This document shows positions 1-64,000 of a DNA stretch of 64,000 nt, one piece after another; positions within the stretch are counted from its first letter, which is position 1, and every line of letters begins with the position of its first letter. The notes beneath the pieces were generated by a model, which was given only the letters and a program-made list of their open reading frames with translations, was not told where the DNA came from and did no database searches. The translations under genes were made by a program, and so were the position numbers. The DNA comes from an uncultured Acidimicrobiia bacterium (GTDB taxonomy: Bacteria; Actinomycetota; Acidimicrobiia; Acidimicrobiales; AC-14): NCBI GenBank assembly GCA_963836205.1, contig CAWIIV010000013.1:16087-80086 (forward strand), read 5' to 3'.

Positions 1-703
1 GCCGTTCGACAACGTCGCCCTGCGCAAGGCGGTGGCGGCCGCGGTCGACCGCCAGGCCGTCGCCAACGAGGTCCTCAAGGGCACGGGCGTTCCCCTGATG
101 TCGATGATCCCTCCCACCTTCAGCACCGCCTACGAGCCCAAGTGGGGCGAGCTCTACGGGGCGCCCGACAAGGCCAAGGTCGACCAGTACCTCACCGCCG
201 CGGGCGTGGCCGAGGGCGCGAAGGTCGACCTCGACTTCTGGTTCAGCCCCACCCACTACGGCGACACCGAAGCGGCGGTGGCCCAGGTGATCGCCCGCAG
301 CCTGGAGGAGACCGGCCGCTTCACGGTGAAGATCTCCAACGTCGAGTGGGCCGAGTACGGCACGAAGCGGCGGAACGGGGAGATGCCGCTGTTCCTCATG
401 GGCTGGTACCCCGACTACCTCGACGTCGACGACTACCTGGAGCCCTTCGCCGACATCAACGTGTTCGACCCGGCCAAGTGGGAGGACCCGCAGATGCTCG
501 ACCTGGTCCACGCCCAGCAGCGGGAGCTGAACTCGGCGGCCAGGACGGCCATCATCAAGCAGGCCCAGACGTACATGGCCGACCAGACGCCCTACGTGCC
601 CATCTTCCAGATCTCGCAGTTCGCGGCGAGCGTCGACGGGGTCTCGGGCGTCGTGCTCGACCCCATCCAGCTGCTGCGGTTCTTCCTGATCGAGAAAGCC
701 TGA
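1..703 (+). CDS. Peptide/nickel ABC transporter substrate-binding protein (5' truncated by window)
   Basis: SBP family 5 C-terminus (PFDNVALRKAVAAAVDR; GWYPDY); upstream of dppB/C-type permeases. Confidence 0.9.
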   Translation, partial: PFDNVALRKAVAAAVDRQAVANEVLKGTGVPLMSMIPPTFSTAYEPKWGELYGAPDKAKVDQYLTAAGVAEGAKVDLDFWFSPTHYGDTEAAVAQVIARSLEETGRFTVKISNVEWAEYGTKRRNGEMPLFLMGWYPDYLDVDDYLEPFADINVFDPAKWEDPQMLDLVHAQQRELNSAARTAIIKQAQTYMADQTPYVPIFQISQFAASVDGVSGVVLDPIQLLRFFLIEKA

Positions 704-728
704 CGAGGAACTCCTGAACAACTGACGG

Positions 729-1757
729 GTGGCTTCGTCCGGAGGGGGCTCGCTCCGGGCCTACGTGTTGGCGCGGCTGCTGCTGGCCGTCCCCATGCTG
801 TTCATCCTGCTGACGGTCACCTTCGTGCTCCTGCGGGTGGCCCCCGGCGACCCGGTGACGGCCACCCTCGGGGGACGGGTGTCGGATGCCAGGGCTGACC
901 AGATCCGCCACGATCTCGGCCTCGACCGGCCCCTGTGGCAGCAGTACACGTCGTACCTGGGGGACGTGGCCCAGGGCGACTTCGGCCGGGCCATCACCAC
1001 CAACCGCCCCCTGCGCACCACCATCGCCGACCGCTTCCCAGCCACCCTGGAGCTGACACTGGCGGCCATGGTGGTGGCCATCGGCGTCGGCGTGACGGTG
1101 GGGGCGGTGGCGGCCCGCTTCCGCGACACCCCCCTCGACGTGGGCGGGCGGCTCGTCGGCATCCTCCTCTACGCCGCGCCCATCTTCTGGCTGGGGATCA
1201 TGCTCCAGCTGCTGTTCTCCATCCAGCTCCACTGGCTGCCCACGGGGGGACGGATCGCGCCCTTCCACGAGCCCCGGTCGATCACCCGGCTCTATCTCGT
1301 CGACGGGTTGCTGACGGGGGACTGGGCCGCCCTGGGCAGCGCCTTCCGCTACCTGATCCTGCCCGCGGTGACCCTGGGGGTGGTGATCGGGGGGATCTTC
1401 ATCCGCCTGGTGCGGGTCAACATGCTCCAGACGCTCAAGGCGGACTACGTGGAGGCGGCCCGGGCCCGGGGCATCGGCGAGCGGCGGGTGCTCTTCAACC
1501 ACGCCTTCCGCAACGCGCTGGTGCCGGTGGTGACGATCGTGGGCCTCCAGTTCGCCTTGCTGCTGGGCGGGGCCGTACTCACCGAGGCCACCTTCACCTG
1601 GCCAGGGATCGGCCTTTCGCTTTACCAGTTCCTCCAGAACCGGGACTACACCGCGGTGCAGGGGCTGGTGACGTTCTACGCCCTGTTCGTGGTCGGGGTC
1701 AGCCTGCTCATCGACATCGTCTCGGCGTGGGTCGATCCCCGGATCCGATTCCAGTGA
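729..1757 (+). CDS. Peptide ABC transporter permease (DppB/OppB type)
   Basis: PGDP motif, LGLDRPLWQQY, EAA motif (DYVEAARARG), HAFRNAL. Confidence 0.92.
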   Translation: MASSGGGSLRAYVLARLLLAVPMLFILLTVTFVLLRVAPGDPVTATLGGRVSDARADQIRHDLGLDRPLWQQYTSYLGDVAQGDFGRAITTNRPLRTTIADRFPATLELTLAAMVVAIGVGVTVGAVAARFRDTPLDVGGRLVGILLYAAPIFWLGIMLQLLFSIQLHWLPTGGRIAPFHEPRSITRLYLVDGLLTGDWAALGSAFRYLILPAVTLGVVIGGIFIRLVRVNMLQTLKADYVEAARARGIGERRVLFNHAFRNALVPVVTIVGLQFALLLGGAVLTEATFTWPGIGLSLYQFLQNRDYTAVQGLVTFYALFVVGVSLLIDIVSAWVDPRIRFQ

Positions 1758-4181
1758 TCGGGCGTGGGGGTCGGCGGGCCGAGCGGATGCGGAGATTGTG
1801 GCGGACGACGCACCCCACCGCCCGCCGGCTGTTGGTGGCCGGTGGCGTGATCACCGGCCTGTTCCTGCTCATGGCCGTGTTCGCGCCCCTGGTGGCTCCG
1901 TACGGCGAGGCCGAGTACCAGGGGGTGCCGCAGCTGGGCCGGCCCAGCGCCGATCACTGGTTCGGCACGACCAACCTCCGCTACGACGTGTTCTCCCGGG
2001 TCGTGTTCGGCACCCGCCTGGCGTTCCAGGTGGTCATCCTGTCGACTGCGGTGGCGATGGTGATCGGGGTGCCCCTGGGCCTGGCCGCGGGGTACACCGG
2101 ACGGTGGCTCGACCGCGTGCTCGTGCTGCTCATGGACGCCATGTACGCCTTCCCCAGCCTGCTGTTGGCCATCGTGGCCGCATTCGCCCTCGCCCGCTAC
2201 GTCGGCCAGGGGGTGCCGGCGGCGGCCATCTCCATCTCCGTGATCTACGTCCCCCAGTACTTCCGGGTGGTGCGCAACCACACGCTGGCGGTGCGGGAGG
2301 AGGCGTTCGTGGAGGCGGCCCGAGCCATGGGCGCGCCCCGGCGGACGGTGGTCGGGCGGTACGTGCTGTTCAACGTGGTCCAGTCGGTGCCGGTGATCTT
2401 CACCGTCAACGCGGCCGACGCCATCCTCACCCTGGCCGCGCTGGGGTTCCTCGGCTACGGGGTGCCGATCCCGGCCGCCGAGTGGGGCTACGACATCTCC
2501 CGGGCCATCGGCGACGTGGCCAACGGCTTCTGGTGGACGTCGCTGTTCCCGGGGCTGTTCATCCTGGCCCTGGTCACGGGCCTCACTCTGCTGGGGGAGG
2601 GGATCAACGACGTCGTCAACCCCCTGCTCCGCCGGCGGGGGGTCGGCGTCGGGGCGGTGGCGCCGGGAGCGGTCGTGGTGGAGCGGGCCTCCACGGTGGC
2701 GACGCCTTCGGTGGACGCCGAGCGCGTCGACGGCGGTGTGGCCGACGCGCTGCCGGCCGCGGCCGTCGTCCTGGAGCCGCCGCCGGCGGAGATGGAGCCG
2801 GACACCGGGCCGGTCGCTGCGGTGCCGCCACCACCACCGCCGCCGGACCGGGCGGCGCGGGAGGACGTACCGGTCGCGGCCTCGAACCCGACGGAGAAGG
2901 TGGTGCCGGAGGAAGATGTACCGGTCGCCGCCTCGGCCCCGCCGGAGCGGGCGCTGCCGAAGGAGGACGTACCGGTACCGGTCGATCCCTCGGCCCCGCC
3001 GGAGCGGGTATCGGCGGAGGACGAACCAGTAGCGGCCTCGGCCCCGCCGGAGCGGTCGACGTCAGCGGACGTACCGGTCGCCGCCTCGGCCCCGCCGGCG
3101 GCCGCCGGGCGAGTCACGGCCGCGGTCCCGCCGCCGGCGGCCGACGTGGCCCTGTCGGTGCGCGACCTGCGGGTGACGTACGCCTCGTCCCGGGGCCCGG
3201 TGGTGGCGGTAGACGGCGTCAGCCTGGACGTGAGGCGGGGTGAGAGCATCGGGCTGGTCGGGGAGAGCGGGTGCGGCAAGTCGACCCTCGGCCGGGGGAT
3301 CCTGGGCATCCTCCCCGGGGGAGCGACCGCCAGCGGCCGGGTGGTCGTCGGCGGGGTGGAGCTGTCGGCGCTGGGTCCGGGGGAGCGCCGCCGGGCCCGG
3401 GGGGAGAAGGTGGCCCTCATCTTCCAGGAGCCGATGACCCGACTCGACCCCCTCCAGCGCATCGAGGACGCCTTCGTGGAGACGATCCGGGCCCACCGGC
3501 CGGAGGTGTCGCGACGGGAGGCGTCCGCCATGGCCGCCACCGCCCTGGCCGCCATGCGCATCCCGCCCACCCGGGCCCGTCACTACCCGCACGAGTTCTC
3601 GGGCGGCATGCGCCAGCGGATCATGATCGCCCTCGGACTGGTGCTCGGCCCGGCCGTGCTGGTGGCCGACGAGCCCACCACCAGCCTCGACGTCATCGTC
3701 GAGGCCCAGATCCTCGAGATCCTCGACGACCTCCGCCGAGGGTCGGAGATGGCCCTCGTCCTCATCACCCACAACCTCGGGATCGTGGCCCAGACATGCG
3801 ACCGGCTGGCCGTGATGTACGCCGGCCACATCGTGGAGCAGGGCGCGGTCGGTGCCGTCTTCTCGACGCCCCGCCACCCCTACACCCGGGGCCTGCTGGC
3901 CAGCGTGATCAGCCTCGACACCGAGCGCCTGTCGTCGATCCCCGGCTCGCCGCCCGACCTCCTCGACCCGCCCCCCGGGATGCCGGTTCGCGCCTCGGTG
4001 CCCGTTCGCCATGGGCGTGTGCCAGGAGCAGGTGCCGGCCCTGGCCCCGATGGACGACGGCTCCCAGGTCGCCTGCCACCTGTACCCGGGCGCCGACACC
4101 CGCCATCCCGGACGCCGGTGGGTGCCGGCCGGCCGGCGGGAAGGCCTCGCCGACGCCCCGCTCGAAGCGAGCCTGGAGTGA
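1754..4181 (+). CDS. Fused DppC-type permease + DppD-type ATPase, one frameshift near 3975
   Basis: GTG overlaps the dppB stop; permease motifs HWFGT and EAARAMG; Pro/Ala linker; Walker A GESGCGKS and FSGGMRQR. The C-terminal CRFAPRC...VACHL continues in the +1 frame after the C run at 3971-3976, to TGA 4179-4181. Confidence 0.8.
2861..3097 (+). repeat. Five imperfect ~50-nt coding tandem repeats (EDVPVAASAPPER-like)
   Basis: Recurring gaggacgtaccggtcgccgcctcggccccgccggagcgg-like units in the DppC-DppD linker. Confidence 0.8.
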
Positions 4182-5479
4182 CGGCCGACGACGGCGCCGC
4201 ACCGGGGCCGGGGCCGGTGTTGCGACTGCGGGGGGTTTCCACCTGGTTCCCGGTGCGGGGCGGGTTCCTCGGGTCGCTCCTCGGGCGGGCGTCGGCGTGG
4301 GTGCGGGCCGTCGACGGCGTCGACCTGGAGGTCCACGAGGGGGAGATCTTCGGGCTGGTGGGGGAGAGCGGCAGCGGCAAGACCACGCTCGGGCGCACCA
4401 TGCTCCGGCTGGTCGAACCGGCGACAGGAACGGTGGAGTTCGAGGGCCGCGACATCTCCCACCTGGCCGAATCCGACCTGCGACCGCTCCGCCGGCGCAT
4501 GCAGCCCGTCTTCCAGGACCCCCACGCCGCCCTCAACCCGGCCATGACCGTTGGTGACGCGGTGGCGCATCCTCTGCGGGTGCACGGCCTGGCGACCGAC
4601 CGGGCCGACGCCCGTCGCCAGGCGGCGGAGATGCTCGAACGGGTGGGGATCTCGCCCCCGGGGGCCTTCCTCGACCGCTACCCGGAGGACCTCTCGGGCG
4701 GCCAGAAGCAGCGGGTGGTGATCGCACGGGCCCTGATCACCCGGCCGCGACTGGTGGTCGCCGACGAGCCGGTGGCCATGCTCGACATGAGCGTGCGGGC
4801 CAAGATCCTCGAGCTCCTGCTCGACCTCAAGCGCGAGTTCGGCCTCACCTACGTCTTCATCACCCACGACCTGGCCACGGCCAAGTTCGTGTGCGACCGC
4901 ATCGCCATCCTCTACCTGGGCCAGGTGGTCGAGACGGGTCCGGCCGCGTCCGTGTACGCCGCGCCCCAGCACCCCTACACCCGGGCGCTGCTGGAGGCGG
5001 TCCCGTCCCCCGACCCCGAGCGCCGAAACCCCCACCGCCGGCTGCCGTCGGGCGAGGTGCCCGACGCGGTCGACCCGCCGGGCGGGTGTCGCTTCCATCC
5101 CCGATGCCCCGACGGCTTCGGCCCGTGCGGGTGGGAAGGCCGCGACCTCCTGTCCGCCCTGGAGGAGCGGTGGACCGACCCCGCCCTGTTCGAGGCCGAG
5201 TCGGGCCTGGTGGGCCCCCTGGCCGCGGTCGACGTGTCCGGCCCCACCGTCGTCTTCCCCCGGGGTGGCGAGCCGTTGGCCGACCTCCTCCGCCGACTCG
5301 ACGACGAGCGCGCCCACCGGGTGTTCTCCGCGGTGACAGCCGTCGAGACCGACGGGACCCGGGTCGAGGTGCGCCTGGAACCGGGCGTGGAACCCGCGTT
5401 GCAGCCGGTCGCGGGCCGGTGGGTGGCATGCCACCTCCACGGCGTCGTGGCCCGAAAGCCTCCGGCCGCCGACCGGTAG
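4178..5479 (+). CDS. Peptide ABC transporter ATPase (DppF/OppF type)
   Basis: GTGA overlap; GESGSGKT, LSGGQKQR, HPYT, CRFHPRC...VACHL. Confidence 0.9.
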   Translation: MTADDGAAPGPGPVLRLRGVSTWFPVRGGFLGSLLGRASAWVRAVDGVDLEVHEGEIFGLVGESGSGKTTLGRTMLRLVEPATGTVEFEGRDISHLAESDLRPLRRRMQPVFQDPHAALNPAMTVGDAVAHPLRVHGLATDRADARRQAAEMLERVGISPPGAFLDRYPEDLSGGQKQRVVIARALITRPRLVVADEPVAMLDMSVRAKILELLLDLKREFGLTYVFITHDLATAKFVCDRIAILYLGQVVETGPAASVYAAPQHPYTRALLEAVPSPDPERRNPHRRLPSGEVPDAVDPPGGCRFHPRCPDGFGPCGWEGRDLLSALEERWTDPALFEAESGLVGPLAAVDVSGPTVVFPRGGEPLADLLRRLDDERAHRVFSAVTAVETDGTRVEVRLEPGVEPALQPVAGRWVACHLHGVVARKPPAADR

Positions 5480-5591
5480 CGACGGCGCGGAAGTACGGTC
5501 GCGACATTCACGAGGGTGGGCGTTTCGGTTGCGGCCGGCCAGGTACATATCGGCCGGAGGAACGAGGGGGTAGGGGGCCATCGCCGTCGTA

Positions 5592-7343
5592 CTGCTGGAC
5601 GAGCTGCGCAAGCTCCAGGCGATCATCGCCGCGCTGTCGGCCGCGCCGTCGGAGGACGCCATCGCCGACGTCGCCGTCGACCGCCTGCTGGAGGCGGTCG
5701 GTGCCGATGCCGGCGTGCTGGCCCTGCGCGACGACGACAGCCTGATCGTCCGGCGCGCCATCGGCTACCGGGAAATCGCGGCCGCCTGGACCCGCATCCC
5801 GCTCGACGCCGACCTGCCCCTGAGCGACGCCGCCCGCCGGGGCGAGCCCGTGTTCCTGTCCACCGGCGCGGCCCGGCTCCGGGCCTACCCCATGTCGGCG
5901 TCCATCCCCGTGCTGTACGAGGGCCTCGTCGCCCTCCCCCTCCTCGTCGGCGACCGGTGCCTCGGTGTCCTCGGCCTGAGCTTCGCCGAGTCCCGCCGGT
6001 TCGATCCCGACGAGCAGGCCCTCCTGGTCACCATCGCCCAGCTGTGCGCCCTCACCATCGACCGCTTCGAGCGGGGCGCCCGGCTCAGCCGGCTCCAGGA
6101 GCTCACCGGCCACCTGTCCCGGGCCTTCACCGTCGAGGAGGTGGTGCGGGTGATCCGGGACGAGCCCATCCCCGAGCGGTCGGTGCTCGGCCGGGGGCTG
6201 TGGCTGCTCGACGACGAGAGCGGTGGGCTGCGCCAGGCCTTTCCCGTGTCAGCCGGCGGCGAGCCCGTGGTCATCCCCCTCGACGCCGACCTCCCGGCGG
6301 CGGAGGCGGCCCGCACCGGCGAGGTGGTGTGGGCGAGCGGCCTGCGAGGAGCGCCGGCCGAGGACCAGTTCCCGTCCCTCGCGGCCACCGGCTTCGGGAG
6401 CGCAGCCGCCATCCCCCTGGCCGCCGAGGACCGCGTGGTCGGGGTCCTCACGGTCGGCTTCGAGCACGACCTTCCGGTCGACGAGGGCGAGCGGCGATTT
6501 CTCGTCGCCCTGGCCGAGCAGGCGGCGGTGGCGCTGGAGCGGGCCCGCCTCTACGACAGCGAGCGCCAGTCGCGGCGCCAGGCGGAGCTCGATCGCCAGC
6601 GCTCGCTCGAACTGGCCCGGGCCCTGCAGACGAGCCTGCTCCCGCCCCGCCTGCCCGACGTCCCCGGCCTCGACCTGGGCGCCCGCTACCACCCCGCCCT
6701 GGCCGGCCTGGAGGTGGGCGGCGACTTCTACGACGTGTTCGACACCGGAGGCGACTGGGCCGTCGTGATCGGCGACGTGTGCGGCAAGGGCCCGGAGGCG
6801 GCCGCCCTCACTGCCCTCGCCCGCTACACCATCCGGTCGGTGGCCATGGACCTGCGCCACCCGGCCCAGGTGCTGCGCAAGCTCAACGACACCCTTCTCC
6901 ACCACCAGCTCGACGAGCGGTTCTGCACCGTTGCCTACGGACGGGTGGTCCCCAGCGTCGGTGGGGTGCGCGTGTCGGTGTGCCGGGCCGGCCACCCGCC
7001 CCCGATCGTGGTGCGGGCGAACGGCGACCTGGAGGCCATCGGTCCCGACGGCGGGCTGGTCGGCCTGTTCGCCGAGATCCGCCTGTGGGACGAGACGGTG
7101 CAGCTCACGCCGGGCGACAGCCTCGTCTTCTACACCGACGGGGTCACCGAGGCCGCCCGTGGCCAGGAGCAGTTCGGCGACCGGCGACTCGACGAGGTTT
7201 TGCGGGGCTGCGCCGGCCTCACCGCGGCCGAGGTGGCCGAGAACGTGGAGGCGGCGGTGATCGACTTCGGCGGCCCCCAGCCCCGCGACGACCTGGCCGT
7301 GCTCGTCCTCCATGTCCCCACCGCGGCCGACGCCGCCCGCTGA
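5592..7343 (+). CDS. GAF-GAF SpoIIE/RsbU-type PP2C phosphatase (start uncertain, 5592-5715)
   Basis: Two GAF-like segments; PP2C motifs VGGDFYD, IGDVCGKG, AGHPPP, YTDGVTEA, DDLA. Confidence 0.88.
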   Translation: MLDELRKLQAIIAALSAAPSEDAIADVAVDRLLEAVGADAGVLALRDDDSLIVRRAIGYREIAAAWTRIPLDADLPLSDAARRGEPVFLSTGAARLRAYPMSASIPVLYEGLVALPLLVGDRCLGVLGLSFAESRRFDPDEQALLVTIAQLCALTIDRFERGARLSRLQELTGHLSRAFTVEEVVRVIRDEPIPERSVLGRGLWLLDDESGGLRQAFPVSAGGEPVVIPLDADLPAAEAARTGEVVWASGLRGAPAEDQFPSLAATGFGSAAAIPLAAEDRVVGVLTVGFEHDLPVDEGERRFLVALAEQAAVALERARLYDSERQSRRQAELDRQRSLELARALQTSLLPPRLPDVPGLDLGARYHPALAGLEVGGDFYDVFDTGGDWAVVIGDVCGKGPEAAALTALARYTIRSVAMDLRHPAQVLRKLNDTLLHHQLDERFCTVAYGRVVPSVGGVRVSVCRAGHPPPIVVRANGDLEAIGPDGGLVGLFAEIRLWDETVQLTPGDSLVFYTDGVTEAARGQEQFGDRRLDEVLRGCAGLTAAEVAENVEAAVIDFGGPQPRDDLAVLVLHVPTAADAAR

Positions 7344-7376
7344 GCGCCCGCCCGACCCGCCGAGGCCGCCGAGCGG

Positions 7377-8771
7377 TCAGCCGGGCTCGATGTCGTCGGA
7401 GAACGTCTCGCCCACAACGAAGCCGTCGCCGGTGATGCGGTACTCCCGGATCTCGGGCTCGTGGAGGCTGGCCCGGGTCTTGAGGACGGTGAGCGCCCGC
7501 TTCACCCGGGACCGGCTGCGGAGGAACTGGAGCAGGATCACGTTGTCGGACATGTTGGAGATCCCCGATTCCGACAACCGCGAGAGGTGGAACAGGTCGG
7601 GCACCTCCATCGTCATCAGCACGCTGATCCCCCTCCGTGAGCAGCGCTGGATGAGCGAGTAGATGTACTCCCGCAGCCGGATCTGGTCGGGGGAGGCGAA
7701 GGCGAGGTCGCCCAGGCTGTCGATGACCAGGCGGGTGACGTTCTGGGCCTCGATCGCCTCCAGCACGGAGTACACCCACTCGTCGATGTAGAGGTCGACC
7801 GTCGACCGGTAGAGCACCGAGACGTCGGGATGTTCGAGCGACCAGCCGAAGCCGCGGGCGGTGCGCTGGAGCTGGCTCGGGTTCTCCTGGAGGTTGGCGA
7901 TGAGGCCCCGCTCGCCCCGGGCCGCGCCCCCGAAGATGAAGCTCAGGCTCATGACCGTCTTGCCCGACCCCGACGGCCCCGCCACCAGGGTGCAGGCCCC
8001 CGGCCAGTACCCGTCGCCCAGCATGGCGTCGAGGGCGGGGATGCCGGAGGAGATGCGTTCGTCGGACAGGGCGTAGCCGGACGGGTCGGCGATGTCGGCC
8101 AGCCGGGGGAAGACGTCGACCCCCTTCTCCGACAACCGGTAGGCGTGCTGGCCGGACAGGAACCCGCTGCCCCGGAGCTTGAGCACCTGGAGCACCCGGT
8201 TCTCCCGCTCGTTGACCATGGTCGACGACAGCTGGATGATGGCGTCGGCGACGGCGAACTCGGGCTCCCGGGCGATGTCGTCGAGCCCGTACTCGCCCAC
8301 CCAGAACGACGACGCCCCCGACGCCGACAGCCGGGCCGCGAAGTCGTGCAGGAACCAGCGGAAGTCGCTCGGCTCCCGGGCGAAGGCGTGCAGGGCCTTG
8401 AAGCTGTCGATGACGATCATCGCCGGCCGGTGCTCGCCGATGAGGGCCTGGAGGCGGTCGACGAAGGCGGGCAGGCCTCGCTCGTCGAGGAGGCTGCCGA
8501 GGTCCTCGTAGAACACGGCCCGCCCGACCTTGTCGTCGTCGAAATAGGACAGGCTGCGGCCGTAGCGGAGGATCTTGTCGAGCGGCTCCGACACGGTGGA
8601 CACGTAGAGCGCCGGTGCCTCGGGCGAGGCGTTGGAGAAGACGAACTGCTGGGCCAGCAGGGTCTTTCCGGTACCCGGTGCGCCGGTGATCAGCGTGAGC
8701 GCGCCCGACGACAGGCCGCCCCCGAGGACCAGGTCCAGGCGGGGGTGCCCGCTCTTCAGCCGAGAGGTCAC
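7377..8771 (-). CDS. KaiC-like double-domain RecA-superfamily ATPase
   Basis: Two Walker A motifs (GAPGTGKT, GPSGSGKT), VLKLRGS and VLKTRAS, VFPRL linker. Confidence 0.88.
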   Translation of the reverse strand: MTSRLKSGHPRLDLVLGGGLSSGALTLITGAPGTGKTLLAQQFVFSNASPEAPALYVSTVSEPLDKILRYGRSLSYFDDDKVGRAVFYEDLGSLLDERGLPAFVDRLQALIGEHRPAMIVIDSFKALHAFAREPSDFRWFLHDFAARLSASGASSFWVGEYGLDDIAREPEFAVADAIIQLSSTMVNERENRVLQVLKLRGSGFLSGQHAYRLSEKGVDVFPRLADIADPSGYALSDERISSGIPALDAMLGDGYWPGACTLVAGPSGSGKTVMSLSFIFGGAARGERGLIANLQENPSQLQRTARGFGWSLEHPDVSVLYRSTVDLYIDEWVYSVLEAIEAQNVTRLVIDSLGDLAFASPDQIRLREYIYSLIQRCSRRGISVLMTMEVPDLFHLSRLSESGISNMSDNVILLQFLRSRSRVKRALTVLKTRASLHEPEIREYRITGDGFVVGETFSDDIEPG

Positions 8772-8842
8772 ACGCGTATCCGCTCCATACGGTGCCGGAA
8801 ATCTAGGCCAGCAGCGGCGGCCGCGCTTCTCTCGGCCCCCGG

Positions 8843-9550
8843 TTACGCCCGGCGGTGGGTGATGCGGGCGGCCACGTCGGCCACCGACGAGGTGACCTGG
8901 TAGCCGTCGCGGCGCAGCCATTCCCGGTTGCGGCGATGGACGTCGGTGCCTTCCCACCGGTTGAGGAGGACGAGGATGGGAGCGCAGCCGGTGAGGAGGA
9001 CCTCGACCGACAGCCGCACCGCGTTGATGGCGCCCAGGCCGGCGTCGGCCACCAACACCACCACGTCGGGGGACAGGAACGTGCACAGGTCGACGCTGTC
9101 GCCGTCGGCCGCGATCGGCGTCCGGGGCCCGCCGGCCGTGTCCACCAGCCCCACGGTGGTGCCCGCCGGCCAGGCCAGCTCCTCGACCAGGTCCTCCACG
9201 CTGAAGGCGGGCCGACCGAGGACGGCGGCGGCGATGGGCGGGGCCAGCGGCACCTCGTACCAGCGATGGCGGGGACACACGTCTTCCGGCTCCTCGCCGT
9301 CGGCTCCGGCCAGCACGTGGGCGTCGGTGGCGGCGGCGTCGGCCGTAGCCGGGTCGAACGACTGCACCGGCTTGCGGGCCACGGCCCGGCCGTCCTCACC
9401 GGCCAGCTCCCGCAGGAGGGCGGCCGTCGTCCACGTCTTGCCGACGCCGCTGGCGGTGCCCAGGACGACGGCCAGCCGCGGGGGGCGCCAGGTCACTGCG
9501 CGCGGCCTGGTGGCGACTGCGGCGGGCCGGGCGTCGGAGCCATCTCCCAT
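8843..9550 (-). CDS. bioD: Dethiobiotin synthase
   Basis: GTASGVGKT, KPVQS, DTAGG, GLGAIN motifs; start could be 9496. Confidence 0.82.
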   Translation of the reverse strand: MGDGSDARPAAVATRPRAVTWRPPRLAVVLGTASGVGKTWTTAALLRELAGEDGRAVARKPVQSFDPATADAAATDAHVLAGADGEEPEDVCPRHRWYEVPLAPPIAAAVLGRPAFSVEDLVEELAWPAGTTVGLVDTAGGPRTPIAADGDSVDLCTFLSPDVVVLVADAGLGAINAVRLSVEVLLTGCAPILVLLNRWEGTDVHRRNREWLRRDGYQVTSSVADVAARITHRRA

Positions 9551-9609
9551 GCTTGCATCTGGCCGCCTCGAACGCGGCGGCCTGCCCGTGCGATCGCTAC
9601 GATCGGGCC

Positions 9610-10050
9610 ATGTCCGATGGTGGGAGGACGGGTCGGCGGCTCGCGTGGACACTGGTGACGGTGGTGGTGCTGGGGCTGTTCGGCGCCTGCTCGGGCGAAA
9701 ACGACGAGGGGGCGGTGGCCACCACGACGCCCACCACGCCCACCACCACCTCCACCAGCCCGACGTCGGGCGTCGTGCCCAACCCATCCACGTGCGCCAA
9801 CCAGAACTTCACGCCCAACAGCGAGGACATCGCCGGCAACGTCGTCGCCACCGGACTCACCTGCGCCGAGGCGGAGGCGTTCGTGCGCAAGGTCGGCCCC
9901 CTCGTGGGCGCCACCGGCGGTCCTGCCAACATCTCGGTCGACGGCTTCGCGTGCGTCCGGACCAAGGAGGACGACGGCAGCTACGGCCTCCCGTCGTCCG
10001 ACTACGAGTGCACCAGTGGCACCAGGACGGTGACCTTCCACCGCACCTGA
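9610..10050 (+). CDS. Putative lipoprotein
   Basis: Lipobox LFGAC, Thr-rich linker, Cys-containing domain; TACGAT -10 box 6 nt before ATG. Confidence 0.7.
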   Translation: MSDGGRTGRRLAWTLVTVVVLGLFGACSGENDEGAVATTTPTTPTTTSTSPTSGVVPNPSTCANQNFTPNSEDIAGNVVATGLTCAEAEAFVRKVGPLVGATGGPANISVDGFACVRTKEDDGSYGLPSSDYECTSGTRTVTFHRT

Positions 10051-10104
10051 GAAGGCCCGGTTCGTCCCAGAACCACGGCCTCTCGGTATCATCGACGGGC
10101 AACC

Positions 10105-11118
10105 ATGCTCGACGATCGCAAGGCAGCCATCCTCCGGGCCGTGGTCCAGGAGTACATCCAGACCGCGCAGCCGGTGGGCTCCGCCCACTTGGCGCGCAGC
10201 CACAGCCTGGGCGTTTCCCCCGCCACCGTCCGCAACGAGATGGCCGCCCTCGAGCGGGAGGGCTTCCTGGCCCACCCCCACACCAGCGCCGGGCGCATCC
10301 CCACCGACAAGGGCTACCGGTTCTTCGTCGACAACATCAGCGTGAGCACGCCCGCCGGCGCGCTGGAGCCGGCCCACAAGCAGCAGGTGCAGACCTTCTT
10401 CGCCCGGGCCCACGGCCAGCTGGAGGAGATGCTGCACGACACCAGCTGCCTGCTGTCCAGCCTCACCCACTACGCGGCCATGGTCCTGCCCCCCCACCAC
10501 GAGGACGCCACCGTGCGATCGGTGCAGATCGTGGCCCTGGGGGCGCGGGTGGCGCTGGTGGTGGCCGTCCTGTCCACCGGCGCCATCGAGAAGGCCACCC
10601 TCGAGCTCGACGACGGGGTGGGCGACGAGCAGCTGGCCGCGGCCGGTGCCCGGCTGGCGTCCCACCTGGTCGGATCGCCGATCGCCGACGACCGCACCAT
10701 CGCCTCCACCGGCAACGACGCCACCGACCGCCTGGTTGCGGCCGCCCGCAGCGGGCTCGTCGACCACCACAGGCGGGAGGCGGAGCAGGTCTACGTCGAC
10801 GGGGCGTCCCACATGGCGGCCACCTTCGAGGCGGTGGCCACCGTCCGCCAGGTCCTCACCATCCTCGAGCAGCAGTACGTGGTGGTCAGCCTGATGCGGG
10901 AGGCCCTCCACGACGACCGCCTCAACGTGGTCATCGGCACCGAGCACCGGGTGGAGTCCCTGGCCGAGTGCTCGATCATCGTCGCCCCCTACGAGGTCGA
11001 GGGGGGCCGGGCCGGCACCATCGGCGTCCTCGGCCCCACCCGCATGAACTACCCCCAGGCCATGGCCGCGGTGGCGGCTGTGAGCCAGCGCCTGGGCCGG
11101 GCCCTGAGCGAGAGCTGA
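10105..11118 (+). CDS. hrcA: Heat-inducible transcription repressor HrcA
   Basis: SPATVRNEM, HTSAGRIPTDKGYR, GPTRMNY. Confidence 0.97.
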   Translation: MLDDRKAAILRAVVQEYIQTAQPVGSAHLARSHSLGVSPATVRNEMAALEREGFLAHPHTSAGRIPTDKGYRFFVDNISVSTPAGALEPAHKQQVQTFFARAHGQLEEMLHDTSCLLSSLTHYAAMVLPPHHEDATVRSVQIVALGARVALVVAVLSTGAIEKATLELDDGVGDEQLAAAGARLASHLVGSPIADDRTIASTGNDATDRLVAAARSGLVDHHRREAEQVYVDGASHMAATFEAVATVRQVLTILEQQYVVVSLMREALHDDRLNVVIGTEHRVESLAECSIIVAPYEVEGGRAGTIGVLGPTRMNYPQAMAAVAAVSQRLGRALSES

Positions 11119-11125
11119 CACCGCC

Positions 11126-12271
11126 GTGGCCGACCAACCGGAGGACTTCTACGAGCTGCTCGGGGTGAGCCGCAACGCCACCGAGGACGAGCTCAAGAAG
11201 GCGTATCGAGCCCGGGCCCGGGAGCTGCACCCCGACGCCAACCCCGGCGACCCCCAGGCCGAGAACCGGTTCAAGCTGGTCACCGTCGCCTACGAGACCC
11301 TGCGCGACCCCGATCGCCGCCGCCGCTACGACACGCTCGGGCCCGAGGGGCTGCGGGGGGCGGGTGCCCCGGGCAGTGCCGGCTTCGACGACATCTTCGG
11401 CGCCAACCTGGGCGACATCTTCCAGTCGTTCTTCGGCGGGGGGTCGCCCTTCGGCAGCAGTGGGCGCCGCCAGGCGGGACCGCCCCGAGGCAACGACGTG
11501 GAGACCGCCATCCAACTCGACTTCCAGGAGGCGGTGTTCGGCGCGTCCCACGAGGTGCGGCTGCGGCTGCCGGTCACGTGCGAGACGTGCGCCGGCTCGG
11601 GCGCCAAGCCCGGCACCGGCCCCGTCACCTGCTCCCAGTGCGAGGGCACGGGCGAGGTGCGCCGCACCCGGCAGTCGATCCTGGGCCAGATGATCACGTC
11701 CAGCCCGTGCCCCCGCTGCGGCGGCGTGGGCGAGATGGTCACGTCACCCTGCCCCGACTGCCGGGGCGACGGCCGCCGCACCGAGGAGCGCAGCTACACC
11801 GTCGACGTCCCCGCCGGGGTCGACGACGGGAGCACGCTCAAGGTCAGCGGCCGGGGGGCGGCCGGGCCCCGGGGCGGTGCACCGGGCGACCTCTACGTCC
11901 ACCTGCGGGTGCGGCCCGACGAGCGCTTCGTGCGCCAGGGCAACGACCTGGTCCACGTCCTCCACGTCCCGATGGCCCAGGCCGCCCTGGGCGCGGTCAT
12001 CCACTACGAGACGCTCGACGGCACCGAGGACCTGGTCATCCCCAAGGGCACCCAGCCGGGGCGGGTGTTCCGCCTGCGCAGCCGGGGTGTGCCCCGCATC
12101 GGCGGCGGCGGCAGCCGGGGCGACCTGCTGGTGCAGGTGGTGGTCGACACGCCCACCGACCTGTCCAAGGAGCAGGAGGAGCTGCTGCGGCTGCTGGCCA
12201 CGGCCCGGGGCGAGGACGTGGCCCCGCCCGACACCGGCTTCCTGGCCCGGGTCCGCTCGGCCTTCAAGTAG
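11126..12271 (+). CDS. dnaJ: Chaperone DnaJ
   Basis: J domain with HPD, G/F region, four CxxCxGxG repeats. Confidence 0.97.
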   Translation: MADQPEDFYELLGVSRNATEDELKKAYRARARELHPDANPGDPQAENRFKLVTVAYETLRDPDRRRRYDTLGPEGLRGAGAPGSAGFDDIFGANLGDIFQSFFGGGSPFGSSGRRQAGPPRGNDVETAIQLDFQEAVFGASHEVRLRLPVTCETCAGSGAKPGTGPVTCSQCEGTGEVRRTRQSILGQMITSSPCPRCGGVGEMVTSPCPDCRGDGRRTEERSYTVDVPAGVDDGSTLKVSGRGAAGPRGGAPGDLYVHLRVRPDERFVRQGNDLVHVLHVPMAQAALGAVIHYETLDGTEDLVIPKGTQPGRVFRLRSRGVPRIGGGGSRGDLLVQVVVDTPTDLSKEQEELLRLLATARGEDVAPPDTGFLARVRSAFK

Positions 12272-12274
12272 CCC

Positions 12275-12965
12275 GTGGCGGGTGCCGTCGCGCACGTCTT
12301 CGTGCCCGACCTCGCCGCCCCCGAGGTGGACGCGGGCGACCGGCACCACCTCGAGCGGGTGCTGCGGCTGCGTACAGGCGAGGCGGTGACCGCGTCGGAC
12401 GGGGCGGGGCGGTGGGTGGCGTGCCGGTGGGTCGGCGGCGCCGCGCTGGAGGTCGACGGCGAGGTGGTCGTCGAGCCGGCGCCGAGTGCCGCTGGTGACG
12501 GTTGCGTTCTCGCCGGTGAAGGGCGACCGGCCGGAGTGGGCGGTGCAGAAGCTCACCGAGCTGGGCGTCGACCGCATCGTCCCCCTGGCGGCGGCCCGGT
12601 CGGTGGTGCGGTGGACGGGCGATCGGGGCGCGGCGGCGGTGGAGCGGTGGCGGCGGGTGGCCCGGGAGGCGGCCATGCAGAGCCGGCGGTCGTGGCTGCC
12701 GGTGGTGGATCCGGCAGTGGCGTTCGGGGTCGCGTCGGGGTGGCCGGGGGCGGCGTTGGCGGTGGCGGGGGGCGACCCGCCGTCGCTCGACCACCCGGTG
12801 GTGCTGGTGGGGCCGGAAGGGGGATGGGACCCGTCGGCCGAGCTCGGTGCGGGCCTGCCCACCGTGGGCCTGGGGCCGAACGTGCTGCGGACGGAGACGG
12901 CGGCGGTGGCGGCGGGGACACTGCTGGTGGCCCTGCGCAGCGGGCTGCTAGCCCCCCACCGGTGA
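12275..12965 (+). CDS. rsmE: 16S rRNA m3U1498 methyltransferase RsmE, frameshift near 12485
   Basis: HHLERVLRL in one frame; VQKLTELG, EAAMQSRR, VGPEGG, LRTETA in the next; follows dnaJ. Confidence 0.9.
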
Positions 12966-13475
12966 GGCGCAGGCCTCGGCCGACTGCGGGCCCTCCACGC
13001 CCGCGCTCGTCACCGCGCTGACCTTGTAGCAGCGGGGGCCGGGGTCGGGCTCGGTGGACGGCCAGTACTGGTAGTCGGGGGCGTCGACGACCCCCAGCCG
13101 GCCCGGCTCGATGGGCGGGATCGTCGCCGGGATGGTGACCGGCGCCAGGTTCGTCCCGTCCGCCCGACGCTTGTAGGCCTTGTAGGCGACGACGTCGGCC
13201 GACGCCGATAGCGGGAGCCACGTGAGCACCGTCTCCCCACTGCCCCCGCCCGTGGAGGCGGTGACGCCCGTCACCTGGGGCGGGACGGCGCCGGGCGCGG
13301 CGGTGGTGCTCGGGGCGACTGTGGTGGCTGTGGATCCGGAGGTCGTGGTGGCCGCGGCCACCGAGCTCGAGGTGGTGGTCGACGGGCCGCCGCCGTCGTC
13401 GTCGGTACACCCGGCCCCGACCAGCGTGGCCGCCAGCAGGCCGACCACCGCCCGGCGCCTGTGCGTCCGTCCCAT
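12948..13475 (-). CDS. Putative lipoprotein with Fn3-like domain
   Basis: Lipobox GAGC, Ser/Thr linker, W...Y...YKVSAV...EG pattern. Confidence 0.65.
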   Translation of the reverse strand: MGRTHRRRAVVGLLAATLVGAGCTDDDGGGPSTTTSSSVAAATTTSGSTATTVAPSTTAAPGAVPPQVTGVTASTGGGSGETVLTWLPLSASADVVAYKAYKRRADGTNLAPVTIPATIPPIEPGRLGVVDAPDYQYWPSTEPDPGPRCYKVSAVTSAGVEGPQSAEACASPVGG

Positions 13476-13513
13476 GCCGTTGCCTCCCGCGCTCCGATGG
13501 CGTGGGACGCTAC

Positions 13514-13528
13514 GTTACCGACGGTCAC
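13514..13528. promoter_or_regulatory. Candidate BldD-box palindrome overlapping a -10-like TACGTT
   Basis: GTTACCGACGGTCAC fits the TNAC-N5-GTNA core, upstream of the bldD-like gene. Confidence 0.45.
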
Positions 13529-13621
13529 GGTCCGCGGGGCGACGGTCACGGAGGGAGATTGCCGTGGTGACGGAGAGCGAGATAATGTGACGCGGCCGGC
13601 GACAGGAGAGGGGGCTCGGTC

Positions 13622-14186
13622 GTGGACGAGGACACCGAGCTGGTAGGCGCGTCGCAGACCTACGCCCGCCGGGTCGGCCAGCGCCTGCGGGCCATCCGCC
13701 GGCAGAAGCGACTGTCGCTTGCAAGAGGTCGAGGCCGCGTCCGACCAGGAGTTCAAGGCGTCGGTGCTGGGCGCCTACGAGCGGGGCGAGCGGGTCATCT
13801 CCGTCCCCCGCCTGCAACGGCTGGCCGACTTCTACAGCGTCCCCGTCGACCAGCTGCTCCCCCGGGAGGGTGAGGCGCCGGCGGCGGCGTCCACCGGCGA
13901 CGGTGGAGGCGAGGCGGCGGAGGGAGGGCGCTCGGTGCCGTCGGCGGGCTCTCCCCGCAAGATCACGTTCGACCTCTCCCGGTTCGAGGCCATCGAGGCC
14001 GACCCGGAGGTGGAGATGGTGCACAAGTACCTGTCGAGCATCCAGGTGCTGCGCCAGGACTTCAACGGCCGGGTCCTCACCATCCGCCACGACGACATCC
14101 GGGCCATCGCCGGCCTCTTCGGCACCGACGCCGACGCCTTGGTCCGGCGACTCGACGACCTCCAACTCCGCCTGACACCGGCGTAG
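13622..14186 (+). CDS. bldD: BldD-like XRE regulator with c-di-GMP-binding CTD, frameshift near 13718
   Basis: LRAIRRQKRLSL/QEVE...KASVLGAYERGERVISVPRLQRLADFY; CTD RQD-X8-RHDD. Confidence 0.8.
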
Positions 14187-14196
14187 TATCGTCGTC

Positions 14197-14385
14197 ATGG
14201 CGAACGAGCCGGGACGACTCGACACCCCGTTGCTCGACGAGTGGATCGCGGAGGTTGGTGAGGATGGTGTTGCCGCCGAGGTCCGCTCGACCGAGCGCGC
14301 TGTCAGCGCGGGACTGATCCCAAGCCACGGCGATGCGATCTCCCTCCTGCGCTCTTGGAGGCGGGGTCGGCGCCAGTCGGCGTGA
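14197..14385 (+). CDS. Small putative antitoxin
   Basis: 62 aa, GTGA overlap with the next gene; TAGTAT-N7-ATG leaderless geometry. Confidence 0.5.
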   Translation: MANEPGRLDTPLLDEWIAEVGEDGVAAEVRSTERAVSAGLIPSHGDAISLLRSWRRGRRQSA

Positions 14386-14633
14386 CCTGGCGGGTCGCAA
14401 CGGGCGAGCGCGCCTGGTCTGACATCGAGCGCTTCGACGAAGCAGACCAGGCAGCCATCGCGGACGCTCTCTTTGCCTGGCTGGAGCGTGGCCCTCCTCG
14501 GGGAGAGTCCCGCGTTGTCGGTGGTGTCGAGGTGTTCGAAGTCGAGATCGCCTCGGGTTTCCGAGCGACATACTTCGTCAAGGAATCGGAACGATACGTG
14601 GCTGTCTTCCGCGTGCGACACGTGCCCGGATGA
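14382..14633 (+). CDS. Putative RelE/ParE-like toxin
   Basis: WRVATGERAWSDI at the N-terminus, FRATY...VAVFRVRH at the C-terminus. Confidence 0.55.
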   Translation: MTWRVATGERAWSDIERFDEADQAAIADALFAWLERGPPRGESRVVGGVEVFEVEIASGFRATYFVKESERYVAVFRVRHVPG

Positions 14634-14650
14634 ACGATTCGGTGGCGCGG

Positions 14651-15387
14651 TCACGTTTCGCTTGACGGCGCAGGCACGGGAACGGCGAAGACCTGGCCCG
14701 GGAAGATCAAATCGGCGTTGCCCGGGTCGGCCAACTCGGCTCGGTTGGCCTCGACCAGGCGGAGCCAGTAGGGGACGATCTCGGCGTCCGTGGGTGCTCG
14801 ACCCCAGGAGCGGTGGAGCACGTCGTCGGCGATGGTCCAGAAGCAGTCGCCCGGTTGGACGGTCCACCGGTCGGAGACGTCGACATCGGCTCGTTGGGCG
14901 GGGGGCGGTGGCGAGTCGGATGGGGGGAGGCGGACCATGGTGATCGTCGTCGGCGCGGTCGGCACCGACGTCGCGGGCTGGCGACGGAGGTGGCGGTGGC
15001 CGGCTGGGCGGCGGCCGCGGCCAAGGTGCCGGAGGGGCCGATCCCGGCCAGGGTGAGGGTGAGCGAACCCGCGAGGAGATGACGGATGGGGGCGACCGTT
15101 ACCCGGTCGGCGACCGCCACCAGAAGGTCGGCCCGGAACAGGCGGAGGAGGGCGCCGACGACGGTGGCGCCGGCCAGGTACCAGCTCCCGGCCACCGCCA
15201 GCAGCCGGAGGATGGCGAAGCCGGCCTCGGCCGGCTCCCGTGCCTCAACCCACGCCTGCCACCGGGACGGAGCGCCGAGCGGGGGCGGCGAGAGGGCGCC
15301 GTGCCCGCTGGCCGACAGGGCGAGCAGGGCCATCCCGATGCCGATCGTCCACGCCGCGGGGTGGACGAGCCGCCCGGTACGGCTCAC
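14651..15387 (-). CDS. Membrane-anchored LysM-domain protein, frameshift near 14975
   Basis: N-terminal TM helices; C-terminal WTVQPGDCFWTIA...N...DLIFPGQ. Confidence 0.75.
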
Positions 15388-16787
15388 GGTGTGGGCCGGG
15401 GCAGGCGGACGACCTGTGGCGGCAGCTCACCTCGCTCGACCACCAGCTCGTGGCACCCGTCCCGGTCGACGTCGGCGGCCCGCACCGCCTGGCCTCCGGG
15501 CACCCTCGCCACCGCCGCACCCGTGACCGACTCCCGGGTGCCCACCGCCCATCCGTCGAAGCGGAACACCTCGCCGGTGGACGGCCGCAGGACCACGACT
15601 GTGCGGCTGCCCCGGCACGACCAGTCTCCGGTGGCGATCTGGTCGCCCGCCCGACCGACTTCCCATCGCAGCCCTGCTCCCTCGAGGATCCCGTCGGCGT
15701 AGCGGAGGGCGTCGAGGCAGCCATCGCCGTCGACGTCGGCGAGAAGGATTGCCGCCGGGGCGGGGCAATCGGGTCGCCGGCGCGGGGATGGTGCTCGACG
15801 AGGGCGGCGGCGCGGCGGTAGTGGTGGTCGACGACGACAGTCGGGTGGATGGCGTCGGCACGGTGGCCGACGTCAGCCCGGTCTCGTCGGCCGCGGGCGA
15901 CGACCACGGTGCCGACGACGAGCAGCGCGGCCGCGGCAATGGCGACTGCTCCGGCCAGCGCCGATCGCCCCGGAAACCGTCGCCGACGAGGTGTCGCCAA
16001 CCGGCGAGAGGGTCGCCGGACGTCACCCGGCGGTACCGGTGCGTCGCCCGGGTACGCCGGCTGCCCGACGCCGACCTGCTCGCCAGCCTCGGTCTGCCGG
16101 TGGGTGCCAAGCAGGACGCGGCGGGACCGGCTCTCGACGGGCAGCGCCGCTCGCCGTCGGCGGCCGCGGTCGACCCGGGCGCCGGCGACCAACGACCGCA
16201 GATCGTGTGCGGGGTCGACGCCGTTCGTCGCCGACCGTGGTGGCGAGGGCAGGCGCGGCTTCCGGGACCGCCGCCGCGATCTCAGCCGCGACCTCCTGGG
16301 CCGATGGCCGGGCGGCGGGGTCCTCGGAGATGGCCGCCTCTGCGATGCGGCGCAACGGGCGGGCCTCGGGCCCGGTGGCCAGCCGGCGGAGGAGACGGCC
16401 GAGGGCGGCCACGTCGGTGGACGGTTGGAGCTCGTCGCCGGCCCGCCCGGCCGACCCGAACCCGCAGAGGATCGGCCGCCCGTCGGATGCGATCAGGACG
16501 TGTTCGGGGCGGACCGCGCCGTGGACGAGGCCCAGCTGGTGGAGGTCGGCGAGAGTCGTGGCCAGGGACCCGGCCAGCCCCGCCACCTCCTCGACCGCCA
16601 GCGGCAACGGCGTCGCCAGCGTCGGTCCGTCGACGAGCACGGTCACCAGCACCGGCCGCTCGGCGCTGCCCTCCACCCCCACCACCTCGATGACGCCCGG
16701 GTGGCGGGCCGCGGTCAGCAGCTCGGCCTGTAGGCGGATGCCCTCCGCACCACCCGGCCCAGAGGCGACCTTACGGTGTATTTCCAT
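15384..16787 (-). CDS. Ser/Thr kinase-like (degenerate) membrane protein with C-terminal DxDxDG motifs; about three frame switches
   Basis: HPGVI, LHQLGLVHGAVRPEHVL, LCGFG, DVAALG, DPAARPSA; a TM segment; ADVDGDGC and ADVDRDGC. Confidence 0.65.
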
Positions 16788-16796
16788 AGTATTCCA

Positions 16797-17372
16797 CTAT
16801 AGACCACAGGATCCGGCTGTCGCATCCTGTTCGGGGCCCGCCACCGACGTGGCCCGCACCGACGCCGCGTCCGGTCCGCCGGGGAGGGCCTTGGCGAACA
16901 CGTACGACACCTGGGAGGAGGCGGACACCCGCACCGTCCACGGGCAGCCGGCCCGCGCCGGCGGGCTGGCGCTGGCCTGCACCTCCAGTCCCTGGTGGCG
17001 GGACTCGTCGATGGCCAGCCGAACCCGTTCGATCGCCACCGCCTCGACCGCGGCCGGGTCGAGCGCGATGCGGTCGTCGCGGTAGAACGCCTGGCCGTCG
17101 ACGCCCTCGCCGGCGGCGTCGTTGGCCGCGGCCGCGGTCGCGTTGGCCAGCTCCCGCTGGGCGAGGAAGGCGATCGACGAGTCGACCGTGATCGCGGCCA
17201 GGACCATCACGATCAGCACCGCCGCCGGGAAGAGGAGCAGGACGCTGCCTCGCTGGCCGGGCCGCTCAGCCACGGCCGGCCCCGCCCGCGACTGCCGAGC
17301 GCAACCGGTGGCCCGGCCGCCGGCCAAAGCCACACCGGCCGACGGCCAAAGGACGCCGGCCCGCCCGCTCAC
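16797..17372 (-). CDS. TadG/TadE-like pseudopilin
   Basis: QRGSVLLLFP prepilin motif, LANATAAAANDAA. Confidence 0.75.
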   Translation of the reverse strand: MSGRAGVLWPSAGVALAGGRATGCARQSRAGPAVAERPGQRGSVLLLFPAAVLIVMVLAAITVDSSIAFLAQRELANATAAAANDAAGEGVDGQAFYRDDRIALDPAAVEAVAIERVRLAIDESRHQGLEVQASASPPARAGCPWTVRVSASSQVSYVFAKALPGGPDAASVRATSVAGPEQDATAGSCGL

Positions 17373-17896
17373 CCACGGTCGCATCGCGCCGCGGCCGAGG
17401 GGACGCCGTCGCGGTAGGGGTCGACGACCTCGGCGTGGCGGGCGGCGGCGGTGAAGCCGGCCCCCCCGCCGCCGATGAACGGCAGGCCCACCGCCGGCAC
17501 CTGGTACCGGGCCTCGAACCGGACGACCTGGCAGCGGGTGAAGCCGGACTCAAGCGCCTGCAACTCCATCCGGTCGGGATCGCGGCCATGTCCCCGCACC
17601 GCCTCCCGGGCCGCGGCCTCGGCCCGCGCCATTGGGTCGGACCCCTCCGGGGCTTCGACGTAGGCCCGGGTGGCCTCCCGGGCGGCGGCCGACATCGCCA
17701 TCTTGGCGTCGATCACCGCCCACCCGTTGGCCGCCAGCAGGACGCCGACCACGAACGTCAGCAGCCCGAACACGATCGCCTCCAGCCCCGCCGCCTGCCC
17801 CGACTCGCCCCGCCCCGACTCGCCCCGCCCCGACTCGCCCTGCCCCGACTCGCCCCGGCCCGAATCGCCCCGGCCCGACTCGCCCCGCCCCGTCAC
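17369..17896 (-). CDS. TadE-like pseudopilin
   Basis: ESGQ+hydrophobic helix, AAAREATR. Confidence 0.75.
   Translation of the reverse strand: MTGRGESGRGDSGRGESGQGESGRGESGRGESGQAAGLEAIVFGLLTFVVGVLLAANGWAVIDAKMAMSAAAREATRAYVEAPEGSDPMARAEAAAREAVRGHGRDPDRMELQALESGFTRCQVVRFEARYQVPAVGLPFIGGGGAGFTAAARHAEVVDPYRDGVPSAAARCDRG
17797..17890 (-). repeat. About six copies of a 15-bp tandem repeat encoding GRGES
   Basis: cccgactcgccccgc units. Confidence 0.9.
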
Positions 17897-18390
17897 CGTT
17901 CAGATCCAGTCGGAACGTCGGTCTGCTGGAACGCCTCCACCCGCACCCGGATCGTGCGGTCGATCTGGTCGAACGCCAACGGCCCCGCCATCGCCGGCAA
18001 CAGCCGCGTCGGGTTCTGCGCCCGCACCGAGAGGACCACGAACTCCCCGCCCGACCCGCTCCAATCGAACGTCACTCGCTCCCCGTACCGCCCGAGCGCC
18101 CGCCGGGCGTCCGCCTCCGCCTGGGCCACGTTCCCGGTCCCGCCATCTGCCACCGCCACCCGTCGGGCCGCGTCGTACGCGACCGCGGTGACCACCGAGG
18201 TCGCGTACAAGTTGAACAACGCCTGCACCGCGAACAGCAGCAATCCCAGAAAGACCAGGAGGGCCAACCAGGACGAAATGGGACCGCTCCCGCGCTCCGA
18301 GCGGAAAAGGGCCGTCCGAGCCGACCACGAGCACGACCGCCACTGCCCGCAGGCGGCTCGGACGAATCCTCGCCGGGCCAGGCCCGGCAC
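17893..18390 (-). CDS. TadE-like pseudopilin
   Basis: ERGSG+TM helix, AYDAARRVA; GGAGG before GTG. Confidence 0.75.
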   Translation of the reverse strand: MPGLARRGFVRAACGQWRSCSWSARTALFRSERGSGPISSWLALLVFLGLLLFAVQALFNLYATSVVTAVAYDAARRVAVADGGTGNVAQAEADARRALGRYGERVTFDWSGSGGEFVVLSVRAQNPTRLLPAMAGPLAFDQIDRTIRVRVEAFQQTDVPTGSER

Positions 18391-18397
18391 CCTCCGC

Positions 18398-18610
18398 CTA
18401 CCTTCCGATGGAGTCGATCTGGGTCGACGTCTGGCTGCTGGCATTGCCCCAGATGTTCTGGAACCCGACCCACATGAGCGCGCCCAGGGCGGCGAAGATC
18501 AGCACCGCGATGGCGGAGGAGACCACGCCTTCACCGCGCTCGTCGCGGGCGGTCACCGTGGTCGTGAGGCACCGGGCCCAGACGTAGGCCCGCATGAGCT
18601 GCTCCTGCAA
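18398..18610 (-). CDS. Flp-type major pilin
   Basis: 70 aa, RDERGEG+hydrophobic helix; strong AAAGGAG RBS with TTG start. Confidence 0.8.
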   Translation of the reverse strand: MQEQLMRAYVWARCLTTTVTARDERGEGVVSSAIAVLIFAALGALMWVGFQNIWGNASSQTSTQIDSIGR

Positions 18611-18644
18611 TTTGAAACTCCTTTCGCGTGTTACGACTCGTTTG

Positions 18645-19562
18645 TTAGGACGACGAGAAGAGGCTGAGTGCCTCGAGGAACGGGATGGCGATGAAGACCA
18701 CCCCCGGCAGGAGGGCGGCGATGGTGACCGGGATCCACACCTGTTGGCCCCGGCGTTCGGCGGTCTCGATCAGGCGCCGTTGAAGGTCGCGGCGGATGGC
18801 CCGAGCCTCCTCCGACAGCAGCCGGCCGAGGTCGCTCGCCTCCCGGTTGAGGGCGAGCACCGGCAGCAGCCGATGGAGGGCCTCGACATCGGCCACCGCG
18901 GCCCATTCCCGCAGGGCTTCCGTCTCGGTGAGCCCCTGGCGGAGGCGGGCGCACACCCGGCCCAGGTCGGAGGCGGCCGCACCCCGTCCTCGGGCCGCCA
19001 ACCGGTTGAGGGCTGCGCCCAGCGAGTAGCCGGCGGACAGGAGCATGGCCAGCTGCTCGGCCACCACCGGCAACTCCACCATCAGCCGCCGCTTCCACTG
19101 CTCGGACGCCGATGCCACCTGCTGCTCGACGATGAGGAACGCCAGCAGCGGCCCGCCCAGGACGAACAGCAGGGCCACCACCGCCGGCGGCCGGGCAGTA
19201 GCGGCCAGCATCGAGCCGACGACGAATCCGACGCCGCTCCATCCGAGCTGACGGACCCGGAAGGCGGTGACGTCGAGCGGTGAATGGATGCGCTGCAACC
19301 GGGTGGCGAGGTCCTCGGTGACGCCGAACACGGCCGCCACCCGCTCGCCCAGGGCCCGGCTCAAGGGCCGGATGACCTCCCGGAACGACTCCACCGACAG
19401 CACGCCCTCGCGCCGCCGCCGAGCGCCCAGGCCGCCGGGGGAGTACGGCCGTAGGCGCTCGACGAGGGTGGGACGGGCGAACCAGCGCAGCTCGGAGAGC
19501 ACCAGCGTCGTGCCCGCCCACAGGGCCAGCCCCAACGCGACGGCGAGGCGGGCGTCAGTCAA
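18645..19562 (-). CDS. tadC: Tad pilus platform protein TadC (T2SSF domain)
   Basis: ELPVVAEQLAMLLSAG; TM helices; operon position. Confidence 0.82.
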   Translation of the reverse strand: MTDARLAVALGLALWAGTTLVLSELRWFARPTLVERLRPYSPGGLGARRRREGVLSVESFREVIRPLSRALGERVAAVFGVTEDLATRLQRIHSPLDVTAFRVRQLGWSGVGFVVGSMLAATARPPAVVALLFVLGGPLLAFLIVEQQVASASEQWKRRLMVELPVVAEQLAMLLSAGYSLGAALNRLAARGRGAAASDLGRVCARLRQGLTETEALREWAAVADVEALHRLLPVLALNREASDLGRLLSEEARAIRRDLQRRLIETAERRGQQVWIPVTIAALLPGVVFIAIPFLEALSLFSSS

Positions 19563-20439
19563 CGAACACCCGCTCCTCCTCCGGCAGCCGCAGGAGCCGG
19601 CCCGACCACAGCCAGCAGGCGCCGACCATGGCCACCGCGAACACCGTCGCCATCTGGCCGAACGGGGTGCCGTAGGCGGCCCGGGCGTTGCCGATGGTGA
19701 GCCCGCACAGGGCCATCCCCACCGGGACGAACAACACGAAGCGGCGGGCGAACTTGACCCCGGCCTGCTTCGACGCCGCGTCCTTGCGCCCGTGGACATC
19801 GGCCACCCGGTCCTCGACCAGGGCCGCCAGCCGGCGCTGGACGTCGCTGCCGCCGACCTCGTGCGCCACCAGGAGCGTCTCGCAGGCGGCGTCGGCGGTG
19901 GCGTCGGCCAGGCCCGCCTTGAGCACCCCGACGCTGCGGGCGAAGTCGGTGGTGACGAGCCAGGTCCGCGACGCGGCCTCGAACGCGGGCTGCATCTCCT
20001 CCGGACCACCCCGTCCCACCTCGAAGAGGGCCTGCGGGATCGATCGGCCGAGCGAGCCGGTGAGGAGGGCGATCTCCTCGATCATGCGGGGCCACCCCTC
20101 GGCGGCCCGCCGGCGGCGCTGCCGGCGCCGGCTGCGGTAGGACGCGCCCGGGTACGTGGCGGCGAACGCACCCACGGCCAGGGCCGGGAGGAAGGCGCCG
20201 AAGACGGCGAAGGTGAGCCCGGTGCCCACCACGAGGAGCAGCCCCATCACGCCCAGGAACTCGGATGGCTTCACCCCGTCGAGGCCGGCCTGCACCAGCC
20301 ACTGCTCCGCCCGCCGCCGGCGCACTCGGCGACCCGGGCGGCGGGGGCCGACGCCGACGCCCTCCCACCCGAGAACCAACGCGGTGTACAGGAAAAACAC
20401 CCCGCAGGCCCCGGCGACGGCGATCAGCAGCGGCGGCAT
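19555..20439 (-). CDS. tadB: Tad pilus platform protein TadB (T2SSF domain)
   Basis: WPRMIEE...GRSIPQAL, YGTPFGQ; follows tadA. Confidence 0.82.
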   Translation of the reverse strand: MPPLLIAVAGACGVFFLYTALVLGWEGVGVGPRRPGRRVRRRRAEQWLVQAGLDGVKPSEFLGVMGLLLVVGTGLTFAVFGAFLPALAVGAFAATYPGASYRSRRRQRRRRAAEGWPRMIEEIALLTGSLGRSIPQALFEVGRGGPEEMQPAFEAASRTWLVTTDFARSVGVLKAGLADATADAACETLLVAHEVGGSDVQRRLAALVEDRVADVHGRKDAASKQAGVKFARRFVLFVPVGMALCGLTIGNARAAYGTPFGQMATVFAVAMVGACWLWSGRLLRLPEEERVFVD

Positions 20440-21815
20440 CACTGCTCCCGGAGCCGGTTGACGGTGCCGGCGGGCGGGCGCCCGAGGCCGGTGACGACCC
20501 GGGGCCGCGTAGGGGCGGCCCGCCGTTCGGCGTCGGGATCGAGGAGCAGGCGGACGTCGTAGCCGGCCTCGGATAAGGCCCGGGCGGCCCGGACGGGCAG
20601 GTTGCCGGTCCATTCGAGACGCTCGTCGACGGTCGGCCGGGCGAACAGCTCGGTGACGGTGAACTGCATCGCGTCCGGCCCCACCTGCAGTTCCTCCACC
20701 GCCACCACCTCGTGGACCCGGACCTTCCCCCGGACCCGGCTGCAGTGGACGACGACGTCGATGGCCTCGCTCACTAGGGCGCTCAACGCCGACATGGGCA
20801 GCTCGTTGGACGTGTCGGCCAGCTGGCAGATGAAGCGCAGCCGGGTGAGGGCCTGGCGGGCGGAGCCGGCGTGGATGGTCGTGAACCCCTTGACGCCCGA
20901 CGACAGGGTGAGCAGCAGCGGCAGGGCCTCCCGGTCGCGGACCTCGCCCACCACGGCGATGTCGGGGGCCATGCGCAGGAACCCCGAAACCAGCCGGCGC
21001 AGGTCGACCTCCCGTCGATCCTGGCGGGCGGGGCGGGTCTGCATGCTGGCCACGTTCGGAAGCGGCAGGTCGGCCTCGAACACCTCCTCCGCGACCACGA
21101 CCCGCAGCGTGGGGTCGAGCTCGGCCGCGCAGCACGACAGGAGTGTGGTCTTGCCCGACCCCGGCGCCCCCGAGAAGATCATCGACAGCCGGGACCGCAC
21201 GCAGGCCCGCAGGAAGTCGGCCACCCGGGTGTCGAGCATGTCGAGCTCGACCAGCTCGTCCAGGGAGCGGAACGGGATCCCGGTGAACTTCCGGATGTTC
21301 ACCAGCGTGTGGCCGTCGCGCCCCACGTCGCCGTGGACGATGTGGAGCCGGGCGCCGGTCTCGAGCTGGGCGTCCTGCAGACCCTCGGCGGGGTCGAGCT
21401 TGCGATGGCTGCCCGACGCGTCGTCGAGGATCTTGGTGAGGGTGCGCACGACGTGCTCGTCGTCGTTGAACACCTCGTCGTGGTAGCTGCTCGGTCCCTG
21501 GTGCCTCTTGACGAAAATCTGGTCCGGGCCGTTGATCATGATCTCCCACACGTCGTCGTCGGCGAGGAGGGGCTCCAGCGGTCCGTAGCCGGCGAGGTTG
21601 CGGTAGGCCCGGGTGGCCACCAGTGCGGGTTCGGCGAGGTCGAAGGCCCGCAGGCCCCGCTTGAAGTCGCGCGACCAGCCCGCGACCTCGTCGTCGACCA
21701 GGGCGCGCAGCCGGGCTCGGCCGTCGTCGTCGGCCATGTCGAGGGCGAGGTCGCCGGCTCGCTCCTGGACCCGTCGCTCGATCTCCTGGAGCGGCGACAG
21801 CTCGCTCGCCCCCAT
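20439..21815 (-). CDS. tadA: Tad/CpaF assembly ATPase
   Basis: YGPLEPLL, EIMING, IRKF, GAPGSGKTT, LRMAPD, GEVRD, TTIHA. Confidence 0.93.
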   Translation of the reverse strand: MGASELSPLQEIERRVQERAGDLALDMADDDGRARLRALVDDEVAGWSRDFKRGLRAFDLAEPALVATRAYRNLAGYGPLEPLLADDDVWEIMINGPDQIFVKRHQGPSSYHDEVFNDDEHVVRTLTKILDDASGSHRKLDPAEGLQDAQLETGARLHIVHGDVGRDGHTLVNIRKFTGIPFRSLDELVELDMLDTRVADFLRACVRSRLSMIFSGAPGSGKTTLLSCCAAELDPTLRVVVAEEVFEADLPLPNVASMQTRPARQDRREVDLRRLVSGFLRMAPDIAVVGEVRDREALPLLLTLSSGVKGFTTIHAGSARQALTRLRFICQLADTSNELPMSALSALVSEAIDVVVHCSRVRGKVRVHEVVAVEELQVGPDAMQFTVTELFARPTVDERLEWTGNLPVRAARALSEAGYDVRLLLDPDAERRAAPTRPRVVTGLGRPPAGTVNRLREQ

Positions 21816-23135
21816 CAGACCGCGGCCTCGTCGTCGGCCCACCGGCCGAGGGACCCGGGCCGGACCCGCTCACCACCCGGGGTGCCGGTACCGCTTTCGC
21901 TGCCGAAGGCCCGCTCGGTGGCTCGTTCGAGTACCGCGTTGAGCGCTCCCGCCAGCGGCGCGCCGAGGACGGCCGGTAGGCGGCGGCCGTCGTGGAGATC
22001 GCTCTCGATGTCGCGCTCGGGCAGGTGGACGGGGCTGGCGAGGAAGGCGCCGGTGGCGGCCCCGGCCAACTCGGCGACGGCCGTGCCCAGGCCGGCCCGG
22101 GCCCGGGGCGAGCGGGAGGAACGGTTGAAGACGGGCACGATGCGGTGGGCGGGGACGCCGAACGCGATCAGGTCGGTGATCACCCGCACCAGGCCGTGGA
22201 CGCCCTTGAGCGTCGGCCCGCCGATGACGAACACCACGTCGGCCCGGGACGCGGCGGTGCGGGCCATGACGTTGCGCTCCTCCACGTCGATCGAGCCCCC
22301 GCCGTCCTCCCCTTCGAGGTCGGGATCGATGTCGCACACGACCGCCCGGTAGGCCCGGCCCAGGGTGTCGAAGGCAGCCTCGAACGCCTGCGGGCGCAGG
22401 GCGGGCCAGAAGCGGGGCCGGCGCAGTCCGAGCAGCAGGTGGTAGCGGCGCTCGTCGACCCCCCACGCCAGGCCTCGGGCGGCGTCGATCGACGGCTGGC
22501 CCGAGCGGTGGGCCTCGACCAGCTCCTGGATGCCGGGGGACACGTCGCGGACGTCGTGGAGCATGGCCAGCTCGGCATTGAGACGGAGGTCGGCCAGCAG
22601 GACGGTGCCCAGCGCCTTCACGTCGTCGCCCAGGGACTGGGCCAGGGCCATGGCCGCGGTGGACGCACCCGTCCCGCCGGGACCGGTGACCGCGGCCACC
22701 GTCCCCCGCCACGACGCGAGCGGCGGACGGGCCAGCAGGTCGGCGGGGGCCGCGTCGCCCCGCCGGATGGTGCGGGCGCAGGCGGAGAGGGCGGTGACGA
22801 GCTCGTCGCGGGTGAACGACGGGCGACAGCACGCGGGCCGCGCCCAGGGCCTGCCAGTCGCGGGTGGCCCGCCCGTCGTCGACCACGAGGACGGCGCAGT
22901 CGGCAGCGGCGGCCGCGGCCAGCAGGTCGCGGTCGACGGTGGGCAGGCCGGCGTCGGCCACCAGGGCCGAGAACGGGCGCCCCGACGCCAGCCGGGCCCG
23001 GGCCTCCTCGGCCGAGACGCACTTGAGGAACTCGGCCGGCAGGGCACCCGACGTCGCCCACACGCCCACCGACCGGAACCACGCGGCCCGGGGCGGCGCC
23101 AGCCCCAGCACCACGAAGCGCTCGCCGGGGATCAC
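21815..23135 (-). CDS. TadZ/CpaE-like MinD-family protein, frameshift near 22826
   Basis: Receiver-like N-terminus; deviant P-loop GPGGTGAST; lies between the SAF gene and tadA. Confidence 0.75.
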
Positions 23136-23887
23136 GGGCCGGGCGCCCGGTAGGTGGGTGCGACCCCGGCGCCGTCGGCGGGCGTGGCCCCGGTGGTGCG
23201 GACGACGGTGACCTTGGCCACCTGGGTCGCGTGACCGAGGGCGAGCGCGCCGGCCGGGTCGGTGACGGCCACCGTCACGAACACGGGGCTGGTCTCGCCC
23301 ACGCCGACCCGGGTGCGGTCTACGGTGATGACGGGCAGGTCGCGGCCGGCGACGAGGGTGTAGGCGTCGTCGCCCGTGCCGTAGGTGGCGAGGAGATCGA
23401 TGCGCTCGCCGTCGCGGATGGTGGGCCCGATGCGACCCCGCTCCACCGTGAACGTGAGCTCGCGGCTGCCGGCGGTTGTACCTCCGGCGATGACGGCGCT
23501 GACCTGGACCAGCTCGCCCGCTCCCACGGGGGCGAGGAGGGTGGACCCGGCCAGGAGCGCCGGGTCGTCGAAGGCGCGCGCCCGCAGGCCGGGTGGCAGC
23601 TCGATGCGTTGCAGGGCCAGGTCGCCAGGCTCGAGCCGGGCGCCGGCGGTGAGCGCCCGCTGGGCGACCACGTAGGGATGCCCCGGCTGACGTCCGGCCG
23701 TGGTGGCCGCCGAGAACAGCCCGACCCCCGCCGCCGCCACCAGGACGCCGCCGACCACCGCCCGGCTGCCGGGCAACCCCCGCCGCCGCTGCACGTTCCG
23801 GCCGCCGGTGGCGTCGCCATTCCCACTCCCGCCGCCGCCGTCGATGGACCCATCGCGTCGCGCTCGCGTCGCCGTTCTCGTCGCCAC
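23132..23887 (-). CDS. SAF-domain RcpC/CpaB protein
   Basis: TM, YVVAQRALTAGARL SAF domain, GERIDLLATY. Confidence 0.8.
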   Translation of the reverse strand: MATRTATRARRDGSIDGGGGSGNGDATGGRNVQRRRGLPGSRAVVGGVLVAAAGVGLFSAATTAGRQPGHPYVVAQRALTAGARLEPGDLALQRIELPPGLRARAFDDPALLAGSTLLAPVGAGELVQVSAVIAGGTTAGSRELTFTVERGRIGPTIRDGERIDLLATYGTGDDAYTLVAGRDLPVITVDRTRVGVGETSPVFVTVAVTDPAGALALGHATQVAKVTVVRTTGATPADGAGVAPTYRAPGP

Positions 23888-24072
23888 CTTCGCTCCCCCC
23901 GGCGCCAGTGTCGTGCATTTGGTCCGCTGCGTGAACCGACCCCAAGGATATGAAAGGCCATGGAACGCACACAAGGGGATAACCCTGAGGATTTTCTCGG
24001 GAGAACCTGTGGATTGCGTCGCTCCGGCCGCCTTTGGACGTCGAGCGTGTGAAAGCTCATGAGATCCCACAA

Positions 24073-24354
24073 ATGAGCGAGGGAGCGCAGTACGATCAGG
24101 ACATGCCTGATGACGACATCCGCTGGATGAGCACGGCTGCCGCGGCCCGTCGGCTCGGGGTCACCGTGCGTACCCTCTACCGCCTCATCAACGAGGCCGA
24201 GCTGCCGGCCTACAAGTTCGGGCGGGTCATCCGCCTCAAGCAGGAGGAGGTCGACGCCTTCATCCAGTCGTCCCGGATCGCCCCCGGGTCGCTGGAGCAC
24301 CTCTACCCCGAGTCGAAGAGGGACACCTCCGACACCGAGGCCAACGTCACGTAA
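24073..24354 (+). CDS. Excisionase/BldC-like small HTH DNA-binding protein
   Basis: STAAAARRLGVTVRTLYRLI...LPAYKFGRVIRL; divergent from the tad operon; start may be 24103. Confidence 0.8.
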   Translation: MSEGAQYDQDMPDDDIRWMSTAAAARRLGVTVRTLYRLINEAELPAYKFGRVIRLKQEEVDAFIQSSRIAPGSLEHLYPESKRDTSDTEANVT

Positions 24355-24857
24355 CTGAGTCCCGGCGGCTCACCGTCGGTGCGGACGGTGAGCACGTCCG
24401 TGCCCACTGCCCGCAGCTCGCCCACCACGGTGACGGTTCCGAGCACCACCGCCACCCGGGGACGAGTGGCGACCGCCTGGGCCAGCACCTCGGCCAAGGT
24501 CACGCCCTCGGCGTTGGCACCGCGGCCTCGGTCGGCTCCCGCCGCCGCCTGTGGACGCCGCGTGCCGGTGCCGGGCCGCACCTCGGCCACCGCCGCCAGG
24601 TGCACGAGGACGAGCCGGTTCTCGGGCCCGGCGACGGCTACGAAATCGGCGCCCACCGCCGCGATCGGGCCGCGGTGGCGCCGCCCGGTCACCGTCGTGA
24701 TCGACACTGGCCGCCCGTCCTCGGCCAGGTCGACCAGGAGCCCGGCGAACGACGCCTCTTCCTCCGCCGCCTGCCGCAGCCAACGCTCGCGGACGCGAGC
24801 CTCGGCCGCCTCCTGCGCCCGCGCCCCTGCGGCCCACCGCTCGAGATCGTCGAGCAC
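24303..24857 (-). CDS. Hypothetical protein (two Sm/Hfq-like beta modules)
   Basis: Repeated G.l.aVG.D motif; TAGCGT-N6-GTG. Confidence 0.6.
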   Translation of the reverse strand: MLDDLERWAAGARAQEAAEARVRERWLRQAAEEEASFAGLLVDLAEDGRPVSITTVTGRRHRGPIAAVGADFVAVAGPENRLVLVHLAAVAEVRPGTGTRRPQAAAGADRGRGANAEGVTLAEVLAQAVATRPRVAVVLGTVTVVGELRAVGTDVLTVRTDGEPPGLSYVTLASVSEVSLFDSG

Positions 24858-24891
24858 CGCCGAACGCTACCCGTGCCGCGCTTGCCGGACG

Positions 24892-24940
24892 TTCGTGGGC
24901 CGGAAAAGGTGCGTCTGGCGCCCCTTTTCTGGCCCAAGAA
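24892..24940. repeat. Imperfect ~49-nt palindrome (REP-like)
   Basis: ttc-tgggccggaaaagg...ccttttctggccca-gaa. Confidence 0.6.
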
Positions 24941-24962
24941 GGTTGGACGGGGAGCGAAGGCC

Positions 24963-24978
24963 TACCGTGATCCCCATG
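24963..24978 (+). promoter_or_regulatory. -10 box TACCGT + N7 + ATG (leaderless hit start, serving as intron 5' exon)
   Basis: Same TANNNT-N6/7-start geometry as several other genes in the window. Confidence 0.6.
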
Positions 24979-26935
24979 TTGCGTCCTGAGAACTGGACCA
25001 GACCAGCGGGTGCGAGTCCCGCCCGGGTAATCGCCGGAGAGCCCGGTAGCAGGCCCCGGTTCGTCGCCGAGAGGCGGCGGGCTGAGCGGGGCGTCAAGAG
25101 CCTCTTTGGAGGGAGCAAGCGTGCGGGCCGTAGTGCCACCAGGCGCGAGTCCTGCAGCCTCGTCAAACGCACAACGGGGGAGCCGAGCCGCTCATGTCAC
25201 GGCGAAGGCCACGTCCGACCGACTGGCGTTCCGGACACGCCCCTGGTCGGGTCCCCTCGGGGTACGGGGAGCGGCACGTACGCACGGTCAGGTTCGGAAC
25301 AGGAGAGACCCGTCTGCGCAGCCTCGTCAGCAAAGACCGCTCGTATAAGCCAGTGGTGAAATCGAGCGGAGCGCAGCGGGAGTCCGACGGGGTCGTAGTA
25401 CCGCTGATCGCCGGGATGAACCCGGCGGGAGGGAAGGGCCCCGACTTCGGTCACGCCGGAGACGGAAGTAAGCGCCAGGGCATGGCCGGGAACGCCCGGC
25501 CCAACTCCCCCGGCGGGCAGCCGCCCACCGACAACGTGCGAAAACTCCAGAACCGGCTATGGGCTGCGGCCAAGCAGTCTCCGGGTCGCCGCTTCCACGC
25601 CCTGTTCGACCGAATCCACCGCAGTGACGTGCTGTGGACGGCGTGGGAGCGGGTGCGAGCCAATCGTGGCGCCGCCGGGGTCGATCGACTGACCCTGGAG
25701 GCGGTGGAGGACTACGGGGTCGGGCGCGTGCTCGACGAGCTTTCCCGTGACCTCCGTGCAGGCACCTACCGCCCGTCGCCTGTTCGGCGGGTGGAGATCC
25801 CCAAGCCCGACGGCCGGATGCGGCCCCTGGGCATCCCCACCGTGCGCGACCGGGTGTGCCAGGCGGCAGCCAAGATCGTCCTCGAACCCATCTTCGAGGC
25901 CGATTTCCTGCCCCAGAGCTTCGGGTTCCGCCCGAAGCGGTCGGCCACCGACGCCCTGGAAGCCATCCGGGTGTCCTTCCCCCGAGGACGGCAGTTCGTC
26001 TTCGAGGCCGACATCCGCGACTTCTTCGGCCAGATCGACCACGACAGGCTGCTGTCACTGGTCGGCGAGCGCGTGTCGGACCGGCGGGTGCTCAAGCTCA
26101 TCCGCCAGTGGCTGCGTGCCGGGGTGCTGGTCGAGGGGGTGCGCTCCGAGACGGTCACGGGCACGCCCCAGGGCGGGGTCATCTCCCCGCTGCTGGCCAA
26201 CATCTACCTGCACGCCTTCGACCGGTCCTGGGCCGAGTCCGGCACCGGCGAGCTCGTCCGTTACGCGGACGACTTCGTGGTGCTGTGCACGACCCGCAGC
26301 CAGGCCGAGACGGCCCAGGCCAGGGCGGCGGCCCTGCTGGGTGATCTCGGCCTGAGCCTGCACCCGGACAAGACCCGTGTGGTCGACCTCCGGGAGGGCA
26401 AGGAGGGCTTCGACTTCCTGGGTTGTCATCTTCACGCCCGCATGTCGGGCCGGTTGTGGGAACAGCAGCGGGTCATCCGCTACTACCTCCACCGCTGGCC
26501 GTCGCAGCGGTCGATGAAGCGGGCACGACAGCGGGTCAAGGCCCTCACCGGCCGGAACCGGGTCGGCATGGAGTTGGAGGACGTGATCTACGACCTCAAC
26601 CTGTTCCTGCGGGGGTGGGGCAACTACTTCCGCACCGGCAACGCGGCGAATAAGTTCGTCTCCCTCGACCGACACGTCGTGTGGCGGCTCAAGCGCTTGC
26701 TCATCAAGAAGCGGGGCCGCAACCTACGGGCAGGCCAGGCAGACTGCTGGACCCGCACCTGGTTCCACGGCCAGGGCCTGCATCAGCTCATGGGCACCAT
26801 TCGCTACCCGAAGGCGTCGTAACCATGTCCAGAAGATCGTCGGAAAGCCGTATGCGGGAAAACCGCACGTACGGATTGAAAGGGGGATGGGGAAACGTGC
26901 TGGCCTTGCCGGCAACGCGCCCCTGACTACCAATG
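24979..26935 (+). mobile_element. Group II intron, copy 1 (complete), inserted at the hit start codon
   Basis: 5' TTGCG (GUGCG variant); similarity with copy 2 begins here; DV AAGCCGTATGCGGGAAAACCGCACGTACGGATT at ~26845-26877; DVI ending ACTACCAAT(G). Confidence 0.92.
25482..26822 (+). CDS. ltrA: Group II intron reverse transcriptase/maturase without endonuclease domain
   Basis: GAAGVD, RPLGIPTVRDR, GTPQGGVISPLLANIYL, RYADD, FDFLG, domain X LNLFLRGWGNYF; no HNH; start could be GTG 25536. Confidence 0.96.
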   Translation: MAGNARPNSPGGQPPTDNVRKLQNRLWAAAKQSPGRRFHALFDRIHRSDVLWTAWERVRANRGAAGVDRLTLEAVEDYGVGRVLDELSRDLRAGTYRPSPVRRVEIPKPDGRMRPLGIPTVRDRVCQAAAKIVLEPIFEADFLPQSFGFRPKRSATDALEAIRVSFPRGRQFVFEADIRDFFGQIDHDRLLSLVGERVSDRRVLKLIRQWLRAGVLVEGVRSETVTGTPQGGVISPLLANIYLHAFDRSWAESGTGELVRYADDFVVLCTTRSQAETAQARAAALLGDLGLSLHPDKTRVVDLREGKEGFDFLGCHLHARMSGRLWEQQRVIRYYLHRWPSQRSMKRARQRVKALTGRNRVGMELEDVIYDLNLFLRGWGNYFRTGNAANKFVSLDRHVVWRLKRLLIKKRGRNLRAGQADCWTRTWFHGQGLHQLMGTIRYPKAS

Positions 26936-27280
26936 GCATCGGAGTGCGTCTTCTGCCGGATCGTCTCGGGCGACATCCCGTCCGACGCGGTGGCCTCGTC
27001 GGAGCTGTCCTACGCCTTCCGCGACATCCAGCCGGCCATGCCCGTGCACGTGCTCGTCGTCCCTCGGCGGCACATCACGTCGGCCGCCACCGTCGAGGCC
27101 GCCGACGCCGACGTCCTGGCCGACATGGTCCTCACTGCCCAGGAAGTGGCCCGCCGCGAGGGCCTGGCCGAGCGGGGCTACCGGCTCGTGTTCAACGTGG
27201 GCGACGACGCCCTCAACTCGGTCGCCCACCTCCACCTGCACGTGCTGGGCGGCCAGAAGATGGGGTGGCCGCCGGGCTGA
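26933..27280 (+). CDS. HIT family nucleotide-binding protein
   Basis: CVFC zinc motif, HLHLH triad. Confidence 0.95.
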   Translation: MASECVFCRIVSGDIPSDAVASSELSYAFRDIQPAMPVHVLVVPRRHITSAATVEAADADVLADMVLTAQEVARREGLAERGYRLVFNVGDDALNSVAHLHLHVLGGQKMGWPPG

Positions 27281-27310
27281 CCCGAGCCCGGTACCCTTGA
27301 CGCAACACCC

Positions 27311-28288
27311 GTGTCCCCCACCCAAGTCAAGATCCTCGTCCCCGGCAACCACCTCATGGTGGAGCTGCTCGGCCACCGTGACCAGTTGTTGCGGCTGATC
27401 GAAGCCGCGTTCCCCGAGGCCGACGTCCTCGTGCGGGGCAACGAGATCACCATCAGCGGCGACGACGCCGACCGGGTGGGACGCCTCTTCGACGAGCTCG
27501 TCCTCCTCCTCGGCCGGGGCCAGCGCCTCGACGCGGCCGACGTGGGCCGCACCATCGAGATGGTCAAGGCCGACGAGAAGCCGTCGGAGGTCATGTCGGG
27601 CGAGGTCCTCCGCTCGGCGAGGGGCCGCAGCGTGCGCCCCAAGACCAGCGGCCAGAAGCGCTACGCCGACGCCATCGCCGGCAACGTGATCACCTTCGCC
27701 ATCGGCCCCGCCGGCACCGGCAAGTCGTACCTGGCCGTGGCCCAGGCGGTGCAGGCCCTCCAGGCCAAGCAGGTGAGCCGCATCATCCTCACCCGCCCGG
27801 CGGTGGAGGCGGGGGAGCGGCTGGGCTTCCTTCCCGGCGACATGCTGGCCAAGGTCGACCCCTACCTGCGCCCCCTCTACGACGCCCTCTACGACATGCT
27901 CGGCCCCGAGGGCGCCAAGCGCCTCCTCGACGGGGAGACCATCGAGGTCGCCCCCCTCGCCTACATGCGGGGGCGCACGCTCAACGACAGCTTCCTCATC
28001 CTCGACGAGGCCCAGAACACCACCCCCGAGCAGATGAAGATGTTCCTCACCCGCATCGGCTTCGGGTCCAAGGCGGTCGTCACCGGCGACGTCACCCAGG
28101 TCGACCTGGCCGCCGGGCGCAGCGGCCTGCTCGGCCTGGAGAAGGTCCTCACCGGCATCGAGGGCCTGGCGTTCGTGCACCTCACGTCGAAGGACGTGGT
28201 GCGCCACCGCATCGTCCAGGACATCGTCGACGCCTACGAGCGGGCGACCCCCAATGAGGCGACCCCCAAACGAGGCCGACCCCAATGA
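27311..28288 (+). CDS. phoH: PhoH/YbeZ ATPase
   Basis: GPAGTGKS, LGFLPG, YMRGRTL, DEAQN, GDVTQVD. Confidence 0.96.
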   Translation: MSPTQVKILVPGNHLMVELLGHRDQLLRLIEAAFPEADVLVRGNEITISGDDADRVGRLFDELVLLLGRGQRLDAADVGRTIEMVKADEKPSEVMSGEVLRSARGRSVRPKTSGQKRYADAIAGNVITFAIGPAGTGKSYLAVAQAVQALQAKQVSRIILTRPAVEAGERLGFLPGDMLAKVDPYLRPLYDALYDMLGPEGAKRLLDGETIEVAPLAYMRGRTLNDSFLILDEAQNTTPEQMKMFLTRIGFGSKAVVTGDVTQVDLAAGRSGLLGLEKVLTGIEGLAFVHLTSKDVVRHRIVQDIVDAYERATPNEATPKRGRPQ

Positions 28289-28298
28289 AGCCAACATC

Positions 28299-28832
28299 GT
28301 GAGCCCACTGGAGGTCTTCGCCGCCGACGAGCAGTCCGACGAGCCAGTCGACGCGGTGCGGTGGATGGACCTGACCAAGGCCGTCCTCCAGGCCCAGGGG
28401 GTGCGGGGCGACACCGAGGTCTCACTCCTGTTCATCGACGAACCGGCCATGGCCGAGCTCAACCTGCGCTTCCTCGACAAGCCCGGCCCCACCGACGTGC
28501 TCGCCTTTCCCATCGACGAGGAGGAGGCCCTCGAGGCCGGTCCCGCCGGACCCCGCTCGCCCGACTCCTTGGGCCCCGGCCCCACCGACGAGCCCGAGCT
28601 GGGCGACGTCCCCCGCCTGCTGGGCGACGTGGTCGTGTGCCCGGCCGTCGCCCGCCGCAACGCCCCCGGCCACGCCGGCACCTACGACGACGAGATGGCC
28701 CTGCTGATCGTCCATGGCGTGCTGCACCTGTTGGGTATGGATCACGAGGACGCGCAGGAGGCAGCCCACATGGAGCAGCGGGAGCAGGAGATGCTCGACC
28801 GGTTCCACCGAAAAGCGGTGACCCAGCAGTGA
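28299..28832 (+). CDS. ybeY: rRNA maturation endoribonuclease YbeY
   Basis: PTDVLAF, LGDVVVC, HGVLHLLGMDH. Confidence 0.95.
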   Translation: MSPLEVFAADEQSDEPVDAVRWMDLTKAVLQAQGVRGDTEVSLLFIDEPAMAELNLRFLDKPGPTDVLAFPIDEEEALEAGPAGPRSPDSLGPGPTDEPELGDVPRLLGDVVVCPAVARRNAPGHAGTYDDEMALLIVHGVLHLLGMDHEDAQEAAHMEQREQEMLDRFHRKAVTQQ

Positions 28833-28893
28833 CGAGCCGGCCGGGGATCGACCGGCCTGTTCCACGAGGCGGGCCGGCGGCGGGAGAGGCGGC

Positions 28894-30228
28894 GTGAGCA
28901 CCGACGCGATCATGGTGATGGCGATCTTCGCCCTGATCGGCATGGCCTCGGTGCTGGCCATCGCCGAGACGGCTCTCACCCGCACCAGCCGCATCCGGGC
29001 CCTCACCCTGGCCGAGGAGGGCAAGCGGGGGGCCAAGCAACTGCTGCGGCTGGTGGAGCACCCCGAGCGCTTCCTCAACCCGGTGCTGCTCCTCGTCCTG
29101 CTCTGCCACCTGGGCGCGGCGAGCATGGTCGGCGTCCTGGCCGAACGGTGGGCGGGCGCCCTGGGCGTGTTCCTGGCCGTCATCTTCGAGCTGGTCGTCA
29201 TCTTCGTGCTGGCCGAGGCGGTGCCCAAGACCTACGCCGTCCAGCACCCCGACCAGGCCGCCCTGCGGGTGGCGCCGATCATCGCCGCCATCGTCGCCTT
29301 CCCCCCGGTGCGGCTGCTGTCCCGGATACTGATCGGGCTGGCCAACATCCTCGTCCCCGGGCGGGGCCTCAAGCAGGGCCCGTTCGTGTCGGAGGAGGAA
29401 CTGCTGGCCACGGTCGACGTGGCCACCGAGGGCGAGGTGATCGAACGGGAGGAGCGCCGCCTCATCCACTCGATCATCGAGTTCGGCGACACCGTGGTGC
29501 GGGAGGTCATGGTCCCCCGGCCCGACATGGTGGCGGTGGAGGCCCGGGCATCGGTGGAGGACGCCCTGGAGGTGGCATTGGCCGCCGGCTACAGCCGCAT
29601 CCCCGTGTACGAGCTGGGCATCGACGACATCGTCGGCATCCTCTACACCAAGGACCTCATCCGTGCCTCCCACGACGGCAAGGGCGACGAGCCGGTGCGG
29701 GAGCTGGTGCGGGCGGCCAACTTCATCCCCGAGACCAAGAGGGTGGCCGAGCTGCTCCCGGAGATGCAGAAGCACAAGCAGCACCTGGCGATCGTGGTCG
29801 ACGAGCACGGCGGGGTGGCCGGGCTCGTCACCCTGGAGGACCTCATCGAGGAGCTGGTGGGCGAGATCGTCGACGAGTACGACGTGGAGGAGGCCCAGGT
29901 GGAGGACCTGGGCGGCGGCGAGTTCCGGGTCGACGCCCGCATGCCCATCGACGAGCTGGAGGACTTGATCCACATCGACCTCCCCGAGGGGGGCTACGAC
30001 ACGGTCGGTGGGCTGCTGCTCGACCTGCTCGGCCATGTCCCGGTGGTGGGGGAGAGCGTCGATTTCGACGGCCACCGCCTCACCGCCGAGAAGATGCAGG
30101 GGCGGCGCATCGGTCGCGTCCGCATCACCCCGCTCCACCGGGAGCCGGCGTCGGCTCCGGCGTCGGCGTCGGGGGCGGGATCGGGGTCGTCGGCCGACGG
30201 CGACGGCACGCAATCGGACGAGGGATGA
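28894..30228 (+). CDS. CNNM/CBS/CorC hemolysin-family protein
   Basis: AETAL, EAVPK, VMVPRPD, YSRIPV, VDEHGG, EDLIEELVGEI. Confidence 0.93.
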   Translation: MSTDAIMVMAIFALIGMASVLAIAETALTRTSRIRALTLAEEGKRGAKQLLRLVEHPERFLNPVLLLVLLCHLGAASMVGVLAERWAGALGVFLAVIFELVVIFVLAEAVPKTYAVQHPDQAALRVAPIIAAIVAFPPVRLLSRILIGLANILVPGRGLKQGPFVSEEELLATVDVATEGEVIEREERRLIHSIIEFGDTVVREVMVPRPDMVAVEARASVEDALEVALAAGYSRIPVYELGIDDIVGILYTKDLIRASHDGKGDEPVRELVRAANFIPETKRVAELLPEMQKHKQHLAIVVDEHGGVAGLVTLEDLIEELVGEIVDEYDVEEAQVEDLGGGEFRVDARMPIDELEDLIHIDLPEGGYDTVGGLLLDLLGHVPVVGESVDFDGHRLTAEKMQGRRIGRVRITPLHREPASAPASASGAGSGSSADGDGTQSDEG

Positions 30229-30238
30229 GGTCGGTCAC

Positions 30239-31075
30239 ATGAGATCTGGGTTCGCCACCCTCGTGGGGCGGCCCAACGTCGGCAAGTCCACCCTGCTCAA
30301 CGCCATCCTGGGCACCAAGGTGACGATCACCGCCACGGCCCCCCAGACCACGCGTACCGAGGTGAGGGGCGTCCTCAACCGCCCCGACGTGCAGGTGGTG
30401 TTCGTCGACACGCCCGGCATCCACAAGCCCAAGTCGGTGATGGGGGAGCGGCTCAACGCCACCGCCACCGGTGCCCTGTCGGAGGTCGACGTCCCCGTCC
30501 TGGTCATCGACGCCACCGCCCCGTTGGGCAAGGGCGACCGCTTCGTCGCCTCCCGGCTGCCGTCGGGGGCGATCTGCGTGGTCAACAAGGTCGACGCCGC
30601 CACCCAGCACGAGGTCCTCTCCCAGCTCACCAAGGCCGGTGAGCTGGAGCTGTCGGCCTACTACCCGGTTTCGGCTCGCACCGGCGAAGGGGTGGAAGTG
30701 CTGGTCAGCGCCATCATCGAGCGCATGCCCGAGGGTCCGCAGTACTACCCGGACGGGATGATCACCGACGCCGGCGACGGCTTCTGGGTGTCGGAGCTGG
30801 TGCGGGAGGAGCTGCTGAAGGTGGTGCGGGAGGAGATGCCCCACTCCATCGCCTGCCGGGTGACGGAGTGGGAATGGCCCCGGATCCGCTGCGAGATCCT
30901 GGTCGAGCGGGAGTCGCAGAAGGGCATCGTCATCGGCAAGGGCGGCCTCGTGCTCAAGCAGGTCGGCCAGGCGGTTCGGGCCCAGCTCGACCCCGGCGCC
31001 TACCTGGAGCTGGTGGTGAAGGTCGACAAGGACTGGCAGCGCCGCCCCGCCGCCCTCGACCGCCTGGGGTACTGA
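30239..31075 (+). CDS. era: GTPase Era
   Basis: [23 protein letters not shown] domain [11 protein letters not shown]. Confidence 0.96.
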
Positions 31076-31081
31076 GCGGGG

Positions 31082-31825
31082 TTACTCCGCCGCCTGCTCG
31101 AGGACCACGCTCGACACGAGGCTCAGCCCCGCGATCACCGCGAGCATCGCGGGCAGGCTCTGGAACGGCACGACCCGGACGCCCACGGCCTGGTTGGACA
31201 GGGTGCGCAACGAGGACGCAAGTGTCACCAGCGGCAGCGAGAGCAGGAGCGTCCCGAAGGTGGCGATGAGGGCCAGGGAGGGGCCGCGGAGCTCCGACGG
31301 GCGCCGGTAGGCGATGGTGACGGTCGCCAGGACGGAGGTGAGGGCGCCGACGGCCGGCGTCGCCGCTAACAGGAGGAGGAGGTTTGCGTCGTTGCGGGCG
31401 GCCACTGCGGGGTCGTCGTCGGACGAGCTCACGTGGGTGATCTCGACGAGCGACCGGGGCGGCGGGGTCGACGGATCGGCCGCCGCCAGCATCAGGTGAT
31501 AGACGCCGAAGAGGAGGCAGGCGAGGATGCCGAACGCGGTTGCCGCCGCGCCCGTGCAGGCGGCGGCCGCCATCGGCGAGGAGACACCCTCGGCGTCCCC
31601 TCGACCGTCCCATCGCAGCCGCACCGCGACGGCGGCCGTCGCAGCACCCAGCAGGACCGCCAGCGTGGTGGCCATCGCCACCCATCCACCGGCATCGGCG
31701 GCCGAGGCGGGCGTTTCGGTGAGCTGGCGGGTGACCGGCCGGCCGCACGCGCCGGTAGCGAGACCGAAGAGCACCGCCGCCGGGCCGACGACCCAGATCC
31801 GCCGCCGTTGCCCCGAGTGCCGCAT
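31082..31825 (-). CDS. Hypothetical membrane protein
   Basis: Multiple hydrophobic helices. Confidence 0.55.
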   Translation of the reverse strand: MRHSGQRRRIWVVGPAAVLFGLATGACGRPVTRQLTETPASAADAGGWVAMATTLAVLLGAATAAVAVRLRWDGRGDAEGVSSPMAAAACTGAAATAFGILACLLFGVYHLMLAAADPSTPPPRSLVEITHVSSSDDDPAVAARNDANLLLLLAATPAVGALTSVLATVTIAYRRPSELRGPSLALIATFGTLLLSLPLVTLASSLRTLSNQAVGVRVVPFQSLPAMLAVIAGLSLVSSVVLEQAAE

Positions 31826-31888
31826 CCCAGACGTGGACCACCGGGCCGCAGCGTCGGTTACATCGGCCGACCGGGCCGGCGGCGGTTC

Positions 31889-32293
31889 CTACTCGGGATC
31901 GGGGGGCCGGCCTCGGAGGCGTTTGCGCTCGGACGTGCGCCGTTTGGACTCGAGGCGACGGGTCTTGGCGCCCTTGGACGGCCGGGTCGGCACCCGGGGG
32001 CGGTCGGTCTTGAGGGCCTCGGCCAGGCGGGCGGCGAGGCGGGAAAGGGCCAGCTCGCGGTTCCGGAGTTGGGAGCGTTCGTCGTCGGCGACCACCCGGA
32101 CGACCGGGCCGAGCTTCTCCAGGAGGCGGGCCCGTTGGCGGGGGCCGAGGGAGGGGGAGTTGGCCACGTCGAAGCGGACCTCGGCCCGGGTGTTCGACGT
32201 GTTGGCGTGCTGGCCGCCGGGGCCGCCGGAGGAGGAGAAGCGCCACTCCAGCTCGTCGAGGGGGATCCGGCAGCTCCGGCTGACGACGAGCAT
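31889..32293 (-). CDS. arfB: Ribosome rescue peptidyl-tRNA hydrolase ArfB
   Basis: [17 protein letters not shown], basic tail [15 protein letters not shown]. Confidence 0.93.
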
Positions 32294-32324
32294 CGGGACC
32301 CGACCGTACCGGCTGGTACCATTT

Positions 32325-32427
32325 GACGAGCGCTTGGGCGACTGCCAGGCGCGTCCGCAATCGGCTCGTGCCCTGGGTCAACTTCCCTGGGTGCCACGCC
32401 GGGGACGAGGAAGATCACAGCAAGCGT
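32325..32427 (+). promoter_or_regulatory. Structured rpsO 5' leader (candidate S15 autoregulatory RNA)
   Basis: ~100-nt leader after the -10-like TACCAT; S15 leaders are known in Actinobacteria; fold not verified. Confidence 0.4.
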
Positions 32428-32685
32428 ATGCCCGACAAAACCGCCACCATCGGCGAGTACCGGCTCCACGACACCGACACCGGGTCCCCCGAGGTTCAGG
32501 TCGCGCTCCTCACCGAGCGGATCAACCACCTCACCGGGCACCTGCGGGACCACAAGAAAGACCATCACGGTCGGCGTGGCCTGTTGATGATGGTGGGCCG
32601 CCGTCGCCGCCTTCTCGACTACGTGAAGGCGAACGACGTCGAGCGCTACCGGGCTCTCATTGCCCGGCTCGGCCTGCGCCGGTAA
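32428..32685 (+). CDS. rpsO: 30S ribosomal protein S15
   Basis: [24 protein letters not shown]. Confidence 0.98.
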
Positions 32686-32881
32686 CTCGCACTGAAGAGC
32701 GTCCCACCCACATGTTCGGGTGCCGCTGTTCGCATTTTCTCAAGCCAACACCAGAAGGGGCGACCGAGTCAGCTGCCAGTCGCCAGCTCCCCGGGCCGAG
32801 ACCGTCGCTCGGGTGGCTGACAACTGGGAACTGGCCTTCGCTCCGGACAACGCCTCCAACGAGGCAAAGGAGCGACACACA

Positions 32882-35392
32882 ATGACGGAACCTGTTTCCG
32901 TTTCGTCCCCGATCAGCGGGACCGACAAGACCATGTCCTTCCAGGCCGGCAAGCTGGCGCAGCTGGCCGACGGGGCGGTCCTCGCCCAGCTGGGCGACAC
33001 CATGGTGCTCTGCACCGCCACCGCATCCCGCAGCGTGCGTGAAGGGGTCGATTTCTTCCCCCTCACCGTCGACATCGAGGAGCGGATGTACGCCGCCGGC
33101 AAGATACCGGGCTCGTTCTTCCGCCGGGAGGGCCGGGCCACCGACCAGGCCATCCTCACCTGCCGCCTGCTCGACCGGCCGCTGCGGCCCTCGTTCCCCG
33201 AGGGCTTCCGCAACGAGGTCCACATCGTGGGCACCATCCTGGGCGCCGACCAGGAGAACCCGCACGACGTGCTGGCCATCAACGGCGCCTCGGCGGCCCT
33301 GATGATCTCCGGCATCCCTTTCGACGGCCCCATCGGGGCGGTCCGGGTGGCCTTCACCGCCTCCGGCGAGTGGATCCCGCACCCGACCTACCAGGACGGC
33401 GACGAGTCCACCTTCGAGCTGGTCGTGGCCGGCCGGGCCCTCGACGCCGATGCCGACGGTGAATCGGACATCGCCATCATGATGGTGGAGGCCGGTGGCA
33501 CCGAGGACGCCTGGCGCATCTACGAGGACGGCGCCCCCAAGGTGACCGAGGAGGTCATCGCCCAGGGGCTGGAGGCGGCCAAGACCTGGATCAGGGAGTC
33601 GATCGACGCCCAGAACGACCTGGTCGCCAAGTTCGGCCAGAAGCCGCCGGTGCCCTACGTGCCCCAGGTCGACTATGCCGACGACGTCTACCAGCGGGTG
33701 GTCGAGGTCGGCGCCGAGCGCATCGCCGAGGCCAGCGCCATCTCCAGCAAGGCCGAGCGCAACCTGGCCACCGACGCCGCCATCGCCGCCATCAAGGACG
33801 AGCTCAAGGCCGAGTTCGAGGGCCGCGACAAGGAGATCAAGGCCGCGGTCAAGGCCCTCCAGAAGCGGATCGTGCGCAGGCGCATCGTCGAGGAGGGCAT
33901 GCGCATCGACGGCCGGGGCCCCACCGAGATCCGGCCCCTCTCGGCCGAGATCGGCCTCATCCCCACCGCCCACGGCTCCGGCCTCTTCCAGCGGGGCGAG
34001 ACCCAGGTCCTCTCGGTGGCCACCCTGGGCATGCCCCGCATGGAGCAGATGCTCGACACGATCGGCATCGACGACTCCAAGCGCTACATGCACCACTACA
34101 ACATGGCCCCCTTCGCCACCGGCGAGACCGGGTTCATGCGGGGCCCGAAGCGTCGGGAGATCGGCCACGGCCTGCTGGCCGAGCGGGCCCTCCTGCCCGT
34201 CGTCCCCCCGATCGACGAGTTCCCGTACACGTTGCGGGTCGTCTCCGACTGCATGTCGTCCAACGGCTCCACGTCGATGGCGTCGGTCTGCGGCTCCACC
34301 CTGTCGCTGATGGACGCGGGTGTGCCCATCAAGGCGCCGGTGGCCGGCATCGCCATGGGCCTGGTGTTCGCCGAGGGCAAATACACGACCCTCACCGACA
34401 TCCTGGGCGCCGAGGACGCGTTCGGCGACATGGACTTCAAGGTCGCGGGCACGGCCGACTTCGTGACGGCCCTCCAGCTCGACACCAAGATCGCCGGCAT
34501 CCCCGCCGACGTGCTCGGCAAGGCCCTCCAGCAGGCCTACGAGGCCCGGATGAAGGTCCTCGACGTCATGCTGGCCACGATCGCCGAGCCCCGGCCCGAG
34601 GTCAACGACACCGCCCCCAAGATCATCAGCTTCGAGATCCCGATGGACAAGATCGGTGAGGTCATCGGTCCCAAGGGCAAGGTCATCAACGCCATGCAGC
34701 AGGAGACCGGCGCCGACATCAACGTCGACGACGACGGCCAGGTGGGCACGGTCACCATCGGGGCCAAGGACGGGGCTGCGGTCAACGAGGCCCGTCGCCG
34801 CATCGAGCTGATCCTCGACCCGCCCCGGGCCAACGTGGGCGACGTCTACACCGGCAAGGTGGTCAACATCACCAAGTTCGGCGCCTTCGTCAACATCCTC
34901 CCCGGCCGCGACGGCCTGGTCCACATCTCCAAGCTGGGCCGGGGCAAGCGGGTCGAGCGGGTGGAGGACGTGGTCTCCCTCGGCGACGACATCATCGTGC
35001 GGGTCGACGACGTCGACCCCCAGGGCAAGGTCGCCCTCTCCCCGGTGGGCGAGGACGGCGAGGTGGCCCCCTCCAACGGCGACGACCGTCCGGCGCGCGC
35101 CGAGCGGTCCGACCGGGGTGACCGGGGTGACCGGGGTGATCGCGACCGGGGTGACCGGGGCGACCGTCCCGAGCGGGCGCCTCGTGAGGAGCGGCCGGCG
35201 GCCGACTCGTCGGGCCGGGAGTTCGTCTCCTTCGAGGAGGCGTTCGATTCCGAGGCCAAGTCGAAGTTCGGCGACCTGGGCCCGGCCGAGGTGGTCACCG
35301 GTGGCGGCGGTGGCGACGGCGGCGGTCCCCGACGCAACCGCGACCGCGACCGTCGACCCGGCCGCAGTGGTGGTGGCGGCGGTCGGCGGTAG
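32882..35392 (+). CDS. pnp: Polynucleotide phosphorylase
   Basis: FFRREG, RIDGR, SNGSTSMAS, GDMDFK, KH and S1 domains; RGD-repeat tail. Confidence 0.98.
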   Translation: MTEPVSVSSPISGTDKTMSFQAGKLAQLADGAVLAQLGDTMVLCTATASRSVREGVDFFPLTVDIEERMYAAGKIPGSFFRREGRATDQAILTCRLLDRPLRPSFPEGFRNEVHIVGTILGADQENPHDVLAINGASAALMISGIPFDGPIGAVRVAFTASGEWIPHPTYQDGDESTFELVVAGRALDADADGESDIAIMMVEAGGTEDAWRIYEDGAPKVTEEVIAQGLEAAKTWIRESIDAQNDLVAKFGQKPPVPYVPQVDYADDVYQRVVEVGAERIAEASAISSKAERNLATDAAIAAIKDELKAEFEGRDKEIKAAVKALQKRIVRRRIVEEGMRIDGRGPTEIRPLSAEIGLIPTAHGSGLFQRGETQVLSVATLGMPRMEQMLDTIGIDDSKRYMHHYNMAPFATGETGFMRGPKRREIGHGLLAERALLPVVPPIDEFPYTLRVVSDCMSSNGSTSMASVCGSTLSLMDAGVPIKAPVAGIAMGLVFAEGKYTTLTDILGAEDAFGDMDFKVAGTADFVTALQLDTKIAGIPADVLGKALQQAYEARMKVLDVMLATIAEPRPEVNDTAPKIISFEIPMDKIGEVIGPKGKVINAMQQETGADINVDDDGQVGTVTIGAKDGAAVNEARRRIELILDPPRANVGDVYTGKVVNITKFGAFVNILPGRDGLVHISKLGRGKRVERVEDVVSLGDDIIVRVDDVDPQGKVALSPVGEDGEVAPSNGDDRPARAERSDRGDRGDRGDRDRGDRGDRPERAPREERPAADSSGREFVSFEEAFDSEAKSKFGDLGPAEVVTGGGGGDGGGPRRNRDRDRRPGRSGGGGGRR

Positions 35393-35396
35393 TCGC

Positions 35397-36644
35397 TTGC
35401 TCCGCACCTCCCGCCTCGACAGCGGCCTGCAGGTCGTCACCGAGGCCATGCCCGACTCGCACTCCGTCACGCTGGGGTTCTGGGTCGACGCCGGGTCCCG
35501 TGACGAGACCCCGGTCGAGGCGGGAGCGTCGCATTTCCTCGAGCACCTGCTGTTCAAGGGCACCGACACCCGCAGCGCCAAGGACATCGCCGAGTCGATA
35601 GAGGCGGTGGGGGGCGACATGAACGCCTTCACCACCAAGGAGTACACCGCGTACTACACGCGGCTGCTCGACGAAGACGTCGAGCTCGGCCTCGACATCC
35701 TGTGCGACATCATGGACTCGCCCGCCTTCCGGGGCGACGAGGTCGACGCCGAGCGCCAGGTGATCCTCGAAGAGATCAACATGAACGACGACGAGCCGTC
35801 CGACCTGGTGCACGAGGTGTTCCACCAGGCGGTCTTCCCCGACCACCCCCTGGGCCGGGAGGTGTTGGGGGAGCGGTCGACGATCACGGCCATGACGCCG
35901 GAGCAGATCAGGTCGTACTTCAACACCCGCTACCGGCCGCCGAAGATGGTGCTGGCCGCGGCCGGCAACGTCGACCACGACCTGGTGGTGGCAGGGGTCG
36001 ACCGCCGCTTCGGGGGCCGTCCGGGCGATGCCCCGGCCCGGGTCGTCCCCGGCCTGGCCCCGGCCCGGCGGTTGGGCGTCGTCCGCCGGAAGACGGAGCA
36101 GGCCCACATCATCGTAGGGATGCGCTCGCTCACCCGGGGCGACGACGACCGCTACGCGCTGGCGGTGCTGAACCAGATCGTCGGCGGGGGCATGTCGAGC
36201 CGGCTGTTCCAGGAGATCCGGGAGAAGCGGGGGCTGGTGTACTCCGTGTACTCGTATCCGGCCGCCTACATGGAGACGGGCGCCTTCGCCATCTACGCCG
36301 GCACCGCCCCCGGGCGGGCGCGCCAGGTGCTCGACCTCATCGACCTCGAGCTCGACAAGCTGGTGGCCGACGGGATCACCGACCGGGAGCTGGCCGTGGC
36401 CAAGGGCCATCTCAAGGGGTCGCTGGCGTTGTCGCTCGAGGACTCGGCCGGGCGCATGAACCGCATCGGGCGCAGCCAGCTGTTGCACGGCGAGGTCGTC
36501 CCCTTCGCCGAGTTGGTGGCCCGCACCGAGGCCGTCGGCCACGACGACGTCCGCCGGGTGATCGACCGGGTCCTCGGCAACGAGCGCACCCTCGCCGTCG
36601 TCGGCCCCTTCTCCGAGGACGACTTCGCCGAACGGGTGGCCTAG
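35397..36644 (+). CDS. M16 family zinc peptidase
   Basis: HFLEH, NAFT, GGGMSSRLFQEIRE; typical pnp-dapB position. Confidence 0.94.
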   Translation: MLRTSRLDSGLQVVTEAMPDSHSVTLGFWVDAGSRDETPVEAGASHFLEHLLFKGTDTRSAKDIAESIEAVGGDMNAFTTKEYTAYYTRLLDEDVELGLDILCDIMDSPAFRGDEVDAERQVILEEINMNDDEPSDLVHEVFHQAVFPDHPLGREVLGERSTITAMTPEQIRSYFNTRYRPPKMVLAAAGNVDHDLVVAGVDRRFGGRPGDAPARVVPGLAPARRLGVVRRKTEQAHIIVGMRSLTRGDDDRYALAVLNQIVGGGMSSRLFQEIREKRGLVYSVYSYPAAYMETGAFAIYAGTAPGRARQVLDLIDLELDKLVADGITDRELAVAKGHLKGSLALSLEDSAGRMNRIGRSQLLHGEVVPFAELVARTEAVGHDDVRRVIDRVLGNERTLAVVGPFSEDDFAERVA

Positions 36645-36648
36645 AGCG

Positions 36649-36696
36649 AACCGGTGACGTTTTTCGGGGCCAGGACCCCGGGATCTGTCACCAGTT
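36649..36696. repeat. 48-nt palindromic element, degenerate intergenic copy
   Basis: aaccggtgacgttttt...caggacc...gtcaccagtt; resembles 46788-46835. Confidence 0.75.
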
Positions 36697-36717
36697 GGCG
36701 GAAGTAGGGTCACCGGC

Positions 36718-37509
36718 GTGACGATCAAGGTCGGAGTCTTCGGCGCCGGGGGGCGGATGGGGTCCACCGTGTGCCGCGCCGTGGTCGGGGATCCGGGGCT
36801 GGAGCTGGTGGCCGGGGTCGACCCGCTCCACGCAGGTATAGACCTGCGCAAGGTCACCGGCGCACCTGTCGGCGGGCTGCAGATGTCGCCCGACGCCGAC
36901 GCCATCCTGCAGGCAGGCGCCACCGTCGCCGTCGACTTCACCCACGTCGACGCGGCCCGGGAGAACCTCGCCTGGTGCGCGGAGAACGGAATCCACGCGG
37001 TGGTCGGCACCACCGGGTGGCTGCCCGACGACCTCGACCGGCTGGCGGCCATGTTCACCAGGAGCAACTGCTTCGTCGCCCCCAACTTCGCCATCGGCGC
37101 GGTCCTGATGATGCGCTTCGCCGAGATCGCGGCGCCGTGGTTCGAGACGGCCGAGATCATCGAGCTCCACCACGACCAGAAGGTCGACGCCCCGTCGGGG
37201 ACGGCCATCCTCACCGCCGAGCGCATGGCCGCCCGGTCGTCGGACTGGGCCGCCGACCCCACCGAGCGCACCGTGGTCGAGGGTGCCCGGGGCGGCGCCG
37301 GGCCGGCGGGCATCCGGGTCCACTCGGTGCGCCTGCGGGGGCTGGTGGCCCACCAGGAGGTCCTCCTGGGCACCACCGGCCAGAGCCTGTCGATCCGCCA
37401 CGACTCCTACGACCGCGACTCCTTCATGCCCGGCGTGCTCCTGGCGGTCAAGGCGGTGGCCGACCACCCGGGCCTGACGGTCGGCCTCGACACCCTGCTC
37501 GATCTGTAG
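36718..37509 (+). CDS. dapB: 4-hydroxy-tetrahydrodipicolinate reductase
   Basis: GAGGRMG, GTTG, APNFAIG, ELHHDQKVDAPSGTA. Confidence 0.97.
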   Translation: MTIKVGVFGAGGRMGSTVCRAVVGDPGLELVAGVDPLHAGIDLRKVTGAPVGGLQMSPDADAILQAGATVAVDFTHVDAARENLAWCAENGIHAVVGTTGWLPDDLDRLAAMFTRSNCFVAPNFAIGAVLMMRFAEIAAPWFETAEIIELHHDQKVDAPSGTAILTAERMAARSSDWAADPTERTVVEGARGGAGPAGIRVHSVRLRGLVAHQEVLLGTTGQSLSIRHDSYDRDSFMPGVLLAVKAVADHPGLTVGLDTLLDL

Positions 37510-37535
37510 GCGGGGAGTCGCGGTCGCGCGGAGAC

Positions 37536-38336
37536 CTAAACGGCCAGGTGGTGGAGGGCGATGGCGGCGGCTGTCGCCACGTTCACGGAGTCGACCCCGG
37601 ACGCCATCGTGATTCGGACCTGGCGGTCGGCGGCCCTCAACGCCGCCGCCGACAGGCCGGGGCCTTCGGCGCCGACCAGAAGGGCTCTCCGGACGCCCGT
37701 CGCCGGCGGCGGCAAGGTGCGGAGGTCGTCGGCGTCGTCGGACGGGGTGAGGGCCAGGACCTCGATGCCTCGGGCCTGGAGCCGAGCGATGGCGACCGAC
37801 GGCCAGTCCTCCATCCGGGCGAACGGGATGCGGAGGACGTGGCCTGACGAGACCCGGACCGAGCGGCGGTAGAGGGGGTCGGCGGTGGTGGGGTCGAGGA
37901 GGACGGCGTCGACGCCGAAGGCGGCCGCGTTGCGGAACAGGGCGCCCAGGTTCTCGTGGTCGTTCACGCCCTCGACCAGCAGGAGCCGAGTCGCCCCCGC
38001 CACCACCTCAGACGGGTCGAGCAGCGGGGCCCGGTCGGCGACGGCCAGCGCCCCCCGGTGGAAGTGGAAGCCGGCGATGGCCTCCATCACCTCCTGGGTG
38101 GCCACGTAGACGGGCGCGTCGACCCCGGCCATCAGCGGCTCCAGCGTCCGGAGGCCCCGCTCGGTGACGAGGAACGACCGCACCCGGTACCGCGACCGGA
38201 CGAGCTGCTCGATGACCAGCACCCCTTCGGCGACGAAGATCCCGCCCTCGATCCGCCGGCGGGCTTCGGCGTCGGACAACCCCACGTAGTCCGCCACCAG
38301 TGGATCGGCCGGGTCGACGATCGGTGTATGGGCCAT
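37536..38336 (-). CDS. TrmH/SpoU RNA methyltransferase
   Basis: NLGALFRNA, GAEGPGL, DSVNVATA. Confidence 0.92.
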   Translation of the reverse strand: MAHTPIVDPADPLVADYVGLSDAEARRRIEGGIFVAEGVLVIEQLVRSRYRVRSFLVTERGLRTLEPLMAGVDAPVYVATQEVMEAIAGFHFHRGALAVADRAPLLDPSEVVAGATRLLLVEGVNDHENLGALFRNAAAFGVDAVLLDPTTADPLYRRSVRVSSGHVLRIPFARMEDWPSVAIARLQARGIEVLALTPSDDADDLRTLPPPATGVRRALLVGAEGPGLSAAALRAADRQVRITMASGVDSVNVATAAAIALHHLAV

Positions 38337-38451
38337 TTGGACCAGTTTCACAACCCTCGGCCAACTCTCTCTACAGGCATCTTGGCGATGAGCCGATTAC
38401 TTACGCATACCAAGGTTCAGTAAAGAAACTGTTAATCGAGAGCGAGGCGAC

Positions 38452-39108
38452 ATGTTCCCTAGGACGAGACAAGGAATGGGTCTCATGGGTTGGGCGGCGA
38501 CAGCCATCGTGACCCTGGCCGTGGCCGCCAGCGGCAGTGTGGTGGTACCCGGGTTGATCAACGCCGAGGAGCCGCCCCCGGGCGTCACCAGCGCTTCGGT
38601 CGAGGTCGTCACCCCCGTCGAGGCCCCGGCCGAGGTGGTCGCCGCCGCCGCCGCCGCTGCCGCTCCCGAGGTTGTCGCCGAAGTCGCCCCCGTGGTCGAG
38701 GTCGAGGTCACCACGCCCCCCACGACCCCCAAGCCCAAGGCCACCGCTGCCGTCACCACCGTGCCCGCCCCGGTCGTCACCGCCCCGCCGGTCACCGCCC
38801 CGCCCGTCACCGTGCCCGCCCTCGCCCCCCGCACCGTGCCCAGCGCGGCCCAGGTGCAGTCGGCCATCGCCGGGATCAGCAGCATGGTCCAGCTGCCCTT
38901 CTTCTTCCAGATCACGCCCGCCCACGTGGCTCAGGTCGGCAACCAGGTGTGCACCGCTTTCGACCAGGGCCAGACGTTCACCCAGGTCAAGGCCACCGGG
39001 CTCTCGATGGTCTCGGCCTACGTGCCGGTGTCGGCCGCCGCCGCCGACTACGCCGTGCGCACCGCGGTCTCCATGTACTGCCCGGCCTACGCATCCAAGC
39101 TCGTCTGA
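38452..39108 (+). CDS. Secreted Pro/Thr-rich protein with DUF732-like C-terminus
   Basis: Signal peptide; GNQVC...AVSMYCP. Confidence 0.7.
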   Translation: MFPRTRQGMGLMGWAATAIVTLAVAASGSVVVPGLINAEEPPPGVTSASVEVVTPVEAPAEVVAAAAAAAAPEVVAEVAPVVEVEVTTPPTTPKPKATAAVTTVPAPVVTAPPVTAPPVTVPALAPRTVPSAAQVQSAIAGISSMVQLPFFFQITPAHVAQVGNQVCTAFDQGQTFTQVKATGLSMVSAYVPVSAAAADYAVRTAVSMYCPAYASKLV

Positions 39109-39134
39109 GAATCTGAGAATCGGAGCCGATCGCC

Positions 39135-39923
39135 ATGACAATGCTTCTCACCGCCGGGCCCCTCACCGCCGCCGCTCCCCAGGAGGACTTCCTGGGCAGC
39201 CGCACCGCCGCTCACGTGGTTGACGCCACCAAGGTCTACGGGCGCAACGGGAACTCGGTGCGAGCCCTCGACGGGGTCGACCTGGAGATCGGTCGGGGCG
39301 AGTTCACCGCGATCATGGGCCCGTCGGGCTCGGGGAAGTCCACCCTGCTCCACTGCCTGGCCGGCCTCGACTCCCTCACCTTCGGACGGGTCTACATCGG
39401 CGACACCGAGCTCGGCTCCCTCGACGACAAGCGCCTCACCCGCCTGCGGCGCGACCGCATCGGCTTCGTCTTCCAGGCCTTCAACCTCCTGCCCACGCTC
39501 ACGGCGGCCGAGAACATCACCCTGCCCCTCGCCCTCGCCGGCAAGAAGGCGGACAAGGAGTGGTTCGACCGCATCGTCGACGTCATCGGCCTCCGTGACC
39601 GCCTCCACCACAGGCCCAACGAGCTCTCGGGCGGCCAGCAGCAGCGGGTGGCGGCGGCCCGGGCCCTCGTGACCCGGCCCGAGATCATCTTCGCCGACGA
39701 GCCCACGGGCAACCTCGACTCGCAGACCGGCGCCGACCTGCTCGCCTTCCTCCGCCTGGCGGTGGACGAGTTCGGCCAGACCATCGTCATGGTCACCCAC
39801 GACCCGGCCGCGGCCGCGGTGGCCGACCGCATCGTGTTCCTGAAGGACGGACGGGTGGTCGACGAGATGCTCGAGCCCACCGCCGACCGGGCCATCGACC
39901 ACATGAAGCGCCTCGGCGCCTAG
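39135..39923 (+). CDS. LolD/MacB-type ABC ATPase
   Basis: GPSGSGKS, LSGGQQQR, ADEPTGNLD. Confidence 0.93.
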   Translation: MTMLLTAGPLTAAAPQEDFLGSRTAAHVVDATKVYGRNGNSVRALDGVDLEIGRGEFTAIMGPSGSGKSTLLHCLAGLDSLTFGRVYIGDTELGSLDDKRLTRLRRDRIGFVFQAFNLLPTLTAAENITLPLALAGKKADKEWFDRIVDVIGLRDRLHHRPNELSGGQQQRVAAARALVTRPEIIFADEPTGNLDSQTGADLLAFLRLAVDEFGQTIVMVTHDPAAAAVADRIVFLKDGRVVDEMLEPTADRAIDHMKRLGA

Positions 39924-39996
39924 CGACCGTGGACCGCCCGCCCAAAACCGGACGGCGGCCCGCACCGATTGCACACTCGACCGGGGGGAACGGGAC

Positions 39997-42519
39997 ATGT
40001 GGCGAGTACTGAAAGGACTGCTGGCCCACCGCAGCCGCCTCCTACGGACGGCAGCGGCGGTGGCCCTGGCGGTGAGCCTGGTGTCGGGGACCTTCGTCCT
40101 CACCGACACCATCGACGCCGCCTTCGACCGGGCGTCGACCTCGTCGGCCCAGATCGACGTGGTGGTGCGGGCCAGCGCCCAGTTCACGGCCCAGGCCACC
40201 ACCCTCCCGGAGCGGGAGACGCTGCCGGAGTCGCTCCTCGACGTGATCGCCGCCATCCCCGGGGTCCAGAAGGTGTGGGGCCAGGTCATGGGCTTCGCCG
40301 GGCTGGTCGACAAGGACGGCAAGGCCATCAACCCCTCGGGCCTGCCCACCGTCGGCACCTCGTTCTCGCCTGACGACACCCTCGTCGCGGGCCGGGCCCC
40401 GGCGGGACCGGGGGAGGTCGTCATCGACGACGTCACCGCGGCCAAGGACGGCTTCCACCTCGGGGACCAGATCAAGATCCTGTTCCAGGGGCTGGTGCGG
40501 GAGTTCACCATCGCCGGCGTGCGCAAGGTGGAGGACCTGCTCGCGTCGACCACGGCCAGCTTCGACCTGGAGACGGCCCAGCAGCTCCTGGGCGAGGCGG
40601 GGACGCTCGACGCCATCCCGGTCAAGGCCGAGCCCGGCGTCTCGCCCGAGATCATGCGGGCCCGCATCGGCGCCGCCCTCCCCGACACCTACGAGGTCGT
40701 CACCTACGACCAGGCCGCCCGCGAGGCCCAGGAGTCGTGGACCAAGGCCCTAGGCTTCCTCACGACGGCCCTGCTCATGTTCGCCGCGGTGGCGCTCCTG
40801 GTCGGCGCCTTCATCATCTTCAACACCTTCTCGATCCTCGTCGCCCAGCGCACCCGGGAGCTGGGCCTGCTGCGGGCGGTCGGGGCCAGCCGCCGCCACA
40901 TTCTCGGCTCGGTGCTGACCGAGGCCCTCGCCGTTGGCGTCGTCGCCTCCGCGGTCGGGATCGTCCTCGGCCTGGGTGCGGCCCACGGCCTCCTCGCGCT
41001 GATGCGCATGATCGGCTTCGAGCTGCCGTCGGCGCCGGTGGTGTTCCGGGGCCGCACCGCCGCCCTCGGACTGATGGCCGGCGTTGTCGTCACCGTGGCC
41101 GCCGCCGTCATCCCAGCCCGCCGGGCCACCAGGGTCTCGCCCATGGCGGCCATCGTGGGTCGCAGCAGCGACGAGGCGGGCTCGGTCGGGCGGCGGGTGG
41201 GCGCCGGGCTGAGCGTCACCCTCGTCGGCCTGGGTGCGCTGTTCATCGGCCTGTTCGGGGAGGTCCAGACGCCCTTGCTGGCTATCGGCCTGGGGTCGGC
41301 CGGCATCCTGGTCGGAATCGCCATGCTCACGCCCCTCGTGGCCGGGCCCGCGGCTCGCCTGATCGGGCTCCCCCTCGTCCGCATCTTGGGTGAGCCGGCC
41401 CGCCTGGGCCGGGAGAACGCAATACGCAACCCCCGGCGCACATCGGCCACCGCCGCCGCCCTCATGATCGGGATCACCCTGGTGGGCGTGGTCGCCATCC
41501 TGGCTGCGTCGATCAAGAGCTCGGCCAGCCAGACCATCCAGGACACCCTCCGGGCCGACTTCGTGGTCACCCCCCGCACGGCGGCCGGTGCCCAGGGCGG
41601 CGTGCCTACCGCGGTGGGCGACACCCTGCGCAAGAACAAGGCGGTGGCCACCGTGTCGGAGATCCGGGGCGGGCAGTGGGGGCTGGAGGGCCGGACACGG
41701 ACGCTGGTGGCGGTCGACCCCGAGACGATCACCGACGCCTACCAGCTCGACCCCGAGGCCAACACCGCCCTGCGCCGGCTCGACGACGACAGCGTGCTGG
41801 TGCGGGAGAGCGTGGCCGAGCGCCACGGCTGGACGGTGGGCGACGAGGTGCCGATGACCTTCGCCCGTTCCGGCACCCAGCCCATGCGCCTGGCCGACAC
41901 GTTCACCTCGACCGCGGTGCGCAGCGACTACGTGATCTCGCTGGACGCGTTCAAGGACAACTTCAAGCAGCAGCTCAGCCTCGAGGTCGACGTCCGGCTG
42001 GCGCCTGGGATCTCGGCCGAGGCCGGCCGCCACGCGGTGGAGGAGGCACTGGTCGACTTCCCCAACGTCGAGGTGCGCGACCGCGACCAGGTGCTGGCCG
42101 CGCAGGCGGCCCAGGTCGACAAGCTGCTGGTGCCGGTGACGGCCCTGCTGGCCCTGTCGGTGGTGATCGCCCTGCTCGGGATCGTCAACACCCTGGCCCT
42201 GTCGATCCACGAGCGGACGAGGGAGCTGGGCCTGCTGCGGGCCGTCGGCATGGCCCGCAGCCAGCTGCGGTCGATGGTGCGGTCGGAGGCGGTGATCATC
42301 GCCGGCCTCGGTTCCGTGCTCGGGGTGGTGGTGGCCGTGTTCTTCGGCTGGGCCCTGGTCGGGGCGATGCACGACCTGGGCGTGTCGCGGCTGGTGATCC
42401 CCGTCGGCCAGCTGCTGGGCCTGGTGGCCGCCGCCACCGGCGCCGGCCTGGCCGCCGGCGTCCTCCCCGCTCGCCGGGCCGCCCGCCTGCCGATCCTCGA
42501 GGCGATCAGCGGGAAATAG
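39997..42519 (+). CDS. FtsX-like ABC permease (duplicated)
   Basis: Two RTRELGLLRAVG motifs. Confidence 0.92.
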   Translation: MWRVLKGLLAHRSRLLRTAAAVALAVSLVSGTFVLTDTIDAAFDRASTSSAQIDVVVRASAQFTAQATTLPERETLPESLLDVIAAIPGVQKVWGQVMGFAGLVDKDGKAINPSGLPTVGTSFSPDDTLVAGRAPAGPGEVVIDDVTAAKDGFHLGDQIKILFQGLVREFTIAGVRKVEDLLASTTASFDLETAQQLLGEAGTLDAIPVKAEPGVSPEIMRARIGAALPDTYEVVTYDQAAREAQESWTKALGFLTTALLMFAAVALLVGAFIIFNTFSILVAQRTRELGLLRAVGASRRHILGSVLTEALAVGVVASAVGIVLGLGAAHGLLALMRMIGFELPSAPVVFRGRTAALGLMAGVVVTVAAAVIPARRATRVSPMAAIVGRSSDEAGSVGRRVGAGLSVTLVGLGALFIGLFGEVQTPLLAIGLGSAGILVGIAMLTPLVAGPAARLIGLPLVRILGEPARLGRENAIRNPRRTSATAAALMIGITLVGVVAILAASIKSSASQTIQDTLRADFVVTPRTAAGAQGGVPTAVGDTLRKNKAVATVSEIRGGQWGLEGRTRTLVAVDPETITDAYQLDPEANTALRRLDDDSVLVRESVAERHGWTVGDEVPMTFARSGTQPMRLADTFTSTAVRSDYVISLDAFKDNFKQQLSLEVDVRLAPGISAEAGRHAVEEALVDFPNVEVRDRDQVLAAQAAQVDKLLVPVTALLALSVVIALLGIVNTLALSIHERTRELGLLRAVGMARSQLRSMVRSEAVIIAGLGSVLGVVVAVFFGWALVGAMHDLGVSRLVIPVGQLLGLVAAATGAGLAAGVLPARRAARLPILEAISGK

Positions 42520-42761
42520 AGGTCGCCTTCTGGTCCGCCGCGGTGGCCTCGTCGAGGGCTGGAGAGCCGCGGTCCCACCGCCCGCCAGTCCCGGGTCAGG
42601 CGCCGCCGCCGCCGGATGAGGATCGTGGTGGCGACCACTACGCCGTCGAGTGGTCCCGCCTCGTCGAGCTCAACATGGAAGGCTCGGTCGGTTAGGTAGG
42701 GCGCGAGACGAAGGTTCCCACCGCGGCATAGGAGCGGAACCGTCCCCGCCCGTCACCAGGC

Positions 42762-43322
42762 GTGGGCCCGCAGGTCCGGAGCCTGGCGTGGCCGGGTCCG
42801 TCGCCGCGAGGAAGAGCGAGCGAGGGCCGGGGCCGGCCGCCGCTGCGCGAAGCCCTACTCGCCTTGAGGAGGGAGCGGGAGTCGCCAACGCGGGTTGTCG
42901 CCATCGCCGACAATGACACGGCAGCGCACGATGCTCTGGCGGACATAAGGAACGACCGTCTGCCGGGCAACTATCGAATTCGGCACTATCCGGCCATTCC
43001 TCTGCTCGATTCCTACCCGTCCCTGGGTCCTCAGGATGGCATCGTGCTGGCAGATCTCAACGGGTGCGCCGGCTCACTTGAGATGTATCTGGGGCGCGGC
43101 CTGCTCACTGTGGACGGTGAATTGACACCCGTGCAGTGGACCGGCTACGTCAAGAAACTGAACCGCTACCAAGCTTCCCTCCCCGATCACGAGAAGAGGC
43201 GCGTGCAAAAGGCCTTCCTCGATGTCGCCAAGAAGGCTTTGCACGATCCCGCTGTCCGAGCGGCGCACGACTGGAGTGGCGTACACGCCATCATCGAGAC
43301 CGTGGTCGAAGCATTTGCGTAG
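42762..43322 (+). pseudogene. C-terminal Toprim-like fragment of a HEPN/Toprim-associated protein
   Basis: VVAIADNDTAA, NG.AGSLEMYLG, PVQWTGY; lower GC; N-terminus missing. Confidence 0.5.
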
Positions 43323-43329
43323 CGTCCGT

Positions 43330-43700
43330 CGGGCGCCGTGAACCACACCACGTGGCGAATGTCGCCGGCGCCGCGGTGGGCCCACCGTGGACCACGGTCC
43401 ACAGCTCGTGGTTCGCCTGCCAGCCCGCCATCGTCAGATTCCCGGAGCCGACGGCGACCGTGACCCGCTCGGCGCCGGCGATCACGACCAGCTTGGGATG
43501 GAAGGCACCCGAGCACGAGGCCAGCCCGGCGACGTAGCTGCGACCGCCCCGCCGCACCGCCCACCGGTCGTGGGTGACCATGGCAGCGTGGCCCACCACG
43601 GTGGCCCGGGCCCCGAGGGACTGGGCCAGGCCGAGCTCGGCCCGCTCGAAGAACCCGAGGTCGAGGGTGTAGCTGAGGAGCAGCAGCTCCGGGGCCGTCT
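43330..43700 (-). pseudogene. Phospholipase D (HKD) N-terminal fragment
   Basis: SYTLDLGFFE, FHPKL, VGSGNLT...N.ELW; truncated. Confidence 0.6.
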
Positions 43701-43802
43701 CACCTCGCTCGGCCGCCTCCGGCGGCGGCCACCAACCAACACACGGCGGCCGCCGCCGCCATCCTCCAACCCGTACGACGCCTTGGCTGCGTCGCGCCAG
43801 GC

Positions 43803-45080
43803 TCAGAAGCCAAAGTTGGAGCCGCAGCTCCCCAGTCCGTAGGCGTCCCACTTGGCGTCGGCGGCCGTCGTCAGGGTGGTCAGCTCCCGGTCGAGGGCGT
43901 CGAGGCGGTCGAAGTCCTCGTCGCCAGCGGCGTCCTCGAACTCCCGGCTCTTGGCCTGCACCTTGTCCTGGGCGGTGAACAGCTCGGCCAGCGTGGCATC
44001 GTCGCCCGGCGGCACGGGCAGGGCCTTGATGTCGGCCACCAGCTGGTCGAACACGCCGTTGGCGTGGCCGATGAAGGCGACGAAGGCGGCGTCGTCCTCG
44101 AAGTCGACCTCGACGTCGTAGATGTCGTCGGCCGCCCGCCGGCAGAGAACGTCGGCCTGGGCGACGAAGCCGGCCTTCATGACCGACTGCGTGCCGCCGT
44201 AGACGGCGTCGACGCCGGTCTGCATCCCGATGGAGCAGGCGGCGAAGCCGGTGGTGGTCGCCTTGGTGCGCGCCTCGCCGGCGGCGGACGACATGTCCTT
44301 GGTGGCGGCGACGGTGGCGGCGTCGTCCTGGCGCCCGGCCGCGTCCTGGATCCGCTTGGCCGCCGCGCTGGCGCCCTCGAGGGACGTGTAGACGGCGGCG
44401 ACCTCGGTCTTGGCCGACCCGCCGGGCTGCTTCAGCGCCCGCAGCTGGCCCAGCTGGGAGTCGATGGTGGTGGTCAGGGTCCCGGCCGCGGTGGCCAGCT
44501 CGGGGTAGCTGGTGGGCTTGACGATGGTCGCGATGGGGCCGTTGGCGGGCCGGCAGAGGTCGTCGGCCTTGGACACGAACTCGGCCCGGGAGGGGGCGCC
44601 GCCCTTGGTGACGAGCAGCACGCCGCCGGCGCCGGCACCACCCACGACCAGGACGCCCGCGACGATGGCGGCGATCATGCCGCCGCCCATCTTCCGCCTG
44701 GACGGGCTCGGGGCGTAGGGGCTGTACCCGGGCGACGAGGGTGCCGGCCGGCTGGGCGGCGGGGGCGGGGGCGACGCTGGCGTGTAGGCCCGGGGGGATG
44801 GGCGGAAGCTGTCGACCTCGTCGTCCCAGTCCCGGGGGGGCGGGGAGGGCGGCGGGGCGTAGGCCCGGGCTGCGGGCGCGGCCGTGCGGGCCGGGGCCAC
44901 CGTGGGGGCGGCGGTGACGCCGGACACCCGGCGGAACTTGGAGACCGGCGCCTCCTCGGCAGGGGCCTCGTCGATCGGGGCAGTGGCGGCGGTGCCGTTG
45001 GCCTCCGTCCCGTCGCCCCGCCGTTCAGCGGCGTGCTTCAGGATCCACGGCACGGACTCGTTGGTCGGGTCGTCCGACAT
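43803..45080 (-). CDS. Membrane-anchored protein: Pro-rich N-terminus, TM, two tandem helical repeats
   Basis: FVSKADDLC...GFAAC and FVAQADVLC...GLGSC. Confidence 0.7.
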   Translation of the reverse strand: MSDDPTNESVPWILKHAAERRGDGTEANGTAATAPIDEAPAEEAPVSKFRRVSGVTAAPTVAPARTAAPAARAYAPPPSPPPRDWDDEVDSFRPSPRAYTPASPPPPPPSRPAPSSPGYSPYAPSPSRRKMGGGMIAAIVAGVLVVGGAGAGGVLLVTKGGAPSRAEFVSKADDLCRPANGPIATIVKPTSYPELATAAGTLTTTIDSQLGQLRALKQPGGSAKTEVAAVYTSLEGASAAAKRIQDAAGRQDDAATVAATKDMSSAAGEARTKATTTGFAACSIGMQTGVDAVYGGTQSVMKAGFVAQADVLCRRAADDIYDVEVDFEDDAAFVAFIGHANGVFDQLVADIKALPVPPGDDATLAELFTAQDKVQAKSREFEDAAGDEDFDRLDALDRELTTLTTAADAKWDAYGLGSCGSNFGF

Positions 45081-45241
45081 CGGGGTTCCTCCTCGCGGTT
45101 GTCAGCCTTCGCCGGACAACCTTCATCGCCGCCGTATGGACCGTCTGTCGGCTCTCACCTACCAGTATCGGGTGGGTCAGAGGCCGACTTGAGCGGCACG
45201 TGCCGTTCGATGTCGGCCCGGGGGCTAGAACTGTGCCTGGT

Positions 45242-45925
45242 ATGCCCAAGGGAAAGCGGCGCCGGACGATCACGGTCGACCCCATCGTCACCGAGGTGCT
45301 CGGCGACGACGACGAGGTCCTGTCGGCGGCCGTCAACGAAGTCCTCCAGAACGAGGTCGAGCGGCGGCAGCGGGCGGCCGCCCTGGCCCGGCTGCTCCGG
45401 ATCCTCACCGCCGAGCGGGGACCGGTCGACTCGGCCGACGTGGAGGAGTTCCGTCGCATCGGCGAGGTCAGCGCCGTCGTCCTCGACTCGGAAGCGGTGG
45501 CGGCCCTGGCCCGGGGGGGTGACCAGGAGCGTACGGTGCGGGCCGCCCTCACCGCCGCGTCGGAGACGTCCACCCAGGTGGTCGTGCCCGCGGCCGCCCT
45601 GGCCGAGCTCTACCGGGGTGTCGCCGGCGACCAGGCCGTCGACGCCTGCCTGGGGGCGGAGGGCGGGATCGCGGTCATCCCCACCGATCGCCCGCTCGCC
45701 CGCCGTATCGGCAAGATCCTGGCCGATGCCGGCCGGGCCACCGAGGACCACGCCGACGGGAGCGTGGTGGCGGTCTGCGCCGCCGCCGGCGGTGGCCTGA
45801 TTCTCACCGGCGACCCCCGGAAGGTCACCGAGCTGTGCGGACGCACGCCCAGCATCGTCGTGCGGGGCATCGGCACCAAGTGGCGGCCGGCCCTGTTCGG
45901 CAGCACCGCCAGTCCCCCGGGCTGA
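45242..45925 (+). CDS. Fused antitoxin-like N-terminus + PIN (VapC) domain
   Basis: RRTITVD...LSAAVNEVL (RHH-like), then VVLDSEA, LAELYRG, ADGSVVA, ILTGDP. Confidence 0.7.
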   Translation: MPKGKRRRTITVDPIVTEVLGDDDEVLSAAVNEVLQNEVERRQRAAALARLLRILTAERGPVDSADVEEFRRIGEVSAVVLDSEAVAALARGGDQERTVRAALTAASETSTQVVVPAAALAELYRGVAGDQAVDACLGAEGGIAVIPTDRPLARRIGKILADAGRATEDHADGSVVAVCAAAGGGLILTGDPRKVTELCGRTPSIVVRGIGTKWRPALFGSTASPPG

Positions 45926-45934
45926 CGCGCAGGG

Positions 45935-46855
45935 CTAGCCCTTCACCGCCCCCATGGTGAAGCCGGCGACGAACCGCTTCAGGAAGGCGTTGAACACGAG
46001 GGCGATGGGCACCGCCACCAGGATGGTGGCCGCCTGGAGCGACTGCCAGAAGAACACGTCGCCCCGCACCAGCTCGGTGGGCACCCCCACCGCGATGGTC
46101 TTCTGGCTGGTCCGGGACACGAAGGCCAGGGCATAGATGAACTCGCTGGCCGCCAGGGTGGCGGAGAACACGACCACCGCGACGATCCCCGGGAACGACA
46201 GGGGCAGCACGGTACGCACGAACGCCCCCAGCCGGCTGTAGCCGTCGACCATGGCCTGCTCCTCCATGTCGCGGGGGATCGACTTGAAGAAGCCGATGAG
46301 CAGCCACACCGACACCGGGATGGTGATGGTGGGGTACACGACCACCAGCGCCCACCGGGAGTCTTGGAGGCCCAGCTGCGACACCACCCGTGACAGGGAG
46401 ATGAACAGCAGCGACGGCGGGATCAGGTAGACGAAGAAGATGGCGATGCCCATCGCCCCACCCCACCGCAGGTTGAGCCGGGCCAGGCTGTAGGCGGCCG
46501 GGATGCTGGCGGCGAGGGTGATGGCCACCACCAGTACCGCCACCAGCAGCGTGTTTGAGACGAACGTCCCGAACGGCGTGTCGTTCAGGAGGAGGCGGAC
46601 GTGCTCGAACGTGGGCGGGAAGTTGAACAGGAACGGGTTGTTGTCGCGGCTGTACAGGTCCTGGTTGGCCTTGAACGAGGTGATCGCTCCCCATACGAAT
46701 GGGAAGGCGGCGAACAGGGTGAGGAGGACGACGATGGCATACAGCCCCACCCGGCCCCAGCGCCGCCGCCGCTCGTACCGCCCCGCCAACTGGTGACGTT
46801 TTTGGTGGTCAGGACCACCAAAAACGTCACCAGTTGCGGGGGTGGGGGTCGTCAC
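45935..46855 (-). CDS. Carbohydrate ABC permease (MalG type)
   Basis: IPRDMEEQAMVDG, GFTMGAVKG; GTG overlaps the upstream stop. Confidence 0.92.
   Translation of the reverse strand: MTTPTPATGDVFGGPDHQKRHQLAGRYERRRRWGRVGLYAIVVLLTLFAAFPFVWGAITSFKANQDLYSRDNNPFLFNFPPTFEHVRLLLNDTPFGTFVSNTLLVAVLVVAITLAASIPAAYSLARLNLRWGGAMGIAIFFVYLIPPSLLFISLSRVVSQLGLQDSRWALVVVYPTITIPVSVWLLIGFFKSIPRDMEEQAMVDGYSRLGAFVRTVLPLSFPGIVAVVVFSATLAASEFIYALAFVSRTSQKTIAVGVPTELVRGDVFFWQSLQAATILVAVPIALVFNAFLKRFVAGFTMGAVKG
46787..46836. repeat. Perfect inverted repeat (24-bp arms, 2-nt loop) inside the permease CDS
   Basis: caactggtgacgtttttggtggtc-ag-gaccaccaaaaacgtcaccagttg. Confidence 0.95.
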
Positions 46856-47778
46856 ATCGTCTCCATGCGGCGGACGGCGCGCAGGATGAGCACGGCCATG
46901 GCCACCAGGACGGGGAGCAGGAAGAGGGCCACCGCCGCCCCCTGGGCCAGGTCGCCGCCGGTGATGCCCCGGAAGAAGGCCCAGGTGGGGAGGGTCTGGG
47001 TGGCGTCGATGGGCCCGCCCCTCGTCAGCACGTAGACCACGCTCAGGTCGGTGAAGACGAGGATGGCCCCGAAGAGGGTCGCCACCGCCATCACCGGCGC
47101 GGTCAGGGGGATGGTGACCTGGAACAGCTTGCGCCAGAACCCGGCCCCGTCCACCTCGGCCGCGTCGTTGATGTCCTGGGGGATGGACATGAGCCCGGCG
47201 CTGATGATCACCGCGGCCAGGGGGACGATCCGCCACACCTGCACCGCGATCACGGACACCATGGCCAGGGTGTCGTTGCCCAGCCAGTGGAGGTTGCCCT
47301 CCAGCAGCCCCAGCCAGCGCAGAGTCCAGTCGATGGGGCTGAACAGGGAGTCGAGCAGCCACAGCCAGGCGATGGTGGCCAGCGAGACGGGCGTCGTCCA
47401 CGGCAGGAGCACCAGGAACCGCACCAGCCACTTGCCCCGGAAGTCCTTGACCAGGACGAGGGCCATGACCTTGCCCAGGATCAGGACCAGGACCATGGTG
47501 ACGACGGTGATGAACAGGCTGTTGCGCAGCGCCTTGAGGAACACGGGGTCGTCGAGGACGGCCCGGAAGTTGCGCAGGCCCACGTAGTCGAAGCTGGGGT
47601 CGCCGACGGTGACGTCGCTCAGGCTGTAGCCGATGGCCAGGAAGAACGGGACGGCCACCAGGGCCAGGATGTAGACGACCGCCGGCAGGAGCAGGATCGG
47701 GCCGAGCAGCCCCTCCCGATCGAGCAGGTACCGAGGCCGCCGTTCCCTGGGCTCGGCGGCCACCTCGGGCGCGGTCAC
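46852..47778 (-). CDS. Carbohydrate ABC permease (MalF type)
   Basis: VGLRNF, DAAEVDGAG, TRGGP. Confidence 0.92.
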   Translation of the reverse strand: MTAPEVAAEPRERRPRYLLDREGLLGPILLLPAVVYILALVAVPFFLAIGYSLSDVTVGDPSFDYVGLRNFRAVLDDPVFLKALRNSLFITVVTMVLVLILGKVMALVLVKDFRGKWLVRFLVLLPWTTPVSLATIAWLWLLDSLFSPIDWTLRWLGLLEGNLHWLGNDTLAMVSVIAVQVWRIVPLAAVIISAGLMSIPQDINDAAEVDGAGFWRKLFQVTIPLTAPVMAVATLFGAILVFTDLSVVYVLTRGGPIDATQTLPTWAFFRGITGGDLAQGAAVALFLLPVLVAMAVLILRAVRRMETM

Positions 47779-48812
47779 AGGCGGCGCCGCGCCATCCGCA
47801 GGCCCGTCGCCTTGTCGAAGAAGCGCAGGTCGGCGCCCCGGACGACGAAGTCCGACGTCTCGCCCGCCGGGACCGGCACCGACACGTTGGCCGGCAGCAG
47901 GGCGATGGCCCGGGTGGGCGGTCCGAGGCCGTCGATCGTCCCGATCACCTGCCGCTCGGCCCCCAGGTACTCCACCCGGGACACGTCGAAGGCGACGGTG
48001 ACCGCATCGGCGTCGGCGTCGACGACACCCTTGGGCAGCAGCGCCTCCGGCCGGAAGCCGACGATGGTGTCCTCCCGCTCGACCATGTTCATGGGCGGCG
48101 AACCGAGGAAGGTGGCCACGAAGGTGTCGGCGGGGTCGTCGTAGACCTCGAACGGGGTGCCCAGCTGACGGATGCGGCCCTCGTTCATGACCGCGATGCG
48201 GTCGCCCAGCCCCATGGCCTCCACCTGGTCGTGCGTGACATAGATCGTCGTGGTGCCGACCCGGTCCTGGAACTGTTTGAGGTCGTCACGGGCGGTGGCC
48301 CGCAGCTTGGCGTCGAGGTTGGACAGGGGCTCGTCGAGGAGGAACACGTCGGGCTCCCGCACCAGGGCCCTCGCCAGGGCGACCCGCTGGCGCTCGCCGC
48401 CGGACAGGTGGCGGGGTCGGCGGCCGAGGAGGCGGGTGATCCCCAGCAGCTCGGCCGCCCACTCCACTTTCTTGGCCCGTTCCTCGGCCGGCATCTTCGC
48501 CGCCCGCAGCGGAAATTCGATGTTCCGCTTCGCCGTCTTGTGCGGGTACAGGGCGTAGCTCTGGAACACCATGGCGATCTTTCGGGCCCGCGGCGGCAGG
48601 CCCACCATGGGTTCGCCGCCGATGAACACCTCGCCCGCGGTGGGATGTTCCAGCCCCGCGATCAGCCGCAACAGGGTGGTCTTGCCGCACCCCGACGGCC
48701 CCAGCAGGACCAGGTACTCGCCCTCGCCGGTGGCCAGGTCGAGGTCGTCGACGGCCGGGGTGGCGTTGCCCTCGAACTGCTTGGTGAGGTGCGTGACCTC
48801 GACCGTCGCCAT
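47775..48812 (-). CDS. Carbohydrate ABC ATPase (MalK type)
   Basis: GPSGCGKTT, VFQSYALYPH, LSGGERQR, FLGSPPMN. Confidence 0.94.
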   Translation of the reverse strand: MATVEVTHLTKQFEGNATPAVDDLDLATGEGEYLVLLGPSGCGKTTLLRLIAGLEHPTAGEVFIGGEPMVGLPPRARKIAMVFQSYALYPHKTAKRNIEFPLRAAKMPAEERAKKVEWAAELLGITRLLGRRPRHLSGGERQRVALARALVREPDVFLLDEPLSNLDAKLRATARDDLKQFQDRVGTTTIYVTHDQVEAMGLGDRIAVMNEGRIRQLGTPFEVYDDPADTFVATFLGSPPMNMVEREDTIVGFRPEALLPKGVVDADADAVTVAFDVSRVEYLGAERQVIGTIDGLGPPTRAIALLPANVSVPVPAGETSDFVVRGADLRFFDKATGLRMARRRL

Positions 48813-48820
48813 GCCGGGGG

Positions 48821-50230
48821 CTACGTGTTCCCGCCGACCAGCCCCTCCGTCCGCCACTTGGAGAAGATCTTCTTGACCTCGACCTCGGCCTCGGCCACCG
48901 CGTCCTTGGCGCTCAGCTCGCCCCGCGCCGCCCGGGCCATCATCTTGGGTAGGACGAACGTGTCGAACACCTCGCCGATGGCGGCGTTGGCCGGTCCCGG
49001 ATGGCCGACGTTGGTGCTCCACTTCTCGGCGTCCTTGAGCAGGGCGAGCTTGTTCGCCGGCTGGGAGCCGTAGGGGTCGTTGTCGAGCCAGGCCGGGAGC
49101 TGAGGGACCGTTTTCGGGAAGGCGGGGAAGTCGTACAGCTCGCTGTTGTTGGTGTTCTGGGCGTAGTTGGCCACCAGGTGGAGGATGAACTCCTTGGCCG
49201 CGTCGGGGTTCTTGGCGTGGTTGGGGATGACGTAGATGAGGATGGCGTGCTCGCTGGCGAGAGCCGTCTCCGCCCCCTTCAGGGGAGAGGTGAAGTACAC
49301 GTCGGCGGCCACGTCGGGGTTGCTCGTCTGGGCCGTGCGGTAGGCGGAGATCGAGTTGAGGATGTACGACAGGCTGCCGGCGATGAGTCCCTGGTTGTTC
49401 GAGGCCGCGCCCCACCCGAACACCTCGTCGGTCATGGCCGCCTTGAACAGCCGGGCCATGTAGTCGACGGCCTCCACCGTCTCGTCGGAGTTGAGGACGA
49501 CGTTCATGTCCTTGTCCTGCACCGATCCGCCGTAGGACCAGATGAGGGCGCGGGCGGCCATGTTGGAGTCGATCTCGTTCGACATGCCGATGCCGAGCTG
49601 GATGCCCTGCTCGGCCTTGATGCGTCCGCCGCCTTCGAGCAGCTGGTCGTAGGTGCTGGGGCCGTTGGGCAGGCCCGCCTTCTCCCACAGGCTCTTGCGG
49701 TAGTCACCGGGGTCGGGCGCCCAGCCGTGGCAGAAGCCGAAGAACTTGTCGGTCTGGGGGTTGAAGGTGCTGCGGGTGCACAGCTCGACCTGCTTGCCGA
49801 AGCGCTTCACCGCCTCCTGGTTGAGGTCGGTGAGGTCGAGCACGCCTTTCTCCAGCGCCGCCGGTGGCCCGATGAACTCGATCAGATCATGGCCCTCACC
49901 GGCCGAGATCTCGGCTGCGGCCCGGGCCGGGAGCTCGGCCTGGTTGATGTGGTCGATGCTCACGTTGACGCCCACCTGGCCGCCCCATGTCTGGGCGAAG
50001 GGGTCGATCCACCGGTCGTGGCGGGGCACGAAGTGGCTCCACTGGAGGATCTTGAGGTCGCCCGACAGGGCGGTCGAAGGCTGGACGAGCGTGGAGGTGA
50101 CGTCGGTGACCACCGTCGACGCGGTCGGGGTGGACGTGCCGTTCTTGCCGCAGGCGGCCAGCACGGTGAGGCCGGCTGCGCTCTGGATGAACCGCCGCCG
50201 GGAGATGCCGAGGTACGGCCCGTCGACCAC
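48821..50230 (-). CDS. Carbohydrate ABC substrate-binding lipoprotein (Tat signal)
   Basis: SRRRFI twin-arginine motif, LAAC lipobox. Confidence 0.9.
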   Translation of the reverse strand: MVDGPYLGISRRRFIQSAAGLTVLAACGKNGTSTPTASTVVTDVTSTLVQPSTALSGDLKILQWSHFVPRHDRWIDPFAQTWGGQVGVNVSIDHINQAELPARAAAEISAGEGHDLIEFIGPPAALEKGVLDLTDLNQEAVKRFGKQVELCTRSTFNPQTDKFFGFCHGWAPDPGDYRKSLWEKAGLPNGPSTYDQLLEGGGRIKAEQGIQLGIGMSNEIDSNMAARALIWSYGGSVQDKDMNVVLNSDETVEAVDYMARLFKAAMTDEVFGWGAASNNQGLIAGSLSYILNSISAYRTAQTSNPDVAADVYFTSPLKGAETALASEHAILIYVIPNHAKNPDAAKEFILHLVANYAQNTNNSELYDFPAFPKTVPQLPAWLDNDPYGSQPANKLALLKDAEKWSTNVGHPGPANAAIGEVFDTFVLPKMMARAARGELSAKDAVAEAEVEVKKIFSKWRTEGLVGGNT

Positions 50231-50329
50231 TTGTCCTCCTCAGTTCGAGCTCCAGGGTCCGGGGGGCTGCGATGCGAGGTGCGTGCGACAGCCACCGTAA
50301 CCCGGCGCCCGGCCGGAGAGAAGGAACTG

Positions 50330-51181
50330 TCAGGACGGGGGCGGTGGCGGGGGGGAGTCGTCCTCGAGCTCGTCCAGGTCGGCGTCGAGCTTGCCTTGGA
50401 CTTTGTTGAGGACGAGGGACAGGATCACCAGGGCCACGCTGACCACGGTGGTGACGACCAGGTTGCGGTCGAAGAAGCGGACCACCGCGTCGACCGGGCT
50501 GGAGATGGCGTCGCTGAAGACGCGGATCATGATCAGCGAGGTGATGGTGCCGGCCACGTTGCAGGCCCCGAACGCCCACGGCCTCATCTTGGTGGCGCCG
50601 GCCAGGGCGCAGACGATCGCCCCCGGGAAGAGGAAGACCATGAGGTAGGACGCCTTCTGGAACCAACCCTCGGTGAGGGTGACGAGGGCCCCGCCGCCGC
50701 CCTTCTTCTCCAGCCAGCGGATGGCCCGGTCGCCGTAGAGCCGGCCCAGGATGTAGAAGAGCGGGTCGCTGAGGCTGCGCCGGAGGAAGCCGACCAGGAA
50801 GAACCACACCGGGTCGACCTCGCGGGCGAGGACGAGCATCCGGTTGCGGGCATCGAGGGTGATGAGCAGGAGCGGGTGGCGGGCGGCGAGGGCAGGGATG
50901 AACGCGGAGGCGATGGTGCCCGCCGTCGACAGGATGACGATGGGCGTGACCAGCAGGATCAGCGTGCGGCGCGACGGCTTCGGCAGCTCGTCGTCGGCCC
51001 CGCCCACGGCAACGACGACGCCGGCCGGCTCGGCGTCGCCGCCGGCCCCGACCTCGGCCGCACCGGGCTCTTCGGCGTCGGCGGTCGTGGCGCGGGCCTC
51101 GTGGGACCCGCCGCCGCCCGCCTCGACGCCAGCGTCTACTGGCATCGACGCCGGCTCGTCGGCCTGCGGGGCGTCGTCCAC
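50330..51181 (-). CDS. DedA/VTT-like membrane protein
   Basis: SDPLFYILGRLYG, ALAGATKM. Confidence 0.65.
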   Translation of the reverse strand: MDDAPQADEPASMPVDAGVEAGGGGSHEARATTADAEEPGAAEVGAGGDAEPAGVVVAVGGADDELPKPSRRTLILLVTPIVILSTAGTIASAFIPALAARHPLLLITLDARNRMLVLAREVDPVWFFLVGFLRRSLSDPLFYILGRLYGDRAIRWLEKKGGGGALVTLTEGWFQKASYLMVFLFPGAIVCALAGATKMRPWAFGACNVAGTITSLIMIRVFSDAISSPVDAVVRFFDRNLVVTTVVSVALVILSLVLNKVQGKLDADLDELEDDSPPPPPPS

Positions 51182-51190
51182 CCCCTGACG

Positions 51191-52290
51191 CTACGCGGTC
51201 GGGGGACGGGCCATGGCGCAGGCGGCGGCCATGTGGTCCACCAGCTCGGCGTACGGCGTGGCCGCGTTGAGGCCACTGGTCGAGGGCATGACGTAGGCGG
51301 GCACACCGGCGAACGGCTCGTCCTGGAGACCCGGACGGGCCCGGCGGTCGACGGCCGCCCTCCACCCGGCCAGCCCGACGAACAGGACCAGGCGGGGACG
51401 GAGCCAGCCCACCAGCCCCCGCACCCGTTCCGCCCCGGATCGGTACTCGTCCCGGTGCAGCTCGGCGGCCGCCGCAGTCGCCCGCTTGACCAGGTCGGTC
51501 ATGCCCACCCCGTCCACCAGGAGCGCCCGGAGGGGATCCTTCACCCCGGACACCAGGCCCGACTCCAGGGCCGCCCGCCAGAACCGGTTGGTGGGCCCGG
51601 CGAAGCCGAGGCCGGCGTCGGCTGCGACCACGCTCGGGTTGGGGCCGCAGACGAGCACGTCCATCCCGGGACCAACGGTGTCGGCGAGGGTGCGGGCTCG
51701 GCGGGCGTCGACCCACACGCTCTCGCCCTCCAGCGAGACCTGCTCCACGTCGAAGCCGGCCCCCGCTACGACCGCCGCCACCTCGTCCGCCTGCCAGCGG
51801 GCGAAGAAGCGGCCGGGCAGGTCCTCGTCCTCCTCGGGTCCGACGACGCCCTCACCGTCGCCCCGCCACAGGCTCATGACGAGGGGCGCGCCCACGTCCA
51901 TGGCCCAGTGGAGGCGGGCCAGGGCCAGGGGCAGATCGCATTTGGGCAGGTGAAGGTGGCTGTGGCGCGACCAGGCCCCGCCGAGGGAGCGGCTCCGGAT
52001 GGGGAGGGCCCGCAGGTCGGCGCGGACGAGGTGCCGAGCGCCGGCGTCCCGCGCCCGGGTCAGCATGGCCGGCGACAGGTCGAGAGCCACCGAGTCGGCG
52101 CCCAGCTGCGGCGTATAGCTCCCGGGCCCGCTACCGGCGTCGAGCACCAGCCGTCCGGGGAGAGCCCGGGCCACGAGGGCCGAGGCCCGGGCCTGGTGAC
52201 GGGGTTGGCGCAGCCGGTGGTAGTCGTCCGCCCGCCGTTCGTAGACCTCGAGGGTGGCGGTGGCGGCAGGCGTCAGGTCGGTCGTGAGCC
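51191..52290 (-). CDS. SAM methyltransferase fused to Mug/TDG-family DNA glycosylase (start uncertain)
   Basis: VLDAGSGPG, LDLSPAML; then VCGPNPS, NRFW, TDLVKR, MPSTSGLNA. Confidence 0.8.
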
Positions 52291-52953
52291 CACCTCGTCG
52301 GCCCGGGCCACGACCGCCGGGGGGACCCGGGCGGCGGCTGCCGCCAGCGAGGCCGGACCGCGGGTGGCCACGCCCGCACCGAAGGGCAGCGCGGCCCGGG
52401 CCGCCCGGGTGAGCCACGACAGCACCAGCGGACCGTGGCGGGCGTCGGTTCCGGTGTCGACGGTGGCCCCCGTCGCCAGTTGCACCGCCGCTCGCCGCAC
52501 CCGCTCGGGGTCGGGTTCCATCCCCGCGGCCCGGGTGCGATGGACCAGGAGGGAGGCGATCATGCCGATCTCATCGACCCCACGGGTGACCGACGTGTAC
52601 AGAGCGGGTCCGGCGGCGGCGACGACCCACATCGGTGTCCGCTTGGCGAGGAACTTCAGCTTCCCGAACCGCTTGACCACCTTGGCCGCCACCGCGGTGG
52701 CGGTCGCCGATGCGGGGCCGAAGGCCGGGGAGTCCGGGGCCTCCGCCAACGACCGGGCCAGCGCCTTCTCGTCGGTCAGGGGCCGGGGGTCGGCCACCGC
52801 CGCTTCCGCCGCCCGCCGGGTGAGGGCTTGCATGGGGGCGTCGACCGCCTTGATCAGTCCCGACGCGGTCAGGCTGCCGACCTTGTCCAGGGCGCCCGTC
52901 AGTGCCCCCACCACCGCTTCGACGTCGACGCGGTCTCGGATCGACACGGTCAT
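52273..52953 (-). CDS. Hypothetical protein
   Basis: Stop/start overlaps with neighbours, GC3-biased codons. Confidence 0.6.
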   Translation of the reverse strand: MTVSIRDRVDVEAVVGALTGALDKVGSLTASGLIKAVDAPMQALTRRAAEAAVADPRPLTDEKALARSLAEAPDSPAFGPASATATAVAAKVVKRFGKLKFLAKRTPMWVVAAAGPALYTSVTRGVDEIGMIASLLVHRTRAAGMEPDPERVRRAAVQLATGATVDTGTDARHGPLVLSWLTRAARAALPFGAGVATRGPASLAAAAARVPPAVVARADEVGSRPT

Positions 52954-53564
52954 GTCCCGCCCCCTACCCCGGTCGATCCCCGGTCACGCTGGGGGAGGAG
53001 GTAGAGGAGGGCCAACGCCCCGTGGATGGCCAGGCTCAGGGGCACGCTCCAGACGGCGGCCAGGGTGGCGGCCAGGTAGCTGGGCACGCCGAAGCGGTAG
53101 CGCCGGGTCACGACGGCCGCGGCCGCCTCCGACCCAGGCCGGATGAGCCGGTTCCCGGTGGCCGCGATACGCCACATGAGGTTGAAGAAGGCCGCCGTCA
53201 CCACGAACGACGCGCTGTAGAACACGGCCGCCGCCGTCTGGTCGGAGCCCGCGTGGCGCAGCTCCTCGGCCAGGATCTTGGTCGGGAACGGCACGAACGA
53301 GATGCTGAGGAGCAGGAGGAGGTTGGCGACCACCAGGCCGTGGGTGGTGCGCTCGATCATGTGGAAGTTGGCGTGGTGGTTGGCCCACATGATGCCGATG
53401 ATGAGGAAGCTGAGCACGAAGGCGACGTAGCCGGGCCAGGCGTCCGACAAGCGGTGGGACAGCGACTCCCCGTTCGCCGCCGGCAGGCGCACCTCGAGGA
53501 TGAGGAGGGTGATGGCGATGGCGAACACGCCGTCGCTGAACGCCTCCAGCCTGGTGGTCTCCAT
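52950..53564 (-). CDS. TMEM175-family K+ channel
   Basis: RLEAFSDGVFAIAITLL signature; TACCGT-N7-ATG. Confidence 0.92.
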   Translation of the reverse strand: METTRLEAFSDGVFAIAITLLILEVRLPAANGESLSHRLSDAWPGYVAFVLSFLIIGIMWANHHANFHMIERTTHGLVVANLLLLLSISFVPFPTKILAEELRHAGSDQTAAAVFYSASFVVTAAFFNLMWRIAATGNRLIRPGSEAAAAVVTRRYRFGVPSYLAATLAAVWSVPLSLAIHGALALLYLLPQRDRGSTGVGGGT

Positions 53565-53630
53565 GCCGGCAACGGTACGGGGCGCGACGATGTGCAGTGG
53601 GAAGGAATGGTTGGGGGGAAGGGGGCACGC

Positions 53631-54254
53631 ATGGCCAAGGGGCGATCGATCCACAACCCGGTGACGGGCGAGACCTACGTGGAGGTGACCAGGGGCTCGG
53701 CCACGGGCGGGGCCTACGTCGAGGGCAGGGGATACCTGCCCGTGGGCACCCGGCCGCCGGGGGTACATCGTCACCCCAACCAGGACGAGCTCGTCACCGT
53801 GGTCAAGGGCCGCATTCGGGCCGCGATCGGCAAGGAGGAACGGGAGTTCGGCCCGGGGGAGTCGGCGGTGCTGCCCCGGGGGCTGTGGCACGACTTCTGG
53901 GTGGTCGGCGACGAGCCCGCGGAGACCATCGCCCGGGCCACCCCGGCCCTGGGCATCGAGATGATCCTGGCCACCCTCTGCGGCCTGGCCGTCGAGGGCA
54001 AGACCGACAAGAAGGGTCGGCCGCGGCCGCTCCAGGGGGCGGTGACCGGCCAGTTCTACCGGGAGGTCGCCGAGTTCAAGACCCCGCCGCCGGCGGTGCA
54101 GCACGTGCTGCTGCCCGTACTGGCCGCTATCGGGAAGCGCCGCGGCTGCCGGCCCTACTACGACCGCCACTTCGAGCCGGGCGAGGTGGAGGAGATCCTC
54201 ACCCACTGGGCGGCCCACCGACCGTGGGACGGCAACCGGCGCCCGGCGTTCTGA
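53631..54254 (+). CDS. Cupin-domain protein
   Basis: HRHPNQDE...PRGLWHDF. Confidence 0.85.
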   Translation: MAKGRSIHNPVTGETYVEVTRGSATGGAYVEGRGYLPVGTRPPGVHRHPNQDELVTVVKGRIRAAIGKEEREFGPGESAVLPRGLWHDFWVVGDEPAETIARATPALGIEMILATLCGLAVEGKTDKKGRPRPLQGAVTGQFYREVAEFKTPPPAVQHVLLPVLAAIGKRRGCRPYYDRHFEPGEVEEILTHWAAHRPWDGNRRPAF

Positions 54255-54351
54255 GCGTTGACCTGACGGTAGAGAGACCGCCGCCCCGTCAGAGGCGAAA
54301 CCTCAACGGTTCGCACTAGCTTCCGGACTGACCTCGAGAAGGGGGCGGTGG

Positions 54352-56563
54352 ATGGCCGAGGCACGGAGGGCGGCGGTGCCCGACAGCCAGGTGTGCGCGG
54401 CTGCCGGCAAACCCGGGACGTCGGGCATCTGCCTCTCGGGTGGCGGCATCCGGGCGGCCGCCTACGGGCTCGGCGCGCTCCAGTCGATGCAGGAGAACGG
54501 CATCCTCACCGGACCGGGGAAGGCCGACTACCTGGCCGCCGTCTCCGGGGGGTCGTACATCGCCACCGCCGTCACCATGGTGGCCCGGGGCGGACTGCCG
54601 GGCGAGCCCGGGTGCGAGTCGGCGGTGGCGGCCGACGATCCCTTCGCCCGGGGCACACCCGAGGAGCAGTTCCTCCGCGACCACACCACCTACCTGGTGC
54701 ACGGCCCCGGCGGCCGCCTGGTCTACGCGGGGCGCCTCGTCGGCGGCATCCTGCTCAACATCCTGTTCCTCGCCCTCCTCCTGCACCTCGTCTTCCGCCC
54801 CGCGGGCTGGATCTACGGAGCGGTGTTCCCCAGCCTGCGCCGACACGCGGGCGCCAGCGACGTCAGCATCCACCTCCCGACGCTGGCCTGGCTGCTGCCG
54901 GTCGTGCTGATCGGGCTCGGGCTGTTGGTGGGGCTCGTGCAGATCGCGGTCCGGTGGAACTCGGACGAGGCGCGCCAGCGGACCGTGGTCTGGTGCTCCC
55001 GCCTGCTGAAGACGGGGATCGTGGCTGCCATCGTGGTCGTAGCCATCCCGAACCTCCTCGAGCTCATCCGGGACGTGCTCGCCGACCTGGGCCACGCCGG
55101 CGGCGACTCGGTGACCGAGGCGGAGGCCACCATGCGCTCCACCCAACGACTCGGGGTCGCCGGCGGCGGCGGCCTGGCGGGGGCCGTCGCCACCGCCCTG
55201 TGGGCGTTGCGGGCGCGGGCGACCTCGGCGTCGACGGTGGAGGGTGCCGGGCGGTGGCTGGCCAAGAAGGGCCGGGCCCTCGCCCTGCGGTTCCGGGTCT
55301 ACCTCCAGAACCTGCTGGCCACCGTGTTCGGGCCCCTCCTGCTCCTCTCACTGGCCGTGTTCCTCGTCAACCTGGGGGCAGCCGACACCGTCGCCACCTC
55401 CGCCAACCGGGCCTCCGAGATCGCCTGGGTCGCGGCCCTGGCCCTGCTCCTGGCCGTCATGTACTACTTCTCCGACCTGGTGTCGTGGTCGATCCAGCCG
55501 TTGTACAAGCGCCGGCTGTCGGCCTCGTTCGCCCTGCGCCGGATGCGGGACGCCGACGGCACGGTCCGGGCCGAGGCGAGGCCGTTCTCGGCCCTGTACA
55601 AGCTGTCCGACTCCCAGCCGCCCCACCTGCCGAAGTTCCTCGATCTGCGCCGCGGTCAACGTTTCCGACTACGGTGCCACCGCCACCGGGTCGAACGTGG
55701 GCGGGTTCGTGTTCGGGGCGGAGGAGATCGGGGGCCCGGTCACCGACACCATGCCGACCGCCGACTACGAGGCCGCCGTCGGCCGGCGGGCCCGCGACTT
55801 CACCCTCCCCTCGGCCATGAGCATCAGCGGCGCCGCCATCTCCCCGTCGATGGGAAAGATGACTCGCCCCCCGCTCCGCTTCCTCCTCGCCCTGCTCAAC
55901 GTGCGCCTCGGCGTCTGGATCCCCAACCCCCGGCGAATCCTGAAGGCGGAGGACATCGGCGATCGCTTCGACTCCAACCTGGCCGACGACGGGAAGCAGA
56001 AGGTGGTCCGCATCAGCCCCCGCCCCGGCTACCTGGTGCGGGAGCTGTTCGGCAAGAACCATCTCGACGCCCGCTTCGTCTACGTCAGCGACGGCGGCCA
56101 CTACGAGAACCTGGGCCTGGTCGAGCTGTTGCGGCGGGGGTGCACGACCATCTGGTCCGTCGACGCGTCGGGGGAGTCGATCGACACGTTCGGCACCATC
56201 GCCGACGCCGTCGCCATCGCCCGGTCGGAGCTGGCCGTCGACATCGACATCGACCCCCGGGTGATGGCTCCCGACCCCAAGGCCACCGGCGACGCGGCCC
56301 GTTTCGTCCGCCGGACGCACGTGGTGTGCCCCATCCGTTACCACGACGGGACCGAGGGCACGCTGGTCCTGGTCAAGGCGGGTGTGCCCGAGGACGCGCC
56401 GGTCGACGTGCTCCAGGCCCATCGGCGGTGGAAGTCGTTCCCGTGCGACCCGACGTCGAACCAGCTCTACACCGCCCAACGCTTCGACGCCTACCGCAGC
56501 CTGGGCTACTTCTCCATGGCCCGGGCCCTCGCCGACCCGGCTGCTCCGGCGCGTCCCGCTTAG
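54352..56563 (+). CDS. Patatin-like phospholipase with internal TM bundle, frameshift near 55642
   Basis: SGGGIRAA, AVSGGS, SGAA, SDGGHYENLG. Confidence 0.82.
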
Positions 56564-56564
56564 C

Positions 56565-57077
56565 TCAGGTGGGAGTCCCCGCCTCGGTGTCGGGCTGGTC
56601 GCCGGGTTCGAACATGAGCAGCCAGGCGAGGGTGACGCCGAGGAACACGAGGAGGGACAGAAGGATGGCCTCCAGCCGCAGCGGGTGGATCGTGATGCCC
56701 AGGTCGTCGAGGGAGTCGGGGAGGAGGGCGACGGCCGCGATCACGGCGTAGAGGCCGACCGAAATCCAGTGGATGAGGCCCACGATCGGACCGCCCCGGT
56801 GCGACGACGGGCCCCGGTTGACGACGGTAAGGCCCACGGCCCCCAGGGTGCCGGCGACGACGAAGGTGAACCGCCACAGGCTCGCGTCCTGGGGGTCGAC
56901 GAGCGAGAGGAGGCTCATCAGCCCCGGGAACGCGAAGTGGAGCGAGACCGCCGACGCCCGCCGCCGGTGCTCGGGGCTCGACATCCAGTCCGCGTAGCGG
57001 GTCTGGGCCACCACGAACCACAGCCCGAGGATGGTGAAACTGATCGAGGCGAACGAGCCGTAGAAGTCGGTCAGCAC
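56565..57077 (-). CDS. Hypothetical membrane protein
   Basis: About five TM helices, FTILGLWFVV. Confidence 0.65.
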   Translation of the reverse strand: MLTDFYGSFASISFTILGLWFVVAQTRYADWMSSPEHRRRASAVSLHFAFPGLMSLLSLVDPQDASLWRFTFVVAGTLGAVGLTVVNRGPSSHRGGPIVGLIHWISVGLYAVIAAVALLPDSLDDLGITIHPLRLEAILLSLLVFLGVTLAWLLMFEPGDQPDTEAGTPT

Positions 57078-57365
57078 ACCGCCAAGCCTTTCACGGCACC
57101 GGGTTCCGGTCCTTCAGCACGGACATGAGTGTTGCCCCTTCCTCACCACCCTCGTGCCAGACGCGGAGGGTGCGGTTGGTGGAGACATCGACGATGATGA
57201 GTCGACCGGCGGCCATGTCGGCGTGATTCCCACGGTAACGGCCGCGAGGAGGTTGCCTACGAGGGAACGTACCCATTTACCGGCCGACATCTTCGGCCGG
57301 CGAGATTCGACTCGGAGGCTGGACGCGGCCAGCATGTCGTAATCCGTCACGGGCCAACGGCAAGG

Positions 57366-58019
57366 TCACGGCTGTGCGTCGTGCACGAGAATTGCGATGT
57401 GCACCCGGTTCGTGACTTCGAGCTTGGTGAGAAGGCGCGAGACGTGCGCTTTGACGGTGGCCTCGCTCATGAACAGAGATGCGGCAACCTCGGCGTTGGA
57501 CGCACCGGAGCCCACCGCAGTCGCCACCTCACGCTCCCGGTCAGTGAGCGACGTCAGGCGCTGGGCCGCGTTTCGTCGGCGATCTGAGGCTTCGTCGTGG
57601 CCGAGGTGGGAGAGAAGTGTGCGGGTGACCGACGGGGAGAGCATCGCCTCTCCCGCTGCCACGAGGCGCACGGCGTTGACGATCTCCGTGGGCGCTGTGT
57701 CCTTCAACAGGAACCCATCGGCGCCGGCCCGGAGCGCGCTCATGACCTGCTCGTCGGCCTGGAAGGTGGTCAGGACGATCACGTGCGGTGGGTTCGCGAG
57801 CCGTCGTAGGGCCGACGTGGCGGCAATGCCGTCCATCCCCGGCATTCGGATGTCCATCAGGACGACGTCGGGTCGATGCGCCCGCACAGCCGCGACGGCG
57901 TCGGCGCCGTCGGCCGCCTCGCCCACCACCTCCAGCTCCTGTGACGACGACAGGATCATCCGGAGACCGGCGCGCACCAAGGCGTCGTCGTCGACCAGCA
58001 GCACCCGGACCTTCACCAC
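57366..58019 (-). CDS. NarL/LuxR response regulator
   Basis: VDDD, DIRMPGMDG, LTDRE, SEATVKAHV. Confidence 0.94.
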   Translation of the reverse strand: MVKVRVLLVDDDALVRAGLRMILSSSQELEVVGEAADGADAVAAVRAHRPDVVLMDIRMPGMDGIAATSALRRLANPPHVIVLTTFQADEQVMSALRAGADGFLLKDTAPTEIVNAVRLVAAGEAMLSPSVTRTLLSHLGHDEASDRRRNAAQRLTSLTDREREVATAVGSGASNAEVAASLFMSEATVKAHVSRLLTKLEVTNRVHIAILVHDAQP

Positions 58020-59248
58020 GGCAAGTCAGCCTCGACGACGAAGTCACCGGATGCGTCCGGTCCGTGCACCAGGACGCCATTGGCCAGGGTCACCCGCTCC
58101 TGCAGACCGAGGAGGCCGGTTCCGGAACCCGGCAGAGGCGGACGGGCGTGGGCGCCCAGTGCGCTTGGGTTCCGAACGCTGACGTGCAGCCCGCGGTTCG
58201 GCGCTCCCGCCACCCGCACCCGGGCGTGGGTGCCACGGGCGTGCTTGCCGATGTTGGTGAGGGCCTCCTGCACGATGCGATAGGCGTCACGACCCAAGGG
58301 GCCAGGTGCACCAGCCGCATCGTCCACCTCCACCTCCATCTCGAAGTCGACCTTGGCGCCGGCTCGGCGAGTCTCCTCCACCAGGCGTGGGATGTCCGCC
58401 AACGTCGGTTGCGGCACCGTCGGCGCCCGCTCCTGCCCCTGGTCCTCCCGCAGCACACCGATCACGTCCCGCAGCTCCTCCAGCGCCTGGTGGGCCGTCA
58501 AGCGCAACAGCGCCGCGCTCTCCCGCACCTGGGCGGGAGGCAGGTCGAGTGCGACCTCGAGGGCACCGGCGTGCAGCGCCACCAGGGAGATGCGGTGGGC
58601 GAGCACGTCGTGCATCTCCCGCGCGATGCGGGTTCGCTCAGCCAGGCGCGCACTTTCGGCGCGGACGAGCTGATCGGCCTCGGCACGTTTGGCTCGGTCG
58701 CGCAGGGTGGAGAGGAGCTGACGCCGGGCGCGGACGAACATGCCCCATCCGGTTGCGGCGGCCGCGAGCGCCGCTGTCGGCAGCATCACCGACCAGGTAG
58801 TGGTCCGCCCGAGCCAGATCGAGCACACCACTGCGGACGGAACGAACAGCGCGGCGACGAGCAGGGCGGGCCGGACGTGGCGGTGGACAGCCAGCGAGGA
58901 CAGTGCGAGCAGACCGGCGACCGTTCCCGATGTCGAGAATGCGCCCAACAGCACGCAAACCAGCGCCACCCCGAAGGGCCAGCGGCGCCGCCACCACAGG
59001 GAGAGACAGCTCAGCGCTCCCAACGCGGCGTCGGTGGCCACTCGCCCCGAAGTCATCCGATTGGCGGTGTCGGCCACTGTAACGCTCAGGACGAGGGCGC
59101 CGAGAGCGACGGCGACGACGAACGCAGCGGCGTCGACGGACCAGTCGCGCGCTGTCCTGGGCCCCACAGTGTCGGGACGGGCCGGGTCGCTGGGTGCCAG
59201 TATCGCCGTCGGAGCGGTCTGGGCCCACCATCTGCGTAGCCAGGACAT
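58013..59248 (-). CDS. HisKA_3 sensor histidine kinase
   Basis: ERTRIAREMHDVLAH, QEALTN..KHA, GTGLLGLQER. Confidence 0.93.
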   Translation of the reverse strand: MSWLRRWWAQTAPTAILAPSDPARPDTVGPRTARDWSVDAAAFVVAVALGALVLSVTVADTANRMTSGRVATDAALGALSCLSLWWRRRWPFGVALVCVLLGAFSTSGTVAGLLALSSLAVHRHVRPALLVAALFVPSAVVCSIWLGRTTTWSVMLPTAALAAAATGWGMFVRARRQLLSTLRDRAKRAEADQLVRAESARLAERTRIAREMHDVLAHRISLVALHAGALEVALDLPPAQVRESAALLRLTAHQALEELRDVIGVLREDQGQERAPTVPQPTLADIPRLVEETRRAGAKVDFEMEVEVDDAAGAPGPLGRDAYRIVQEALTNIGKHARGTHARVRVAGAPNRGLHVSVRNPSALGAHARPPLPGSGTGLLGLQERVTLANGVLVHGPDASGDFVVEADLPW

Positions 59249-59408
59249 GACCCGAGCGTAGGGTGCCGGGCGCCCGTGCGACATCGACGAAAGTCGACGT
59301 TGCAACCAACGAAAGGCGAGAAGTCCGTGGCGGTCGACGTCCTTTCGGACATCGGATCGTGGCCGTCCTCCCGATGCGCCGGCGCCTCGGGAGGCTCAGG
59401 CTGGCCAC

Positions 59409-60326
59409 ATGATCACGACAACCGCTCTCACCAAGAGGTACAACAAGGTTCCGGTCGTTCGCGACGTCTCGCTGCGCTGCGAACCCGGGACCATAACCGG
59501 GTTCCTCGGGGCCAACGGCGCCGGGAAGTCCACCACGCTGAAGATGATCGTCGGGCTTGTGCGACCCGATCGCGGAACGGCGACCATCGACGGCCGACCG
59601 TTCGTCGAGCTGCCCAACCCGACCCGCGTGGTCGGGACGCTGCTCGACCCGTCTGCGATGCATCCCGGGCGCAGCGGCCGGGCCACGCTCACCATCGCGG
59701 CGCGGCTGGCAGACGTCGACACCAGGCGGGTCGAGTACCTGTTGGACCTCGTCGGGATCGCCGATGCCGCGGAGAAGCGCGTGGGGACCTACTCACTGGG
59801 CATGCGCCAGCGCCTCGGCGTGGCCCAGGCCCTCGTCGGTGAACCGGCGGCGCTGATCCTCGACGAACCGGCGAACGGGCTCGATCCCGAGGGCATCGCC
59901 TGGATGCGAACGCTCCTGTGCGACTTCGCAGACCGGGGCGGCACGGTGCTGCTTTCGAGTCACCTCCTGCATGAGGTGCAGGCCACCGCCGATCACCTCG
60001 TCGTCATCTCCGACGGTGCGGTGGTGGCCGCCGGTCGGCTGGACGAGCTGCTTGCCAGCTCCACCATCCTCGTGCGCAGTCCCGACCCCGACGCGCTGGC
60101 CGCCGCACTTCGTGCGGCGCGGATCGACTACGTCGCAGGCCCGGATGACGTGCTCGCCGTGGACGCCTCCGGTGGTCGGGTCACGACCGAGGTGGTGGCG
60201 GGCGTCGCCCGCGACCACCAGGTGCTGCTCACCGAGCTGCGTCGATCCGAGACAGACGGGCTGGAGCAACTGTTCTTCTCTCTCACCGCCGCCAAGGCGG
60301 CCACCGCCCAGGAGGCTGCAGCATGA
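59409..60326 (+). CDS. ABC exporter ATPase
   Basis: GANGAGKST, YSLGMRQR, DEPANGLD. Confidence 0.92.
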   Translation: MITTTALTKRYNKVPVVRDVSLRCEPGTITGFLGANGAGKSTTLKMIVGLVRPDRGTATIDGRPFVELPNPTRVVGTLLDPSAMHPGRSGRATLTIAARLADVDTRRVEYLLDLVGIADAAEKRVGTYSLGMRQRLGVAQALVGEPAALILDEPANGLDPEGIAWMRTLLCDFADRGGTVLLSSHLLHEVQATADHLVVISDGAVVAAGRLDELLASSTILVRSPDPDALAAALRAARIDYVAGPDDVLAVDASGGRVTTEVVAGVARDHQVLLTELRRSETDGLEQLFFSLTAAKAATAQEAAA

Positions 60327-61105
60327 CCATGACCATCCCCCCCCGCACGTACGGCGCCGAGACGGCACTGTCGTCGGGCCTCCGGCCCATCCCGTTCCCA
60401 CGGCTTGTTCGGGCGGAGTGGGCCAAGGCCACCGATACCCGCGCCGCCCGCTGGCTCCTCGCACTTGTGGCACTGTCGACCGCCGGGATGATGCTGGCGC
60501 CGGTCCTCGCCCCCACGAGCTTCGACCAGACCCACACGAGCTACCTCCGCGTCGCCGCCCTCGCACTGTCCATCCTGCTGCCAGTGGTGGCGATCCTGAT
60601 GCTCACCGGTGAATGGAGCCAGCGCAGCGTTTTCACCACCTTCACCCAGGAACCGCGGCGCATCCGCGTCGTCAACGCCAAGCTGGCGGCGTCGCTGCTG
60701 CTGGGTGGTGGTGCGGCGGTCTTCGGCGGGGCGCTCACCGCCGCCGGCCTCGGGCTGGCGTCGGCTTCGGGGCGAGCCCTGGAGGCGGACCTGACCGCTG
60801 GCGCCATCATCGGGTACCTGCTCTTCGTGCTCCTCAATGTCCTCGCCGGCGTGGCGCTCGGGGCGCTGCTGCAGAGCTCGGCGACTGCGATCGCCGCCTC
60901 CTTCGCCGTTCCCGCGGCGTTCGCCCTGCTCGGCGCCGCATCGAAGCTGGTGGCTGAGTGGATCGACATGTCCACAACGTGGAACTGGGTGCTCGAGAAC
61001 GAATGGGGAGGTCACGTTCCGCAGATCACGGTCTCGGTCCTCTTCTGGGTGGCGGTCCCGCTGGCCGCCGGCGTGGTCCGGACCATGCGTCGCGACGTCA
61101 CGTAG
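60323..61105 (+). CDS. ABC-2 type permease
   Basis: RAEWAK, GEWSQR, RRDV terminus. Confidence 0.85.
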   Translation: MTMTIPPRTYGAETALSSGLRPIPFPRLVRAEWAKATDTRAARWLLALVALSTAGMMLAPVLAPTSFDQTHTSYLRVAALALSILLPVVAILMLTGEWSQRSVFTTFTQEPRRIRVVNAKLAASLLLGGGAAVFGGALTAAGLGLASASGRALEADLTAGAIIGYLLFVLLNVLAGVALGALLQSSATAIAASFAVPAAFALLGAASKLVAEWIDMSTTWNWVLENEWGGHVPQITVSVLFWVAVPLAAGVVRTMRRDVT

Positions 61106-61273
61106 CTGGCTCGACCGGGGCCCGCCTGACAGGAGATGTGCCGGCGGGCCTGGGCGTCAAGGCGGCCCCCCGGCCCAACAGCGGGAGCAGCTCGAAGCGA
61201 CGCCGGCGAAGTCTCGGTAGGTGACCAGGCCGCGGGTTCCGATGGGGACGTTGCGAGCGACGACAATGGCCCC

Positions 61274-61567
61274 ATGACCCCGAACGACGTGATCCAGGCC
61301 CTGACCAGCGGCGACCTCGACGGCATCGAAGCCGCGATCAAGCCCGAGCTGCGGGAGATCGTGGCCGTGCCGGCCGTCGCGCAGCTGTGGGCCGAGGCCA
61401 CCGAGCACCTCGGCGCCTACGTCGAGCCGGGCGAGGGCGTCGTCATGCACGACCTGACCCTGGTCTTCGAGCGAGGCGTCGCCCACCTCCAGGTCGTCTA
61501 CATCGGCGACGAGATCACCGGCCTCACCATGCGTCCGGGCCACCCCACCGCCCGCTACGGCGAGTAA
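61274..61567 (+). CDS. Small hypothetical protein
   Basis: GC3-biased ORF. Confidence 0.55.
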   Translation: MTPNDVIQALTSGDLDGIEAAIKPELREIVAVPAVAQLWAEATEHLGAYVEPGEGVVMHDLTLVFERGVAHLQVVYIGDEITGLTMRPGHPTARYGE

Positions 61568-61724
61568 CGGCGCGGCCGTGATCGGCGGTATCGGCGCTCC
61601 GTCGGTACGCTGACGCTGACGGTCCAGAGTCGGGCCGGTCGGGGAGACGGCGGATGGGTCGAGTACTGCAGTCTGACGGCGGCGTTGCGATGCGTACCGC
61701 CCGAGTTCGAAACACGAGCCCGGG

Positions 61725-62489
61725 GTGAGCGTGCACGCGCAGCCGCCCCCCGAGCTCGCGAGCGCACGGACGGCCTCGCTCAGCCTCTCCCTGCTCGGAC
61801 ACTTCGAGTTGCGGGACGGCGACACTCGGATCGCGCTGCCCGGCAGCGCGCAGCGCCTCCTCGCCTTCCTGGCCCTTGGAGGCGCGGTGAGGAGGGCAGC
61901 GGCGGCGGGCAGCCTGTGGCCGGAAGCCTCCGAGGTCCATGCCTTCGGCAACCTGCGCTCCGCCCTGTCTCGTCTGGGTGCGACGGGGCACCAGGCGGTG
62001 CGGGCCGATGCCGTCGACCTCGAGCTCCAGTCAGGTGTTCCGGTCGACATCCTGGCCGCTCGGGAGTTGGCGCTACGCCTGCTGGCACCTGGTCCGCCGA
62101 CGCCGTCGGAGCTCAGCCCGACGTCGGTCGTCGTCCTGTCGGCCGAGCTGCTCCCGGGTTGGTACGACGACTGGGTGGTGGTCGAGGCGGAGGACTGGCG
62201 CCAACGTCGTCTCCACGGGCTCGAGGCTCTCGCCGGCCACCTCACCCGGGCCGGGCGCTACGGGGAGGCCGTGCTGGCTGCCGGGGCGGCGGTGCGAGCG
62301 GAACCGCTGCGGGAGAGTGCCCACGGCGTCCTCATAGCGGTGCACCTGGCCGAGGGCAACAATGGCGAGGCCCTCAACCAGTTCGAACGACTACGCGTCC
62401 TGTTGTGGGCGGAACTGCGGCTGGAGCCCAGCGCTCGGGTCAGGGCGCTCCTGTCGACGATCGAAATCGGGTCGCCCGCCAGCACGTGA
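61725..62489 (+). CDS. SARP-family (OmpR-like wHTH + BTAD) regulator
   Basis: LLGHFEL, LWPE, NLRSALSRL, EPLRES, ELRLEPS. Confidence 0.88.
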   Translation: MSVHAQPPPELASARTASLSLSLLGHFELRDGDTRIALPGSAQRLLAFLALGGAVRRAAAAGSLWPEASEVHAFGNLRSALSRLGATGHQAVRADAVDLELQSGVPVDILAARELALRLLAPGPPTPSELSPTSVVVLSAELLPGWYDDWVVVEAEDWRQRRLHGLEALAGHLTRAGRYGEAVLAAGAAVRAEPLRESAHGVLIAVHLAEGNNGEALNQFERLRVLLWAELRLEPSARVRALLSTIEIGSPAST

Positions 62490-62571
62490 GTACCGGTAAC
62501 GCCGCGGTAACGCGGCCGGAGGGAGGATCGGCGGAGCGCCAACGGCGGCGTCGTAGTCGAGGAGGACTCGG

Positions 62572-63240
62572 ATGCGTGACAGCAATGCGTTGAAGGCCAG
62601 GATGACGCGCTCCTCACGTCGTCGCCGATCGATGCACCTGCGCCGGCTGGTCACCCTCGCCTGCGCGATGTCGCTCATCCTCATCGGCCTGGACGCTCCC
62701 GTGGCGGTTGCAGCGACGTACAACGGCGGAGCCACGGTCGTCGTGAAGCCGGTGGGAGGCGAGGCGTCGGTCGATGTCGGCACCGTCGTCTGCCGGCCGG
62801 GGACGAACTCGGGGACGGGTGGCGCGTGCGTCCCCTTCGGCACCGGGAACGCCATCCGGGTCAACGACATCGTCGCCGGGAGCGCCGTTGCGTTCCAGGT
62901 CTGCATCGACAACGACGGGAACGGGAAATGCGGAGGTCTGCCGACGGTTCCCAACTGCTTCGATCGGGTGTTCTACAGCCACAATGACGCCGGCACCATC
63001 TTCAACCCGCTGGGCCCGCTCCCGACCGGCTTCAACGCCGGCTGTCCCGGCGGCAAGTTCAAGGGTTACATCGTCTTCCTCTGCCAGGGGGTGCACATCG
63101 ACGGCAACATCCCCCATGTGCACATAGCCAGATCGGGAACGGCCACGTTGGTCACCGGCGGCACTGGCTTCGGCAACTTCTGCGGCCCGCTCGAGGCCTT
63201 CGACCCCCGGTTCCCCCCGAAGACCTACTACGTGCTGTAG
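62572..63240 (+). CDS. Secreted Cys/Gly-rich protein
   Basis: Signal peptide ending AVAA, several Cys, CIDNDGNGKC. Confidence 0.65.
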   Translation: MRDSNALKARMTRSSRRRRSMHLRRLVTLACAMSLILIGLDAPVAVAATYNGGATVVVKPVGGEASVDVGTVVCRPGTNSGTGGACVPFGTGNAIRVNDIVAGSAVAFQVCIDNDGNGKCGGLPTVPNCFDRVFYSHNDAGTIFNPLGPLPTGFNAGCPGGKFKGYIVFLCQGVHIDGNIPHVHIARSGTATLVTGGTGFGNFCGPLEAFDPRFPPKTYYVL

Positions 63241-63317
63241 CGCCACCCGGGCCACGGGCCGAGGTTGCCGCCCCGCCTTGGCAGCCACATACGCCCGCCC
63301 GCTACAGCCGGTGATCA

Positions 63318-63357
63318 TTGACCCGCTGATTCTGACGCTCTAAAATTCAGTGTCATG
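63318..63357 (+). promoter_or_regulatory. Sigma70-type promoter TTGACC-N17-TAAAAT, 8 nt before an ATG that abuts intron copy 2
   Basis: Near-consensus -35/-10 with 17-nt spacer. Confidence 0.75.
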
Positions 63358-64000
63358 GTGCGTCCTCGAAGCTGGACCAGACCAGCGGGTGTGAGTCCCG
63401 CCCGGGTAATCGCCGGAGAGCCCGGTAGCAGGCCCCGGTTCGTCGCCGAGAGGCGGCGGGCTGAGCGGGGCGTCAAGAGCCTCTTCGGAGGGAGCAAGCG
63501 TGCGGGCCGTAGCGCCACCAGGCGTGAGTCCTGCAGCCTCGTCAGATGTACAACGGGGGAGCCGAGCCGCTCATGTCACGGCCAAGGCCCACGTCCGACC
63601 GACTGGCGTTCCGGAATGCCCCTGGTCGGGTCCCCCCGGGGTATGGGGAGCGGCACGTACGCAAGGTCAGGTTCGGAAGGGGAGAGACCCGTCTGCGCAG
63701 CCTCGTCAGCAAAGACCGCTCGTATAAGCCAGTGGTGAAATCGAGCGGAGCGCAGCGGGAGTCCGACGGGGTCGTAGTACCGCCAGCCGGCGGGAAGGGC
63801 CCCGACTTTGGTCACGCCGACGATGGGGGTAAGCACAAGGGCATGGCCGGGACCGCCCGGTCCAAATCCCCCGCCGGGCAGACGCCCGTCGACAACGTGC
63901 GAAAACTCCAGAACCGGCTATGGGCTGCGGCCAAGCAGTCTCCGGGTCGCCGCTTCCACGCCCTGTACGACCGCATCCACCGGAGTGACGTCCTGTGGGA
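63358..64000 (+). mobile_element. Group II intron, copy 2 (5' part, runs off the window)
   Basis: GTGCG 5' end; long near-identity to 24979-25640. Confidence 0.92.
63843..64000 (+). CDS. ltrA: Group II intron RT/maturase N-terminus (partial)
   Basis: VRKLQNRLWAAAKQSPGRRFHALYDRI, matching copy 1. Confidence 0.88.
   Translation, partial: MAGTARSKSPAGQTPVDNVRKLQNRLWAAAKQSPGRRFHALYDRIHRSDVLW

What the first reader, a model, noticed from the sequence alone, without database searches (positions are those of the whole stretch)
24963..26945. Group II intron family that appears to target start codons via an EBS1 reading CAUG
Seen: both copies begin right after CATG (ccccATG|TTGCG at 24979; tgtcATG|GTGCG at 63358) in otherwise unrelated flanks. 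In both, the domain I hairpin GCCG-ctCATGTCa-CGGC (25187-25203; about 63566-63582), flanked by GCCGA and (G/C)AAGGC as expected around d3, exposes CAUG, which is complementary to the exon end. Removing 24979-26935 gives ATG GCA TCG GAG TGC, the in-frame hit gene. The RT lacks an endonuclease domain. Inference: a retroelement using gene start codons as a genome-wide safe-haven target. Introns at translation signals are known (e.g. Azotobacter groEL stop codon), so the degree of novelty must be checked.
Basis: partly seen in the sequence, partly recalled or inferred. Interest (0 to 1): 0.88.

Follow-up and report, generated by a model that had tools for sequence, protein, structure and literature searches.

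The report
Introns that hijack leaderless start codons
A widespread family of mobile self-splicing introns sits right after the first codon of genes whose messages appear to have no leader; it seems to use that start codon to make its own enzyme and ends in a new start codon for the gene.

Summary
Window 24979-26935 is a complete group II intron with no endonuclease domain. 63358-64000 is a second copy, cut by the contig end. The genome holds 8 copies.

Across 80 unique insertion sites from many phyla:
- 78 have a TAnnnT -10 box 6-8 nt upstream of the ATG/GTG that abuts the intron. Among all RTG triplets of the same loci the figure is 0.69%.
- No Shine-Dalgarno signal is enriched. This is the layout of leaderless genes.

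Loop bases C-A-U-N covary with exon positions -1 to -4. All 6 introns with CAC follow GTG, and position -4 is 94% paired with five pair types. I found no EBS2 and no pairing with the 3' exon.

1. The reading frame of the host start codon stays open into the intron. It is fused to the reverse transcriptase in 26 of 60 members and joined to it by overlapping stop/start codons in most others.
2. The intron ends in its own ATG (70 of 79) or GTG (8). A small ORF across domains V-VI stops 6-20 nt before it.

This suggests a translational relay from the host start codon back to the host ORF. How the -10 box is sensed is unresolved. I found no description in print. The nearest known lineage (IIB1, with endonuclease) differs.

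The parts
24963..24968 (+). -10-like hexamer TACCGT of the HIT gene promoter, 7 nt upstream of the start codon
   Evidence: The same TAnnnT is present at spacer 6-8 in 78 of 80 unique sites. Intron-less alleles in relatives keep TAnnnT-N7/8-ATG.
24975..24978 (+). IBS1: C at -4 plus the host start codon ATG, derived from the target
   Evidence: Covariation with EBS1. The 5' triplet varies (ATG or GTG) among copies that are 100% identical. The intron-less kinase allele has GTG at the site.
24979..26935 (+). Group II intron, copy 1 (1957 nt). Begins UUGCG and ends CUACCAAUG.
   Evidence: Four further copies at 99.6-100% identity and three at about 90% lie in the same genome.
25004..25138 (+). 5' part of domain I (Rfam RF02003, group-II-D1D4-4)
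   Evidence: 91 bits, gathering score 49, model positions 1-138 of 138.
25187..25203 (+). EBS1 hairpin. EBS1 is C25193 A25194 U25195 G25196 in a 9-nt loop.
   Evidence: Three compensatory stem changes are visible in the alignment (L045, L093, L098).
24976..25359 (+). uORF of 127 codons. It starts at the host ATG, runs through domains I-III and ends in TGA.
   Evidence: The frame is open for 120 codons or more in 53 of 60 members; shuffles give 4.5%.
25353..26822 (+). Intron-encoded reverse transcriptase/maturase (489 aa counted from GTG 25353). GTG 25356 overlaps the uORF stop as GTGA.
26825..26926 (+). sORF of 33 codons. Its ATG lies 2 nt after the RT stop. It crosses domains V-VI and its TGA lies 6 nt before the terminal ATG.
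   Evidence: A bridging sORF is present in 41 of 45 members; shuffles give 9.4%.
26843..26927 (+). Domains V and VI. The bulged branch-point candidate is A26929, within CUACC just 3' of this span.
   Evidence: RF00029, 37.8 bits against a gathering score of 40, E 2.3e-5, model 1-77 of 77. Alignment.
26933..26935 (+). ATG carried by the intron (its last three bases), in frame with the host ORF
   Evidence: ATG 70, GTG 8, ACG 1 of 79 unique 3' junctions.
26936..27280 (+). 3' exon: HIT-family gene from codon 2 onward (115 aa counted from 26933)
   Evidence: PF01230, residues 13-109. Intron-less alleles.
63341..63357 (+). Site of copy 2: TAAAAT, an 8-nt spacer, then ATG
63358..64000 (+). Intron copy 2 (the 90% subfamily, begins GUGCG). 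It is cut by the end of the window and of the contig. EBS1 hairpin 63566-63582; uORF 63355-63738.

Best explanation
This is one monophyletic lineage of group II introns whose protein lacks an endonuclease domain. It has specialised on the first codon of leaderless genes.

Shown by sequence:
(a) The DNA target is a -10 hexamer TAnnnT, then 6-8 nt, then N-R-T-G. The intron lies right after the G.
(b) The only base pairing with the target is a 4-nt EBS1 (5'-CAUN) that reads N-RUG. There is no EBS2 and no pairing with the 3' exon.
(c) The reverse transcriptase has no start signal of its own. Its frame is either continuous with the host start codon through domains I-III, or is linked to an ORF that begins there by overlapping stop/start codons (ATGGTGA, ATGA, GTGA, or TAG-3nt-ATG).
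(d) After the RT stop, a 30-46-codon ORF crosses domains V-VI and stops 6-20 nt before the intron's last three bases, which are ATG or GTG in frame with the host gene.

Inferred mechanism:
1. The host promoter makes a transcript that begins with the start codon, so the 5' exon is 3 nt long.
2. Ribosomes load on that 5'-terminal AUG and make the RT.
3. By termination-reinitiation they are passed along to the intron-borne AUG. The host protein can then be made even from unspliced RNA.
4. Splicing restores the original leaderless message.
5. The RNP then reverse-splices into other NRTG sites that lie at the transcription start of a -10 box.

I consider it likely (about 0.65) that the -10/TSS feature is itself sensed. 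The leading idea is the opened non-template strand of an RNA polymerase promoter complex, by analogy with IIC introns sensing DNA hairpins. This step rests on no direct evidence.
For: Target layout:
- 78 of 80 unique sites have TAnnnT at spacer 6 (49), 7 (25) or 8 (4). Controls: 193 of 28,120 RTG triplets. SD-like tetramers: 6 of 80, against a background of 10.4%.
- In the window's genome, TAnnnT peaks at spacers 6-9 before RTG of ORFs of 100 codons or more (242, 204, 163 and 106, against about 40 at other spacers). Leaderless starts are therefore common there. Only 609 of 108,237 RTG triplets with 100 or more open codons downstream carry the box.
- The one internal site of this genome (the kinase GTG) also has TATCGT-N7-GTG.
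- The spacing agrees with mapped leaderless promoters (PMC3898074, passages read).

EBS1: covariation.

Target origin of the 5' triplet and intron origin of the 3' triplet.

Reading frames:
- The host-start frame has a median of 161 open codons, against 17 and 3 in the other two frames.
- 26 members are fused (617-680 codons), 10 restart in the same frame and 24 in another frame, most of them with a start codon overlapping the stop or a few nt from it, out of 60.
- In 14 outgroup introns the RT frame is open for only 30-300 nt upstream of the match, where 530-620 nt would be needed.
- A bridging sORF is present in 41 of 45 members, against 9.4% in shuffles. In 53 of 54 members an open frame ends 25 nt or less before the terminal codon, in three different frames.
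- At least 597 public protein clusters carry the N-terminal extension. Many are 617-680 aa with RVT_1 plus GIIM.

Monophyly: 66 family rows need one change on the RT tree.

Host genes are real.
Against: - No transcription start, splice junction or protein was observed. 'Leaderless' is read from the motif alone. Metatranscriptome contigs only show relatives of the intron in RNA libraries.
- The members are related, so the counts overstate independence. The tree is FastTree only: the family-only split has 68% support, and 98% once the long-branch row L115 is included.
- G+C-rich, conserved RNA keeps frames open more easily than shuffles suggest.
- Translation through domains I-VI should compete with ribozyme folding.
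- Splicing with a 3-nt 5' exon, and reinitiation without an SD, are both untested.
- The lack of any 3'-exon pairing is odd for a IIB-like intron and leaves a 0-2 nt doubt on the boundaries.
- 7 of 66 sites have ORFs under 60 codons, and two internal in-frame sites exist, so a gene start is not strictly needed.
- Two of six introns with EBS1 CAC keep a 3' AUG. The link between EBS1 and the terminal triplet remains unexplained.
Confidence: 0.7

Rival explanations
1. Selection only. The RNP inserts at any NRTG (4 bp). Copies are seen at leaderless starts only because they can be translated, propagate and do no harm there. The -10 box is not sensed.
For: The RT depends on upstream translation, so misplaced copies would be dead ends. 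The two internal sites are both in frame with a translated host ORF. In high-G+C actinobacteria a TAnnnT alone often creates a start site (PMC3898074), so the kinase site may be an internal promoter by chance.
Against: - In-frame RTG codons inside genes, and SD-led start codons, would serve translation equally well and are far more numerous. Only 609 of 108,237 long-frame RTG carry the box, yet 78 of 80 sites do.
- Five near-identical, hence recent, copies in one genome all have the box, including the internal one.
- SD-led starts are essentially absent (6 of 80).
Confidence: 0.25
2. Boundary error. The 3' ATG is the host's own start codon, and the element (xTG...CCA) lies just upstream of it, between the promoter and the gene.
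For: Both ends carry xTG, so the DNA alone allows sliding. No 3'-exon pairing was found.
Against: - Among copies that are 100% identical, the 5' triplet varies (ATG or GTG) while the 3' triplet is constant.
- The intron-less kinase allele has GTG, matching the 5' triplet.
- EBS1 covaries with the 5' triplet and with position -4.
- GUGCG follows the 5' triplet, and the bulged A would be only 3 nt from such a 3' end.
Confidence: 0.03
3. It belongs to the already described IIB1/CL1 lineage that colonises initiation and termination codons (the Avi.groEL and EcKTE56.groEL relatives of Michel et al. 2007).
For: The same kind of site, an initiation codon, is reported for part of that lineage (PMC12584367, Introduction read).
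Against: [quoted passage not shown]
- Here Pfam finds only RVT_1 plus GIIM.
- The Rfam domain I model starts at intron nt 26, and the whole RNA ahead of the RT start is 378 nt.
- I could not read Michel et al. 2007.
Confidence: 0.03
4. The open frames and the terminal ATG are by-products of conserved RNA sequence and high G+C, with no role in translation.
For: Stops are rare in G+C-rich DNA. The stop before the terminal ATG lies in the conserved 3' strand of domain VI. Outgroup introns also have an ATG close to the RT stop.
Against: - The other two frames close after a median of 17 and 3 codons.
- Domains I-III vary from 543 to 645 nt among fused members yet stay in frame.
- Three different junction designs all keep stop and start within a few nt.
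- The last ORF ends near the terminal codon in three different frames.
- Outgroup RT ORFs are free-standing.
- Shuffles give 4.5% and 9.4%, against 88% and 91% observed.
Confidence: 0.12

Closest known systems
IIB1 (CL1) 'specialized' lineage at initiation/termination codons: Avi.groEL, EcKTE56.groEL (Michel et al. 2007, cited in PMC12584367)
   Same: These are bacterial group II introns tied to translation signals of host genes. Insertion recreates a codon (stop TAA becomes TAG there; a start codon is re-supplied here). The way the site is chosen is stated to be unknown.
   Different: That lineage has an RT with an endonuclease, a 300-700-nt subdomain Ia and long EBS/IBS pairings, and sits in housekeeping genes such as groEL. 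Here there is no endonuclease, no such insertion and only a 4-bp EBS1. The host genes are diverse, a -10 box is always present, and the RT is read from the host start codon.
Group IIC (class C) introns
   Same: No endonuclease domain, a short IBS1 of 3-4 bp, no EBS2, and specificity supplied by a DNA feature rather than by a long homing sequence (PMC4424553; PMC12584367).
   Different: IIC introns insert after terminator hairpins or attC sites in intergenic DNA. Here the feature is a -10 box at a fixed distance and the site is inside the gene's first codon boundary. The terminator-like hairpin at 24908-24922 ends 56 nt upstream. The Rfam match is D1D4-4. Membership of the RT in class C was not tested.
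Yeast mitochondrial introns aI1/aI2, whose ORF is in frame with the upstream exon (recalled from reviews, not read here)
   Same: The intron protein is translated from the host gene's start through domains I-III as a fusion.
   Different: Those are organellar introns with long upstream exons and endonuclease-containing proteins. In bacteria free-standing ORFs in domain IV are the rule: recalled for the field, and seen here in 14 of 14 outgroup introns.
RmInt1 (class D, Sinorhizobium meliloti)
   Same: A mobile intron without an endonuclease that needs primers from the replication fork (PMC4424553).
   Different: RmInt1 has a long homing site with EBS1, EBS2 and EBS3 inside an insertion sequence, and a free-standing ORF.

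Membership tests
Group II intron (general) | Domain I-IV ribozyme structure | tested here: met
   RF02003 at 91 bits against a gathering score of 49, at both copies. RF02005 gives a partial match at 39 bits.
Group II intron (general) | Domain V plus domain VI with a bulged adenosine near the 3' end | tested here: met
   RF00029 over its full model, at 37.8 bits. This is just under the gathering score of 40, with E 2.3e-5. The alignment of 56 sequences shows the domain V hairpin and a GGGGG/UCU[A]CC basal helix.
Group II intron (general) | Intron-encoded RT with a maturase (X) domain | tested here: met
   RVT_1 at 2.8e-36 and GIIM at 2.2e-16.
Group II intron (general) | Mobility: several copies with exact ends, and intron-less alleles | tested here: met
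   8 copies in the genome. Intron-less HIT and kinase alleles in relatives.
Group II intron (general) | EBS1-IBS1 pairing at the 5' splice site | tested here: met
   Covariation at -3/217 and -4/218.
Group II intron (general) | Splicing in vivo or in vitro | not testable with these tools
   The RNA contigs gave no joint across the intron.
IIB1/CL1 start- and stop-codon lineage (Michel et al. 2007) | RT of the CL1 lineage with a C-terminal endonuclease domain | tested here: not met
   No HNH/En domain. The ORF ends about 30 residues after GIIM. Placement in CL1 by phylogeny was not tested.
IIB1/CL1 start- and stop-codon lineage (Michel et al. 2007) | A 300-700-nt insertion (subdomain Ia) at the base of domain I | tested here: not met
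   The domain I model starts at intron nt 26 and is matched without a gap. There are 378 nt from the 5' end to the RT start.
IIB1/CL1 start- and stop-codon lineage (Michel et al. 2007) | Located in or next to an initiation or termination codon | tested here: met
   Directly after the initiation codon.
Group IIC | Insertion directly after a terminator hairpin or an attC site | tested here: not met
   The flanks are -10 box plus start codon. The only terminator-like hairpin ends 56 nt upstream (one site scanned).
Group IIC | Short EBS1 and no EBS2 | tested here: met
   4 bp of pairing. No other flank-intron covariation was found in the first 330 nt.
Leaderless gene start (the target class) | -10 hexamer TAnnnT with the start codon at the expected transcription start, and no SD | tested here: met
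   78 of 80 sites; SD-like tetramers in 6 of 80. The genome-wide peak lies at the same spacing.
Leaderless gene start (the target class) | A mapped 5' triphosphate end at the start codon | not testable with these tools
   Only assembled contigs of metatranscriptomes were available.

The most novel reading that the evidence does not exclude
A whole lineage of retroelements finds its targets through the transcription machinery. The intron RNP reverse-splices into the non-template strand that RNA polymerase opens at leaderless promoters (-10 box, then the start codon at +1). It then lives as a fully translated cassette: host AUG, then RT, then a small ORF over domains V-VI, then an intron-borne AUG, then the host protein. 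That would be a fourth target specificity for bacterial group II introns. It would also be the first one coupled to transcription initiation, and a bacterial case of an intron protein read from the host's start codon.
Probability: 0.35. Interest if true: 0.95.

Novelty: new variant of a known kind. Interest (0 to 1): 0.88.

Why it matters
- A 2015 review lists three target specificities for bacterial group II introns: homing sites, terminators and attC sites (PMC4424553). A 2025 paper says that how some introns colonise start or stop codons is unknown (PMC12584367).
- This lineage offers a clear, testable rule: a -10 box, 6-8 nt, then NRTG read by a 4-nt EBS1. It occurs in at least 597 protein clusters and in many phyla, and in cultured strains per the record titles (Embleya, Sorangium, Nannocystis, Pelomonas, Saccharopolyspora).
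- It ties a mobile ribozyme to leaderless translation and to termination-reinitiation. It shows an intron that may not need to splice for its host gene to work.
- Its insertion sites may serve as natural markers of leaderless gene starts in uncultured bacteria.
- If the promoter bubble is the target, it would be a new way for a retroelement to read genome function rather than sequence. It could also become a targeting principle for intron-based gene tools.

Tried and rejected
- **EBS2/IBS2.** I scanned flank positions -1 to -22 against every column of the first 330 intron nt. Only -3 and -4 pair. The next signal (-12 against position 190: MI 0.53, 80% paired) lies in the variable middle of the -10 box and tracks host lineage.
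- **EBS3 or delta.** No column covaries with 3' exon positions +1 to +7. Only the first 330 nt were scanned.
- **TSD idea.** The two xTG are not duplicates of each other; GTG/ATG pairs are frequent.
- **Registers -1 and -2.** These cannot be excluded from DNA alone. They are disfavoured.
- **Local fold of the EBS1 hairpin.** The hairpin is predicted, but its energy is no better than shuffles (z 0.20). Support for it comes from covariation, not from energy.
- **E. coli-type promoter scan.** No hits at the site. That scan demands a -35 hexamer, which I would not expect in this high-G+C genome.
- **RNA evidence.** One run search and one laying were done. Soil metatranscriptome contigs from 3 studies, 88-99% alike, cover 25004-26928 but hardly the flanks. 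There was no joint across the intron. Contigs cannot show starts, so this is no evidence for or against splicing or a leaderless start.
- **Plasmid annotation.** The best record carries no gene table at the site. It did yield one more site that fits the rule.
- **Literature.** Searches found no description of introns at leaderless starts, of a bacterial intron ORF read from the host start codon, or of an intron-terminal start codon. Of PMC4424553, PMC3753933, PMC3073962, PMC3552965 and PMC3898074 I saw passages. Of PMC12584367 I saw the outline, the Introduction and passages. Michel et al. 2007 (Biochimie) is not held and may bear on novelty. Supplements were not opened.
- **Rows dropped.**
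  - L109 was left out of the site table. It falls in the outgroup on the RT tree, but its first 12 intron bases match the family's conserved 5' sequence; it follows ACA and has no box.
  - L014, L027, L109 and one duplicate locus were left out of the covariation counts.
  - L038 was left out of the tree.
  - One duplicate pair of loci was counted once.
- **Unpublished genomes.** G008, G015, G017, G021 and G023 count in the 23-of-41 tally. One of the 80 sites (L031, from G021) rests on such a genome. No sequence from them is printed here.
Full report
**What is there.** Window 24979-26935 is a 1957-nt group II intron.
- Rfam RF02003 matches 25004-25138 at 91 bits.
- RF00029 (domains V-VI) matches 26843-26927 at 37.8 bits, just under its gathering score of 40.
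- The ORF carries RVT_1 and GIIM and no endonuclease domain.
- A second copy starts at 63358 and is cut by the end of the window and of the contig.
- The genome holds 8 copies. Five are 99.6-100% identical and begin UUGCG. Three are about 90% identical to those and begin GUGCG.

**The junctions.** In all 8 copies the 5' flank ends in ATG (6 copies) or GTG (2). In all 7 copies whose 3' end is held, the intron's own last three bases are ATG.
- The 5' triplet comes from the target and the 3' triplet from the intron. Copies that are 100% identical differ at the 5' triplet but not at the 3' triplet.
- The intron-less allele of the histidine-kinase gene in a same-genus genome has GTG (Val) at the site.
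- Intron-less HIT alleles in five same-genus genomes have one ATG followed by the same second codons.
- TG is repeated at both ends, so the DNA allows the boundaries to slide by 0-2 nt. Register 0 fits the GUGCG consensus and the end of the EBS1 helix. It also fits a bulged A (in CUACC, opposite GGGGG) that then lies 6 nt from the 3' end.

**A family with one rule.** I collected relatives in two ways: a search of 41 related genomes (23 had matches) and a scan of one genome per species with the RT (593 relatives, the best 80 kept). I then placed the boundaries. By their record titles the carriers include Acidimicrobiia, Solirubrobacterales, Streptomycetaceae, Mycobacterium, Chloroflexia, Gemmatimonadales, Myxococcota, Burkholderiales, Planctomycetota, Acidobacteriota, Nitrospirae and Spirochaetia.

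Across 80 unique sites:
- The 5' triplet is ATG 60, GTG 18, TTG 1, ATT 1.
- 78 sites have TAnnnT with a spacer of 6 (49 sites), 7 (25) or 8 (4) nt. The two exceptions have GACAAT and TAGCGA.
- Among all 28,120 RTG triplets of the same loci, 0.69% have such a box.
- SD-like tetramers occur in 6 of 80 sites, against a background of 10.4%.

This is the signature of leaderless genes. A TANNNT -10 motif centred 7-12 bp upstream of the start site is reported for mapped mycobacterial promoters, and new TANNNT motifs often create new start sites there (PMC3898074). In the window's own genome the same box peaks at spacers 6-9 before long ORFs: 242, 204, 163 and 106, against about 40 at other spacers.

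The genes are real.
- Of 66 junctions with a downstream stop, 52 open ORFs of 100 codons or more, 7 open ORFs of 60-99 codons and 7 open shorter ones.
- 20 of 20 ORFs tested are ordinary families: decarboxylase, MnmE, DtxR-type repressor, prephenate dehydratase, MFS transporter and others. In most, the first matched stretch lies within about 25 residues of the N-terminus; several begin later, from residue 39 to 192.
- On an RT tree the 66 family rows form one group (one change). The 16 other loci, at 56% RT identity or less, lie outside it. Where their 5' end could be placed they do not follow an ATG (L099 follows GTG), and none shows the 3' CYACC..TG end.

**EBS1.** Its loop reads N-U-C-A-U-N-Y-C-R.
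- Loop position 217 pairs with exon -3: A-U 49, G.U 9, G-C 6, U.U 1.
- All six introns whose loop reads CAC follow GTG. The change arose at least four times on the tree.
- Position 218 pairs with exon -4: C-G 47, T-A 3, A-T 3, G.T 6, G-C 2 and 4 non-pairs (MI 0.84).
- Positions -5 and -6 do not pair. No EBS2 signal and no covariation with 3' exon +1 to +7 were found.
- Position -4 would not be in a leaderless RNA. Its covariation therefore points to recognition of DNA during retrohoming.
- A 4-bp site cannot explain the site choice. In the window's genome only 609 of 108,237 RTG triplets with 100 or more open codons downstream carry the box.
- The one internal insertion of this genome (kinase, Val GTG) also has TATCGT-N7-GTG.

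I therefore think the -10/TSS feature is part of what is recognised. A promoter complex opened by RNA polymerase is the most natural candidate, and the 6>7>8 spacing resembles start-site choice. This is inference.

**The intron is read from the host start codon.**
- The frame of the host start codon runs into the intron for a median of 161 codons. The other two frames close after 17 and 3 codons.
- In 26 of 60 members it continues without a stop through domains I-III and the whole RT (617-680 codons).
- In 10 members it stops and, in most of them, an ATG follows 3-33 nt later in the same frame.
- In 24 members the RT lies in another frame. Most of these uORFs have 121-127 codons and end in ..ATGGTGA, ATGA or GTGA, so that an RT-frame start overlaps the stop.
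- In the window the uORF is 24976-25359, and the RT frame starts at GTG 25353/25356, overlapping TGA 25357-25359.
- Six members have early stops and look decayed.
- In 14 outgroup introns the RT frame is open for only 30-300 nt upstream of the match, as in ordinary bacterial introns with a free-standing ORF.
- Gene callers found the long form too. At least 597 protein clusters share residues 1-200 of a fused ORF, and many are 617-680 aa with RVT_1 plus GIIM.
- Shuffles keep the frame open for 120 codons in 4.5% of trials, against 53 of 60 observed.

**The way back to the host gene.**
- The intron ends in ATG in 70, GTG in 8 and ACG in 1 of 79 unique 3' junctions, always in frame with the host ORF.
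- In 41 of 45 members whose RT stops 60 nt or more before that codon, a 30-46-codon ORF starts within a few nt of the RT stop (ATG at +2, -1 or -4 in most members). It crosses domains V and VI and stops 6-20 nt before the terminal codon. Shuffles give 9.4%.
- In the other members the RT ORF itself ends 9-25 nt before the terminal codon.
- Overall, in 53 of 54 members an open frame ends 25 nt or less upstream of the terminal codon, and it does so in three different frames.
- In the window: RT stop 26820-26822, sORF 26825-26926, terminal ATG 26933-26935, then the HIT ORF.

The simplest reading is a chain of termination-reinitiation events. It would let ribosomes that loaded on the 5'-terminal AUG reach the host ORF on unspliced RNA. 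It is inferred, not shown.

**One loose end.** Of the six introns with EBS1 CAC, four also end in GUG. Two introns with CAU also end in GUG. The terminal triplet may pair with EBS1 at some step, for example in release of the 3' end when the 3-nt 5' exon is lost. I could not test this.

**Comparison with what is known.**
- A 2015 review names three target specificities for bacterial introns: homing sites, terminators and attC sites (PMC4424553).
[quoted passage not shown] - The present lineage has neither feature, so I do not file it there.
- It works most like IIC introns: short EBS1, no EBS2, a DNA feature as the second determinant. The feature itself is different.
- In its protein expression it resembles mitochondrial introns whose ORF is fused to the upstream exon. 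That point is recalled, not read here.
- Eight literature searches found no description of this lineage's rule.

**Verdict.** The lineage is a new variant of a known kind, with three linked novelties:
1. leaderless starts as targets;
2. an RT read from the host start codon;
3. an intron-borne start codon reached by a chain of ORFs.

The sequence patterns are firm. The translation relay and the sensing of the promoter are hypotheses with clear tests.

Noticed in passing
G000:C17:122126-124082 (locus L001): One of the five near-identical copies lies inside a histidine-kinase gene, after a Val GTG (..SIVRAV|AKAHGG..), in frame. Its flank still shows TATCGT-N7-GTG. The relative's intron-less allele reads TCCATCGT there, so a synonymous T creates the box.
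   Followed up: partly
protein P0077 (DNA not seen): An 818-aa database protein is a family-2 glycosidase fused in frame, at an internal Met (..HYPHNRN|MVRRDE..), to the intron-coded extension and RT. This is a second insertion that is not at a gene start.
   Followed up: no
L042:1615-4403: This family member has about 840 extra nt between its 5' end and the RT. The 5' end lies 1386 nt upstream of the RT match, against about 545 nt in its relatives. Possibly a nested insertion.
   Followed up: no
L052 (Saccharopolyspora record), 3' end at 6374: The 3' end (CUACCAAUG plus a 165-codon ORF) lies about 2 kb further from the RT than usual, and no 5' end was found. Either an insertion or a rearranged copy.
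   Followed up: no
L006/L027 (G020:C9:113408-115022): A copy at a TAGGTT-N6-ATG site has an internal deletion of intron nt 172-514, removing much of domain I including EBS1.
   Followed up: no
L030 (G001:C6:31978-32102): A 5' fragment of about 123 nt follows TAGTAT-N7-ACG. The start codon and the intron's 5' motif are both mutated, so this looks like a decayed remnant.
   Followed up: no
window 24908-24931: A terminator-like hairpin with a T run lies between the upstream gene and the HIT promoter, 56 nt before the insertion site.
   Followed up: partly
window 25004-25234 against 25466-26774: In four soil metatranscriptome assemblies the summed contig depth over domain I is several-fold higher than over the RT ORF. 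This may only reflect more relatives matching the conserved part.
   Followed up: no
window 27311-28832: Downstream of the HIT gene lie ORFs that look like PhoH (27311-28288) and YbeY (28254-28832). The names come from recall of the translations and were not tested.
   Followed up: no
G000:C6:109727-111665, and loci L078, L110, L093, L037: Five sites have the -10 box and ATG but only 8-39 codons downstream. Either the host gene has decayed, or the intron accepts any transcript that starts with AUG.
   Followed up: no
L134 (Embleya sp. NBC_00896, second replicon) 1367-3342: A further copy in a cultured strain fits the rule: TACGGT-N6-ATG, a uORF of 126 codons, a terminal ATG and a 144-codon host ORF. 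Together with L054 this strain has at least two copies.
   Followed up: partly

What the first reader, a model, noticed from the sequence alone, without database searches (positions are those of the whole stretch)
63318..63362. Both introns sit at the transcription start of leaderless genes, implying a 3-5 nt 5' exon and promoter capture
Seen: copy 2 follows TTGACC-N17-TAAAAT-N8-ATG and copy 1 follows TACCGT-N7-ATG. The same TANNNT-N6/7-start geometry precedes 9610, 14197, 24857, 36718, 53564 and 59248, so leaderless genes look common here. Inference: the 5' exon is little more than AUG, the intron captures the host promoter, and splicing would regenerate a leaderless mRNA. An En-minus RNP might reach single-stranded DNA in the promoter open complex, which would be a new targeting rule comparable to terminator targeting by IIC introns.
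Basis: partly seen in the sequence, partly recalled or inferred. Interest (0 to 1): 0.8.

Follow-up and report, generated by a model that had tools for sequence, protein, structure and literature searches.

The report
Introns homing to leaderless start codons
A widespread family of mobile self-splicing introns sits exactly on the start codon of genes whose messages begin at that codon, a few bases below the promoter's -10 box, so it appears to borrow the host's promoter and start codon; I found no paper that describes this targeting rule.

Summary
Both window copies, all 8 copies in this genome, and 144 of 149 independent insertion sites across at least ten phyla end the 5' exon in ATG/GTG. 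In 143 of 149 a TANNNT -10 hexamer lies 6-9 nt upstream (N6 most common, then N7). Only 0.49% of all RTG triplets in this genome have that geometry.

The intron RNA reads just four bases (N-R-U-G) through a conserved EBS1 loop (CAUG). Covariation supports this: every CAC variant sits at GTG. The variable bases of the -10 box are not read by the RNA.

Intronless orthologous sites keep the -10 box and a single ATG. One copy lies inside a kinase gene at a codon-made TATCGT-N7-GTG that the intronless orthologues lack.

New finding: the reading frame opened by the captured start codon stays open into the ribozyme. In many members it runs unbroken into the reverse transcriptase (617-680 codons).

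Promoter and start-codon capture is well supported by sequence. No transcription-start data exist, and targeting through the RNA polymerase open complex remains an inference. I found no description in ten literature searches (eight returned listings).

The parts
63318..63323 (+). -35-like hexamer TTGACC upstream of copy 2
   Evidence: No -35 is conserved across the family.
63341..63346 (+). -10 hexamer TAAAAT of the captured promoter (copy 2)
   Evidence: family-wide TANNNT
63354..63357 (+). IBS1 (CATG), that is the last base before the start codon plus the ATG; end of the 5' exon of copy 2
   Evidence: EBS1-IBS1 covariation
63358..64000 (+). group II intron copy 2 (type 2, about 90% identical to copy 1); only the 5' 643 nt, cut by the contig and window end
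24963..24968 (+). -10 hexamer TACCGT of the captured promoter (copy 1)
   Evidence: intronless orthologues keep a -10 box here
24975..24978 (+). IBS1 (CATG) with the host ATG; end of the 5' exon of copy 1
24979..26935 (+). group II intron copy 1 (type 1; five near-identical copies in the genome). Boundaries are uncertain by up to 2 nt because TG is repeated at both junctions.
25187..25203 (+). EBS1 hairpin GCCG-CUCAUGUCA-CGGC; the CAUG at 25193-25196 pairs with N-R-U-G of the exon
24976..25359 (+). reading frame of 127 codons opened by the host ATG and running through D1-D3 of the ribozyme
25482..26822 (+). intron-encoded protein from the conserved internal Met (446 aa; RVT_1 and GIIM, no endonuclease)
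26843..26927 (+). domains V and VI
   Evidence: RF00029, 37.8 bits, below its cut-off of 40
26933..26935 (+). ATG carried by the 3' end of the intron (CTACCAATG). It is constant within a subtype and is not a host codon.
26936..27280 (+). 3' exon: HIT-family gene, in frame with the ATG

Best explanation
The two elements belong to a large lineage of endonuclease-less group II introns that retrohome into the start codon of leaderless genes. Shown by sequence: the intron RNA recognises only four bases, the base before the start codon plus RTG, through a 4-bp EBS1-IBS1 pairing. The EBS1 loop is CAUG, and CAC variants sit at GTG. A second, obligatory determinant is a TANNNT -10 hexamer 6-8 nt upstream. 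Its three middle bases and the spacer are free, so it is not read by base pairing with a fixed RNA sequence. Inferred: the -10 box is read indirectly, through the sigma-RNA polymerase open or initially transcribing complex, which melts -11 to about +3 and presents the non-template strand (where IBS1 lies at -1 to +3) as single-stranded DNA to an RNP whose closest solved relatives are IIC enzymes. At this position the intron gains the host's promoter, transcription start and start codon. The transcript would begin at or within a few bases of the RTG. The frame opened by that RTG is kept free of stops through the ribozyme, and in many members it runs unbroken into the reverse transcriptase. The intron protein, or in the window's sublineage a 127-codon leader peptide, would therefore be translated leaderlessly from unspliced RNA. 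Splicing restores the leaderless host mRNA.
For: Targeting rule. First set: 88 unique sites; ATG 65, GTG 20; TANNNT at N6 53, N7 27, N8 5, N9 1. Validation set, fetched with another query: 61 new sites; ATG 43, GTG 16; N6 35, N7 18, N8 4. It includes 14 of 14 sites in one complete Nannocystis punicea genome. Background is 0.49%. Dead and deleted copies fit too: L049 fragment, L031 mini-element of about 100 nt, L016, L042. EBS1: exon -1 to -4 pair in 72, 72, 71 and 68 of 72 introns, while -5 and -6 are at chance (29 and 36; shuffle means 28.5 and 36.1). All 6 CAC introns are at GTG, and 14 of 18 non-G fourth positions pair. Five near-identical copies use different hexamers and spacers, so the promoter is not part of the element. 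Intronless HIT orthologues keep TANNNT-N7/8-ATG with one ATG. Natural experiment: only G000 has a TCT serine codon that makes TATCGT-N7-GTG inside a histidine kinase gene, and only G000 has the intron there. Four orthologues read GATCGT or CATCGT and are empty. Cortes 2013 (PMC3898074, passages) reports for M. tuberculosis: TANNNT centred 7-12 bp upstream of the start, no -35, purine at +1, C at -1, T at +2, and SNPs that create TANNNT creating new starts. Here C occupies -1 of the RTG in 65 of 88 sites. Host genes: 51 of 69 3' flanks are open in frame, against 13 and 33 in the other frames. About 8 sites have only short ORFs, so a gene is not required. Translation capture: the first stop in the exon frame is at 100 codons or more in 69 of 75 members, against 0 of 75 in each other frame. 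23 members have one ORF of 617-680 codons. At least 598 protein clusters in public data carry the ribozyme-encoded N-terminus, and the six full-length IEPs I fetched start MVRR, MVRP or MVS. The genome has hundreds of leaderless-type starts, with a sharp step from 13 at N5 to 191 at N6.
Against: There are no TSS, splicing or proteomic data. The RNA contigs laid covered the intron only and cannot show starts. The role of RNA polymerase is inference. In the open complex the non-template strand from -4 to +2 is held by the enzyme (recalled), and the insertion point at +3/+4 lies at the edge of the bubble. No primer for cDNA synthesis is proposed. A conserved internal Met lies where conventional IEPs start, so the long upstream frame may only be kept open rather than being part of the mature protein. 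In the window's own sublineage the IEP is in the -1 frame relative to the exon ATG. Sites are related by descent within genomes, so the counts overstate independence. The fused-ORF count in the validation set is biased because the fused protein was the query. Six of 149 sites lack a perfect TANNNT and five lack ATG/GTG.
Confidence: 0.6

Rival explanations
1. The RNP itself (IEP or ribozyme) recognises T, A and T of the hexamer directly on DNA, for instance on single-stranded DNA at replication forks, without RNA polymerase. The coincidence with promoters would exist because selection tuned the RNP to a promoter-like motif that guarantees expression.
For: IIC relatives recognise a DNA feature, a hairpin, in addition to a short IBS1 (PMC12584367 introduction). 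The IEP's best solved relatives are IIC RTs. Only three hexamer positions are fixed.
Against: The spacer is flexible (N6 to N9), as in start-site selection by RNA polymerase, which is awkward for rigid direct contacts. The fixed positions are exactly those that sigma reads (recalled). Identical introns accept any middle bases.
Confidence: 0.22
2. Insertion is specific only for N-R-T-G. Copies are seen at leaderless promoters because only there is the intron transcribed and its protein translated, so other copies neither spread nor persist.
For: The open reading frame from the exon RTG gives a strong functional reason to sit at a leaderless start.
Against: Unexpressed copies would still be present in genomes, yet 143 of 149 sites have the -10 box, including fragments and internally deleted copies. 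Five near-identical recent copies in one genome all fit, against a 0.49% background. The kinase site is inside a gene, where transcription would be available anyway, and it still has a -10 mimic that the orthologues lack.
Confidence: 0.1
3. The intron reverse-splices into the 5' end of leaderless mRNAs, and the cDNA is then recombined into the chromosome.
For: This would explain the link with the transcript's 5' end and with RTG.
Against: The 5' homology would be only 2-3 nt, so recombination is implausible. This is reasoning only; no data bear on it.
Confidence: 0.03
4. The -10 box and RTG belong to the mobile element, or the pattern is an artefact of how I set the boundaries.
For: The boundaries are ambiguous by 2 nt, and some members were first picked with a pattern that demanded NTG.
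Against: Hexamers and spacers differ among near-identical copies. Empty sites already have the box and one ATG. Boundaries were reset from intron sequence alone. The validation set was not selected on flanks.
Confidence: 0.01

Closest known systems
Group IIC (bacterial class C) introns, which insert after intrinsic terminators or into attC sites
   Same: The IEP has no endonuclease domain, and its closest solved relatives are IIC RTs (GsI-IIC 1.3e-64, E.r. 2e-58). The IBS1 is very short, 4 bp here, with no sign of IBS2. A second, non-base-paired DNA feature lies just upstream of IBS1.
   Different: That feature is a -10 promoter hexamer 6-8 nt upstream, not a hairpin. No terminator lies next to the sites in the window. 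Domain V starts AGC, whereas I recall CGC for IIC. The intron sits at the start of a transcription unit rather than its end. A reading frame runs in from the exon.
[quoted passage not shown] 2007, as described in PMC12584367; introduction read)
   Same: Group II introns associated with translation start or stop codons. The way they find those codons is stated there to be unknown.
   Different: That lineage is IIB1 and always carries a 300-700 nt insertion near the 5' end. Here EBS1 lies 191-282 nt from the 5' end and D1-D3 total about 500 nt. The IEP is closer to IIC RTs than to the other solved intron RTs. No promoter or -10 link is described for the IIB1 lineage. The 2007 paper itself could not be read.
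Yeast mitochondrial introns aI1 and aI2, whose ORFs are fused in frame to the upstream exon (recalled, no call)
   Same: The intron protein is read in frame from the upstream exon through the ribozyme's 5' domains.
   Different: Here the 'exon' contributes only the start codon, the host is bacterial, and the arrangement is tied to leaderless initiation.
Ty3 retrotransposon, which integrates at transcription initiation sites using host transcription factors (mentioned in PMC7306698, passage)
   Same: A retroelement positioned by the transcription initiation machinery rather than by a long DNA sequence. This is the working analogy for the polymerase-guided model.
   Different: Ty3 is a eukaryotic LTR element that uses an integrase. 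No host-factor contact has been shown here.

Membership tests
Group II intron (mobile, IEP-encoding) | Ribozyme domains: D1-D4 model and D5/D6 model | tested here: met
   RF02003 scores 91 bits against a cut-off of 49 for both copies. RF00029 D5/D6 scores 37.8 bits against a cut-off of 40, E 2.7e-5, slightly under the cut-off.
Group II intron (mobile, IEP-encoding) | IEP with reverse transcriptase and maturase (X) domains in domain IV | tested here: met
   RVT_1 1.7e-36 and GIIM 1.6e-16
Group II intron (mobile, IEP-encoding) | EBS1-IBS1 pairing with the end of the 5' exon, supported by covariation | tested here: met
   Four pairs, 68-72 of 72 paired; CAC variants at GTG in 6 of 6
Group II intron (mobile, IEP-encoding) | 5' GUGYG and 3' AY ends (consensus recalled) | tested here: inconclusive
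   Type 2 starts GTGCG; type 1 starts TTGCG. The end reads CCAATG. A 1-nt shift of both boundaries gives G at position 1 and a final AU. Sequence alone cannot decide.
Group IIC | Insertion just downstream of a terminator hairpin or attC stem-loop | tested here: not met
   0 terminator-like sites near copy 2. One weak hairpin lies about 55 nt upstream of copy 1. The upstream flanks show no shared hairpin; they share the TANNNT hexamer.
Group IIC | Short IBS1 (3-4 nt), no EBS2-IBS2 | tested here: met
   Pairing stops after 4 bp. Only the loop bases adjacent to EBS1 were tested for further pairing.
Group IIC | IEP without an endonuclease domain, class C RT lineage | tested here: inconclusive
   No En domain. 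The best solved relatives are IIC RTs, but classes D, E, F and g1-g5 have no solved member to compare with.
Group IIC | Domain V catalytic triad CGC (recalled) | tested here: not met
   Domain V begins AGCCGUAU in both types
IIB1 start/stop-codon lineage (Michel 2007) | 300-700 nt insertion near the 5' end, at the base of domain I | tested here: not met
   The first D1 anchor lies at nt 33-81 and EBS1 at nt 191-282
IIB1 start/stop-codon lineage (Michel 2007) | Location in or next to initiation or termination codons | tested here: met
   At start codons only

The most novel reading that the evidence does not exclude
The RNP is guided by the sigma-RNA polymerase initiation complex itself. It reverse-splices into the non-template strand exposed at +1 to +3 of -10-only, leaderless promoters, making it a bacterial retroelement targeted by the transcription machinery. 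In return it takes over promoter, start site and start codon, and its reverse transcriptase is translated leaderlessly straight through the ribozyme. Each insertion would then mark a true leaderless start, in phyla where such starts have hardly been mapped.
Probability: 0.4. Interest if true: 0.92.

Novelty: new variant of a known kind. Interest (0 to 1): 0.85.

Why it matters
The 2015 review by Zimmerly and Semper names three target specificities for bacterial group II introns: long homing sites, terminators and attC sites (PMC4424553, passages). The introduction of a 2025 paper adds only the unexplained IIB1 start/stop-codon lineage. A fourth rule, a 4-nt RNA-read site plus a promoter -10 box, would show that a retroelement can use the transcription start as an address. 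It would explain how an intron without its own promoter, ribosome-binding site or start codon gets expressed. It would give a bacterial counterpart to the exon-fused intron ORFs of mitochondria. It would also link intron biology with leaderless translation. In practice the family flags leaderless promoters across many phyla, and the HIT-type and kinase-type sites offer ready-made target variants for mobility assays. The family is large: at least 598 protein clusters, and 14 or more copies in one Nannocystis genome. It includes cultured hosts, so the question can be tested directly.

Tried and rejected
RNA evidence. One run search gave 24 runs, all holding small shares of the stretch (0.17 or less). 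Four soil or rhizosphere RNA runs were laid. Their contigs covered the intron at 88-99% likeness but not the flanks of this host, and contigs cannot show starts. No conclusion on TSS or splicing follows.

Literature. Ten searches were counted (one search was an error). None returned a paper linking group II introns with leaderless genes, -10 boxes, open complexes or transcription starts.
- Introduction read: PMC12584367.
- Passages read: PMC7306698, PMC4028801, PMC8919778, PMC4424553, PMC3552965, PMC3753933, PMC3898074.
- Not in the library and known only by recall or citation: Michel et al. 2007 (Biochimie) and Simon et al. 2008 (RNA).
- Supplements were closed. Table S2 of PMC3552965 and the supplementary tables of PMC7306698 may list members of this lineage and their class.

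Class assignment. I could not place the lineage among classes D, E, F or g1-g5, because no reference sequences with class labels were at hand.

IEP tree. Only the quick tree finished. The root is uncertain and the no-RTG lineage sits next to L114/L116. I use it only to say that fused-ORF members occur in three parts of the tree.

Boundary finding.
- The first boundary finder misplaced 6 loci and was replaced.
- The pattern demanded NTG in the flank. It was used only to notice L119, L127 and L131, which I then added to the ingroup. That choice was flank-dependent.
- Of the 80 loci, the other 16 (IEP about 55% identical or less) were treated as another lineage. The six of them whose 5' ends I mapped do not end in RTG and have no -10 box.

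Rows dropped before counts.
- First set: L070 and L095 (no match to the 5' end); L085, L092 and L102 (no upstream flank).
- First set: loci of unpublished genomes (L018, L020, L027, L034, L037).
- Validation set: 13 of 80 loci without an N-terminal match or upstream flank (L155, L156, L179, L181, L186, L202, L213, L218, L219, L221, L223, L225, L231), plus L207 (flank too short).

Other leads that gave nothing.
- A frameshift site joining the 127-codon frame to the IEP frame in the window's sublineage: I looked by eye and saw no classical slippery heptamer.
- A first regex for the EBS1 hairpin found nothing and was replaced by an alignment.

Full report
**What is in the window.** There are two group II introns on the + strand (Rfam RF02003, 91 bits each).

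Copy 1 spans about 24979-26935.
- Its D5/D6 region scores 37.8 bits on RF00029, cut-off 40.
- Its IEP has 446 aa counted from the conserved Met at 25482, with RVT_1 and GIIM and no endonuclease domain.
- The closest solved relatives of the IEP are IIC reverse transcriptases: GsI-IIC 1.3e-64 and E.r. 2e-58, against LtrA 2.4e-44.

Copy 2 starts at 63358 and is cut by the contig end. It is about 90% identical to copy 1.

- Copy 2 follows TTGACC-N17-TAAAAT-N8-ATG. The promoter scan scores this 10 of 12.
- Copy 1 follows TACCGT-N7-ATG.

**The genome.** G000 is a 4.05 Mb assembly with 71% G+C. The named records nearest to it are Acidimicrobiia MAGs. It holds 8 copies: five near-identical type 1 and three type 2.
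- All 8 of the 5' exons end in ATG (6) or GTG (2).
- Seven have TANNNT 6-8 nt upstream. The eighth reads TAGCGA.
- The hexamers and spacers differ among the near-identical copies, so the promoter is not carried by the element.
- Every type-1 3' end reads CTACCAATG and is followed by a variable base.

**The insertion point.** Intronless HIT orthologues in the same genus read TACCCT-cggccga-ATGGCATCGG (G007), TAGCGT-N8-ATG (G004) and TACCGT-N8-ATG (G002). The -10 box and a single ATG therefore pre-exist, and the inserted DNA is the intron plus three bases.

The 5' R varies among identical copies, while the 3' RTG is constant within a subtype. CAU-type introns at GTG sites always end in ATG, 8 of 8. 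So the 5' RTG is host sequence and the 3' RTG belongs to the intron. The splice sites remain ambiguous by up to 2 nt, because TG is repeated at both junctions.

**A natural experiment.** Copy L001 lies inside a histidine kinase gene. Removing it restores ...SIVRAV|AKAHGG..., which matches the orthologues' SIVRSV|ARAHGG. In G000 a TCT serine codon creates TATCGT-N7-GTG. The four intronless orthologues read GATCGT or CATCGT, and two of them have GTC in place of GTG. This is one case and the order of events is unknown. It is nevertheless what -10-dependent targeting predicts. Cortes 2013 notes that SNPs which create TANNNT create new transcription starts in M. tuberculosis (passages).

**Generality, first set.** Searching 61 relatives and the named genome collection with the IEP gave 88 unique 5' junctions. 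Boundaries were set from intron sequence alone.
- Last three exon bases: ATG 65, GTG 20, TTG 1, ACG 1 (a degenerate fragment), ATT 1.
- TANNNT spacer: N6 53, N7 27, N8 5, N9 1, none 2 (TAGCGA and GACAAT).
- C occupies the base before the RTG in 65 of 88.
- No -35 or extended -10 is conserved.

Hosts include Actinomycetota, Chloroflexota, Gemmatimonadota, Acidobacteriota, Pseudomonadota, Myxococcota, Planctomycetota, Nitrospirota and Spirochaetota.

**Generality, validation set.** This set was fetched with a different query. Of its 80 loci, 67 were examined. One was rejected for a short flank and 5 duplicated the first set, leaving 61 new sites.
- Last three exon bases: ATG 43, GTG 16, CTG 1, TCC 1.
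- TANNNT spacer: N6 35, N7 18, N8 4, none 4.
- 14 of 14 sites in the complete genome of Nannocystis punicea FL3 fit.

**Combined.** 144 of 149 sites end in ATG or GTG, and 143 of 149 have TANNNT at N6-N9. The background in G000 is 1102 of 226097 RTG triplets, or 0.49%.

A neighbouring lineage, with IEP about 50% identical, occurs partly in the same taxa. Its 5' exons neither end in RTG nor have the box, 0 of 6 mapped.

**What the RNA reads.** A hairpin GCCG-CUCAUGUCA-CGGC (window 25187-25203) is conserved throughout the family. Its CAUN pairs with exon positions -1 to -4 in 72, 72, 71 and 68 of 72 introns. The next two positions are at chance, 29 and 36 against shuffle means of 28.5 and 36.1. 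For the fourth pair, 0 of 5000 shuffles reach the observed value.
- All six introns with CAC sit at GTG.
- 14 of 18 introns with a non-G fourth base pair with the exon.

EBS1-IBS1 is therefore 4 bp, and the start codon is read by an anticodon-like CAU. Four bases cannot explain the specificity. The middle bases of the hexamer cannot be read by the RNA either, because identical introns accept any of them.

**What the site is.** Cortes 2013 reports for M. tuberculosis a TANNNT centred 7-12 bp upstream of the start, no -35, a purine at +1, C at -1 and T at +2 (passages). That matches the target found here.

In G000 I counted TANNNT-Nx-RTG followed by a coding-like ORF of at least 100 codons. The count jumps from 13 at N5 to 191 at N6, then 160, 130 and 85, and falls back by N10-N12. 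The introns favour N6 and N7 more strongly than the host genes do.

Downstream, 51 of 69 flanks are open in frame with the RTG over up to 110 codons, against 13 and 33 in the other frames. 56 of 69 show the coding G+C pattern. Examples are genes that I read, from their translated N-termini and without a family search, as HIT, PIG-L-type deacetylase, deacetylase-like and MogA-like genes. About 8 sites have only very short ORFs. The determinant is therefore promoter plus RTG, not a gene.

**New: the captured start codon opens a frame into the intron.** I examined 75 members with enough sequence.
- The first stop in the exon frame lies at 100 codons or more in 69 of 75, against 0 of 75 for each other frame. 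The medians are 127, 17 and 3 codons.
- 67 of 75 have no stop in the first 360 nt, against 0 and 0.
- The neighbouring lineage has 2-9 stops per 480 nt in every frame.
- In 23 members a single ORF of 617-680 codons runs from the host RTG through D1-D3 into the RT, although D1 length varies.

An example is Sorangium sp. So ce176, with 634 codons and RVT_1 at residues 290-503.

Public protein sets hold at least 598 clusters with this ribozyme-encoded N-terminus. Most are 617-680 aa with RVT_1 and GIIM. The six full-length IEPs I fetched begin MVRR, MVRP or MVS, that is ATG followed by the first bases of the intron (GTGCG...). One of them is an nr entry named group II intron reverse transcriptase/maturase.

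The family shows three arrangements.
- One sublineage keeps the frame but has a single stop near nt 483.
- The window's sublineage has a 127-codon frame (24976-25359).
- In that sublineage the IEP lies in the -1 frame, which stays open back to nt 158-317.

A Met is conserved at the conventional IEP start in all groups. Whether the long form is made, or the frame is only kept free of stops (for example to avoid premature termination of translation and transcription), is open. The validation set repeats the pattern with 36 of 52 at 600 codons or more. That set was fetched with the fused protein as query, so this count is biased.

**Mechanism.**
- Shown: a two-part address, N-R-T-G read by the RNA plus a -10 box at promoter distance. 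The orientation is always sense. The promoter pre-exists. The exon-initiated frame is open.
- Inferred: transcription starts at or just before the RTG, so the 5' exon is 2-5 nt and splicing restores a leaderless mRNA.
- Further inferred: the -10 box is read through the sigma-polymerase initiation complex.

In favour of the last point:
- the fixed bases are the ones sigma reads (recalled);
- the spacer is flexible in the way start-site choice is;
- IBS1 lies at -1 to +3 of the non-template strand, within or at the edge of the melted region;
- non-genic promoters and a codon-made mimic are hit.

Against it:
- there are no data;
- the polymerase may occlude these bases;
- no primer for cDNA synthesis is proposed.

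The rivals are direct reading of the hexamer by the RNP, and retention only where the intron is expressed. The second is unlikely on its own, because dead copies also obey the rule.

**Comparison and novelty.** The lineage works like IIC introns, with a short IBS1 plus a second DNA feature and no endonuclease. It fails two IIC features, terminator or attC location and the domain V triad, so I do not file it as IIC.

It is not the IIB1 start/stop-codon lineage, because it lacks the 300-700 nt 5' insertion.

The 2015 review lists three specificities. The 2025 introduction adds only the IIB1 lineage and says its mechanism is unknown. My searches found nothing on promoter or leaderless targeting. 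Two older subscription papers and all supplements could not be read, so an earlier mention cannot be excluded.

**Verdict.** This is a new variant of a known kind, of high interest, and directly testable in cultured myxobacteria and actinobacteria.

Noticed in passing
window 26933-26935 and the 3' ends of related introns (L013, L041, L064, L131): The RTG at the 3' end of the intron tends to match EBS1. 3 of 5 CAC introns end in GTG, against 3 of 53 CAU introns. This may mean the terminal RUG pairs with EBS1 at some step. The members are related, so the evidence is weak.
   Followed up: partly
window 25134-25359 (overlap of the exon-opened frame and the IEP frame): In the window's sublineage the IEP frame (-1) stays open back to nt 158-317 of the intron and overlaps the 127-codon exon frame in all members. 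This may be a relic of the fused ORF or a frameshift site. I saw no classical slippery heptamer.
   Followed up: partly
L003, L004, L005 (other type-1 copies in G000): Copies reported as 100% identical differ by single-base indels that shift the IEP frame. These are either inactivating mutations or long-read assembly errors.
   Followed up: no
window 24979 versus 63358: Type 1 introns start TTGCG, and some relatives start TCGCG, instead of GTGCG. A splice site one base upstream would restore G at position 1 and AU at the 3' end.
   Followed up: partly
protein P0101 (public metagenome protein, 818 aa): A glycoside hydrolase family 2 gene continues in frame, after an internal Met, into the ribozyme-encoded peptide and the RT. 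This is a second intragenic insertion like the kinase case. Its upstream DNA was not seen.
   Followed up: no
L031 (G022) and L042 (G028:C10): L031 is a mini-element of about 100 nt that keeps both intron ends at a TAGGTT-N7-ATG site. L042 is a copy with about 1.5 kb inserted inside it.
   Followed up: no
window 24892-24940: An inverted repeat (GGCCGGAAAAGG...CCTTTTCTGGCC) lies between the divergent gene starting at 24857 and copy 1. It gave spurious microRNA-family hits and one terminator-like call. It is not adjacent to the insertion site.
   Followed up: no
window 25031-25261 versus 25647-26801: In four soil or rhizosphere RNA libraries the summed contig depth over the ribozyme 5' part is several-fold higher than over the ORF in three of the four. 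One RNA contig joins 25209 to 26831, which could be an ORF-less derivative. These are contigs from mixed relatives and are not evidence of expression.
   Followed up: no
L117-L135 and L023: A neighbouring En-less intron lineage (5' GTGCGYCCAG...) occurs in the same taxa, including Acidimicrobiia and Solirubrobacterales. It shows no RTG or -10 association, and its own target rule was not examined.
   Followed up: no
L007 (G000:C6): This type-2 copy sits at TAGCGA-N7-ATG and is followed by only an 18-codon ORF in a lower-G+C stretch. It is the least promoter-like site in this genome.
   Followed up: no
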